DNA of 64,000 bases from Kudoa neothunni (GCA_964304625.1 OZ199839.1:8878328-8942327), one strand, 5' to 3'. Counted from the stretch's first letter, positions 1-64,000 are shown. Notes: a model not told the origin generated them from the letters alone. Made by a program: numbers and translations.

Positions 1-3000
1 TTGGACCGGTTCAACGAGAACAAATCACTTAAAGTATACAAGAAAAAGATCAAAGATCGCTTCTGGAGTGATGTGTATGCGGGGGCGAAAGTATTCTACC
101 TGACCGGTTTTAAGTATTCGTCGTACGGCAAAAGAGAAATAATTAATTTGGCTCGTTTTATTTCACTTGCCAAACCACCTCAGCTCTCATGGAGAACCTC
201 ACATGCCTATCTGATTTGTGATCGTATGGAAGATATAACCGATCCTGAAAAGATCCGTCAATCGAATAACAACTGCGATCGTACCGTGGCCATATACGGT
301 TACGTTCAAGGGACACATTTGAAATCTTCACAAAAAATCCATGTGATGGGAGTTGGTGATTATTCGATTGCGAAAATTGGATATCTACCAGATCCATGTC
401 CATTTCCTGATCACACCAAAAATCGTCGACTCGACGTTAAAGAGAAATTGGTGTATGCACCATTCTCCAGCATCAACAACATTCTTTTCGATCAAGACGC
501 AGTTTATATTGATGTTGGTCAAAGTCAAATGTTTCAAAAGCGTGACTCATCCACAACTGCCAATGACAACGATACAGCACTAGCTGACAACAAATACATT
601 AGTGCGATTCTCGATATGAAATATTCGTTGAAAGACAAATTGAAGGCATCCACGTTTGCACTTACAAACGATGTGCTTTTTGAAGATGAGAACACAAGCG
701 ACGAGGATGACAACTCACAGCTCGTAGAAACTCAATCTGAAGAAGAATCGGCTGATAATAATCGATCGCAGGTGTCACTGCCATCAATCATTGATTCCAA
801 GCGTATACGAGCAACTCATCAATCTCTTACCCTCCATCTCCCACATGTGGTACTGAAACAGTTGATTTACGGTAAACAACAAGATGATCAAGTAGTGGTG
901 GGAGTAAGCAAGCATGAGAAATTGGTGGGTGACTTGTTTTTTGAGAAAACCAAATCTCCCAAATTTGACAACAGTATCTATGATTGTACAAGAACTTCTA
1001 ACAAATATGACCCACACGCACTAGCTGTTGATCAGCTAATTTCAAGTAAAGTCGATTGGATCAACACTCCCAAACAATTGATCTACAAATATTTTGTTAC
1101 TGGTCAATCTGAGAATCTGGAGCGAAATCTTAATAATCTCTCCAACGCTGGTCTATCTACCTCAGTAGGAACGATTGATGGGGATGACGATGTCGATGTA
1201 TTCGGAGATTTTGAGGATTTGGAAGAAATGGAAGATTCGGAGCAAGATCCACAATCTTCATCTGAAGAACAAATGTCAAGTGATGATGATGATGAGATGA
1301 TGATGAAAAAGAAACTGGAAAAGAAACAATTATTCGATAGTGCTTACGATTCCAAACAACTTTCCACATCATCGAAATCTAAAACAAAATCTGATATAAA
1401 TGGTGTTATTAAAACTAACGATGAGAAATATACTGAGGAAGAAGAGCGCTATTTGAATGAGTTGAAAAAGGCCGCGTTGGAACAAAAGAATGTATAATCT
1501 GTTTAATTATAGTAGAATTAGTTGGTTCTTAAATTATCATTTAAAGATGGATGACAACGAATTCAAGCATCTTCCTGAGGAGCAACGTGTGTTGTATGAG
1601 GGCTACCGCCCTGGCATGTATGTTCGTGTGGAAATTGTTGATATGGAGAATGAGTTTGTGACAAACTTCAATCCCAAATACCCGCTGATTATGGGTGCTA
1701 TTCTGGCTGGGGAGGATCAGATGGGTTACTTGAATTGTCGAATTAAAAAACACAAATGGTATCGACGTGTGCTGAAAAACAACGATCCGGTGATTGTTTC
1801 ATTGGGCTGGAGACGATTTCAAACCATCGCCTCCTTCTCCATGGAAGATCATAACAAACGCAAACGATACATCAAATACACCCCCGCTCATCTGCATTGC
1901 TATGCAACATGTTATGGACCTTTGACAACGCCTGGTGTGGGTGTATTTGCACTGCAGGTTCCACCTTATGTTCGAAAGGTATTTGTTTTGAAGAGATTTA
2001 GCGTTGAACTGGTTTTAGCGTGAATTTCGAGTCACCGCCACTGGAGTTACAATAGAAGTCGATAAAAGTTTGTCAATTGTGAAAAAGTTGAAGCTTATCG
2101 GTACACCTTGTAAAATATTTAAAAATACCGCTTTTATTAAGGTATTATTTTTCGAGTTTATTTCTTAAAATACATTGGTGGCTTTTCAACATTAACTTAA
2201 AAGCAAGTTAGTTCCGATTGTAGTATTTTTGATAATTAGGCTGTTAATATTATATTTAAGTTAAAATAAATATTTTATAAAAATATACATTTTTTTAATT
2301 TTTAAGCAATATTTTTTGAAAAACGCAATTATAAAAGAAATTCTACAAAAGGATTTATAAAAAGGGTTGTTGGAATCATATTATTATGTTTGCGCGTGCG
2401 TTTATTTATGTGTGGGATTAAATTCGTAATTTGTCTATTGTGCCCCCACCCCAATTAATCTCCACATGTGTATTGCGCCTGCGCGAATTTTTTTATCCTC
2501 TGCTCTTCTATTTATGAGTTGTAGGTAGATCAATTTTTATAATCCACTAATATTAATTATTTCTGACCAATTTTTGCATTCTTATGAGATAAAAATAATG
2601 AGCTATCGTAAACTTTCGATACTGCTTAATTCGGAATTGCGTAATTCATTAAATTTTAGCACATTTTATGGTAATTTTATGATAATTTTATCTGGATAAG
2701 GAGAAAATAACAATAATAATTAGTGAAGTCAGAAACCCATTTTTGATGTTTTAATTTTATGTATGGTGTAAAATAATTGTATAGTGAGAAAAAATAGATA
2801 TTCTTGCTATTGCGTAAATTAAATTCTTGATTTTAATCCTTTTAGTCTTCATAATGCTTTGCAATAAAACCCGAAAATGACTCGTTCTCAGAGAAATATT
2901 AAAGATAAAATAGAAACAAATAAACGTTATAATTTATAATGTAAAGAATAGTGACTGGCAGGTTTCGAATTTTCGAGTCATAGCTTAAAGGCAGTGGCAC

Positions 3001-5671
3001 CATCCCGCCCTACTGCTGGCTGCGCCTGTGTTAACTTTGAATACGATCTTTATTAACAATCGTTACACCAAATAGTCAAAAGAACCGAGGGTCTCCATAA
3101 AATTAACGATTTTTTTTATAAGTATTTGTATTTTACGCTTGCTCGCGCATCGATCTTGCGTAATTTCTTCTTGTCGTCAAAAAGTTTAGCAATATCAAGA
3201 GTTTACTGTATAATCAATTCTGCGCACTGGGGGTTAAATTTTATAGGACTGATAATAATAAACTAATAAACTCTACATATTAGGGATTAAATTTTATCGA
3301 CTGAAACTAATGAACCGTAGTCAATTTTGTACATTTTTTTAATTCGATCAGCCTAAAAATAAGGCGGAGACCATTCTCACTGTAAATTTAAATTCCATAA
3401 TTCATGCGCATGCGTTTTAATTTTTGATTCCAATAACTCTTACTTGCGAGCTGTATATAGGTTTAATTTTTTAGAATCTGCTCTATTTAATTATATTTCA
3501 TGTGCATATGAAGAACTTTTAAGTATTTTTTGAAATATTAATTTTTCTGAAATAAACAATTCAATTTTGATAAATTAATTACTATTTATTCTTTAATTTT
3601 ACATTTTGAAAATTTGCGTTTTCGTAATTTTCGTGGAATTTATGACTCTCGCTAATTATTAGATTGCAAAGTTTAAACAAATATCTTATAGGTTTTTTTC
3701 TAATATTAAAATTGCGCCAATAAAAACGTATATCTGAATTGAATGTGAATGTGAGGTTATTTAATAATCATTATTTTATGAGGACGAATTATTTTTGTGA
3801 AATTTCTATTTGACATTAAAATCGACAATAGTTAGATATATCAAACATTGGATAGTTTAAATTTAAGCATTCTGATTGAGTCATTCAACTCAAATATTTT
3901 TCTAACTGTTATCGTATTTGTGACAATGCAGAAAATCTAAGACTTGATATGTCGCCACCTTTATGATTGTTTTTTTGTTTTTTGTTATTGTAATTTGTGT
4001 TAGGGAATGTTTTCGGATGGATTGGAAGTGGCTAAATTCGAGGGAGCCAATATCAGCACAGTCAGTGGAATACGTGGTCATGTGAAGAAAGCTGATAATG
4101 TAATTTATTTTATTAACTTTTGGTATTATTCTGTGTGTGTAGTCGAACAACGGAAACTTCAGAGCCACTTTTGAAGATAAAATTCTCATGAGTGACATTG
4201 TGTTTTTGAAAACGTGGGTTCCAGTTGAATTGCCAAAATTCTGCCTACCAGTTAAAACCCTTTTACTTCCTACCAGCAACCGACTCGAATGGGTTGGCAT
4301 GAAAACAGTTGGTACATTAAGATTCGAGCAAAACCTACCATATCCCGACAAGATCGATTCCCACTACAAACCTGTAGAACGTGAACCTAAAGCGTTCGCG
4401 CCATTAGTTATCCCCAATAAACTACAGAAAGAACTTCCCTTCAAAACCAAACCTAAAGTTGTGGTTCGGGCTGCCAATCTGCCTTCGGACCCTACGATGG
4501 TTGGACGTGTGTTGGAACCAGAAGAGAAAAAGGTATGCTTTCAACTGCTGCGCTATCGAGCTAAATAGTTTATATTTTTTACTAAATTAAAGCTTCACTC
4601 CCATAGGACTCATTCTAATGTTCATCATAAATGAAATATTTTAAAAATTGATTGAATTGGCGAAATATCGTTCGATGCTAAAAGCATATTTTTTTATTTT
4701 CAATAAATCTGAATATGTTAATATAAATTTTCCAAAGCTTGTTAAGAAAATGCGATCTCCGCGTATTTTTACATTTTCGAATTTATTTTGGTGTTAAGTT
4801 ATCATTATTACAAAATTAATCTTCAACAATATTATTCGGAAATTTTTAGTTTCATTTGGTATAGAACCGCTGAAAATAATAATTGATATCAAATTATATA
4901 TTTGAAAAAATACTTAATAATTTTTCCTTGTCAATTCTAACAATTATTCATTGGTATTTTAAGATTACCAACCTGAAAAATCATAATAATTGAGTTATTA
5001 ATTTTCTGAAAAGTTTACATCCGTTCTAGATGTTGTAGTTATTCGGAGTGTTATTAAGCCAGTGTATTGTATCTCCAAAAATATCGAGATTATCGTGATT
5101 GAATGAATGCCGAAATCTCTTTATATAAAATTCATAGTAGACTTTTCTGTAGTTAAATTTGTTTTGATTCCATATATAATATCTATTATTAGCCCAATCT
5201 TTCATTTTTAATCATTTTCTAAACGCTCATGAAAATATTCATATATACCTCAATATATGTGATAAAAATACATTTAATTATCATAAAATCATCAATGCAA
5301 TGAGATTCTGAATAATTGGTAAAACTTATATAATAATCTAACAAGACAGTATAAATTATAAAATCGAGTTAATCATATAAATATATATATATATATATAC
5401 TTATAATTATTTATCTTTTTATGTATTAGATAACTTTACAAAACTCTCGTCAAATTGTTTTACTGTATTTTTTATCTAGGCAATAACGCTGATGAAAGAA
5501 ATTCTCTTATCCAACAAAGACATCAACGACAAACGAGCATTAAAGAGACGTGCTGACACTTTGGAATACCAGCGAAAGAAAGCTAAGGAGGAGAGCGAGC
5601 GTGCTAAATCGTTAAAAATGAAACGCAAAGATCGATTTCGAAATATAGCGGCGAAAAAATCAAATTTTTAA
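1..5671 (+). CDS. BMS1: Ribosome biogenesis GTPase BMS1, 5'-partial. Exons approx <1-1491, 1547-1978, 2019-2141, 4004-4099, 4143-4532, 5480-5671
   Basis: BMS1 motifs: [126 protein letters not shown] introns join the frames; basic C-terminus ends at TAA 5669-5671. Confidence 0.96.
5381..5399. repeat. (AT)n microsatellite in the last BMS1 intron
   Basis: atatatatatatatatata. Confidence 0.9.
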
Positions 5672-5725
5672 CAAAACAATTAGCATGTAGATGAGATGTT
5701 TAATAGTGTGTTGTAATATTGTTTT

Positions 5726-8018
5726 CTATGGTGCGTTTTGATATACATCAACTAGGTTGACCTTAGGATTTTTGTAGTTTCTTTTCCTGAATGAGTTTAA
5801 AATGTGGATTATTTTGATTTTGTGAATTCTAACAAATTCGCCGATCAATCTCACCTCTTCCAACACCTTTTTGGGTTGCTTTGGTAATTGTCTGCAAATC
5901 TCGGCGAGAATATGTTGATATTCTATCAAATTCATACGAGACGAGTCAAAGTCACTATGCGTTGTTTGTTTGTAGATAAAATCGGAGGGTGTGTAGGTGC
6001 GATTGTTTTGTAGTTGATGGTGGAATATTCCCACCAACTTTTCGCAGATGTGCACATTTGTAATGTAGCCCATAAGGTAACTTCTATACAAACGCAAATA
6101 GAGGTCAGGGAACACTGAGATATGCCAATGGGTGGCAAACGAAACCAAAAAATGATATTGTTTGAATTTTTGTGACAACACCAAAATCAGTCCTATTAGG
6201 AGTGGATCGAAGAGATTGTCTTCTAGTTGATGTTTGAGGGTATAAGCCAGCAACGCAGATACCGCATAGTGTAATACATCTTCACTACATTTTATCCAAC
6301 AGAAATGATTTGACGACAACGCGTGAATTCCATTGCCAACATATATGGTATCGATCTGATGGGCTTCTTCTGAAGTCATACACCACAAACTTCTCACAGC
6401 AGGTCCATTAACATAGTCACCGTCCACCAATCGTTCAAAAATATCCGATATTAGTGTGACAAACATTTCAGCGTTGTTCTCCAAAAAATACGTAGGCAAT
6501 CTCATCAATCGGGACACAGTACTCTTGTAAATCGACGAGTTTACATCATTTTCGTCAAATGTACCCAGCATGGCCTTGTTCTCAATAAGATTTTTGTTGG
6601 TAATACAATCGGTTTGTAAAAACAGAAGAAACAGTTCCGAATGGTAAGGTTGGCATTCCATCAGAAACGTCACCAGTTGGCGTGTCAAACATATATTCCT
6701 CACCGATGCACATAATAAATAATCAATCCAATGCAAATACACTTCTGCCATTTGAGAGAGTGGACGCGATTTGGCACCACCAGACATCGCTAACAATGAT
6801 GATGATGATGATGGATCATCACTGTCATTGCTATTGTTAATATTGACATTGGCACTGAGATTAACATTGTTGTTAGAGGTATTGTCTATCCCACCCACCC
6901 CAAATGATGATTTCACAAAATTCCTTATAAACAAATCATAATTCAGACTGAATATGATATCGTTAGAGTTGGAGCCTACCAAATGGTAGTAGTTGAAAAC
7001 ATGGTGGAAAAAGCTGAGGAAAAATAGCAACTGATTGGCAGACGCTATAACATCGGTTCCAACCAAAACAGCTGTAAGAGTATCCAAAGTTGGAACAGCA
7101 GACTCCGTTGGTGTTGGTTTGGTAGTAGAAAACATGCCAACAGCTTCATCGGAAACTATTGGCAGATCGAGATTTTTAATGATAAGATGAATAGATGTCA
7201 TAAAGGAGTTGTAGTCGGTAAGATATTCTTGGTTTTGACACAATCCCTTCGTGACTATGCCTCTATCGGTGTTGTTCTTGCAAAACAACATAAACTTTCT
7301 CATTATTGTCGGAACTATGTATCCTCGAAAAATCAACGAAACAGTGTTGATAATGTTTCGCACAAACGAATCCGAATAAAGAAAATTCTCAATGTTCTTA
7401 TCCGAAACTTTGACTTTGTTACGTCGAGCAACCACCACAAACGGTAACATTGTTCCAACCAAATATGGTGCATAGTGGTCGAATAGTTCACGCTTCTCAC
7501 AGTTGAACAAAAAACAATCATCAAACTCTTTGAACAATCTGACAGCTATTTGGAGGCGGTGATTGGGACAGAAATCCCAAATAAATATTCTCAGGTAATA
7601 AGCCAACGACTCACGACTCACACACCAGTTGATCGAAACCCATCACAACCCAATCTTTAGGAATGTATTCAGTGTTGATAAATATACTGATCAGCGCTTT
7701 CTGGTGGTGTTCACTGAAGGTAAAACTTAGCTCGTGACACACTGGAAAGTAGTTCTTCACCAATATGTACACTATGTCGTCGATCAAATTCTTCACTCGA
7801 TTATCGGTTTTGAATTCAGCCATCAATATCAACAAAAATTGACAGAGCGTCTCTTTATTGCCCTCATCCAACAATGCATAGAAGTAGGTGAGCACGGCTT
7901 TAAAATTTTGAGGGTTCAACATGTAATCACTCAACATGGACACCATCGTCGAATCTTTATGCTTTTGCAATGGTGAACGTTGTTGGTGATTGCTTGTGGA
8001 TTTGGAATTTGAGTTCAT
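5726..8018 (-). CDS. Intronless alpha-helical protein of about 770 aa, probably a shortened, divergent Mediator subunit MED23. Split into two ORFs by a frameshift in a TG run at about 7620
   Basis: ORFs 7611-8018 and 5726-7621 overlap at CTGGTGTGTGAGTCG. The C-terminal half resembles MED23 segments in the expected order, as I recall them: LPTYF...ISDIFERLVD (cf. LPIYF...FDIVIHRFLE), LWCM (GWCL), VLHYAVSALLA (ALHVTCVELMA), LIGLILVL (AIGLIITAL), LVGIFHHQL (IGVAFYDML). Judged by eye only. Confidence 0.5.
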
Positions 8019-8950
8019 TGAGTCATCAAAATTTACTACAGTCTCACGTTTAGACGGTCAAGTGAACTTATCTACAGAAGAAAAAAGCCAGCGCAGCTAC
8101 GAAACACTATATAAACAAACGGGATCTAGATAACGCTGTTTGATAACGACCCACGCCCAACCAACTATATTTTCTCGACAGCCGATCGATATCGGCCATT
8201 CGTTGTTGGTCATTTATTTTCTTTTATTGAAATAATGATCGTGATGAAGTAAATATGTTTGTTGATTGTGAGATTTTGTTATATTTTCAATAATTTTTTT
8301 TGACGATTCATCCCGAGCAAACACTATCGTATTAAAATATATTCCGGTTTTAATAACGTGTTCCAATTTAAGATGTTACTGAATAGAAAAATAAGTGGAC
8401 AGCCACAACACCATTTCAACCAAATTTTTTAGGGGACCTATCGTATTTTTTCTTCGCCTTTTAAACGAGCTTATCATCAAAATTTAATAACTCTTTTAAT
8501 GAGACTGTTTGAGAAATTCCTTTTCGAATTGATGGTCTCATACACTACATTTTCGAGTTAATTCAGACTGTTCAAATGTGGTGAAGGGAGTTAAGGAATG
8601 TTAATTATGCTACAGATTTGTGAAGTTATTTTTCCTAATCTTCATAACGAATGTCGGCTCATCAAAGACCCTAAACCGAAAACAACGAACAAACTATTAA
8701 TATTATAAGTCGATAACGGGTATAACGATTTACTTATTTTTTTAAATAAATCCATACAGATCTAAATTTTAATTAATATTGTGCCCTTCTATATCGTAGT
8801 TTACTTTTGGGGGGTAAGGAGATAATCCATAAAGCACAACGCGATGGATGGTAATGTAAAGTAATCATGTTTATCACTAATTGCGCCTTTAAAGTATTAC
8901 CGAGTATTGAAATTCTTGGTATCTAACGTCCAACTAATAACGCTTTAAAG

Positions 8951-9100
8951 CAGGGGTCTCCAAAGATTTTATTAAAAATGTTAGAGTATATTCAGCTTTT
9001 TGACTGGAACAAATAAAAATATGTGAAAGATATTCTAATAATATTCTAATTCCGATATATAATAAAATGAAAAATTATATTAACCCTCCAAAAAGCTTGT
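8951..9100 (+). mobile_element. Nested orphan DNA-transposon ends: hAT-Charlie-like end at 8951 and piggyBac end at 9084
   Basis: CAGGGGTCTCCAAA at 8951. TTAA|CCCTCCAAAAAGCTTG at 9080-9099 matches the left TIR of the piggyBac element at 19069. No partner ends found. Confidence 0.4.
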
Positions 9101-9674
9101 ATTAACGATGTAACATCAAGATATATTAGAAAAATTTATGAAATTTGTAGCTTTACCACAATGAATCTATTTTTCATCATATATCATATTCAACTGACCT
9201 ACCAAGTTAGGTGGCTTGTATATGATTATAGTTACATACTTTTGCACATATATAAACACAACGGCAGATTTTAAGACTAACTTACACATACATAGAAAAG
9301 TTAATAAGATTATGTTCCTTAGCTTAAAGGCGCTTGAAGAGTTTTTGAAGTGTCTGCAGGGTTTCAAACGACATTTTCAGATTATTGTATTTATTTTCGT
9401 GGCTTTTGTTTGTAGTTACGATTCAAGTCAATGTTAAAAATTAGATTTAACCTTCTTAGATGATTATAAACTATCGTTATTGTTTTATAAATTGTTAATT
9501 ACAATGAGTACTGACGATCATTAATAATATTTAAGAAAAATAAAGCCAGTGTATTTACTAGTTTTTATGAGCTACAAAGTATCTGTACATAAACGAACCC
9601 CATTTAATTACATAAATAGGGAAGGTGGAGTTCGATTTTAATATAAAAATAAACAACAAATGTCATGGGGTAGA

Positions 9675-9900
9675 TTTTTTTTGTTTACAAGGTCAAACCC
9701 TAGGCGCAACTTGTTAGGTCGTGAAATTCGGGCTGGTTAGGTCTTCTCCATTCACGCTTTAGGCACCACAGCGTCATATTACGGCGACTTACGTTTATGC
9801 GGTAGTGTAGGAATTTAACCCACTAAACATCACTGTTTCGAAGCAACAACTACTCAACCGTACCCTGGACTAACCCAGAATTAATCTGGGAAAGTCGTCT
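9675..9900 (-). mobile_element. 5'-truncated SINE copy, same family as 59875-60391
   Basis: Reverse complement aligns with about 60165-60391 (agacgactttccca...ggttaaa...ctaccgcataaacgtaagtcgcc...cctaacaagtt...gggtttgaccttgtaaacaaaaaaaa) and ends in an A-run. Confidence 0.88.
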
Positions 9901-10079
9901 AGGAATTTATTTGAAACAAACTTACCTGAAATGTATGTATATTTACCAACAATTATTGTTTCAGATGCGGAGCCGACGTCTGCGTTAGTATCCTCTTTAT
10001 TTTATATTAATGTTAATTGATTAGTTAATCGTACGATTTCTAATTATCTGAGATTTCTTTTAACAGTTTTCAATAGTTT

Positions 10080-11210
10080 TTATCTCTACCATGTCCCATG
10101 CTTCATTCAGCGTATGAAAACAATCCATAATCGAGTATTTGAAGGATGTTGAAGTATCCTTGTCGGACAGAAACTTTCTGGCCAACGATTTGCGAAGTTT
10201 GTCTTCAAACTATGAATGATGTCGAAATCCATTGGTTGGTGGAAACTGGTGATGTTTTTAGGTAGGAACAACAATTCAATGTTATTAAAGTGGTTCGTTA
10301 AATTGGGATTAGACGGGCATTGATCAAGTAGGATAAGGACTTTTGTATTTTCTTGACTGAACTTGTTATCTAAATTTTTTAGGATTTCCAAGAATAGAGC
10401 CGCGGACATCCAACCATTTTTAGGGACTTTAGTTTACTGGGAAATTTTTGACCCCATTCAAGCAATAGCTAATATTGTTACCCTTTTTCTTGGATGTTTT
10501 GTTCCTTTTATACCAGATTCGTGCTTGGTGACATACGTTTGCTGAGATAATTGCTCGTAGAAAAGGGCGGCTTCGTCCATATTAATATCTTCCCGTTTAT
10601 ATTTATCAAGGATATTAGAATTATTGCTCATCCATTCGGGGATAGCACTTCCAGCCTCTCCGCGTAACCTGAAATTCACCAAACAAACCTTGTCTTGAAA
10701 TTAGAGAACCAAGCTTTACTGCAATTAAAATCATTAATCTTAAGAACTTCAGCTATTTTCTCAGCCTTTTCTTAAATAATGAATCTAGGAATATTATTCT
10801 TCTTTTCCCTTTGGAGAACAATCCAGTTGAATAGTAGATTTTCAAGCTCATCAAATTTCCCGTTTTTTATTCTAATACGACGACTATCAGAAAAATTAGA
10901 ATCGACGATTTCGCTTTCCTTAGATAACATTCTATCCAACGAATAATAGTCTATGTTTTTTTAATAATGATTAGAAATTAATGCTGATATGACACCTAAC
11001 CATTTCAACTTCTGTAACACTTGAAAAGACGGAATAGTCGGATTATTTTATGGATATAAAGCCACGCAATAGCAAGACCTTCGATTTTCACCGATTTTAC
11101 ACTAAAAAATATATTCTATTAAGCATATAACAAAATTTCAACCAAATAATTGTACAGTGTGATTAAACAAAGACTACGAATTGAAAACCACGCAAATCGA
11201 GACCTTACTG
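10080..11210 (-). mobile_element. Decayed pogo/Tigger-type (CENP-B HTH + DDE_1) transposon
   Basis: Fragments KFDELENLLFNW...IKEKAEKIA (CENP-B HTH), INMDEAALFY, KRVTILAIA, VLILLDQCPSN, IELLFLPKNITSFHQPMDFDIIHSLK, with frameshifts. Candidate end TA|CAGTAAGGTCTCG on the minus strand at about 11210. Confidence 0.88.
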
Positions 11211-12489
11211 TAGTTAGCTTTTGTATGTATCCCGGCGTTTACTGCATCCTTCCTACTTAATTTCGGATTAGGAATAACGGAACGCCCGGACTAGGCTTTG
11301 AATTCGCAGAAATAATTATTGTTTTTTTGATGTCTTATGAAGTACCTCAGAAATATACGGATGAATAAATTGCCGAGTGTATAAATGTTCATGAATCACC
11401 AATTGGGTGAATTTTAAGACGAAACCAAGATGGTATTTGTTCAGTAAGTAAAAAGATGGTGAAGGTGACCGCAGACAAAAATTTTCAAGAATACACAATT
11501 GTATTCTCATGTGTTAACGACATGATTTAATGCCCTATGGCTGATTACCTCAGTCGTAACTAGGCCTTCAAAAAAGCAAGGGTTTGGGGATTATGCTCTA
11601 ATTCGAAGAGATTAAGTCAATGTATTAACAGGATTGTGTGATTCGTTCACGATGGATTTTTGTAATCATGTTGGAAGAAATTTTCCTATGAAAATTCAGC
11701 GGTGCACTATTTTATGGAATAAACTATTTTATTTCTTTAAAAATATCCGCTAAATCACAGTAGTACAGAATCTCTGTACGAAGTTCGGGCGGTATCGCAT
11801 ACAAATCGGAAATAAATCTTAAGTCGAGCACATTCGGATTCACGGGAATCTCCACGTTGTTGATAAATACATCAAAAAAATTATTATTTCTCTATAACTT
11901 TAACAAATTCGAAGTCGTTAATTGTTCACTGAATATTTATTTCCGATTTGTATCGGTTAATAATAAATGTGTGAATTGAATGTTCAATCTTGTGACTTCG
12001 TATTTAAAAACAGAACTTCCCCGTTTATTCTATTCAAAATAGGGACGAAGATGTTTCAATTTAACGATGGCATTCCTTAATGTGGTTTTTAGTTTATAAA
12101 TTTTTTTTCATAGTTTATTCATGATTAAAAAAATGTTATAACAACATTTGTTCCAAAATTCCAACATGAATATTTTTAATTTATTTTTTTTATTTATATC
12201 CATTAAATAATTAAAACTAAAAATATAAAATAATTATTTGTTTACTAAAATTAACTTTAAAGTTAAGGAATCGTCACAAATCAAAATATACGATTTTTAA
12301 GCATTCTAGGTAAAATCAATGGTGGATGTTTGGAGAGTTTAAAACTAATATAATTAATTTACTGAGATGTATTATCTATCAAAAATTTACAAAGTCATAT
12401 TGCAGGGCCATATGTGGTATTGATAATGAGAAATATTCTTCATTGGTTAGCAATAGCGTAACAAAGTTATTAAATCTCTGCGTCACACG

Positions 12490-12545
12490 AAAATTTCCAC
12501 CTCCCAATTAAAAATGGGATAGAAATCTACCCCAGGTTTTTTTGA
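12490..12545 (+). repeat. Short dispersed repeat; related copies at about 33720-33780 (+) and 9620-9675 (-)
   Basis: aaaatttccacctcccaattaaaaatgggatagaaatctacccca vs aaaatttgcaccttccaaat...aaaaatgtgatgggaatctacccca. Confidence 0.55.
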
Positions 12546-14390
12546 TTAAAATTATTTAAAATATAAAATTATATAACCTCGAATAATTTTAATAAATTCT
12601 ATTGATTAGATTTTGATTAAACCAAGAAACATTATTACTAAGTCAGAGTCTAAAATGCTTAGCGTTTTGCGCCGTACGCTCTTGTCTTATCATCAGTAAA
12701 TCTCTCTTGTTTACTTAAAAATGTTCTATTAATGTAGGAGATTGTGTTGTCCTCGATGTTAGGCTTGTTAAGTGGGTTACATGGTTTCCATAATTGGATT
12801 GTATTTGTTTATTCATGGCGACATATATCTATACTGAATTTATATATCCACAATTTCGAGATACATCTTATATCGTTTATCTATCTGTACATTTAAGGTA
12901 GATGTGTCCATTTGGATGTGTACTTAAAGACATTCTTTATTTTTGGAACTTTAATATATTTGGCTTGATAAATACACTTTAAAAGTTTTATAGATGGAAT
13001 TTAATATGGCAAAAATATGAAAATTTGCTAAATTAATGAAGAATTGAAAGCGTATGTTGTAATCAGATGGATTCAATCCTTACACACTGAATCATTATAA
13101 CAACTAAATTTTCTGGAAACTTGTGTTAGATCCAAAGAGAGACGCCATTTAAAAGCTACTACTACAGTGATAGAGGACTAAATTAATCTACCCGTTACTA
13201 TGCTAATAATGCGCGAAAAATATATTCTATAATTAAATTGGACATAGAATCTAATTATTAACGCGCAATGCAACGTTTTATTTTACAATCAAATAATGCT
13301 TTTTTAATATCGTCTTGAATGGCGATACAGTTATATTTTGTTCTTTCTTTAACAATGGAAACACCTTACGTAAAAGTATCCATTTTATAGGATTTTCTCC
13401 CGCTCACATTGAGTTTTAAGTGATTCATAATTTGGTTTATCCAATTTTTTCGCACATTCTAACTTAAAACTATAGTACGCAATCGCAATCGCAATCCATA
13501 TAGGATTAATTTTATTTCCGTTAGTTTTGTATGTTATTAAGCGAATAACTAAATTTTAATCGATCATATTATCTTTTTATACTTTATTTTATCACGAAAA
13601 CAGTGGTACACAACTGATTCTAGCGTTTAAAACCGAATCTAGCAACTTAGAAAGAATTAAATACTACATGAGATTTTTAAAATAATTTATTATTCATATT
13701 TATTTGTGGCAAAAAATATTTTGGAAGGCGATTTCACTATTCGGGAAACCAAGTTATCGATGAGTCCCCCTGACCAAGATAACTAATGATGTAATAATGA
13801 GCACATTTTTATGTTTTTTCTCCTCACAACAGAAATTTTTTTAAAGATTCCTAACACTGATAATCCTATACTACCATTAACATTAGAGTTCAATTTTTTT
13901 GTTCATTTTAAGTGTAACTATGCCATGGTTATCAAAAATATCCTCATACGGGTAATAAACAAAAATTTATGAAAATAACTACGAAAAATAGGCGACAGAT
14001 AGATTATTTCGAATTTAATTAATATCTATGTAGAGTACGCTTGAAAAAAAGCGATCATTTTGTTTGAAAAATTATTAGGGGTCACTCGCTCTATAACACC
14101 CAAAACTAAGGGAAACAAAATTAATCTTCTACTCCTGGCGCATGCACTATTGCTGTGAAAAGAGACACTATCATTTTAGTTGGGATTAATACCTCCAGCC
14201 TACAAATCACGAAAGCGTTCACTTTGTTTAAGACCGATGAAAATAACCGACGAGATTATTAAATGAAGTAAAAATGTATTGAATGCGCCCAACAGTTTTA
14301 TAACGAGTTGAATACTCGGAGAAAAAAAGACGAAACTGAAATAAATTTAAATTTAGTTAGAATCCCACATTATATTATTGTACAATGATT

Positions 14391-15078
14391 TCAATTGGAA
14401 TGGCTGTAACTTCTAACAATAAATAACGATTATACACACACACGCACACATAACACAGATGCGAACCTGCTGTTTCTATCTCTACGAGGGGGATCAGCAG
14501 CCCTTCTCGGCAGTGGTGATTCTTTGGATCTACTCTCATGGGTGTATTCGGCCCTTCTATGTCTGGATGGTGAGTCACGATTTCTAAAATTGGGATTCCA
14601 ATTCGATACACATTTACCGATCTATCGGTTTACCTGTAACGATCGCCACCTTGTCTCGCATCGTCATATCTGCGATTATCGTAGCAATCCCGCGATTTAT
14701 GTCCAACTCGACCACAATTGTAACAATTCCTATCATCAACCCTTGGACGACCACCATCATCTCTCGAATCTTTATCACCTAGTAGTAGAGACGTTGTGAA
14801 TATCCACCATCAAACGCTAATGTGATGAAGCGTAAACTACGTCGATCTCTAGCCAACTCCACTCGAACAGATCTTCCACAGAATCTTCGACCATCCATCC
14901 TTTTTACAGCTTCTTTTGCGTCACGTTCGTCCGAATAGATAACAAATGCAAAACCAGGTGGCCTTCGAGCAATCCACACGTCCTCCAGTTTACCGTACCT
15001 AGAAAACTCATCCTCCATCTCTTCCTTTCTCACTCCTTCCGGTAGACCACCAATAAATACCCTCGCTCTCTCAACCAT
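14391..15078 (-). CDS. SRSF7: SR splicing factor SRSF7/9G8-like (RRM + CCHC zinc knuckle + short Arg-rich tail), 4 exons
   Basis: RRM with VFIGGL and VWIARRPPGFAFV...VRVEL. After a short intron, CYNCGRVGHKSRDC. Further exons NRDSPSRHRR... and RSYSHSN* (stop 14391-14393). Confidence 0.85.
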
Positions 15079-15999
15079 TACACAACAACTCAGCCGTCAA
15101 TGAACAAGTCACGCACCCACGAATCTCCCACCGATCTAATCCATCCAACATGGATGGTTGTTAATATGACAATTTTTCGATTGCACTGCATTAATCTCAT
15201 TTCAATAATATATTATTTGTTTCTAAGCAGCGGCATACATTCCGCAAACGTAATGAATGTGCATTAATTTAATTTAGCTTATTCACGAACATCTCCGAAT
15301 AATTCGTGAGTATTACACGCTGTGTATTTTCTACGGGTGCACTCCACCAAAAGTGATACGTTTGTTTCGTTGTTTTGTAGACATAGGAATTTTAATTAAT
15401 TGAGTTGCTTATCCGTTATTAATGTGTGCGCACGCAAAAACCTTATTGTGTAATTAACAATCGTATACAACTGTCAAAGATGACCAAGTCACTCGCTTAC
15501 TAAGTGGGCACAAACCATTGTAATTCCTTTCGGTCATCCTATGTCATTGGTTCCATCTTTACAATTCATTAACTCGGTGAGGTTAACATCAGAGTTGTAT
15601 TTCCACATTCGGATCAACCAAACTAACTGCGTTATCTCAAAGTTAGATGATACTCGAGTTAATTTTTTGATCCTTTAATAACTATTTTTTATGTTTATTA
15701 CAGTTGTTAACAACTTTTTGATTATCGGATCCTACAAATCTAAAAGGTAAAATGTAGGTACGCTTGAACCACTTCTATTTTTAATACGCACATCCCCCTC
15801 TTTCTAACTTTTTCCACTTCACAATTTACATATACTGTTCATTGTCTGTTTAATCTTGTAGTGATTAATTACTGCTGGTCGGGTTTTAAACCCAAAACAG
15901 CCAAAAGTAATTAGCTAAGGTCAAAATTGCGCGTAAGAGGTGTAGTCTACAGATTCTAATGGACACTTACTATTAAAATTAATTTTTTTTAATTATTCC

Positions 16000-17720
16000 T
16001 AATGATTATTTTTGAACATTAAATTATGATTAGAACTCACAAATCAATACATAAAATCCGTGGTCTCTATGTATCTTTCCAGACAATGCCCATCCGTGCC
16101 TTCGTGTTAATGCCCTCTTTTGGTTACAATGTGTCAAACTGAAGTGTGGAAAGTGTTGAAGAGGCTTTGAAAGCTAGTAGACTTTTCTCTTGGAAAAAAT
16201 CTATAACGCGTTCTAAAGAATGGGACAATTTCTGTTCCATCTTTACTAAAGACGGGGTTGAAACATCCTAAATTGATTTTATTGTTAATTTAAGCGTATC
16301 AGATCAGGTAATGTTTGACATTAAAATTGCTAATTTTGTAGCTGAAACAATCTCCCCGTTTACAATAACAGAAAGTGCATCGTTTACAGAGATAATACAC
16401 TTTGCATTTAACTTAGGCCAAAAGTTCAATGAACCTAGTGCTAGGCTTAAGATTTTGTCCAAAAAATGCGTTAAACAAATAATTATGAATGAGTATAAGC
16501 GTATGTATTTAAAAATGGAAAAATTAATTACAGCAATCAATCACAATAGTATGTGCCCAACCGTTGATATATCAGTGTTGTTTGTTAAAAATTTCACTCT
16601 TCAACATCTCCAGTGTGACATGATCTATTCTCCTGTAAAACACACTCCAGAAAATATAAGTAAAATCTGCACGGAATTTTGTACTAAATTTTCACTTAGC
16701 AAATCTGATCTAAGAATTATTTGTGACTCCGCAGCAAACAATCTATCTGGTCTAAGAGAGTTCAACAATATTAATCTCAAGGTATTTTATGTATTAAATT
16801 GATGTATTTTAATATATTGATTACATTTTTTTATCATTAAGTTTATAAATAAATTTTATTTTCGCTATAATATCTAATTTCAATTTGTTCATTATGTGTA
16901 GCTTGGGATCTCAGTACAAACAGCACATCCGATTTATCCATACTAAGGGTGAATGTTGACAAACTGTGCGGATCTGTTCATAAAACGGCAGATTTACAGT
17001 CCAAATTACCAATGAAAATACAATGGGACTCAGCTACGCGATCATGGAGAGGTCTCAGCGATCGATATAGGACGTTAGTGGCGTATTTCGATAGTTCGGA
17101 GGGTGTGCTAGAAAATACTTTGATCAGCTGGAGCGGGTGAAAAGGCCATCGTCACATTTTGTAATTCGTTGAAGTTTCGTTTTTTACGTTATCGTTAGGT
17201 ATTTATTGTATTTCATCGTATCAAAGCAATGATTCAAAAGCAACATGAAACTTTTATGGGCGATTATTGTATGCATTTGGAAAGTTTATTGGACGAAAAA
17301 TACACACAATGTATTGATATCAACCGTAAAATCGCAACTTTTCTTCATCCAAATTTTGAAAAATTCAAATTTATTGAGCGTGAGTCTACAAAATAAAGAA
17401 TTAAATTATGTGATGTGATGTGATAAACCACTCAATATGTTATGAACTGGATAGTGACTCAGAAGATTTTCAATCAGAAATTCAACTGTACATCCGAGAA
17501 AAAGTCAACCAAGTTTACGAAAATCCGCCCGTTTATTGGGAAAAATCAAAGAAAGAAAATCTTAAAAAAGTTGCAACTAACGTGTACATACAGCCGACCA
17601 GCATCCAGCTCAATGTCAGAACGGGCGTTGTCATACGCTGGAAAAATTTTATCCAAGTCTAGATATAGACTTGAACCGAACACGTAACGAAAATTAGTAG
17701 TCTATACTAATAATATTAAA
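16000..17720 (+). mobile_element. Decayed hAT-superfamily transposase
   Basis: ISPFTITESASF, HTPENI, IICDSAAN, TRSW and a C-terminal dimerisation region EIQLYI...YWE...ASSSMSERALSYAGKILSKSRYRL, with stops and frameshifts. Boundaries approximate. Confidence 0.82.
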
Positions 17721-19068
17721 AATAAGACACTTCTGGAGTAAATTTAATTCACTCCTCTTTATTATGTTTTATTTTGCACTATCTCAAAAGCAAATTGAAC
17801 AGACCTAACTATTAGACTTATTAGATTAGGGTTTGAAAGTATTTTTGTCATTCTAAAAAATGTGTTGACAGATTTGACTATAGCGTAACTTAATATAACG
17901 AGGTTCTGTTTCCTAAATCAACTTAATTATCTTTTAAAAAAACTGATATCAAATTTGTATTTGGTAATAAAATATGAAATTATGACGTATAAGGTAACAT
18001 ACCCCAAAAATTCTAGTAAATCAAGGTAAAGATCGTAATTGTTTATATTCAATGCCTCATATTTTTTTCGATTAAAATTAGATTTTAATCGAATATCTTT
18101 TTTTCACGATTGTCCGTAATAAAATAAAAGAATAAAAAGACAAAATTTAGCTTAAAATAATTACTTCTCAATTAAAGAATTTTTCGTCAGGACGCTGTCG
18201 GATACACGTGCAATCTCCATCTTTTTCAACAAACATTGAATTGTTGTCTAATTTGTTTTGATAATCATCCATAAATTGGTTGTTCTTCATATTTTTTAAC
18301 ATATAAACGTAAATTTTACAATATCAGATTAATCTATATATGTATTAATTGGTTTTAACTATGAATAATTTAAAAACGAGGACAACCACATGCTCTCAAA
18401 ATGCATTTTCTTAATATTCTTAGGATTGATGAGTTTTTTTAAAAATAAGTAAACACTATATTTTAGATAAACATTTAATTTCAATAGGTAAATAATTAAA
18501 GGTTGATTATATGAAGTTATTACTATATTAAAGAAATTGTTACGTATGTGTTTAGTATAACACTTGATAAACGTAAAAATATTGTCCTTCATCATATTCA
18601 CTTTCTAATTTAAAACTTCTGTTGATAAGCACTTACCTACGTTGTTTGAAAAAAAGATTATAGCTATGCCAACTTTTCCTACAATATTTTTTAAACAAAT
18701 CGTTGTCTTCATTCATAATTAAAAATGTTTTCGATATTTGACGTGTTCTTTCGAATGAGAAAACGTCCCTTTCGAGAGGAAAGATTTCTACGGTATTATA
18801 ATTATAATAGAATAGTGAAATTAAAATATGATTTTGTTATATCATATGAAATGTTAATTTGTGTTTTTTGCGTCAGAGATGTTTACGCAAATCTATGTAT
18901 AATCTCATTTATGTTTAAAAGCGTCGAAAATTGCATGTCCTACAGATAAGATATCGTATATAAAAGTAAATATAATTCTAATTTATTTTTTAATTTCTTT
19001 TTTATTCGCATATTTTTTAAAAGAAAATTGTATAAACTTCAATTAGCATACAAACCAAAAAACAACCA

Positions 19069-20519
19069 CCCTCCAAAGAGCTTGGGTCAATTAGACCCAG
19101 GTTTTTTTTATCAATTTATCGAAAGAAATCTAAACAGTGAAACGCCAAAATATTTTATAAATCTATCGGCTATATTTTTAGTAAAACAGTGGAAAATGTA
19201 TCAGATAATCCTACTTAATCCTTTACACTTCATTTTGAGCTTTCCTCACGCTGCATCATACACTAAATATTACTGTGAATAGTTTATTTTCTGTGCAATA
19301 ATGGATAAAATTTAATTTTCATTTTAAATTAATAATTTTTGGTATTTAAAAATTCCGATATTACGTTAGACTATATTACGTCTCCAAGAAACGTGTTTTT
19401 GAATCTTGTTACATACGCACACACGGTTTTATTTGAAAAATGTCACTGAGCGATTCTGAGATGTATAGTGAATATTTACTATCGTCAACAAATGAATTCG
19501 GTGACTTTGAATCCGAAACTTCGGAGGAATCCTTAGCAGTCGATATGTTACTGGAAATCTAACTATAGGCAAAAATAGAACTCTTTAGTTTAGCCGAAGG
19601 CAAGGAAATTTATCGATAAATTTTTTACAAGAATAGATTTAAACAAATCGCCAGAGTTCTTCATTTTTATGATTATAGGACAAGAGCAGACAACCTTTTT
19701 ACATCTCTCCCACTCGCATTAAAATTGTTACGTATACTTCTGGCGTATTTGGGTACTATACGCCACAACAAAAGAGACATTCCAAAATGTGCTCTTCCAT
19801 CTGAAAATAGAGAGTTATTTAGTATGACTTTTCTATTTTTCGAAAAATTTATGCTAACATCGTATGTAAATAAGAAAAATAAATCTGTCATTTTGTTAGC
19901 TATAATAAAACGAAAGGTGGCGCTGATTCAGTCGATAGAATGTTGGCATCTGTCATTGTAAGGGGATTCAATAGAAGATGGCCAATGATTGTTTTCTTTA
20001 ACATGCTGGATTTATCCCTGGTAAATGCGTTTGTATTATACAAAAACATTTTTAATTGTAAAAATAAACTACGGAGCACTTTCTTGAAAGAATTGGCCGA
20101 TGTTCTCTATCAACATCATTACAATTAACAAGGGGGAACGATAAAAAAATCTCAGCACGTTGTACAAATTGTCTTGGTTTTTATTGTCGAACCCGTTCAA
20201 CCAACAGACATTGTAACTGTTCAAATAATGTATAACAGAAATTTACGTTTTTTAAAAAACGTTGAAATGTTTTCTTTGTTGAAAAATTAATTGTTGTTAT
20301 TTTTTATTGTAAAAGTGTGAATCTCAATATAGCCGATAGATTTTAAAAATATTTTGTCGTTTCACTATTTAGACTTATTCAATAAAATTTGCGTAAATTA
20401 TACCTTATAACAAGTTAGGAGAATACATAAATTTTAGTGAGTTAATGAAAATTATAAATAAAGACATGATCTCATTAATTTCGATTTGGGGTCAAATTGG
20501 CCCCAAGGTCTTTAGAGGG
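19069..20519 (+). mobile_element. Internally deleted piggyBac element
   Basis: TIR of about 32 bp: CCCTCCAAAGAGCTTGGGTCAATTAGACCCA (left) and TGGGGTCAAATTGGCCCCAAGGTCTTTAGAGGG|TTAA (right). Transposase remnants YLGTIRHNKRDIP, SYVNKKNKSVILL, RRWPMIVFFNMLDLSLVNAFVLY, and a Cys-rich C-terminal remnant. Confidence 0.9.
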
Positions 20520-22592
20520 TTAATATAGATATCAGATAATTACGTATCAACAGACACATAAAGATTGAACCAAATGGAAATCTTCAAAAGTTTCATTCAA
20601 TTCATCAGACAGACGCAATGCTTTCGCTTTCAGTGTCGGATGGATCAAAATCACTGGAACCAATAAGATCTATCATTGTATTGTAAGAATGAATCACATG
20701 TAAAAGATTAACTGAGCATAAAACAAGAATTAAAGGATATAACAATAATCCACTTCAATTAAAACTCAACTTAAAATCAACAGAAAAATTTGTTCAATTA
20801 ATAATTTGGATGTTCAGAAAACGTAATATAATGAATTTACATGAAATTTCGATTTTACAACGCCAATTTAATAAATGGATGGGTTCATGGAGTCCATAAT
20901 TATCTACAAAGGGTTAATTTATTTGTCTATATTATTGTTCTCTCTTGGAAATTCCATATTACCCCCCTCTCGAAAGTTTTATCCATTCTGTTATTGAGTA
21001 GTTTAAATTTCTCATTTCTAACAATGTCGCAATTTTCATTCAAGTTGCTATAATTGAAGTCAATTAATGTTTTTGACTTCCATGATGGGATAGTAATCAA
21101 CAGATGATGGATGTAATACCGAAGTTCTAAATCAATTGGTCTTGGAGTCACTCTTAGTTCATACTTTTTCAAATTATTCAATAATCTCCACGTCAAAAAA
21201 GTGAGCGATATTTTGTCTTATGTTTTAAGTGCGTATTAATTATGCCGAAGTAATCAAAACACAGTTTTGGGGGGCAAAATAAGCATAGCTAACACTCCTA
21301 TTTTTCTCCTCGAGAGAATTATATCTTACTTTTATAATTATGTGAAATGACTTATTTCATTTTTACCTTACGATTAATATCTATATTTAATATCTATATT
21401 TTGAATTTTCGAGAATATATTCTAAAAATGCACAATAATCATGCTACGTAAAAAATAACGCGTGACTGTGCTCATTTTAGTGATATCAATAATAAATATT
21501 TTGACCCAATAAAGAACCATCCAACAATATTGCATTGTTAAATTTAAAAAATATCTTGATTTTAATGTGAATTATTGTAATTTTTGAAAAATTAATAATA
21601 AGTATTTTGACAACAACGAAATAAAAATATTTATTAAAATAATAATTAGTTGATTTCCACGTAATCCTTCACGTGGGTAACTTATGTAATTGATAACTGG
21701 TTATGAAAATAATAAAAGTACCTTCATAATCGTGCCTATGCACTCAAATGACAAATAGGTTGTAATACAAACAAAACATTATATTACAAATCTTCTTTAT
21801 ATTTACGATCAATCCCTTAATTTTTTTCTTTTTCAAACACAGAATAACTTAAAAAAATTAATTTTGCGAATTTACTTAGTTTATCTGATATAATTTGGAA
21901 ACCAGAATTTATTATTGTCGTGTGTTATAATACTCAGTAGTCATTGGATAAGTATTCTATTCTGGTTGTGTGAACAAGTAACAGAAATTAATTAATAATA
22001 AGGTTAGGGATTTCTTGCCCAATCAAATGAGAGATTATTGTTGAACCGATTGATAAAAGTGAGATTATGTAAAAATAATCAGCAAACCATTTTTAAACAG
22101 ATTATTGCCTCTACTAATTTCGATTAACAGAAGATTATCTGATTAACGTACCGAAATAGGCGCATACCAATCTACGTCACTTAAGGTGTCATCTGCTTAC
22201 GATTGACTCCGATAGATGTGTTGTCGTTTATTCACCACTTAAAAATATTTAAATATTCAATCAGAATATTTTAAGTGAGTTTAAATATGGAGGTTTGAAC
22301 ATTCTTATTTTAACTAATATGTATTAATCGTGGAAACGAGGTAAAATAATCGTCATGCTAATTCCCAATTGAATAACACGTGACACAGTCGCTAATTCTC
22401 TATCAAATTAAGAGATTTATCAATCTATTTTGGAGGTGTATTTGATTCGAATTTATCGATCTAAATTTTAACCGCATGGAATCGTTAAAATAAACAGACT
22501 ACCTTGCAAACATCCTTTATTAATAATCACGACAATAAACGAAGATGATCTCATGTGGTGTTCGGTATCTACGTGCAGCGTTCGGTTTGGTC

Positions 22593-23559
22593 ATGGTGTC
22601 GTCTACTCTCCATTGTGAAAAATTTGGAATCCGAAACCACCGTTGACGATTTGAAAGAAACTTTCAAAAAGTACGGAAAGGTTAATGACATTGCCATCGA
22701 CGATGATAGTGCAAGCGCCACTGTTATGTTTGCAAGAGTGAAAGCAGCGGAAAGGCACTCAGCGCATTGAATGGCAAAGATGTGTGTGGATCGATCGTGA
22801 AGATCTCCATGGATGATGAGGAATCTGAAGTGGATTCTGGTAGAAATTGATTGTGTTGAGAGGTGCTGATAATGGGTTTATATTTTTGTAGATGAAGAGG
22901 AGGTGAATCCAGCCGCCAGTAACAGCAACGAGGAGGACAACGATATGATGATGATATCAATGAGGAAGAAGAACTGGAAGAAGATGATGATGATGATGAT
23001 GATGAGCAGGAAACCCCTAATAAAAACTGCCAAAACCTGTCGAACCTGTTCCAAAGAAGGTCACATTGCTAAGTTCTGCCCACAGAACCAGAAGGACAAG
23101 AAAAAGTTTGAAAAGATCACTTGTTTTAAATGTGGAAAATTTGGTCACAAATCTCGTGATTGTAAAAATGCCTTGAAAAACATGTGCTTCAACTGCGCTC
23201 AAGATGGACATTTGTCTCGTGACTGTCCAAACAAACAACCCTCTGGCAATGCCTCTAGGGTCTGTTTCAGATGTAAACAAACAGGTCACATGTCCAGAGA
23301 ATGTCCCAACAAATCTGAGGAGAATCACCAAGCCAGAGCTTGCTACAAATGTGGTCAAACTGGTCACGTGCTCAGGGATTGTAAAAATCGATCTGAAGCT
23401 GACCATAACACAAGAAAATGTTTCAAATGCGGTGATCCAGGTCACATCTCTCGGGATTGTACTTCCGGTAGCTCTGGGGGCCCAATTCGAACAAATGGTG
23501 GGAATGCCGGCATAAAAAAATCCAGACAATCTCCCTACCACAAGAAAAATATGAAGTAA
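22593..23559 (+). CDS. RRM + acidic tract + six CCHC zinc knuckles (CNBP/Gis2-like array). One intron at about 22840-22891; four 1-nt frameshifts, probably assembly errors
   Basis: RRM LIVKNL...DDLKETFKKYGKV...ATVMF...ALNGKDVCGSIVKI. Six C-x2-C-x4-H-x4-C knuckles in ORF 22903-23559. The poly-Met stretch in the ORF track is the off-frame reading of a GAT (poly-Asp/Glu) tract. Confidence 0.85.
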
Positions 23560-24582
23560 TCGTAGCTCCACGATCGTTTCTAATTTGATTGTGTAGGAAT
23601 TGAGGTAGCGCTTACTCCACTCAGTCAACATCAATTCATTTTGCTGTTACTTTGTAGAATATTTATTTGAGGAGTTGTAGTCAAAATATATGTATTTGTG
23701 ATCTGTTAGTTTGTCATGGATGGGTTTCTACTGATTGGCGTGTTCTATTTAATGTTTTTATTGATTGCGTTGGCGTTCTTTTTTCAGTTTGGGGTTGTTG
23801 TTAATTGGTATTATTAAATTTTATGTTTTCCGAGAGTCGTGGATTACTATCGCGAAATCTCGACTATTTATGTTTATTTCTATACGATAAATTCTCCAAT
23901 GAATTACTCTGTCTTAATGAGGCCTCAAACTTTACCGTTTATTTATATTCTCTTCTATAAGCTGTTTGTATTCGTATTTTCCTAATTAAACTTAACAACT
24001 AATAATGAACAAGAAACTTAACTAGTGTACTTGTCGTTTGAATTAATAATTGGGTGACAGTGATAGAAACTAAGGTATTGAACAAATCTACACATTGATT
24101 GTATGATATATTGAAAAGAGAATAAACTATAAGATTTAATCTAAATAGAATTGAATGAATGTGAAGGTCATTCATGCAGGATTAAAGAGTGAGTTATAAA
24201 AAATAGCAAAAATATAACATTCTATATTTATAAAAGTATAAAAACACGGTCTCGTCTAATTATTCACCCGAAATTTGCTTAAAAATGATCTGTACACGAT
24301 GAATTAAGGCTAGCAGAAACAAAGCTCCTAGTATGACATTTTGTAAAACCTCAAAAAACTAAAAAAGTAGTCGTTGGGTCGTGCGGAATATGGCTCTAGC
24401 GCAATTTTAAAAAATTTACTTGTATACTCCATATTTTATTTTACTTCAGGTTTAAATAAGTAGTTCAATAACAAATAAGTCATTAAAAATTAACGAATAT
24501 TTGGATTTCAACAAATAAGGCGTGCTCCGATACAATCCATCCGGACCCTAGAAAATAACTATCTTAATGGTCTTAAATTTCT

Positions 24583-26038
24583 TTGTCGATTATCAATAAT
24601 AAATCCAATAAATTACTTCAACATTTTTGCCTATTTCCTATTCGACTAGAGTCGGATACACATGTAACCTACACATCGTTTTGCAATAAACATCGAAAAA
24701 TAGCAGATTATTTGCTTTTTTCGGAAATTATTCATAATTTCTATTTTATATTAATGTTAACAAAAACAACATTAAATTTTTCTGTGTTGATTTTCCATGT
24801 GGAAATCGCGATAAGGAGCTTTTAAGTTTTAGAGAGGACGGTGCAGGGTCATTCGTGACCCCAATTTAGACATTTCCTCGTTTTATGGTACAACTCAAGT
24901 TATTATATCGTTTAAATTTCTTGTAATCTCCGTAGAAGAGTTTAAGTTTTTACACATACAGTCAAAATAAATGTATTGAATCTTTAGTAATAAATACTTG
25001 CATTTTATCAGTGTACGCAATACTTTATAATATTAAAGGTAATGGTAAAATAATTTTTTAAATAAAACAGATACTATATGTAAATAATAAACTAATATAA
25101 TCATTCTTGCTTAAAGCTGAAATATTTTAGCAGCATAAACAGAGAAGTATACAATGACCGCAATATCTAGATTAACGTTGTTATTTTTTATTCTACTGCA
25201 ATATAGACTCTGGTATATTTTGATGTACTTGACAGTGATTTGTTCGTATGAATATAACACTCATACCACGGGTTTATTACATTTTTTGTGTTAAATAAAT
25301 TTCTTTAAGCATGAAACAAATAGAATACTACTTTTTAAACTTATTAACTGTAATTATGAGATTTGGCAAGCATAGTTGCAAAAAAGAGGCTAAAATTGTA
25401 AATAATTTCGTTTGAAAGCTAAATTATGTATTATATCAACAATAATACATTATTTTATTCGAACAAATATTTTTGTCAAAATAAATTGAATACAATTTAT
25501 ATTGGTAATTAATTATATACTTTATGTCGTATTTTAAAAATAAATAGATAAATATACGATTCATTATTTGTAAAAGTTATCCAATTTAATATCTTCAACT
25601 AAATAAATGTGTGTTGAAAATTTTTAATTAATGCTTATCTTTAATTTTGCAAGTAATTGGTGCATAAAAATTACTCCACTGGTAATAATGTACTAATAAA
25701 AATATATAAACTAAAATGAATAATTATAATTGTTAATTAATGTTTTAAAAGTTAATTTGACATATAGAAATAAAGATAGATGACATATTATTTAGAAGGT
25801 TTACTATTCTAAATTTGGTACGTAATAATTAAGAAAATTTAAATAATAGTTACAGTATACTAATTAGGATAAAATATGAAAATAATCAGCTATTTTTCGG
25901 TGTTTATTCCAAAATGATGTGGATTACACGTGTATCCGACTGTAATCGAATAGTAATTGAGGAAAAATTTAGAAGTAACTGATTTGAGCTCAATATTTAC
26001 ACACAATATTCTTTTGATTTATTATTGATACTCGTAAA
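24583..26038. mobile_element. Non-autonomous DNA element/foldback with long imperfect inverted repeats (about 24583-24715 vs 25880-26038)
   Basis: ctattcgactagagtcggatacacatgtaacctacacatcgttttgcaataaacatcgaaaaatagcagattatt is the approximate reverse complement of aataatcagctatttttcggtgtttattccaaaatgatgtggattacacgtgtatccgactgtaatcgaatag. A further fragment lies at about 18197. Confidence 0.65.
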
Positions 26039-28059
26039 TGAATAAACGAGAAAAAACGCACGAAAGATGGTGTTTTTCTGAAGTCACATACTTTACCATT
26101 TCCCACACGGCTTTCGACCGCGCGTTTATGATTGGTGGATTACAACATTTATAATCTAAATGTTACAAAGACATTGATTTTTACGTAGAAGTATGGGCTC
26201 GAATATAAATTTTGTCTGATAATGTCTTTGGCACGTGCGCATTAATTGATAAATTTTGTTTACTTTGGGTTTATTAATTTTTATTTAAGAAAATGATTAT
26301 TACACAATTTTATTAGGTGCAGCGTGCGCATTTTAGATTTTTCATTTTAGAATATACTTATTTTTAAACAGAAATAAACAAAACTTCGTATTTAATCATG
26401 TTTCAACAACCGTTATTATCCCATGATCCTTTGATTTATATTTTCTTATTTTCATACAAAGTTGGTGCATTTTTATCACTAGAAAAATAATCATTATTTT
26501 TTAAATAAATTTTATTTACGTTATATATACTTACTATGTATATTTATCAACATTAACAATTTATCTTTTAATCCGTAAATCACACATCCATCTATTACGA
26601 CCAAAATAACATCGTTCGTATTTATTAACGCAAATTGCCTGATAACAGATGACAACGTATTTTAAAGTTCGCTCTATTAGTAGTATGTGTATTCTTCGTG
26701 TAATGACATATTATGTATTTAATGAAGTAATCTTTAGATTTTAACATTAATAAAACAAAATTGATCGATAAAAATGATTATATTACATATAATGCGGGTG
26801 CAACCAACTCGATCTTCTATTATTTGTTGTTTGTAGAAGTTATTTCACATCTGTAAACTTAATTATGTGGTAATTTAGGTTTGATGTGATATGATAATTT
26901 TCAAAAACCTTCTTAGAAAACAAAAATAAAATAAATATCTAAAATGTAGTGTGTTTCAAACTAAAACATTAAAATTATTTTAAAAGTCACAAATATAAGA
27001 ATAATACACAATTTAGATCTTTAATGTAAAATTGAAATTTTACATAATTAATTATTAGTAATTCGTAGTTTAAACATTCTGGGATCATCGTGAAAATGTA
27101 AGAGGAAGGATTATTAAATCCTTCATCATCCACTGTGACTCATAATTCTATTTATGAATCTAAAAAATTCCAAATAACTTTCATATTAATATTTTAATCT
27201 AATTGTTGATATCTATTTTATCAAACTGATCCCTCTTCTTATTTACGATTTTTATAATTTTGAAAAATTCGATTTGAGGAATGTTATAACATAAAAGGGT
27301 AGAGATTCAACTCAGTTTATTGTGACCATTTAATCCGGCACATAATTATATTATAGTATAATCCATTAAACAATTTATCTGAATGCTAATTATTCAAGAC
27401 AACAATATTTGATATTATATTTGTCTCTTAATGTGTTTTAATAGCCTAAGAAATCAGTGTTAAACAAATTATGATCGATTCTTTAATTAAATTAAAAACT
27501 TTATGCATAAAAATTGATTTTTAATTATCACACGCATATGCATTTAAACGCAATTATTACGTATATTCGAACGTAGGATCTAATGAATTTATCGGTTGTG
27601 CAATAAATAAAAATTAATTCAAAAACAAGCCCTAATAGGTTTATAAAAATTTTACAATTATTATTACTCTCTCATTTTCAAAGAAAAATCGAATCAACTC
27701 CGAACTCCTCTATTTTTTTATATGGTAGAATACAAAAATTAGTAAGAGTTCATTAGATATAGAAGACTTATCTTATGCCGCCAAATATTCAAAAGAAATT
27801 TTGGATGGATAAAGAAAACTATTTTTTTATAAAACTAAGGAAAAAAATTATTAATTGTATTAAATATATTAATTAATTTATAAATAAAAACACCAAATTT
27901 ACTAATAAGCTCATATCGAATATCAATCAGTTTAGCATTGTTTTTTAAAAAATGAAGATATAACCATAAAAACACAACAATTATTTATATCTATCTACTT
28001 GTTTTGTCGATTTTAAAGTTAACAAAAACAAAGGTTTTTGAAAACAACAATATTTAGCT

Positions 28060-29850
28060 TTATTTCATTGAGAAGTAGACTGTGTTGTTAACAACTCGTC
28101 TGGTGAATTTACATTTTTTCATGGCATCTCCCACCAATTTGACAAGAAGGTTTCTTGGTACATTAGCAGGAAGGCCATCGGTGACTTTTTGCATGAGTTC
28201 AGCAGAGGTGATGGAGTTGCCTTTGAGTGAAGCAGTAACCAATCGATGAACCTTTTTTTCAAGGTCAAACTTCTAAGATAAGTAGATTTCAATCTCATTG
28301 GAAAAGTGGGGAAAGTACCGATGATTTCGAATCGGAGGAAGACTGTTTATCAAGCACATTATTATTTTGTTGGGGAGCATTGGTATCAATAGAGGAGGAC
28401 TTGGACAAGTTGGAATCCGACATCATCATATTTTCCAATTCAGGATTTGGATAATCACTGACACCAACACCAAGAGGTGGCAGTGCCAAATTAGAGTAGG
28501 TATTTTCAAGAGATTCAAAATCATCATCATCATCATCATCGTCGTCATCATCATTTTCACCGAAAGAATTCTCATCACCTTCATCATCACTAATTTTGAT
28601 AGCAAGATTGTTAACAATATATAGCAACACGTCAGATCTACCTATCATTCATTGGTCGTTTACGAGATTGAGTTTTTTTGGTAGCGTTGGATTTGGTGGG
28701 GTCGTCGTTGTTGTCTGAATCTTCACTGACATCATGAAACGCATCCTCGGAGTCTTCATTGTCAGCTCCATATTTGTTTTCACCGGAAAGTGCTGCATTT
28801 AGGTCATCATCAGGTATTTTATCAGGTTCTTGATCATTTTGATTGAATGCGGCGACATCGCTACCTGTTATAAATTATTGGTTATTTACTAATGTAAAGG
28901 TGTTGTTGACAAGCAAACACAACTACCAGAAGAATCAGACATATAATCAACTTCCATAGATTCAATATAATCATTATCGTCGGACATGAATTCGTTGGTT
29001 GGTTTTGGTGTTTTTGATTTTGTCTACAGTGTCAGAAACATTAGTTGACACTGTCGATCTTGAATCGAGAAATTACCCGATGATCATCATTATCTTGAAT
29101 ATCATCTTTGGAGTGTTGCTCTTTGGATGTAGATATTTGTTGGTCTCCGTTTGGGGTGAGATCATTGGGATTCATCTTCATACGAATCATTTGGCGGGTG
29201 ATAGCGTCGCGTTTGTTTCTCGCGGAAAATTCCTACACGACGACGACGACAACAACAGGCGGTGGTAAATTAGAATTAACACTACAACAAATTTTCACCT
29301 GTTCCGCTTCCTCCGCATTCAACGTTCTGTAGTTGATACAAGGCTTCATTTTGTACCAATCGCTAACGGGGAAAGCATCAAAACCACCATTATTATTACG
29401 ACTAAGTAAAAAATAGGACGAGTTTGACATCACCATTTTCTCTTCGGTCCCATTAAATCTACAGCCAGTCAATAATAACATGATATTTTCTGTCAAATGA
29501 CTTTTTAACGTTATTTTTAATTTTTAGTCTCGAAAGAATGCATGTTTCTTCTAGAACAGGTGCGGAATTTTTTTGTTGTTGTCTTCGATCAGACTTCCCC
29601 TTTGTTGGCTCGTCACCCAAACTCGATTTTTTAATTTCCTTAGAAAATCGAAACTTTTTACAAGTAGAAATGCATATTAACTATATTAGTGCCTACTTCT
29701 TCGACTGATTTCAAATCTAGAGGTACTCCAGTGCTGAATTGCATCAACGAGCAGTTATTTCTAACGGATAATATACTCTAATATCAGCAACTGCGTTTAT
29801 ACCTACTTTCTAATGTGAATGGGGATGACAGTGTTGGTGAACGGTTGCAT
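28060..29850 (-). CDS. GTF2F1: General transcription factor IIF subunit 1 (RAP74), multi-exon
   Basis: GFDAFPVSDWYKMKPCINYRTLNAEEAEQ, EVDYMSDSS, acidic linker and C-terminal winged-helix exon (ITSAELMQK...YFSMK*). Short GT-AG introns; ATG at 29850. Confidence 0.88.
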
Positions 29851-30671
29851 CTCCAATGAATTACACAAATTCTAACCAAACGAGGACGGTGTTTGATCCA
29901 CGAATCCCATCGAATATGCTCATCATGCGCTCTAGGAGTATTGTCGTCATAAGCACCGTTGATATTTTGCTTATGTGTGGTAGCGGTCGTTAGTCCACTT
30001 CTACATATCCTAATTGATCTTGAGGAACTGTCACAATCCTCCTGAAATCAATAATAATTACCTCACAGGAGGCTTATCCAGCATTTCCTTACGTTGAATT
30101 CTTATTTCTTCGTACGAAAAGTTTATTATTAAATAAAGCGCAGTGTGTCACACATTGTTACGTTAGAGTAGAAAAATGTATCATTTTAAGTTTTGAAGGA
30201 GTTAATGAATTTTGATTGAACATACGGTCAAATCTCCACAAAATCTCATATTGGATATTAGGGCTCAAAGTTGTTGATAGGGGAGATTAATTTGAGGGCG
30301 AAAACAAAACCAATATTTGGTGCTTTGAATTAGTAGGTTTTAAGCTGATAAACCACAAAATGTGCCCCATTAATATAGAGACTGCATCATTTTATGAGAA
30401 TATCATTACAAATAATTCTATAACGGTGCCGAGGCTGCTCAATTTGATTGTTGTTAAAAATTAAATTTCAACGTTGACATTACTTTTCATATGGAGTTAC
30501 TCTAAGAATAGAAATGCACATATTTTTTTGACTGACAAAGTTAGTGCGGTGTTACATAAACAGCTTTAAACGATCTTTGAACGTGCAACCTTAATCTGAT
30601 CGTTACCAAACACCTGGTTACAAATTAACAAATCAACTGTGATTCCTGGTGATCTAGCAAATTGGATTATT

Positions 30672-33408
30672 ATGAATAATCCATTCGTCGACGACACCAG
30701 CGAATTACCAACAGCAACGCTGTTTAACTCAAATTTTCAAATGGCGGAAAGTAGCAGTTTATCAGCTGCTACCAAAACAACTCGACCCAGCATCAGTCAA
30801 GGCAGTGCTCGGTGGCGAAGAATGTATCGAAGAAATTCAGAGGCATTTAAAGTATTTTAAAAGATTCTACATTTAATATTTAATACATTGAATGTGAAAC
30901 TATTTTATTTTTGGAAAGGGGTCGATTCTCATACTTATCATTTAAATTTTAGGAAGTTAGAAGTCAATGTCAAACCAACTTTCAACTACAACGAAATGTA
31001 TCTATTCTAATATAATATTGTTTTATATTTTTAAATTTGGATTGTTCATTATTCGCAGAATAAACGAAATCAACTGCTGTGTGAGAAAAGAAACGCTGAA
31101 TTGAACAATATCAAATTTGGTGAACCCAGCTCAGGCCCCTCAGACAATAATAACTATGGTGCGAATAACCGTAATGATAAGGTGTGAATAATAATCTTTT
31201 ATTGGCTCGATCAGACACACATTACCTGTAAATATAGAACAAATCTTTTCAACAACCGGCTTACCAAAGCTCTTTGCCTAACGCCAACGATAGTGCGGAT
31301 GTATTGGTGTTCTGTTTCAAAGTCTCTTATTCCTCATACTTACTGTAAATGTGTATTTTTTGGGTATTAGTCAATTAAAAATTCGAAAAATGAAGATGAA
31401 TTATTCCATATCCTCCAACAAATGATGTACGTGTAGATTGTGTAAATCTATGATTAATGTGAAGTTTATGTTTAGTTCTCATGGCATTCTTGATGACGAA
31501 AATTCGTTAAATGATGAAAGGATCCTTTTAGAGTGAGATAGACGGCCGAGTTGTTTGAAATATATCGATTTAGCACAGAAATTATTGTTTTCCTGACGAA
31601 AGTTTTGGAAAATATCAACAGGTTATTTGTTCGTCTTATTATATTCCGCTTCTATTCCACATCTTTAGGAATGATATTATTCTGTATGTGTTATGTGTGC
31701 TGAAAAAATTGATTGTGTCGTGTGATATTTTCACCAAATACATGCTCTCTTCTAGTAAAATATCTCTGATGCATATTACGCTTATCTTACTATAGCCTTA
31801 CCGAAGAAACTTATTGGGCTTCTTCACAATTCCAATATGACTATTGTTGAAGTTGTGGTTGTTGTTATTGGGAATCTAATGAGTAATTATTGTTATATAA
31901 CCTGTTGACACCATGAATTGGTAATGATCTGAATATTTTTTAGTGCGAAATGTCGACTATAGAAATATGCTTATCACCAGCGAAGAAACTATACATGTGC
32001 TAACCTCTATAAATCGCAATGAAGCTAGTGTAAATATTAGAAATGGTGTTGTGATCGGTTTGACTGATTTTTATAGCACAATCACATTAAACAAGTGCTC
32101 TGGATATGCTGCTCGTTGTGTAGTTGCAGAAAAAATCCACCCGTCTTAGAAGTTTACAAAAAGGTAATTTGTATGTCTTTGAAGAATAAATTTTTATTTT
32201 ATCACGTCAGATTGTGTCTATTATTTCGTTCGCTTTGGATTACAACGTTGAAGTAATTTATTGAGATGATTATTTTTTTCTAAAAAGTTTCAGTTGGCCA
32301 GTTATGCTCTATTAGCCGTTTCTTATATGGTGGCTCTTGGTGGAACTTATTTGGATGTGATCATTTGTAAGTTGTGAGTTTCTCTTATATTTTTATAGTT
32401 GGTGATTCAACGCAATTGTATCATTCGAGCAATGGAATGGCTTCAATCAGGAGAGAAACAACTTGAGGTTGATCATTGTGTTAATTTACGACTCACTTGT
32501 GAGCCCATCCCGAATTTAAATTTAGATTCAAGCGCTTCACGTAATGGGAGAGTTGGTAGCTGACGAAGAAAAATATGTAAAGGTAACATCATTGATATAG
32601 TGAACCTGCCCTACATCTGCAATTAGTATGCCATCGATATCAGACTACTCGACGAAATTTGCTTTCGAATCGACTATGATGATTTTTACATTATAGAGGT
32701 GGTTTTAATTTAGGGTTTGCGTTTTTATTAGAATTTTAAAGTCGTTGTTTTTTATTATCTCCAATTTGGCTGACACCAACCCACTCTACATCCAGCTGAT
32801 GATTAATACTGGAATTATTGAAGCTACTTTCGACGTTATGGACAAATTTGTTGATAGAATACCAAATCTAATTTCATGGACTGTATGCAATTTTTTTACC
32901 AGAGCCCAGCCCAGACAGGTACACATTTTATTTTGTTTATTCTGATATTTAAGTGTTCGAGACTACTTATATGTATGCGTTGATTGATGTATAGGCCAAA
33001 CTATTCATCAATGAAAGTTGCTTGAACAAAATCTCACAGCTTCTTACACTCGATAATGTACCGGTAAAAGTGTGCGCGTTAAACACTATTATTTCTATAC
33101 TTGAAGTAATTGAATGACTTTAAACTAAAAAGTTGACTCTTTCGTCTACCCAACCATGTTAATTTAGGTAGCCAAGGGGCTTGATATCATTTCCGAGGTG
33201 GACGCACTTTTAGGTAAAACGAATATGTTGAAACTCATCGAAAACTGCCAACATCACCCAGATCATAATATTTATTTACTAAGTCGTGAAATAATTGAAA
33301 AGTAATCATTGTCTTGTTGTGTACTTTGGATATGAATTTCTCATTTTTAGTTTCTGTTCATGGGACTCCACAGAAATGGTCCGATACGATCTCGCGATAT
33401 CACAATAA
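30672..33408 (+). CDS. Highly divergent importin-alpha (karyopherin alpha), many short introns
   Basis: IBB-like NKRNQLLCEKRN. ARM repeats LPKKLIGLLHNSNMTIVEVVVVVIGNL, QIQALHVMGEL, FFIISNLADTNPLYIQLMINTGII, ISWTVCNF. C-terminal KLIENCQHHPDHNIYLLSREIIE motif. Confidence 0.78.
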
Positions 33409-35233
33409 TTTTTATGTTATTTTCACTGTTTTATTTGTTGTTTACTTCTATTCTTTCGCTCATAATAATATCTATCCACATATTTATATTGAATTAATAA
33501 TTTTACGATGTAAATTAGCACAAATTCAACTGTATTCTTTTATTAATTTATGTTATTGACAAGATTAAGGTTTTTTAGTTTACTTCTTCAAATAAACAGA
33601 ATATAATAAATGGGCGGCAAATCGCAACTCATTGTTTATTTATCAGTCCATAGTTACTTCGCTGGATTATACAGATTTTATTATATACGATGTTGCGTGT
33701 TAACTTTTTATGTAGTTGAAAAATTTGCACCTTCCAAATAAAAATTAAAAATGTGATGGGAATCTACCCCAATTTTTTATTCGGCAAAATTGTCTCAAAT
33801 AAAAGTTAGCATTGACTGACAAAATATGAGGAAAATTTATTGGGTAAATTTTGAACAAATGACCAATTATTAAAGTTATATTCTATATTCTATATGCGCA
33901 TGCGCACACAGTTTTGTTGTTACGTTTCTTTGGAGCATGATTGTGTTGATAGGTGTATTTTTTAATTTTAACATTTAATTCAAGTTTAATAACAGCCGCC
34001 AATTAATTTCTCCCATTTTAAACAACGCAATGTAATACTGCGCAGCAAAAGACAAAATGATGTCAAACAATACTTATTTCATATTAAAGTTTTCATACGC
34101 GTTTTTAAACTCTTTCTAAACACAAAAATTGTCAAATTGTTGAAAAATTATATCATGGTTTTTTGAATGCTCTCTACAACGCAGAACTAAGTCAACTGAA
34201 TAAGACTCATCATGTTTTGAATAACTAGTATAAGAATAACGAGAGAATAAGGAGTTACCGATGTATTCAAGAGAGAAAAACATGCTTATATTAATTTGGC
34301 GCGTGCGCGTTGTTATCACATGTATAGTGTTTCGTTATTTATTCATTATTTACTAGATAGATTGTCCGTAAATTTTCAAAAATGACATTTATTAATATTT
34401 TAAATAATTTTATGAATCCGTATTTAGTAATTAATTAATTAACGACTACTTTACGTAATGTATATTGAGTTACATGTAAAGTAGTATAAATAATTTTCCT
34501 CTCCAAATATTCCATTATGGTTAAATAGCTTAAATATATATATTTTTACATGTACGAAAACTAACTTTTTCCAATATATACGTAGAAACAACACAATCCG
34601 AATCATCGTGCACAATCGGAGGATATCGGGTCTGCAGTATTATTAGATTTTTTCCTTATTCATTCGATAGAATTATTTTATATTAAACAATATAGGTAAA
34701 TACGATTTTATAAACTTAAATAAACAATAAAAAGTGTGGTTCATCGGACACCAAAACGACTGGGTGTATAGGCGATTTTGACGTGTTTGGTGGATTAATT
34801 GACCCAGGAATTATCCTCTTATCGTTAAAGGGTATCAACGTAATCTTGGAACCAAAATAGTTAAGAATTCACTATTTTAACCATAATTATCACTTTATTA
34901 TTCAAAATAGTAATATTTGACGTTAAATAACAAATACAAACAATTCATAGATAAAAACAGAAATGTCGATAAATATAAGGAAGACATGGTCCCAAATTTT
35001 ACAAATTCTTATGTAAATAGCATTTAAAAACTAATTTAGCATCATACTTGTATTGACCATATTTAAAATAATTGTGGAAACATCAAGTTAGTTTATAGCC
35101 GCCAATAAAAGAAAATCAGGACAAAGATCATGATTATTTTTCTGATTTCTAAGTGGATATGCAGTCGCTTGTAGAAATGACACTAGTTTTAACGGTATAA
35201 CGAAACATTGGTCCAATGTGTAAATTTATTCCG

Positions 35234-36994
35234 TTAGGGATTTCGCTTAAAGCGATAAACATAATTTGTAACACCAGTACGATTCGATTGTTCTCCTTGC
35301 TGGTTACCAGTGGTGGTGGGAGCAGTAGCAGCAGGGTTGACGTTACCATTTCCATTGGACGTTTGTTGATTTTGTTGGTTGTGCATTTCTTTCGATCCGT
35401 TTGGAGGCTGTAAGAAATAAGTTAATAAAGTAATTCACTGATCAAAAATGACAGTCTGCCAATTGTCAATGGAGACCGATTCATAAACTTACTTTTAACG
35501 TAGTTGATTGAGATGAAATATTAGAGCTGTTGGCACCATTGCTGGTTGTTGCTTCTGTAGGATGATCAAAGCAAACAATGTTTTTTCCGTGTTTCTTGAT
35601 AATATAATCCCAAACATTTGAATCATGGAGTTTGTAATCGATCCAAGGACTGAGAAGTGCTTCAACTGCTTGAGTCCTTTCAGAAGGGAGGTAATGTGTG
35701 CAGGTGTCAACCAAATCTAAAAATTCCTTTCCAAATCCAGGTTTATTCAGTAGATTCTCGAATATATTCTTTTCAGGGTATAGTTTTTGTTTGGATGTGT
35801 CGGTTGGTGGTATTAGTTTATTGGGAGACGGAATTTGAGTTGGTTTTTCAAGCAACGACTTCGGCGCACTAACAACATACATTAAACCACACTATCAACA
35901 ATAACAATAGATGAATCACGATGGAATTCCATAGGAGTCGAAAAACTTTTCTGAGTATTGAGTGGTGAGAGTAAGTGAAAGCGGAGGTATACCTTTCACT
36001 TCCAAAATAGAACCTATCTGTTCGCCCTCGTCTTTTCCTTTGAAAAGCCGTTCTCCAGTGGCCAACTCATAAAGTGTGCATCCAAAACTCCACATATCGA
36101 TGGCTTTTGACGCTCTCATCCTCAGCAGAACTTCGGGCGATCTATAGTTTAAACTTTGAAGTTCTACATTTTCAAGGTCTTCCAAAAATCTACTATCATG
36201 AAAGCCCGCAATCTAAATTAAATCAAGTATAGATGTGGTTGATATGCGATCAGCCATATGCAATGCTCATCTTGAGGACCTACCTTGATTTTGCTTTCAT
36301 CGCCAATTTCTGTCACAATTTTACCAGGTATGATGTCGCTGTGGATAACCTTTAAATCATGCATGTACATGATGGCGTGAAGAATTTGAATGGCGTAATT
36401 TTTGACTTGATCAGGAGGCAATCCATTACGATTGTTTTCCTCCTTGAGGAACGACCTAAGACTTCTTTCCCAAGGGGGGAAACTTAGACAATACACATCC
36501 TGATACAGGAAATAGGAGACCAAAGGTATGATATTGAAACAGTTGAATGGATCATTCTCTGTGAGCAGTTTTAAAATCACAATTTCTCTGGCGGCATTTC
36601 TACGATGCGAATGCAATGGCACAAACTTGGGCACAATTTTGGTATGGTTGTATCGTTTAGTTTTGTGATCGTACGTTAGAACAATAGTGCTATAATTGCC
36701 ATCGTGAATTGGTCTCATTATCTCATAGCGAAAACCCAAGTGATCGTTGAGGAAAAACTTGATATTGCTTTTTCCGATAAACTCCCTGTATGCCGTATCG
36801 GTGCGTTGAGTCAATTTGCCCATATAATAAATCTCTTCGTACTCTTTAACTTTATTGACATCCTCACGAGTCAGCAGATGACCGTGCAATTTAAGGACTC
36901 GATTCGCTGATAATGGTGTGGAACACTCTGTGTATTGAAGCTTATACACTGAGTTGGGTTCGTAGATAGCTCTATCAGATGTTGGGCTCTCCAT
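35234..36994 (-). CDS. Class-2 DYRK (DYRK2/3-like) kinase-fold protein with degenerate catalytic motifs (pseudokinase)
   Basis: NAPA-like PLSANRVLKLHGHLLT...YEEIYYMG, DHLGFRYEI, YDHK, AAREIVIL, IHSDIIPGKI, QSLNYRSPEVLL, AIDMWSFGCTLYELATG, EALLSPWI. Four exons; ORF intact. Confidence 0.88.
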
Positions 36995-39261
36995 TATCTT
37001 ATTGGATAACGTTGTCACAAGATCTCACTAGAATCCGCCTAAATATATCAACAACAAATGCCGAAAATATCTAATTAGTTAGCGTTATCTTAAAAAAGTT
37101 AATCTATATCTAGTTTATGATCTTATTTCCCCACAAGAAACCAATATTTGTATGCGATTCACTCAACAGAGAGTATGTGATTATAAAACTCACCATGTTC
37201 ACCAATAGGAATCAATGAATTTGGACGTAAAACTCCATCCATACAACAATAAAGTTATAAAAATGTTGTAAGATAATTAAATAAAGATCTATTAATAGAT
37301 ATAAACAGTTTCCATTCCTTGTGCCTAGTGACAAATGACAAATGCCAAATGCGAAAGATGAAATATTGTTTTTAGAATCTCGAACTAAACAAATATTACT
37401 GAGTTTCATTTAGAACCTGTGTATAATACATTTTAATGTAATCTACCGATGATGTGGCAGTTTTAAATACTCTTCTAAAATTATCAGACAAATTAAGCTA
37501 TTAATAAAATGTAATGAAATATGGTTAGCGTTGTTACCGTTTAAAAAGTTTATCCTATGGGCTCCACTCTGACCAGGTTCTATAAGCCTCTCCGCAAAAA
37601 AGCTACTTACACAAAATCATATTAAAAATTAAAATAATCAACCTTGCCGAAAAGTGAACAGATTAAAAGATACGAAATATTTCCGCGAAATTTTGCTATC
37701 TATCACCCTTTGAAATTAACCAATTTAATCTAAATTATGACATATAACGTTGAATAACATTAAATGACGCTTCATTGTTGAGATATTAGTTCAAAATAAC
37801 CGAGTATAAACCATGTTAATAGTAACAAGGTTGGCAGGCACCTTTGGAGGATCTACTGTTTACGAGGGCTGTTTTTGCCTTGGTGTTTAACTGTGTTAAT
37901 TGCGTTATGATCGAATAATTGCTTGGTATTAGCATCATATTCGTTGGTGGGGTGTTAAACTCTCAACTAAACTAAACACCAAACGCTGTTTTTGCTAGGG
38001 CGTTGATTGTGAAACTATACCAAAAGAATTTTTATAGCCAATAGCCAGCACCTATTAGCAGTAAGTAATCGCTGGAAATTTTTAGGGTTTTCGTGGCAAT
38101 ATTAAGCAGCTATTCTTGATGCTTAATTATTAGGCGAAATCTATCGGCAAATAACCGCAAAATTGATTTCACCACGACCGAATCAACAGCAACCTCGAAT
38201 CACCTGTAACATTTCTGAAGTGAAACTACTATTTTACAGGTATGCCTAAAAAAATAAATAATTTTGGCTGTTTGAATTTGCTTTATGGTAAATGTGCTCA
38301 AGTTCCAACCACACAACAACAACGTCTACAAAACCGATGGATGTATATAGTGTTGCATCTCTGTGATTGTTACAGTGGTTTTTGATAGATAAAGTTTTTT
38401 TCACTGCACAACATATACGGGTCTAAAATCATTACTCGTTGGTTTGAGAGTATTCCAACGGTTGAAAAAGAGAACATCGATAAACAAATAAGCTCCAGCA
38501 TTGCCTATAGAAAAAACACATGATTCCTTGCTCGTTGATGTATATTTTGTTTTTCAATTCTCCGATAAGCGCTTCATTCACATAGTTTTCCTATTGCCGA
38601 GCAATATCTCACGTCGAGCGAGACTTGGTTTTTTATCATTGGATGCAGTGCCACCGAAAATGGGGTTGATTATCTCATTGCCATCAGATACATCATTGAT
38701 GTGAGGATGCATTCTCATTTTCGTTACTTATTTTTGCTCAGATACTTTAAGCAGTTGATAGGAAAAGAATTGACTAGGCACAAACTTTCCGTAAATTTTC
38801 TAATGGTACTTTATTTGTCCATCTCTTGTTAGTTATCATTGTTTCTTCGGCTAGGTTCTGAGTATCGTGGATCGGGTTTTGGGAAATGGAGAAATTAATA
38901 TGTCCGAACGTGAAGAAATTATTGAAGAATTCAATATCATTGAACAATACACCAATTTCAACAAAAACTCCTCAAATATCTAATTTGAATCATGTTCAAC
39001 TTTAGGATATATATTTTGTGCATATTAATAATTGATTTGTCGACTATGTTTATGAATGAATCGACTTAATAGCTCTTTTCTCTGCATTCGTTTAAATTTT
39101 TGCTCTTATAATTCAAATCTTCGTTATACTTGCTACTCATCAGTGAATATTCGAATAAATTGCAGGAGTGTCAATCTCCTAGACTGCAACTGATTGTATT
39201 GTTAGTTTTCCTATTTACAAAGTCAAAACTCTGACGCAAAATATTAGATTATGGTGTGGTA

Positions 39262-39360
39262 GCTGGTTAGGTCGCTCCCATTCATTTCTAACGTCATCAC
39301 AACAAGGTTGACATCAATCCTGTTGACTCAGCAGTTTTTTAACCTGCTTAATATCCTCGT
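39262..39360 (-). mobile_element. Degenerate fragment of the shared SINE 3' tail
   Basis: gctggttaggtcgctcccattca...ttttaacctgcttaatatcctc resembles 9733-9755 and the reverse complement of gaggatgtttagagggttaaaa. Confidence 0.45.
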
Positions 39361-39395
39361 AACTAAGACAAGCACTCTTACTCTCTGTCCGAATA

Positions 39396-39834
39396 CCACG
39401 TTTCCCCGAATGTAATGTAAGACTGGTCTTATATTTTCTTTTCATTTGATAAAGGGCGCTAGGTCAGGTCTTATTTTTTTAGACACATCTTATATTTTAA
39501 CAGAAAAAGTTTCTTATTAGTTATGTAGTTCATATAACAAAATTTAAAAAAGATTTTAAATAGAAAAAATAAAATTTTTATTGAAAGAAACGCAGTGTGG
39601 AACACATAATTTGTTGAATATGTTTATCTCTTTTTAATAAATGTAGATAAAATGAAAATCGAATCCCCAAATCTACGAATCTACGCGTCAATGAGTATTT
39701 TACCTTAAAAATTGTTGCTATTATTAATTATCTTTAGAAACGGAATTTTTAAAGGACACTTTGTTATATTATTCATAATTCATAATACCCAAATTTTGAT
39801 TATTTTACTTGGGATTATATTTGGGGAAACATGG
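39396..39834. mobile_element. Tc1/mariner-pogo-type MITE (about 440 bp)
   Basis: TA|CCACGTTTCCCCGAATGTAAT ... ATTATATTTGGGGAAACATGG|TA: imperfect TIR with TA target duplication. Confidence 0.75.
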
Positions 39835-40099
39835 TAGACTTCGATTTAACAGTTTTAATGTCTGTTAGTGCGTCCTCGATGATTCATTAGTCTAATTCAA
39901 CCTCCTATGTTAGATCAAATTATAACTGTAGGTGAAATTACACATTGTAATGTAATCTCACTATAGCAACAGCTGCCAGTACGAGATATAAAGGAATTTT
40001 TGAGGAAAAAGTAGATTGTTAATCAGTGGAAGTTGAACCCAGTACTTTCGGACATTGAATCCAGCCACCACACCACTAATTTAGATTCACTATGCATTT

Positions 40100-41330
40100 C
40101 AGCGTTACCAATCCAAATCGGACATCCGGCCAAATTTTTTCTGGACAAAATTAGACAAATTAAAATGTTTTGTAAAAACCAAACCAATACTTAATTATGT
40201 GTATATATGAACATCATGTGAATTCATAATTTACTCGGAAACTTCAAAAATTGCGCCACCACTTACTTAGTTGGGTCGGGGCGGGGTGTTGAAAAATTCC
40301 CGCACACTAATAAGACCATCTAAAGTAGACCACAACATTCTAATTCTTCTGATTGTTTTTTATAGTTCCAGTAGAAGAAATTAATCTTCCCGAAAAGCGT
40401 TAATTGGATTTAGTTAAAGTAGAGATGTGTTATATTTTTTATGATGGAATGAAAAATATTTTGCTAATAAATAATGTTTAGAAATGCAACTATTGATAAT
40501 TTTGTTCCTCAAGCTGTTTTTGATTCTGTTCATTTCCTTTAATTTCAAGTAATCGTAATTACAGCCCTTCGTTGGATGTTTGCAAAAAACAACTATGCTT
40601 AGATGTGGTCTTATTTTTCTGTAAGACGATTCATTCATTAAAATTAAGAAAAATTAATCAGTTGCTATTCGACAAATGAAAAGTGTTTAGATAGATTTTA
40701 ATTTATTTAGATGTTAACTTAAATTAAAATTTTTGAAAATTGATTAACAAACACTTTTAAAGATACTAATGATAGTATATCATTGGATATCACCAAGATC
40801 TTACACTTTTTCTAAAATTCAAGCATTCAGAATTCCAACACATAGCAAGCTTTGCGATAATTCCAAATGGTCCATGGTTATGATGAAATTGTGTATCATC
40901 GCTAATAATGATAAAAAATCAAAAATATCGATCTCAACATTTTTAAAGGAGTCTATATTTTATATTTTTGATATATGTTAATTAGCCTTAATTTTTGAGT
41001 TAATAATTTTAGAGTTAATTATTAAAATGTATAGATGTGGCTTGTCTTGGATGAATTTCAATTGCAGATATTTTAATATGAAAAAAACATTGCGCAAAGT
41101 ATAAAATTATTTACTCGTTGATTTCACGTAACGAAATCCACAACGATTATATTCCCACTTTATGGGGATTTGAAATAACTTCTTAGTTTAGAAACTTAGA
41201 AATACTTTTTTACGATTATTTAATCTTTCGAATAACAAAAATGTAAAAATTGGACCACATAGGTCGCTCACAAAAAAATCGAACAATTTTGAGTTGATTT
41301 GTCCGAAATAGGACACGGTTGGCAACGCTG
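40100..41330. mobile_element. Non-autonomous hAT (Tip100-like) element
   Basis: TIR CAGCGTTACCAA / TTGGCAACGCTG; 8-bp flanks ATGCATTT / ATGCAACT (6 of 8 match); subterminal CGGACA motifs; minus-strand remnant MNRIKNSLRNKI. Confidence 0.72.
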
Positions 41331-41833
41331 ATGCAACTACACACAATCGGTTAATTTTATAGGAGGTGAATAGTCGAACTACTATAGAACAGAGGTGTAC
41401 GAACTCCGACCGTCAATTAGTTATTTTGCGGTTTATGAAGAAGATTGCAAAACTCAAAATAATATATCTCTTTTATTCCGAATTTGTATATACATTGAAG
41501 TTTTGAAACAATAATTTATTTTTTCTGAATAAATAATATTTCAATGCATCAAACTATGGCTTGCAACTCAAAATGCATGTGCACCGTTGTTATCAAAATT
41601 TTCGAATTAATCAGAGTAAGCTAAATATGACTGAAGAATTTAATAAAAAACACTCAAATATCAAATATGAACAGTTATGTCATCACATATGCCTTTTGAT
41701 AGAATTTAAAGTGAAAACATAAACAATAAGACAAAAAAGGCCCAACAACATAACACGAAATAAACAAATAACAACAGTGGTAACCAACTAGTGAATAGAT
41801 TGATTCTAAGAATATAGTAGAATGTAAGAGACG

Positions 41834-43103
41834 TTATATACTTGCAGTTGATGCCTATCGAATTAATTGATTCAAATAGACAAATTTTATCTAGCTTACC
41901 AATGCATATTGGATAGCACCATTGAGAATATCTTCAGGAACCATTTTGTGTTGAAATCCAGTTTCTAAATTAGTCGTTGACACGGCAAATACCTATATAT
42001 ATCAGCTTACCTGCTGTTATCCATGACACCTCATGTTCAAAGGTGGCTGAACCCTCTTCCGCTACCAAATGCGATCTACAAACAAATCAGACATTATTTC
42101 TCCGTCCAAACGATTCACATTCTCAGCGATTCGTTCACACACTCAATAGGAGATAGTTGATCCAGCTATCAATAATTATAAATTGAATTTTTGTTTACAT
42201 GGAAAAAATCGTACTTCAAGCTTCTCCAACTCTGTATGAACCTCAAGATTATTTTTACCAATTGCACACGCACGATATCCCTACAAAAATAAAATAAACC
42301 ATTAAAATAATAATTCAAAACATACAACATAGTCAGCTGTTGGCTCAATACGAAATAGTTTAGGTTTACCATCTTCAAACCCAGCAAATAACATACTAAC
42401 CATAAAAAGAGATAAATCTAAGTTGGTAACAATAAGGCTACCTGCATCCATACGGTCGATAGGCAGAATAGAGAGTTTGAATGAATATATCTTGTACAAG
42501 TTCCCTGCATAGTTCCTAGATAAAATCCATTGGATTGAGAAATGTCCCTTATCTTGGAATCCACCAATTACCGAAACAGTTATTGTTATTCCCTTTCCTC
42601 GACGATAATCCCTGCAGATATCCATAGCTTTGTGTGCAATCTAAAAAATAAACGTAACACCAATTCCTTCCAATTCATAAATGAGAATGCGAATCCAGAA
42701 ACATACCACTCGACCATCTGCACTCAAACCTGAAAACACCTACCATTAAATTTAACGCTGATCTCAACACCACAACTATACCATTCCTATGCCATAATCA
42801 ACAGAGTAGATTCTTCGAACGCAATTGTGTTCGTACAATTTTGATATGGATTTTTTCAATACACACAATACAATGGTATTGTTGCCACAGATTCCAACAG
42901 ATGTACTGTGTTATAGTTGGTCGGTATCAGCTATTAATTGAACAAATTGTTTACCTGCTATTTTCCACTGATTTGTTCGCGTATTCTAATTGAAATATTT
43001 TGCCATCAGGCGAGTAGATCGAGGTTGACATATCATACTAAAATAAAAATATGCTTATCAAAACCCGCTGGTATATGTGTATTATTACGCCACTAGACGA
43101 CAT
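41834..43103 (-). CDS. PSMA3: Proteasome subunit alpha type-3 (alpha7), multi-exon
   Basis: MSSSG|YDMSTSIYSPDGKIFQLEYANKSVENS, TSVGICG, GKPKLFRIEP, GYRACAIGK...TELEK, FEHEVSWIT...HKMVPEDI. Confidence 0.93.
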
Positions 43104-44335
43104 GCTGACTGCTCACAACAGGCAAATATATGGATGTGCGCCACTGTATGCGCGACGGAAATAGGGTGTAATAGTAGTTTGGATTTGCAGAGACTAACAA
43201 TTTCATGGTATAAATTAGCATTATTGCTATTAAATAACTTTTGTAAAATAGTTTAGGGTGTGTGTTGAATATTAAGTATTATTTATTTTTCATAGAGTTG
43301 GAAGGCTATTTTTTGAAGAAAATATCTTTAATTATTTTTAAAAGATTTCTGTAGAGCAATCCATTGTATATTACATTTATATAGGTGGGTTTTAGATTTT
43401 ATATGCCTTACCTCTTAAAACAGCTTTACTAGTTATTTAAATTTTATTTATTTTTTGATCAAAAATTGCATTAATCTTTAAAATAAGACAAAGGGCCATC
43501 CCTCATTGTATTTAATAAAAACAAAATTATTAAAGAAACCCTACTACATTCGATAATCGATTTTGCACACGTTTTATAAGTTATTTAATTACGATTCTAA
43601 ACGTTTCTAATGTTTATATAACCAAGTATATTCATCATAACGATAAGCTTAGTTCAAATAGTTGACTGTAAATGGTGAAAATGTATGTCAGAAATCATGT
43701 GATAAACCGATTTTGCACACTTTTTTTCAGGCATCTATCGATCATTGAAGCATTATTCCGAGAAAAATTAGCAATAAAGCGACAAGCAAGGGTATAACAT
43801 AAGAACATTAGAGGAAAAATACAAAATCGCAAAATACTTTGAAAATCTTCCATTAAAAAATTAAGTTAACCATTGTGAGACATTTCAACATATCAAATAT
43901 ACCTACCAAAAATGACATTCTTCGAAAAAATCGAATTTTCTTACTAGTCTAAAAATTTTATTTCGTTGTCGATTGTTGTTAGAATTGGAAATTTATATGT
44001 ATATACGTTATAGTGGGTCAAAATATGACACAATCCATAATAATTGATTCTTTCAAAAATTTAAATTAAATATTACTTGGTTTTTATGCAATAGAATTTT
44101 TATTCATTTATACTATATCAATAAAAAGGACGATAACTTTTTCCGTCACATTGAAAATGGGATACTTTATTACTACGTGAATGCGTAAAAAGTGTGCGAG
44201 AGTGGTTGCGGCCGACTTTTCACACTTTTTTCATGGTCCGGAAGGAATCAATTATGCAAAATCGGTTGCCTATCGTAGTATAAATTATAAAAAATAAAGG
44301 CGATTTTATTTTGATCCGATAAAATGGAAACCAAC

Positions 44336-46944
44336 AGAAATTGCTTCTTACATACAATAGATGCAGGAAATATAAATTTGAAATAAAATTCATACATAGA
44401 ATATACTTTTGGTAAATCATAAATTTATTAAAAAATACAAATATATAATATTTTAATAATGAAAGATATAATTATTCGTTAAACGATAATCAAATACGAA
44501 AAATATATAATAGGATTAATTTACCAATGAAAATATTCTTCGTTTATTTATATTGAATCAACTTCGATTCAAATGCTGCTAATATTTTCATTTTTGTTAA
44601 TTCACTACGTAGCTTTAGGTAATTTCATTTGTGAATCATTAATCAATACTTTTATAGATATAAGGCTTACGAGCTATACAAAATCTGAGAATGAAATAAC
44701 TGTGACAGGAGTAGAACCAACGGAAAGATTTAGAATAAATGTTGATACTGCTGAATGTGAAGAATTTAGTTATTTTGGAGCTGGGCTTGATTTCAACAAT
44801 TTCAAGTCAAGACAGGAGTGCAAAAACCACTGTAAGTTAAAATAAAGTATTGATTTGACTGATCAATTGTAGTGGTTGCTTCTCCCGATCAAATGCTCAA
44901 AGGTTGTAAGTACCCCTTGGAGAACCAACCGGGTAGTCTTTGCAAAAAATCAACGACGAATTTTAAAAGATTCTTTAAATATGTTCCTCAAAACATTGAT
45001 AAGTCCAACGGAACAATTACGCCAGAAGAGTACCAATGTAGAGGATTCCAGTCTAAGGGTTGCGAAGATTCCGAATATGTTTATGAAAACGAAAGAGTCT
45101 GTCAAAATGCTTGTTTAGGTTACAAAATATATTAAAGCATTACTGATAATATTATAGCAAAACGAAATGAAATCCCAAACGAATTTGATTGCATTGTTCC
45201 TCACAAATTAACTAATCCTCCTGATGGTGGAGAAATGCAGTACGACGTGAAGATAGTTTACAATAAGGACAAAAATCAGTGCCTTTATACAGCCGTAGAC
45301 ACCAATCAAGAGAGAGGGATATTTAAAAAATTTAAGGACTGTGTCAATACATGTGTAACAAAAAGTAACAAAACGATTTATCATTATCCTGATTTGTTAA
45401 AATGTCTCTAAATAGGACCAGAGGATAAAAGATGGCCATGTACTGGAGCTCCTTATCAAAGCAAATGCGAAGGTCCAGTCAATCTGAAATACTACTACAA
45501 CATAACTTCAAAGTTGTGTTTTCCTTTTTATTCCACCGAATGTAAAAAACCAGAGGGAGTGAATCAATTTGATAACGTAGAATTATGTGCTGGAAAATGT
45601 CCGGTTGGTATGTGTTTAGATTTTTTTACAAAGATGTTATAAAATGGAAATAGCTGAACAAACGTGGAGGAATGCAGTAGCGTTTTGTCACGAAAGGCCC
45701 AATGCTGGAAAGGGTTCGTTGGACCTTCCAAGATGGTACTTTGACGTTGAAACCAGAGATTGCTATTTGTTTGCTTATAAAGGCATTGGAGGAAACAAGA
45801 ATAGGTTCATAAAGAAAGAACTGTGTTTGGCATCCTGTAGTCAATCATCTTACCAATTAACGCTTTCACCTTCTCCTTTGTCAAAGGACTATTATAAATC
45901 AAATAACGGCTAAGACACCGATACAGTCATCTCTGGATATTGCATTATTGCATTATTGCGTAATTGTTAATTATAATTTATAAACCATCTTCAATCATTG
46001 AAATATATCTATGAAAAATTTATTGTTTATTTATTTAAACGTATTTATTTGTATGGATGCTTGAAGGAGGTTATTTTAATGATAATTGAATCCTCATGAA
46101 AAAATTAGTCCCAATTTTGAGGATTCTTTTTGTATTGCAAAAACGATGCTACTATAAGGTTACATATTTTTTTAGTTTTTACTGGATAATTAGTATCTTC
46201 AATAAATAAGAATTAAATATATTTAATCAATTGTTAACCTCTAAAGTTGCTATTAAAAATAAAGATGTTGTCTATAATTCTTATATTATGTACATTACAA
46301 ATTAACCAAATGGTGACTTTGAATTTGGTACTAATTATTTTTGTTTAAAAAAAATTTTACAAAAATGTCATCTGAAAATATTCGCGAAGCTTTTGTAATA
46401 GATTGAGATTAACGTTAATTTAAAAAAGTTCATCGAATTATTTTTCCTCGCATTTAATCATGAAGGGATTTATTGGCGAAAATATAGAGAAAATATTTTT
46501 CATTCTGATTAGATTCCAAACATTACGTTTATTATTAAAATAAATGAAAAAGTTAGGTTATATATCGTGACTTCTCTAATGATATCGGTTTATGTTATTA
46601 TATTTTCGCAGCTAATTCCCATATTTATAATAACGTTTGAATAAATTATATTAAAACTATTGTTATGACCAAATATTATTACCACTCAGATTAGGGTAGT
46701 TATTAGGTTGTTAATGAATCAGTTTGATATGTTGAAATATTTCTACATTAATAAATATATTATGATATTCTTATATATGAATTTAACGAGCAGTATTAGG
46801 TATTTTATATTAAAAGAGTAAAGAAAGTATTTAAAATGTTACTTTAATTCATACGTTATTGTTCCGAGTGTATTTGAGATCCATTAGATCTCAATAGATG
46901 TTTGAATCAATTTTAGAGAACCTTATAATACACCAATAAATTTA
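44336..46944 (+). repeat. Segmental duplicate, copy 1 (about 2.6 kb; partner 51462-54086)
   Basis: Base-by-base identity with copy 2 across promoter, introns and 1 kb downstream, except the 44911-45060 patch, a few substitutions and 1-nt homopolymer indels. Confidence 0.97.
44573..45913 (+). CDS. Secreted protein with five tandem Kunitz/BPTI-like domains, copy 1. Introns approx 44619-44657, 44832-44872, 45119-45157, 45365-45415, 45608-45653
   Basis: Signal peptide MLLIFSFLLIHYVAL. Kunitz signatures ECEEFSYFG...NNFKSRQEC, KYYYNITSKLCFPF...NQFDNVELCAGKC and RWYFDVETRDCYLFAYKGIGGNKNRFIKKELCLASC. One domain per phase-1 exon. Confidence 0.9.
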
Positions 46945-49900
46945 GGCTGTGGCTATTGCAACGGATCCGTTTAATCCGAATGCTCGGACTGTCTATTGCA
47001 ACGGGAGGAAATAACTCGACAGCTAACATGTCTATAAAAATTTCAACTTCTTTTTTGTAATACATGATTTTTTTGCTAAATTATTTCAAATTTTGGGGGG
47101 AAATATAATATGATGGAATATTCAAGGTGGTTATTGAAAATTAAGTAATTTCATAATGTCATTTTGATTTGATAGATCGTAGGAATACTAAAAAAGCTTT
47201 CTAAGACAATAAAATTTCATAATTGCAAAAATTTTATGTAAATCGTATGCTTTTTATAATATGAATTACCACGCTCAGGAGTCCGCGCCATTACGTAAGA
47301 CTTAGTTAACTAGTAGTGCTGGTTCTTTCGTTGGTTAACATCCCTCTGATTCGATACATGCTGTTATGGAGAATTATTAACACATTAATTAAAGATTTGT
47401 TTTCCAAAATTTATAATATGAATAATGTGTATTAATATATAATTCATTGTATTTAATGCTATGTCTCAATCTATGAAATAAACACAAATCTATGATTTCG
47501 AGTTAGATTTATTTGATACTATATATAGGACTTTAAAAATAGATTATTTGTTTAAGATATGGTAGTTTTTATGGAATAATGCGTCATTTCCTTGATTCGA
47601 TGTTACATCGCAATAATTTGAGGGTAATGGGTAATAATTCTCCACATAAAAACAAAAATTTGATTATTACAATAAAGTCAAGATCCTTTTAAGATCAATA
47701 TAAATGGCGAGCATGTAACGATTTATAGATGAAGATTAAAGTATTTTGATTGAACTAAAGATATATACTTTAGGAGAATTTTAATTATCCCCCTAAATTT
47801 TTGGGCATGTTTTCAAACAAAAATTAGCTTATATAGTAATGTGTGGTCAACAATAACTCAAATAATAGTGCGCACAGTTTTCCTTGGTTCGTTTTTCTAA
47901 TTGTTGTTGGCGTCATGGAATTTTATCTAGGAATGAAGTTTCAATCGTATGAGCAATTACAAACTCATATCGGATGTTATGAATGTTCGGAATTTTTCAG
48001 CCTGAAAATAAGAGAATCTAGGACATTAAAAAATGTAAAAAGTAAGGTCAAAAAGGTATTTAATGATGCTTTGGTTTATTATGGAATGAAATTCGTATGC
48101 ATTTTTGGAAACCTTTATAAAAAAAGGGGGACTGGAGAGAGCAAGTCAACGACGTATAAGAAAGATTGTCCGTTTAATACCGTACTCTGGGCGAGCGATG
48201 ATGGCCAATTTCTGGAAATTAAAACATTATATATAGAACACAACCATCCGTGTAACGATTCGTTGTATAAATTTTTGCCCGATTAAAGAAAAATTGACTT
48301 GTCAGATAACAATATATCTGAATTAATTGCACTTGGGGTTAATAAAAAACTTATACAAACTAAATTATGCCAGAGACCGGTAAAGTTGTGATATTAGAAT
48401 CACTGCATAACATCAACACAAAAAGATTAGCTAATATTGATGTATTGAAAGCCACAAATCTTCTAACTCAGAATTATGATTGTGATGTTAAAATTCAAAA
48501 AAACTCTGATAATGTTGTTACTGGATTGTTTTTCATCGATAAACTAATGAAAAGAGCTCTAACGTTCTACCCCAAAGTACTTCTTGTAGACGCAACATAC
48601 AAGCTTCTTCAATTCACGGTAATTTTTAATAAATATTTATCTAGTATTTAAATGAGTTCCACATATGATTTTTTAGAGCACCATTGTATTTAACTGTTGC
48701 CGTTGATTCTATTGGGGAAACGCATGTAACTTCGGCTTGTATTAATTTTTCATGATGACGAGGAATCAGTCAAATGGTACATGAACCAACTTTTGGAAAA
48801 TTGTCCTGTACTCAAGGAAAAATTGTGTACAGTTACAACAGACAGATACAAAACTTAGGAATAGTGTAAAAACAATTTTTCCAAATGCCCAACTTTTTAT
48901 CTGCATGTTTCTTGTTTTGCAAATATTTCGTAGGGAATTTTCAACATCAAAATATATTATATTATCAAAGACTCGAAATAAAATACTCCATTTGTTTAAC
49001 AAGATGATTAGGGTTAATGTTAAGGTTGAATTTGACAAACTATGCTCTGAGTTGGTCGATTTAAATAATGTCAAACTGACGGAATATTTTCAAACTCGTT
49101 GGCTGCTAATTTATAGCGAATGGATCCTTCCTCTAAGTAACGCGCAAAAAATTTATGGAAATACGACCAATGATAGATTGGAAGCTATTAATTCAAAATT
49201 AAAAAGCACTGTAAAAAGATTTTCAACATTGAGTGACTTTTTTAATAGATTCTTTACAACCATCTATTCAATGTGTATTGAACGATACAACAAAATTGTA
49301 TCATCATTGTTGAAAAGTAATCCAATAAATGATACGAATCCAGTTCAAAAATTATACTTTGAATTATTGACACCTTTCGCGTTTTAAACTTGTTAACGAA
49401 GAAATTATGTCGATGAAATGTGTTCATGATCCTATAGGGGGAGTTAATACGTGCTCCTACAACTTCAGGAAATCATATGACTTACCCTGTAGACACATTT
49501 TGTCTGCCAGAGCATTATACCTGGAAAATACATTTGAGCCCTCACTATGTGGAGAGAGGTGGACAAGAAAATATACTCTTGAATATATTCAGGAATCTAT
49601 TAACATAAATGCCTCTACAGAGGAAAACTCAAAACTCCATAAATGTGTCACAATAAATCACGGACTAAATTGAAGACATAACGCGGGCTTTAAAAATGCA
49701 CTTTTTCCATGTCAACAAACTTGCGATAATTTCTGCAAATCATTGTGGAGAATTTTATGAAAAATTTATTCTGTTGATAAAAGGATTGGAAGATATCGCA
49801 AGGAAAAAAAATAATACTAAGTTGGATGAAATTTTACATTTATGTAATATCACTTTTCCATCGTTATTTAAGTAAATTTGGTACCAAATCAGTTGGATGG

Positions 49901-51208
49901 TACTGACGAAATCCAGTTAAGTGACGTGTCCTCAAACAATCTATCTACCAGTGGTATTGCAGATAATACTAATTATTCGTTAAATGGAGATTTAGTATAT
50001 CAAATAGAAGACCGTCTTTAGAGCACTCAAATATTAATAATTGAAGGCCCCTCAGGCGAATCACAACCATTCTCAACGGATGAAAACGGTCAAAGTTTAG
50101 AAGAGATCATCTCCAATGAGCAAGAGGAAAATTGCGGAAACTTAAAAAAGTATGTAGATATTCTAGATCTAACTTATTATGATTTAATGTTATCTTTTCC
50201 ATCTAAAGTAAAGAGTGTTGAGCATCCTAGAAAAAGAAAGCAGGATAAAAAATAAAACAATTAACTATATAAATGAAACAATTAATAGATGAAAATCAAA
50301 AATTTTCCTCATGTTATTAATGCCAAAATAAATTGTTGGGTATCGTGACCAACCGTACGGTTTCTGTCAAAGAAATCATTAACAATTTCAAGGGAACCAG
50401 AGCCATCAGGCGGACCTACTCCGATTGCCAATAAGTGAGTAATGCGGTCATCCACAAAACGGTACACCTCGAACCTGGGTAAAATTCACATAAGAATACC
50501 CAGAGGTGAAGGTACACATGTTCGGCAATCGGGGTGTAGGGTCCGTCTCACAGTTGCGTTATTTTGGCCCCCTGCATAGAATCGGTTTTTAGCATCCCTC
50601 ACCACATATAACCGTTGTGTTTACTAACATTATTACTCCCTCTCTTTTTTCTGAGTTATCTTCATTTGATTTCTTTTTGCCGCGTGCACTCGAGGATACA
50701 ACATAAATTGCGATATAGTAGAGCTAATTTGTATCTTTATATAGCGATAAGATAGATCATTCAATATGTAGAAAATTAGGATCTCGAAATAAAAAGATCT
50801 AACATTTTACGCGTTATGCTAACAGCGCATTATTACTGTCTTAAGCGTTATAGCGGTGCTTCATTCATGCGCAAGTCCGGTGAATTTGCATTAGTAAATT
50901 TGGGTCTTTTAATTGAATCAACTTAGATTACTCTGAATTATGGAAAAGATAATCACGTTTATAAATTATAAATCGCTAATTAAGAACTTCACAATAATTT
51001 TTAACCTCAGAATTCATTGCCATAAAATGCGAAAATTTGGTATCTTGGATTTCTTTTATAATAGTTTAACTTTTTGGCGAAAAAATCATTTATTATAAAA
51101 TAGAAATTAAGATTTTTATAGACACGTTAGTTTTCGAGTTATTTCCTCCCGTTGCAACACACAGTCCGAACATGCGGATTAAACGGATCCGTTACAATAG
51201 ACACTGCC
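46945..51208 (+). mobile_element. Full-length decayed Mutator-like element (MULE) with a ZSWIM3-like transposase pseudogene (about 47915-49850)
   Basis: TIRs of about 105 bp (GGCTGTGGCTATTGCAACGGATCCGTTTAATCCG... / ...CGGATTAAACGGATCCGTTACAATAGACACTGCC). 9-bp TSD ATAAATTTA / ATAAATTCA. FAR1-type CPF...HNHP, VLLVDATYK, TTNDRLEAINSKLK and SWIM LPCRH motifs with in-frame stops. Confidence 0.95.
50334..50606 (+). other. GC-rich, strongly foldable island inside the MULE (unknown ncRNA, retro-element fragment or solo LTR)
   Basis: Composition jump against AT-rich flanks. Stem of about 22 bp (50408-50429 / 50524-50548), nested stem 50475-50481 / 50497-50503. Starts TGT and ends ACA, but no TSD. Confidence 0.5.
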
Positions 51209-51461
51209 ATAAATTCAACTGTTTTTACAACTTTCCATGATAAAAGAATAAATTTGATATCAAATAAAAAAATTAAATTTTAAAACAGGAAATTCATCAT
51301 GAATAATGAGTCGATCCAAAAATGTTAAGCTAAATTAGATATATTAAGCATCGATAACTCAATATAGTTAAGGTAATATACAATATTACCAATATTAGAA
51401 TAGAACTATTATAAAAGCATAAATGCTCTTTGGTCTGTATCTGAAAAAAATTAATGCCTAA

Positions 51462-54086
51462 AGAAATTGTTTCTTAAATACAATAGATGCAGGAAATATA
51501 AAATTTGAAATAAAATTCATACATAGAATATACTTTTGGTAAATCATAAATTTATTAAAAAATACAAATATATAATATTTTAATAATGAAAGATATAATT
51601 GTTCGTTAAACGATAATCAAATACGAAAAAATATATAATAGGATTAATTTACCAATGAAAATATTCTTCGTTTATTTATATTGAATCAACTTCGATTCAA
51701 ATGCTGCTAATATTTTCATTTTTGTTAATTCACTACGTAGCTTTAGGTAATTTCATTTGTGAATCATTAATCAATACTTTTATAGATATAAGGCTTACGA
51801 GCTATACAAAATCTGAGAATGAAATAACTGTGACAGGAGTAGAACCAACGGAAAGATTTAGAATAAATGTTGATACTGCTGAATGTGAAGAATTTAGTTA
51901 TTTTGGAGCTGGGCTTGATTTCAACAATTTTCAAGTCAAGACAGGAGTGCAAAAACCACTGTAAGTTAAAATAAAGTATTGATTTGACTGATCAATTGTA
52001 GTGGTTGCTTCTCCCGATCAAATGCTCAAAGGTTGTAAGCATCCCCTGGAATCTCATCCAAAAAAGTCTCTGTACGAAAACACCAACGACGTTTAAAAGA
52101 TTCTTTAAATATGTTCCTCAAAACATTAATTCTACCAACGGAACAATCACTCCAGAAAAGTACGAATGTAGAGGGTTCTCGTCAAATGGCTGCGAAAGAT
52201 TCCGAATATGTTTATGAAAACGAAAGAGTCTGTCAAAATGCTTGTTTAGGTTACAAAATATATTAAAGCATTACTGATAATATTATAGCAAAACGAAATG
52301 AAATCCCAAACGAATTTGATTGCATTGTTCCTCACAAATTAACTAATCCTCCTGATGGTGGAGAAATGCAGTACGACGTGAAGATAGTTTACAATAAGGA
52401 CAAAAATCAGTGCCTTTTATACAGCCGTAGACACCAATCAAGAGAGAGGGATATTTAAAAAATTTAAGGACTGTGTCAATACATGTGTAACAAAAAAGTA
52501 ACAAAACGATTTTATCATTATCCTGATTTGTTAAAATGTCTCTAAATAGGACCAGAGGATAAAAGATGGCCATGTACTGGAGCTCCTTATCAAAGCAAAA
52601 TGCGAAGGTCCAGTCAATCTGAAATACTACTACAACATAACTTCAAAGTTGTGTCTTCCTTTTTATTCCACCGAATGTAAAAAAACCAGAGGGAGTGAAT
52701 CAATTTGATAACGTAGAATTATGTGCTGGAAAATGTCCGGTTGGTATGTGTTTAGATTTTTTTTACAAAGATGTTATAAAATGGAAATAGCTGAACAAAC
52801 GTGGAGGAATGCAGTAGCGTTTTGTCACGAAAGGCCCAATGCTGGAAAGGGTTCGTTGGACCTTCCAAGATGGTACTTTGACGTTGAAACCAGAGATTGC
52901 TATTTGTTTGCTTTATAAAGGCATTGGGAGGAAACAAGAATAGGTTCATAAAGAAAGAACTGTGTTTGGCATCCTGTAGTCAATCATCTTACCAATTAAC
53001 GCTTTCACCTTCTCCTTTGTCAAAGGGACTATTATAAATCAAATAACGGCTAAGACACCGATACAGTCATCTCTGGATATTGCATTATTGCATTATTGCG
53101 TAATTGTTAATTATAATTTATAAACCATCTTCAATCATTGAAATATATCTATGAAAAATTTATTGTTTATTTATTTAAACGTATTTATTTGTATGGATGC
53201 TTGAAGGAGGTTATTTTAATGATAATTGAATCCTCATGAAAAAATTAGTCCCAATTTTGAGGATTCTTTTTGTATTGCAAAAACGATGCTACTATAAGGT
53301 TACATATTTTTTTAGTTTTTACTGGATAATTAGTATCTTCAATAAATAAGAATTAAATATATTTAATCAATTGTTAACCTCTAAAGTTGCTATTAAAAAT
53401 AAAGATGTTGTCTATAATTCTTATATTATGTACATTACAAATTAACCAAATGGTGACTTTGAATTTGGTACTAATTATTTTTGTTTAAAAAAAAATTTTA
53501 CAAAAATGTCATCTGAAAATATTCGCGAAGCTTTTGTAATAGATTGAGATTAACGTTAATTTAAAAAAGTTCATCGAATTATTTTTCCTCGCATTTAATC
53601 ATGAAGGGATTTATTGGCGAAAATATAGAGAAAATATTTTTCATTCTGATTAGATTCCAAACATTACGTTTATTATTAAAATAAATGAAAAAGTTAGGTT
53701 ATATATCGTGACTTCTCTAATGATATCGGTTTATGTTATTATATTTTCGCAGCTAATTCCCATATTTATAATAACGTTTGAATAAATTATATTAAAACTA
53801 TTGTTATGACCAAATATTATTACCACTCAGATTAGGGTAGTTATTAGGTTGTTAATGAATCAGTTTGATATGTTGAAATAATTTCTACATTAATAAATAT
53901 ATTATGATATTCTTATATATGAAATTTAACGAGCAGTATTAGGTATTTTATATTAAAGAGTAAAGAAAGTATTTAAAATGTTACTTTAATTCATACGTTA
54001 TTGTTCCGAGTGTATTTGAGATCCATTAGATCTCAATAGATGTTTGAATCAATTTTAGAGAACCTTATAATACATCAATAAATTTA
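51462..54086 (+). repeat. Segmental duplicate, copy 2
   Basis: Near-identical to 44336-46944; ends at ATAAATTTA, the same 9-mer that forms the left MULE TSD in copy 1. Confidence 0.97.
51701..53053 (+). CDS. Five-Kunitz-domain secreted protein, copy 2. Apparent frameshifts are all +1 homopolymer extensions, so it is probably intact
   Basis: Same exon structure as copy 1; about a dozen single-base run extensions (ttttcaag, gcgaaagat, gccttttat, gagagggg, gcaaaatg, ttgggagg) and no nonsense substitutions seen. Confidence 0.7.
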
Positions 54087-54143
54087 AGGTAATCACTATT
54101 CTTTTATTAATATGCGCTCTATTAATCTTTTAAAAGAAAATAT

Positions 54144-54684
54144 GCCTGGAGCCGAGGACAGATAGCACAATGGTGTGACACTAGGCTCAGAACCATATGA
54201 TAATGGATTCGAATCCGCCGGTAATCCGACTACTGCTTCCGTGTATGTTGGTCTCTATCCCATATTTGGGAGCTGTGGTTACAGTGTACACTAGAGCTTC
54301 TAAAAAGCGTGATGCATTTCACACCATATCGCGCGCGTGACGTGGCACGCGTAGAAACCCTAGTGTACACTCGCTGTGAGGTGGGGTGCACCAGCAACCA
54401 AATTGACGTGAATAGGAGTTAGAATCTCTGTAATCCATCGAAAGACAAGTAATTTGCAGGTCTCACGGAGCCAACGTCCGTAAAGGGATAGGGTGTGGGG
54501 TGGTGGTCGCCCTGAGACGAGGATGTTTAATGGGTTAAAGTCCCACATTACCACATAAGGATGAGGAGTGGGATTTCATTTTACGTTCTGCGGTGCCTAC
54601 AGCGTTAATGGAAGAGGTCTAACCGACCAGAATTCCACAACCTAATAAATTGCCCCAAGGGTTTTACCTTGTAAACAAAAAAAA
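54144..54684 (+). mobile_element. tRNA-derived SINE, type A (about 540 bp)
   Basis: Starts GCCTGG; A-box TAGCACAATGG and B-box GGATTCGAATCC; 3' end ...CCTTGTAAAC + A8; flanking direct repeat AAGAAAATAT (54134-54143 / 54695-54704). Confidence 0.88.
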
Positions 54685-55277
54685 TTAAAAGAACAAGAAA
54701 ATATAGAAACCCTTCCCAACTATGTTGTTGATTTCATGTTTCGAAGAAAATATATTGAAAAAGAATTATTAACTTTATTTAAATATATATTGGTTTGTAG
54801 GTAGTAGAAATTGATTTTTCCGATATTCTACGAAATGTTTCATTTCTCTCCTTTTGGTCGCACAATAACTGTAATTTAGCCCTATTTACCAATTATATAT
54901 TAAAATATTTCTTTCTTTATATTTCTAAATATAAAAGTTATTATTCAAAATTTATTTCCAACTCCATGAAAGATTAACAATCAATTTAATGATTAAATTT
55001 AATCCGACTTTTTCCAAATCAATACAATTGTATATACATAATTAAACATAAAAAATTGTAGGAACTTAATACAATAAGCTATATATTATTCATAAGAATA
55101 TATTTGAATAGGATTTCGTCTTTAAATTTAATTCTCTAAAAAATTTATATGGCTGTTCAACAATAAATCCATCATTAGCCAAACTAATTGGGGAGGGTTC
55201 ATGCCGTCAGTGGGGTCGTTTACGTAACTACTCAAGTTCGTCCTCATCAACCAAATAATACATCGGATTTTCATTAC

Positions 55278-58271
55278 ATGCTATCGTTTAAAATGATCGT
55301 TGTATGGGCTTTATTTTTGGTTAGGAAAGGTGTTTGTTCCAATGATTTTGGACAATGACCATTATTTAGGGGTTGCAAAAGAAAGGAGTCCCTTAGAGAA
55401 AAAATGTTTGAACTGTTTATTTGATGAAAAAATGACTTGGTGTCTAGATTCAGTAGATATATCTAAAAGCCTATTTATTTTAATAAGTTGCTTTTGAAGT
55501 TTATTGACAACCAATATCGTTGTGAATTTATTCCAGTATGCGCCAGTCCTCTTAAATATAACAGAACGTTGTCTGTGAGTTTATGTAGTCTATATTTTTT
55601 GAGATATTCTAGAATCTTGCTGAGGTATCACAAGAGCGAAAACTCGATTTAGGCGAACAAACTTTAGTCAATATTACTGATATGGGATCGAATACAAGTA
55701 TTTATTTGAAAACCAAAGGAAAGATTCCTTTATACATTAATGGATTGTTTAGATTTTTCCTTTACTTTTACCCGAAATGAATATGAGAGAGCAGCTGAGG
55801 TGTATTTAATGATCAATGCCAATTTTTTTAGCAGTGGTACATTGGAGTATGTTAAAAAAGTTTTGGTCCGTTTCAGTATTTTTTCAATGAAAAACTTAAA
55901 TTACTCGTTTAAATACAGTTAAATCCGAGACCACTAACCAAAACAGGCGTATTAACAAACTTGCTTTGGGTATTATTGAAAACGACCCTAATGATCTCAA
56001 CGTCGCGTACATTGATCTTTTATTTTAATTTCCCACAAACAAATTTGTATCTATTCTACCAAATAGGAATTCTTTTTTTTACCCAATTCATCCAATCTCA
56101 ACAAATTACGTAGAAATTGTAAAAAATATAAGTATTTAAAATGAACTTGAATTTAAATCGGTTTTTTAGCAAAATGTCATTTTGAAGCTTAGCAATAATT
56201 TCAGTGGTCAATCCTATAATAAACCCTTCCATGAATCAATCCTACAATCCGTCCTATGCGATCATGTAAAATGAAAAATAGTCCGACTTTCTTATAAGAA
56301 AAATGTAGCTGGAGGGGAATTGGTCAATAGAAGGGTATGAAAAATTAATTTTATTGATAACCGATATTGCCCCTTTCACAAACGTTGCTAGTTGGAATGT
56401 AAATCGTTATGGTTTCCAGATTAAATTTATTTACTCATTAAGAATCCCATATTTAACGATCAACCCTACAAATCTTGTTTGTTGACTGGTAATAAGTATA
56501 GAAACAATAATGTATATGATTAAATAAATTGATGATTGGATTATTGTGGGTTTTAGTATCCAATAGATGTGACCAAATTCGCTAAAGTTCTTCAAAAAAA
56601 CAAAGTCACTCTTGTGGTTTTTTCCAACCAGAAACAGGTCATGTACACTTTTTCTGTGAGTGTTATAAATCATGAGAATTTTCCATGATAATCCAATTCA
56701 GACTCATTTAGTAACCAATGGTGGTAGTATTATAGGAGATGTTGCATATTATCGGCGTGAATCACAATTAGAAACCTTATTAAAAGATATGTTATCTGTA
56801 TAATTAATGTTCAATCTTAAAGAAACGATAAATTTTGAATATTTTTAGAAATATCTATCCAAACTTTATATAATTGTGCCGAGCTCTGATGAATATTTTA
56901 AGATTAGCCTCAATTTGGATTGTCTGTAATTTACATCAAATAAATATAAATCCTATCGATTACATGCTAAATTTTATGGCATCAATTAGAAACTACTATG
57001 GAATCTATTACCATTGCGATCTACAAGATTTACCAAACACAAATCAATTTAATGGATTGATAGAATCGAAAAAATGTCTTCCTAGAAATTATTACATAAT
57101 GTTTTTTTAAGGATAGTATTATTTTGCTAAAATACTTTAGATACGAATACATTATTTACCGTAAACCCAATATTAAATTCACCATATTCACAGATCTCTG
57201 TTATTGTGATTGTGAGAACGATGAACAATATTCACACGTAATAATTTCGATGATAATAAATATTCTTGAATATGTTATATTTAATGCGTATTAGAAACTT
57301 GATTTCTCTTACGATGGTAATATTTTAGAATGTCAACCCCGAAGTTTGTCATTTCAGAGGGGATTATATTTGTGGAGAGTGTCGATGTTACGAAAATGAG
57401 TTTGATTTACAATTTAATTTTAATTTTTAATTTAACTAAAGATATCGAAACAATTGTTCCACATTAATTTTACCTTCAAAACCTTATCAGCCTAAAATCG
57501 GTGCCGAAAATATCCCCTCAGAATTCGACCTTGATTTTTGCTGTCGTCCGAACAAATTGGGATGTTGTCACAATAGCGCTAATACCAACCAATTTCAGTG
57601 TGGCTTCAATGATTGTAGTCGTGAAAAAGTTTTAAAGAACGCTTTGTGTCCTTTAAAACAATGTCATAATTCTTTACTGTATGAAGAGGTAATTAGAATG
57701 ACCTGTTTTCTATTGACAAGATTTTCTCAATAAATTACAAGATGGTTACTAAATGCGATGTTTGTTCAAATGATCTAAGAGAATGTGAGTTTGGTTCTGA
57801 CGAATCTGAATGTGAAAAATTTGTAAATATTATTCCGCATAGAAAAATATAATTAATGTGTATTATTCCAGTCTGAACCATTATATTGTGAAATATATGA
57901 CGAATGTCTTCAACTTAGACTACAGCCGAATATATCTCACCCGCCGCTAGACCCATTAATTGCATCTTTATGCAATTACGTAATATTTCTTAGCAATGAT
58001 GACGATTCTAAAACCAATATTCCTCCCATTACCACTTGTATGATGGCCGTCAAAATGCGTTTTATCAATTACAATGTGTTCAGCAACGAAACTCACACCT
58101 TTCTTAAAATTATTAAGATTACAACCTTAGGTAATTACAGATACGAAATTATACTTGTAAATCATATTTATAGATCCTGTATACGGTTTCCAAGTCTTTT
58201 ATTTCGTAGGTGTAATAACCCTAATATTTTTGGGTGCAATCCCAATTTATTCGTTGCTGAAGAAAAAATAA
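55278..58271 (+). CDS. Divergent integrin-beta-like membrane protein, gene 1 (many short introns)
   Basis: Signal MLSFKMIVVWALFLVRK; PSI CLNCLFDEKMTWCLD; betaI start FSFTFTRNE...EVYLMINANFFSSGTLEYVK; YCDCE; I-EGF VCHFRGDYICGECRC; Cys-rich stalk; TM VFYFVGVITLIFLGAIPIYSLL followed by KKK*. Confidence 0.8.
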
Positions 58272-59874
58272 CGCCATCCAAATACCATATAATGCACAGG
58301 TTATATCTACCAGAGAATTGTGTTAGTAATTGATATATTTTCGAACTACCCTTCAACTCCAATTCTACGAGCTTATATTTATGTCTATGTATTGTAATTT
58401 TAATATTTTCCGTTTCTTACTATAACTATAATAATTTATTTTAGTAAAATTTGAAATCCGATTAATTATTCATAACGAATTTAGGATTAATATATTCAAT
58501 TTTTGGTAAAATATACTGAAATGAATCTTAAAGAGTGATAGTATTCAAAATTAAGAGGATTCCTTGAATTTATGAAATAAAATATATTATTTTCGTTTTT
58601 ATATATTTCTATTTGTTAAAAGAGTTCATATATAATAAATTGGATGAAAGAAAAATGTTTAAATGATAATAATCTATATCAACGCTAACTTATGCGATTA
58701 CTTAAATATTTTGTACTTTTAATGATAATATTTTCAATTTTAAAACTCATTTAAAATAAATATTATTCTTCTCAAAATTATGGAAATATTTGAAAATGAA
58801 ATTCTAATTTGAGAAATAATTTAAGCCGAAAATTACCTTATTCCGGATTTTATTGATTGAATTTTATTGTAAATAGAATTTTTATTATTTCTTGTTTATG
58901 TAATATTTTTGTATAGTTCTTATTTCAAATTTAAATTATCAAATCAAATACATGTTATTTCATAATCCTTCATAGATTTAAAAAAATTTCGTTTCAATCA
59001 ATGAAATAATCAGTTAATTGCAATGCAGCTTATTATATTTAGTAGGCAGTTGATTTGAATTTTTAATAATAAATTTTTATAAATAATTCGAAAATAGCAC
59101 ATCTTGTTGAAGTCATTGTTATATCTTTGGATATTCTTCCTTAATTATTTGTAAATTTGACCTCAATAAAACATCATACATTATTCAATTTATAATTTCT
59201 AATGTAATAACAATGAGATTCTCTTTTATAGTGATTGATATTTGTAAAATATGCCTCAAGGTTAAAAAAGTTTAATTTTTTATATTTATTCAATTAAAAT
59301 TCAAACATTTTTACCGGTATTCTTTACATAAAATATCAAAAAACTATTTGCTTAATTATAATAAGATTTTAATAATAATTCAAAAATCTACCAAAAAATT
59401 CATATTGATTTATCTACAACATTAATAATATTATAAACCTCAATATATGGGGTCTTTATCGTAATCAGAATTTTTCTCATTCAAATAAAGGTTCAGACCA
59501 AAATTATGCAAAGGTTATTGAAACTGTCAATTTTAATCCTAAATTGCATGTAAGTTTGCACAAATAAAATTTTTAATCCCATCAATTCGAACTCACAAGC
59601 TATACTCACAGAGTTAATTTTTCAAATCTGCTATAGTAAATTATTTCTGACTTCCCCATTTACTCTTGGGATCCGAAATAATATAATATAATATAATAAA
59701 CTAACGTCATCCGACTGTTTTTCTTCATGCAAACAGTCACTTTCCTTAAATTAATAATCTATTTTAGTAAGTCTAATTTTATATTCACGATAATTAAACA
59801 AAACGTTTTTAATATTTTGTGTAGGATTAGGTTTTTACTATCCCTCGGCCAATACTCTGTAAATCTTAATAAAA

Positions 59875-60391
59875 GCCTGGACAATATGACCAGTGGTGTT
59901 AGATGCGGCTCGCATACCTGGAGGTTGCGAGTTCGAAACCTAGTGGTGGGGGCGTTCCTGCACTCCTACTCCGAAATTAAATAGGAAGGTTGTAGTAATC
60001 GCAAAGATCTACGATTTATCGTGGTCTTTCTCGCAGCTGGGATGGGTGCCTGATGGAAGGGTAGAACTCAGGCACTCATAAACGCTGGAGTATAGGAACG
60101 AAATAAAACCTAGTAGAGGGTAATATGGTAATATGGGGTTTCCGTAGAGCTGATCCCCGCATTCAGACGACTTTCCCACACTTATTCTGGGTTATTCCAG
60201 GGTATGGTTGGAGTGCTGGTTGCTCCGTAAAAGAGGATGTTTAGAGGGTTAAAATCCCACACTACCGCATAAACGTAAGTCGCCTTAATGTGACGCTTCG
60301 ATACCTACAGCGTAAATGGAGAAGGCCCAACCAGCCGAATTTCACAACCTAACAAGTTACGCCAGGGGTTTGACCTTGTAAACAAAAAAAA
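59875..60391 (+). mobile_element. tRNA-derived SINE, type B (about 517 bp)
   Basis: Starts GCCTGG; A-box-like TGACCAGTGG and B-box GAGTTCGAAACC; ends GACCTTGTAAAC + A-run; direct repeat AATCTTAATA (59862-59871 / 60395-60404); second copy at 9675-9900. Confidence 0.9.
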
Positions 60392-61129
60392 GGTAATCTT
60401 AATAGGCGTCGATAGTTAAAATTGATACCAGAAAAATTTCATTTTTTAAGACCGATGTATAAGAAAAAATATTATTTAAATGTATCGTTACGGATTTTAA
60501 TCGTTTCTAAAATAAATTTTTTATATTTTATTTATCTTTATGGCTTATGACGCGGAATAATATAAAGTTATAATACCCATAAGTTTTCTCAGCTTAATGT
60601 TATTTATCATTTAAATAAATTTATTTTGTGTCCCATTAATTAATTTTATTCGTAAAGATCCAAAAATTATAGTTTGAAATATATTAATCCCCTATTGATC
60701 ACAAAAACCACGAACGTATAAAAATATTTGGAGGTTAGTTTCTCAAAAAGTTCTCCAGAATAAATTATAACAGGTCGTAAACATTATAAAAAAATAATTA
60801 AAGTTGAATTACGATATTTTATTTTTCTTCCAAAAAATGTAATTTTACCAATATATATTTATTATTTAAACATAACAAATTATGCCAAAATAAAGTTTAT
60901 TGTCTAAATCAAACATTATTCGAATGATATAATATTTATTTTATGGAAATTTAAATGAGATGTTACTAATCAGTAACAACCAATACGGTCAAATTACAAA
61001 TCTTTGTTCTTTAATTTTAGGTACGACTTAAATAGAAATTTGTAAATTTTAACTCATTAATTTATATATTTATTTAATAACGGTTTGAAAACTTACACGC
61101 AAGTTATTTTTATTTATAGTAAAAATTGT

Positions 61130-64000
61130 ATGAATATCTTCTGACATAGTGAATTTTTAATATACCATAATCCAACATTATTAGGGTAAACTTTTGGATT
61201 ATATTTAGTCATTAAGTGATCACTGGAGAAATAGTGAATTAGGAGGTGGTAAAAACTCTAATCCGATGTTATTGTTCGAAATTTTACTATTTATATATAC
61301 TTTTTTTTCCTCCAGATGTACTGGATGTATAATTTAATATTGGTAGAGGTTTTTATTAACGAATAGATATGACTACAAGTCTTTCCGAAAATTGTACTGA
61401 GTGCTTATTGAATCAAAACAAGACTTGGTGTCTAGATGGGGTGACTATTTAAGATATTATTCATACTGTAATAAATATACTGTAAGTCGATCGAAGAACA
61501 AGAACGCTGCGGATCAAGCTCGGCCTGCATCAATCCAATGCAATATGAGAGAAATCTTGTAATTTATTCTACTCATAGAAGATTACATCGCTCTGTAGAT
61601 TATTAATAAAAGATCGCAAGTTCGAAATTTTACCCTATTCAATGGTTCGATCACCAAAACTGATTTGGGGCCCAATAAGAGTGTGTTTAGAACTAGACCA
61701 ATTATTGACAACAATATCTTTTAAATTTTAGACTTTGATTTCTCTTTTACAACTACTGGCTCAGAAAAAAAGATGGATGCTTACTTTTTGATCTATCTTA
61801 ACTTTGACAGTGCTGACAAATGGACATATATCCGTGACGGTCTGGTGAATTTCAGTATTTTATTTTTGATACTGACATACCATTTATTGTTATCAAGTTT
61901 ATCATAAGATCGCTATCGGGGATCTAAATCAAGTCGCATTAGGTACAATTCAACATTTTTCTCCCAATTCCCACATCACGTACTTTAAAAACTTCTCTAC
62001 ATACGGTTGAACGATAATTTCTCATATTTTGGTCGAAAAGAAATTCCATATATCATCATATCCATTCATTCACCGAAAATTATTACCACACCGTAATTCA
62101 ACAACAGTTATCATATTATTGTAGGTATTAATTACTACATCCTACAACAGATAAATAGCATCCGACTCCTAAACGCAACTTATAACGTTGATAATCGTGG
62201 CTATCCAATTTTTGGATCGATCCTCCAATCCATCTTGTGTGATCAGGTAACAGAAGAATTGCGTTATTTGATGATAATTAATATTAAAATATTGAACCAA
62301 AGATTGAATGGTCTAATAATGAAGACACTGCAAAATTAATATATTTTATAACAGACACAGCTCCACTTCAAATTGTATCTAAACAAACTGTATATTGCAT
62401 TTCCTCTATCAAATATAATCGTTGAATAAGATATCATTGTTTAATGGCCTAAGTTACAAACATTGCCAAATGATAAGATCCAAGTATCAGGATAATAATG
62501 TAAACTTATACATTCCTATCACAATTGATATGTCGATAATTCTCATGTATTTTAGTATCAAACAGATATAAACAGATTCGCGGGGGTTCTTCTACAGCAT
62601 GAAATTACCCTAAATATTTTCACAACACGAGCCGAATTCCACAACATCATAACTGTAATTGTTAACTTCTATGTATACCTTTATTAGACAACAAAATATA
62701 GCCTCACTTTTTAAAATATGGTGGTCAAATAATTGGAGACGTTAGAACTTTTTATAACAGATGGACGTTTACCTCACTTTTAAGACACCATTTTCAGGTA
62801 ATTTAGAAGTAATTAATGTGGTTTGTATAAAATTGGACCATAGACCGATCTAATCTCCTACTATATAATTATTCCTCCGTCAGATGATTTTTTCAACGTT
62901 TCAACAAAACTCGGATGCAGGTATCTGTACATAATTAATCAACAGATATTTTTATCGACGCACTCAAATTTGTTTATTTATAGAAGTTATGGTCAAATCT
63001 ATTTTGCCTGTCGTCGTAATATTTACCAGATTCATGTAAGTATTACAACAAAAAAATGCTTACCCAAAAATATTTCAAGAAAGTATTCCATATCTAGTCC
63101 CAGCCGCTCCATTTTAAGTCATGTAGATATGAATTTATTATCCACAGTAGACCTAATTTTGTTGCGACGTTTTACACAGATCTATGTTATTGCGATTGTG
63201 AAAAAGACACCTACGGGTCTTATGTAATTATCTCTCTATTAAATACACAAATATTTATATATTCGGCTGAATTTTATCGTAAAAAATCCTTTAACTACTT
63301 TTTTCATCTTTGATATTAATTATAATTGTAGGAAAAGAAAAGCGAAATATGTGGTTTCAGAGGTGACATCGTTTGTGGAGTGTGTAGATGTTACGATAAA
63401 CAACCGTACAATTCCACTATTTATATTCTCAACATTTATATTGTGAAGATCGCACAACAATTGCTCCACATTAGCGTTATCACCTAAGGATCATTCTGAA
63501 TCTAAAATTAACGAAGATAGCAGTTCATCCAAATATCAACAGAATTACTGCTGTACGCCAAATAAATTTGGGTGTTGTCACAGTAAAAGGAAACCAAACG
63601 AAATTCCATGTGGTTTCAATGACTGTCATAATTATACGGTTTTGAAAAAGTCCTTAACGAATCCTGAAAAATGTTTAACTTCACTTGATAAGAATGTAAT
63701 TATTTGTTAACTTTGAAAAATTGTTAATCTTCTGACATAAAGACCCAAAATAAAACTATTGTTTGCCCCCCTGGTTTCAAGAAATGTGAATTTGGTTTCG
63801 AAGGAATTTATTGTGACAAACTCGTATTTATTCATTTTTTTTGAAAATGATGTAACTTATTTTAATCCTAGTCTCAAAAATTGTATTGTGATACTTATGA
63901 TGTATGTCTTCAGTTTCTGTTACAACTCGATATCGGGGACCTCAAGCTGGAACCAGAGATGGAGAATTTCTGTGGCCGTATCATTTTGAAGGAGAATGAT
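61130..64000 (+). CDS. Divergent integrin-beta-like gene 2, paralog of gene 1. 5' end unresolved; runs off the window
   Basis: CTECLLNQNKTWCLDG; FDFSFTTTGSEKKMDAYFLIYLNFDSADKWTYIR; ICGFRGDIVCGVCRC; YCCTPNKFGCCHS...PCGFNDC, matching FCCRPNKLGCCHN...QCGFNDC of gene 1. Confidence 0.78.

Follow-up and report, generated by a model that had tools for sequence, protein, structure and literature searches.

The window analysed here is a stretch of 64,000 nucleotides from the genome of Kudoa neothunni, a parasite of fish muscle (GCA_964304625.1 OZ199839.1:8878328-8942327). Two direct copies of a gene for a putative five-domain Kunitz-type protein lie on its plus strand, and self-BLAST aligned them at 97.8% identity over 2630 columns. 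Block A (44336-46944), delimited by self-BLAST and base-by-base comparison, holds an intact penta-Kunitz gene, flanked by 237 nt on its 5' side and roughly 1 kb on its 3' side. Base-by-base comparison found the same gene again in block B (51462-54086), where +1 insertions break every exon. The last approximately 80 nt of block A (46862-46944) belong to a dispersed repeat with more than 30 genomic copies at about 80% identity. Downstream of B lies a high-copy repeat (54146-54736) with a summed contig depth of 250-1300, compared with 4-8 in unique flank; it is located inside the stretch in which the poorly assembled zone ends.

The gene in block A comprises five exons. Exon 1 (44573-44831) encodes a signal peptide and domain 1 (Kunitz_BPTI, 35.9 bits) and ends in phase 1 at a GTAAGT donor. 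Exon 2 (44873-45118), read from the sequence, encodes a linker and the divergent, Kunitz-like domain 2; an alternative in-frame acceptor at 44903 would lengthen intron 1 from 41 nt to 71 nt. Exon 3 (45158-45364) encodes domain 3, which has four cysteines and is without a Pfam match, and its donor was placed at 45365, giving intron phase 1 in agreement with the other three introns. Domain 4 (Kunitz_BPTI, 25.9 bits) is encoded by exon 4 (45416-45607), and exon 5 (45654-45913) encodes domain 5 (Kunitz_BPTI, 58 bits) and a tail before closing with the stop codon at 45911-45913. One domain per phase-1 exon is the layout of the penta-Kunitz subfamily.

Base-by-base comparison of A and B counted 33 substitutions in 159 nt of exon 2 and 5 elsewhere, and the clustering of at least 33 of the 38 in 159 of 2609 nt has a chance probability of 3e-35. 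The divergent patch lies at 44911-45060 in A and 52040-52190 in B, where an earlier sequence-only reading had placed it, and shows 76% identity between the copies. Codon comparison bore out that it extends from Cys I to Cys IV of domain 2 and contains 15 amino-acid differences. Outside the patch, substitutions are found at 44344, 44351, 44474, 45520 and 46933, three of which lie at most 16 nt from the block ends; the one at 45520, in exon 4, is the sole coding substitution there (F in A, L in B). The copies had been described as practically identical apart from a handful of substitutions, which they are not: B also carries 17 one-base insertions outside the patch.

The protein that contains domain 2 also has bona fide Kunitz domains, with domains 1, 4 and 5 of gene A above the Pfam threshold. 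Domain 2 of gene A itself scored 16 bits against PF00014, below the gathering cut-off of 21 (E 0.014; profile positions 23-52 only), and a first Pfam scan at E 0.01 returned no match for it. Among five paralogs Kunitz_BPTI was the sole family matched by this domain (best E 0.014), and all six cysteines are invariant. The spacings Cys III-IV, IV-V and V-VI are the 7, 12 and 3 residues of the canonical C-x8-C-x15-C-x7-C-x12-C-x3-C pattern. The patch-bearing half is non-canonical, with 11 residues between Cys I and Cys II and 31 between Cys II and Cys III, and its loops are 3 and 16 residues longer than in a canonical Kunitz domain. An AlphaFold2 model built from a 5-sequence alignment (mean pLDDT 60) predicted a long hairpin at residues 19-50 and a helix at residues 63-69. 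Foldseek comparison of this uncertain model with the PDB gave no match at E <= 0.001, and some of the weak rows were Kunitz domains. A profile search of PDB sequences found only the tri-Kunitz protein SmCI, weakly (E 0.1). A word-indexed protein search with the open stretch of A exon 2 yielded no candidate, and an exhaustive search of 1.84 billion representative proteins found no relative of domain 2; its lone match, an ankyrin-repeat protein, was rejected as a repeat-driven chance match. All searches were run one exon at a time. Cys II is followed by K in A and by T in B, as the sequence-only reading had stated for a P1 change from Lys to Thr, but the label P1 denotes position alone in a domain below the Pfam threshold. 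Across the seven genes of the subfamily this residue is K, T, E, K, T, S and N.

The age of the patch was estimated by Nei-Gojobori counting over 52 codons, excluding the codon at the break inside the B patch. This gave 15 synonymous and 18 nonsynonymous differences (pS 0.47, dS 0.75), compared with 0 synonymous and 1 nonsynonymous difference over about 310 codons of the remaining coding sequence (dS 0). The contrast upholds the proposal that the patch divergence is old. Between A and B the N-terminal half of the patch is saturated (pS 0.79) and the C-terminal half has a dS of 0.35. The B patch is unique in the genome, retains all cysteines and contains no stop codon; its C-terminal half is nearest to two paralogs, L003 and C (dS 0.20). 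The dN/dS ratio of the patch was 0.21 for A versus B and 0.16-0.41 for A versus other paralogs. Positive selection, for which a ratio above 1 was the criterion, left no direct sign in the patch (0.21). It had been proposed that conversion homogenises the copies while selection protects the patch. The selective part of this scheme is dispensable, because a divergence of 24-35% can by itself halt heteroduplex extension.

As assembled, all five exons of B are out of frame. One-base insertions number 17 outside the patch, one inside it (in an A-run near 52061) and three in the left flank. Each of the 17 (51500, 51626, 51928, 52195, 52415, 52492, 52510, 52597, 52679, 52757, 52912, 52926, 53025, 53487, 53880, 53922 and 54086; base-by-base comparison) adds one base to a run of 1-8 identical bases, and 10 of them are exonic. 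The B peptide given in the sequence-only reading could be read only by skipping one base. None of the listed insertions was present in the read contigs from either of two sequencing runs (X1 and X2) of the source sample, which identifies them as assembly errors and not decay: the frameshifts of B are consensus errors of an approximately 7x HiFi assembly. The assembly's authors give a k-mer coverage of about 7x and describe leftover haplotypic duplication after a partial purge. Poor support for the second copy follows from an assembly built from very few reads, and since errors in B are about six times as dense as in the unique flank next to it, B in particular rests on very few reads. A practical warning arises from this: in an assembly of about 7x, uncorrected one-base insertions make near-identical paralogs look like pseudogenes or like genes with recoding sites.

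The read contigs of X1 and X2 also contained no B-type patch, which is weak evidence as Logan drops once-seen words and pops bubbles; on this weak evidence the B patch is limited to about one read per run. At 52040-52052 only an A-type contig was found in X2 and no contig in X1. The depth of the duplicated block relative to unique flank was about 2-3x in X1 and only 1-1.4x in X2. Both versions of the block are present in the sample: the SNP at 51601 is G in X1 and A in X2, and one X2 contig (record 12) ends at 52654, directly before the SNP at 52655. One X1 contig (record 1) covers exactly 51217-51475, the stretch that B shares with C, with C-type letters; being confined to it, the contig must branch at both ends. 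Five of the loose ends of read contigs near the block (51073, 51157, 51497, 51583 and 53158) matched nothing in the window or the compared loci. Two raw-read runs under the same species label, X9 (DNA) and X10 (RNA), contributed no matching read and derive from the host instead of the parasite. That A and B are twin genes is uncertain: the assembly contains two direct copies, but the second is of poor quality and neither run has a read contig with its patch. B may be a rare form or one confined to a single haplotype.

The spacer between the blocks is a Mutator-like element (46945-51208, plus strand). It carries TIRs of approximately 140 nt (143 nt, 85% matched), a 9-bp target duplication, ATAAATTTA (46936-46944) and ATAAATTCA (51209-51217), that matches at 8 of 9 bases, and ORFs of the ZSWIM/FAR1 type (ZSWIM3_N/FAR1, 56.5 bits; ZSWIM1-3 RNaseH-like, 30.4 bits). 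Long TIRs, a target duplication of 9-11 bp and a MULE/FAR1-type transposase, the marks of a MULE, were all found in the spacer. Its reading frame is broken up into several ORFs, which may mean that the element is inactive or that it contains introns; more than 100 fragments of its family occur in the genome. A simple tandem duplication followed by Mutator-like insertion was rejected, as 51216-51461 has no match downstream of B. Comparison of the region upstream of C with the 3' end of A for an 'empty site' of the element aligned AT-rich noise alone.

The stretch 51216-51461 is the left flank of B (plus strand) and has two genomic copies only, the other lying upstream of paralog C at 98% identity; the differences are three one-base insertions in B and two substitutions. 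The B gene itself shows only 84-86% identity to the C gene. B is C-like at 51470 and A-like from 51478, and the switch between these positions falls inside shared homology. Homology to the paralogs C and L003 begins at the same point as block A. The nearest relative of B therefore changes with the segment: C for the flank (98%), A for the body (99.8%) and none for the patch. A second exchange is apparent between A and C, which are identical over 44962-45039, a 78-nt tract in the C-terminal half of the patch (100%; the expected number of identical runs of at least 78 nt is 2e-4). In exon 1 the same two genes show 80% identity (dS 0.45), and in the N-terminal half of the patch just 77%. The A patch shares 20 of 30 scorable variable sites with C, and exon 1 is 92% identical between C and L003 and 80% between A and L003. 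Import of the patch from a third paralog had been suggested, and the A/C exchange supports it for 44962-45039, but a search of the assembly found no donor for the B patch, none for the N-terminal half of the A patch and no full donor for either. Copy C, 10 kb away, is itself interrupted by a contig break and a 200-N gap inside its patch. Its contig was considered as an unpurged haplotig of the region and rejected, as the 10 kb past the gap share just the flank and the gene with the window. An abrupt change of divergence along A and B and segment-specific nearest relatives, two of the hallmarks of a non-allelic gene-conversion mosaic, are both present.

The variability of the patch recurs throughout the subfamily. 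The Cys I-II segment, which is the N-terminal half of the patch, was the most diverged segment in 21 of 21 pairs of the seven genes, with pairwise pS of 0.37-1.5. In the pair L005-L006, for example, this segment is 72% identical and other gene segments 88-97%, with the 3' flank at 68%. Ohta's model of conversion with selection predicts raised synonymous and nonsynonymous divergence in the reactive centre (PMC3966226), and by Ohta's criterion the variable region here recurs family-wide with synonymous change raised as well. The genome count was about 950 candidate Kunitz domains in 40 Mb.

On balance we lean towards non-allelic gene conversion that homogenises the genes and spares a hypervariable loop region, with A and B as members of a lineage-specific family and with the frameshifts of B as assembly errors. 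A and B would belong to a seven-gene, lineage-specific subfamily of secreted five-domain Kunitz-type proteins of this myxozoan, and very recent non-allelic recombination or gene conversion would have made 2.6 kb identical at both loci, probably beginning at the 5' limit of family homology and reaching the place where the Mutator-like element sits. The 150 nt from Cys I to Cys IV of domain 2, the family's hypervariable region, would have escaped homogenisation, and their divergence may be as old as the subfamily or older. Short patch tracts would also pass between paralogs, as the 78 identical bases of A and C suggest. More than one event is needed, since the flank of B is C-like and its spared patch is not. 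The outcome would be near-identical genes with differing putative protease-contact loops, a variation that may be useful to the parasite. A bolder version, in which conversion tracts of 50-150 nt repeatedly move ancient Cys I-IV loop 'cassettes' among homogenised penta-Kunitz paralogs, is thought unlikely. If it were true, a population would carry many loop-specificity combinations on constant frameworks. Functionally this would resemble antigen-receptor or variant-surface-gene systems, except that the genes encode secreted inhibitors and the organism is a parasitic cnidarian.

The most serious alternative, doubtful but with a real chance of being right, is that B is no fixed second gene but a recombinant molecule that is rare or limited to one haplotype, or else a path wrongly threaded through a meta-assembly of very low coverage. 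The picture of two genes on one chromosome would in that case be artefactual, although the B patch itself derives from a real molecule. The missing B patch in the contigs of both runs and the roughly single-copy depth in X2 fit this account. So do the 21 uncorrected insertions over 51266-54086, compared with 0-2 per 1.3-1.6 kb of unique flank, as expected of one uncorrected HiFi read. The same account is also favoured by the low coverage, the diploid parasite stage with its partly purged haplotypic duplication, and the break and gap inside the patch of C. It has to contend with flanks that differ from those of A on both sides, so that B is not a simple allele of A, and with the 10 kb past the gap, which hold no other homology to the window. 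Moreover, the flank-body and body-patch junctions would require a single long molecule, with no identical stretch there to mislead an overlap assembler, and the X1 flank unitig stops on either side precisely where B and C part, implying two contexts with at least two reads each. That B is a true pseudogene with accumulated frameshifts, as its five broken exons might suggest, is rejected as highly improbable: 21 insertions and 1 deletion compare with about 7 substitutions, every insertion extends a run by one base and lacks read-contig support in either run where true substitutions show both alleles, and the patch has kept its cysteines and gained no stop codon.

Quite unlikely is a recent segmental duplication of the 2.6-kb block followed by transfer of a whole patch into one copy from a paralog that the assembly lacks because it was lost or lies concealed in the 200-N gap by C. 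The identity of A and B is sharp-ended and extends 470 nt past the end of L003 homology, which is equally compatible with a block duplication and with conversion. The A patch groups with C at the shared variable sites and over the identical tract, and the gap could conceal more copies. No full donor exists for either patch, however, the N-terminal half of the A patch resembles C too little, and the C-like flank of B together with a switch inside homology argues that the B locus predates the event.

Gene conversion sparing a hypervariable region would place these genes in an already known pattern, the reactive-centre hypervariability of Hill and Hastie and of Ohta. There, as here, framework, introns and flanks are conserved or homogenised and a short stretch at the presumed enzyme-contact loop is hypervariable (Hill and Hastie 1987; Ohta 1994; PMC3966226). 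In serpin and Kazal reactive centres both synonymous and nonsynonymous change are raised, which has been explained by non-allelic gene conversion and selection (PMC3966226). Those systems involve vertebrate and insect inhibitors of the serpin and Kazal/ovomucoid types, whereas the present case is Kunitz-like, myxozoan and a putative inhibitor with dN/dS below 1. Fixed differences clustered in a short segment, with the rest kept alike by conversion, are likewise known from exon 7 of RHD/RHCE (Innan's model, cited in PMC3966226); the evidence there is at population level, whereas here it comes from one low-coverage assembly with an island far older than its surroundings.

Tick and snake-venom Kunitz families are comparable multigene families. 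In Echinococcus granulosus the secreted EgKU-1 to -8 include close pairs of paralogs with differences at P1 and in adjacent loop residues, with signal peptides more conserved than the domains, which was read as diversification against host proteases (PMC2740865). The EgKU proteins are single-domain, and the overall identity within their pairs is 71-82% (PMC2740865), whereas the K. neothunni copies have five domains, identity outside one 150-nt patch and mosaic exchange. Kunitz 'toxin-like proteins' belong to a small number of toxin-like families that almost every myxozoan has retained, and some of them contain several domains. Selection on them was reported to be purifying overall (omega 0.058), with episodic selection at a single site (PMC9144971; PMC8083181). 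These surveys were transcriptome-based and dealt mostly with three-domain forms, and they report neither a genome-wide expansion nor conversion mosaics (PMC9144971; PMC8083181).

If both copies are real, they would form an unusually clean natural pair, 2.6 kb of identical sequence whose sole differences affect the presumed loops through which one domain contacts its target. Evidence for the exchange of this loop segment between paralogs is direct. The penta-Kunitz expansion of Kudoa, apparently undescribed, would then join the classical framework of reactive-centre hypervariability and supply concrete pairs of domain variants for host (tuna) and parasite proteases.

Self-comparison of the window revealed one long direct repeat, formed by two five-domain Kunitz gene blocks, A (44336-46944) and B (51462-54086), which are 97.8% identical over 2630 aligned columns. 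Base-by-base alignment placed most of the substitutions between them in a cluster at 44911-45060 in A and 52040-52190 in B, a patch that extends from Cys I to Cys IV of domain 2. Only five substitutions lie elsewhere (44344, 44351, 44474, 45520 and 46933), three of them no more than 16 nt from the ends of the block. The probability that at least 33 of 38 substitutions fall within 159 of 2609 positions is P = 3e-35 and the core observation of the sequence-only reading, a divergence concentrated in exactly this patch, therefore stands. The copies had also been described as nearly identical elsewhere bar a few substitutions, which is correct for the substitutions themselves but overlooked 17 one-base insertions of B outside the patch. 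The terminal ~80 nt of the duplicated block (46862-46944 and 54004-54086) are part of a short repeat that is dispersed over all three chromosomes in more than 30 copies of ~80% identity.

Gene A reads intact and consists of a signal peptide and five domains over five exons (44573-44831, 44873-45118, 45158-45364, 45416-45607 and 45654-45913) with four introns of 39-51 nt, all in phase 1. A second in-frame acceptor at 44903 gives intron 1 (44832-44903) a length of either 41 or 71 nt. With the 71-nt intron, Cys VI of domain 1 is retained and adjoins Cys I of domain 2; with the 41-nt intron, this cysteine is replaced by Leu and a 10-residue linker follows. The 30 nt separating the two acceptors are 90-100% conserved in A, B and two further paralogs, C and L003.

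Domains 1, 4 and 5 of gene A lie above the Pfam Kunitz threshold and domain 2 lies below it, scoring 16 bits where 21 are required and matching the C-terminal 30 profile positions. All five paralogs tested matched Kunitz_BPTI with this domain and no other family (best E 0.014). The spacings from Cys III to Cys VI are canonical, while Cys I-II spans 11 residues (canonical 8) and Cys II-III spans 31 (canonical 15). A PDB profile search with domain 2 returned the tri-Kunitz inhibitor SmCI as its sole match (E 0.1), a structure search with the predicted fold, itself uncertain (pLDDT 60), gave nothing significant, and no relatives were found among 1.84 billion representative proteins save a chance ankyrin match. 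Owing to the sub-threshold Kunitz match, the non-canonical Cys I-III spacings and the lack of outside relatives, domain 2 is, to judge by its sequence, a divergent and lineage-specific Kunitz-like domain. The change from Lys to Thr proposed for P1 is present at the residue after Cys II, but this residue is a putative P1 by positional analogy, in a domain below the Pfam Kunitz threshold.

Block B as assembled has all its exons out of frame. Ten of the 17 insertions outside the patch are exonic, and they are accompanied by one deletion, a further insertion in an A-run within the patch and three in the left flank. Every non-patch insertion adds one base to a run of 1-8 identical bases. B was compared with A piecewise and never read across its breaks; the B peptide quoted in the sequence-only reading can be obtained solely by skipping a base. 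Four source runs contain the stretch (one sample of 2021, 0.8-0.9 Gb of contigs each, roughly the extent of a tuna genome), and Logan contigs of two source runs, X1 and X2, were aligned to 50600-56500. At each insertion site checked (51626, 52415, 52492, 52510, 52597, 52679, 52757, 52912/13, 52926/29, 53025 and 53487) the inserted base was missing from the contigs of both runs, and the number of gaps in each contig listed equaled the number of B insertions spanned. By comparison, the substitution at 51601 was found with the B letter in X1 and the A letter in X2. An X2 contig ends at 52654, directly before position 52655, where A and B differ. Over the unique flank on the downstream side of B, these contigs match the assembly (0 gaps over 1.3 kb and 2 gaps over 1.6 kb), and the error density in B is ~6x that of its neighbourhood. 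Decay of B into a true pseudogene is thus highly improbable, because the insertions are missing from the contigs of X1 and X2, whereas both letters of a true substitution are present. The B consensus is built on very few reads.

The data quality of the stretch is that of its source, the published Kudoa neothunni assembly, which was generated from HiFi reads of infected yellowfin tuna with hifiasm-meta and YaHS and comprises 40.2 Mb in three chromosome scaffolds and a circular mitochondrion, at a k-mer coverage of 'around seven' and with residual haplotypic variation only partly purged (PMC12239612). A (TAAACC)n telomere was reported at just one chromosome end (PMC12239612), and a search of the genome (40,260,978 bases in four sequences) located this repeat at a single site (C2:12039536-12040069), the end of C2, the contig that harbors the window at 8,878,328-8,942,327.

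Nei-Gojobori counts, with the codon at B's break omitted, yielded 15 synonymous and 18 nonsynonymous differences over the 52 codons of the patch (pS 0.47, dS 0.75, dN 0.16), against 0 synonymous and 1 nonsynonymous difference in the remaining A/B coding sequence. Divergence is saturated (pS 0.79) in the N-terminal half of the patch, from Cys I to the F that precedes KRFFKY, and the C-terminal half has a dS of 0.35; for scale, A and L003 show a dS of 0.89 in the patch and 0.30 outside. These values bear out the earlier proposal that the patch divergence is old. The dN/dS comparison of the copies suggested with it gave an omega of 0.21 for the patch and no signal of positive selection.

A genome search showed that the domain-2 type of A and B is confined to seven genes, all on C2. 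The five further relatives are L003, L004, L005, L006 and C, a partial and inverted copy within C2:8942328-8943473, on the far side of the 200-N scaffold gap at which the window ends. The gap cuts C inside the patch and conceals the remainder of C and any additional copies. Among the seven genes, Cys I-II shows the highest divergence of any segment in every one of the 21 pairs, and Cys II is followed by K, T, E, K, T, S or N. For example, L005 and L006 share 72% identity in this segment versus 88-97% in their other gene segments, with 68% in the 3' flank. All 15 amino-acid differences between A and B fall in columns that are non-invariant across five aligned paralogs (A included).

Several features of these genes bear on the mechanism behind the mosaic. 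Over 44962-45039, as far as C reaches before the gap, A and C have 100% identity in the patch, and the expected number of identical runs of this length is 2e-4; exon 1 of the two genes is 80% identical (dS 0.45). C carries A's state at 20 of 30 A/B-differing sites, and more distant paralogs carry B's state somewhat oftener than A's. The left flank of B (51216-51461) has two genomic copies only, the other being the 246-nt flank that precedes C, and these are 98% identical; they differ by the three B insertions and two substitutions, at which the read contig has the C letters. Genes B and C are only 84-86% alike. Since B resembles C at 51470 and A from 51478 onward, the changeover is placed a few bases within the homology that the copies share. 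The genome search for further donor variants, which had been proposed as a check, retrieved none for B's patch from the assembly.

Between A and B lies a 4.26-kb Mutator-like element (46945-51208) with inverted ends of ~140 nt and a 9-bp target duplication (ATAAATTTA / ATAAATTCA). Its ORFs contain ZSWIM3_N/FAR1 and ZSWIM1-3 RNaseH-like domains, with the transposase pieces split among several ORFs, and its family accounts for over 100 related fragments in the genome, with three or more long copies of 91-93% identity. The homology of the B and C flanks begins at the target site of this element, on the side opposite to A. Directly downstream of B, 54146-54736 is a very high-copy repeat with a summed read-contig depth of up to 1300, compared to 4-8 for unique sequence; many internal joints in the read contigs suggest a tandem or nested repeat.

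The evidence on whether B is a regular second gene is mixed, and a rare or artefactual form is the less likely reading. The flanks of B and A are unlike on both sides and B is therefore not a simple allele of A. No identical stretch able to mislead an overlap assembler is present at the flank-to-body and body-to-patch joins of B, so at least one long molecule had B's structure. The sample contains both alleles of the block's substitutions, and a 256-nt X1 contig corresponds exactly to the B/C-shared 51217-51475 and ends at both points of B/C divergence, as it should if the reads include the two contexts. On the other hand, the raised error density of B and the block depth relative to unique flank, which is ~2-3x in X1 but only 1-1.4x in X2, favor a rare form. 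Neither run yielded a B-patch contig (at 52040-52052 X2 has an A-type contig only and X1 has none), which is weak evidence because Logan drops once-seen words and pops bubbles. Still, this absence limits B's patch to roughly one read in each run, against the 4-8 expected at a fixed single-copy locus. Two raw-read runs (X9 DNA, X10 RNA) contained no parasite sequence. At 51497-51583 the match of X1 read contigs is confined to 87 nt of the 5' flank of the gene, and on both sides they continue into sequence absent from the window and the paralogs compared, which may represent another context missing from the assembly or a small promoter element in common.

Non-allelic gene conversion within the small gene family is, on balance, the probable origin of the mosaic. 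Long conversion tracts would keep frameworks, introns and flanks alike, and the hypervariable loop segment would be skipped or exchanged via short tracts of its own. Skipping would not need selection, because 24-35% mismatch suffices to stop heteroduplex extension, so the same picture would arise from two tracts that end at the patch. Selection for differing loop specificities may plausibly contribute. The raised synonymous and nonsynonymous divergence of the patch matches Ohta's conversion-plus-selection model for protease inhibitors, which predicts that both are raised in the reactive centre (PMC3966226). An alternative, in which the block was duplicated recently and the patch was then imported, is unlikely: A/B identity does continue 470 nt beyond the end of L003 homology and ends at the target site of the Mutator-like element, both in its favor, but the C-like flank of B argues that B's locus predates the event.

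That inhibitor paralogs may be conserved or homogenised except at a hypervariable reactive centre has been recognised since the work of Hill and Hastie (1987) and Ohta (1994) (PMC3966226), and close paralog pairs differing at P1 have likewise been described for Echinococcus Kunitz proteins (PMC2740865). In myxozoans, Kunitz proteins form a core 'toxin-like' family under overall purifying selection (PMC9144971). The A/B pair adds a new, very clean example from a new lineage to a kind of system that is already known, and B's read support is very thin. A six-frame genome scan with Pfam Kunitz_BPTI detected 950 candidate domains, and all 150 that were scored passed the cut-off; a tandem run of more than 25 Kunitz domains is located at C1:14950483-14956649. 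For a genome of 40 Mb this Kunitz complement is very large; it goes unmentioned in the assembly paper (PMC12239612), and the larger Kunitz family of this genome may merit more attention than the A/B pair.
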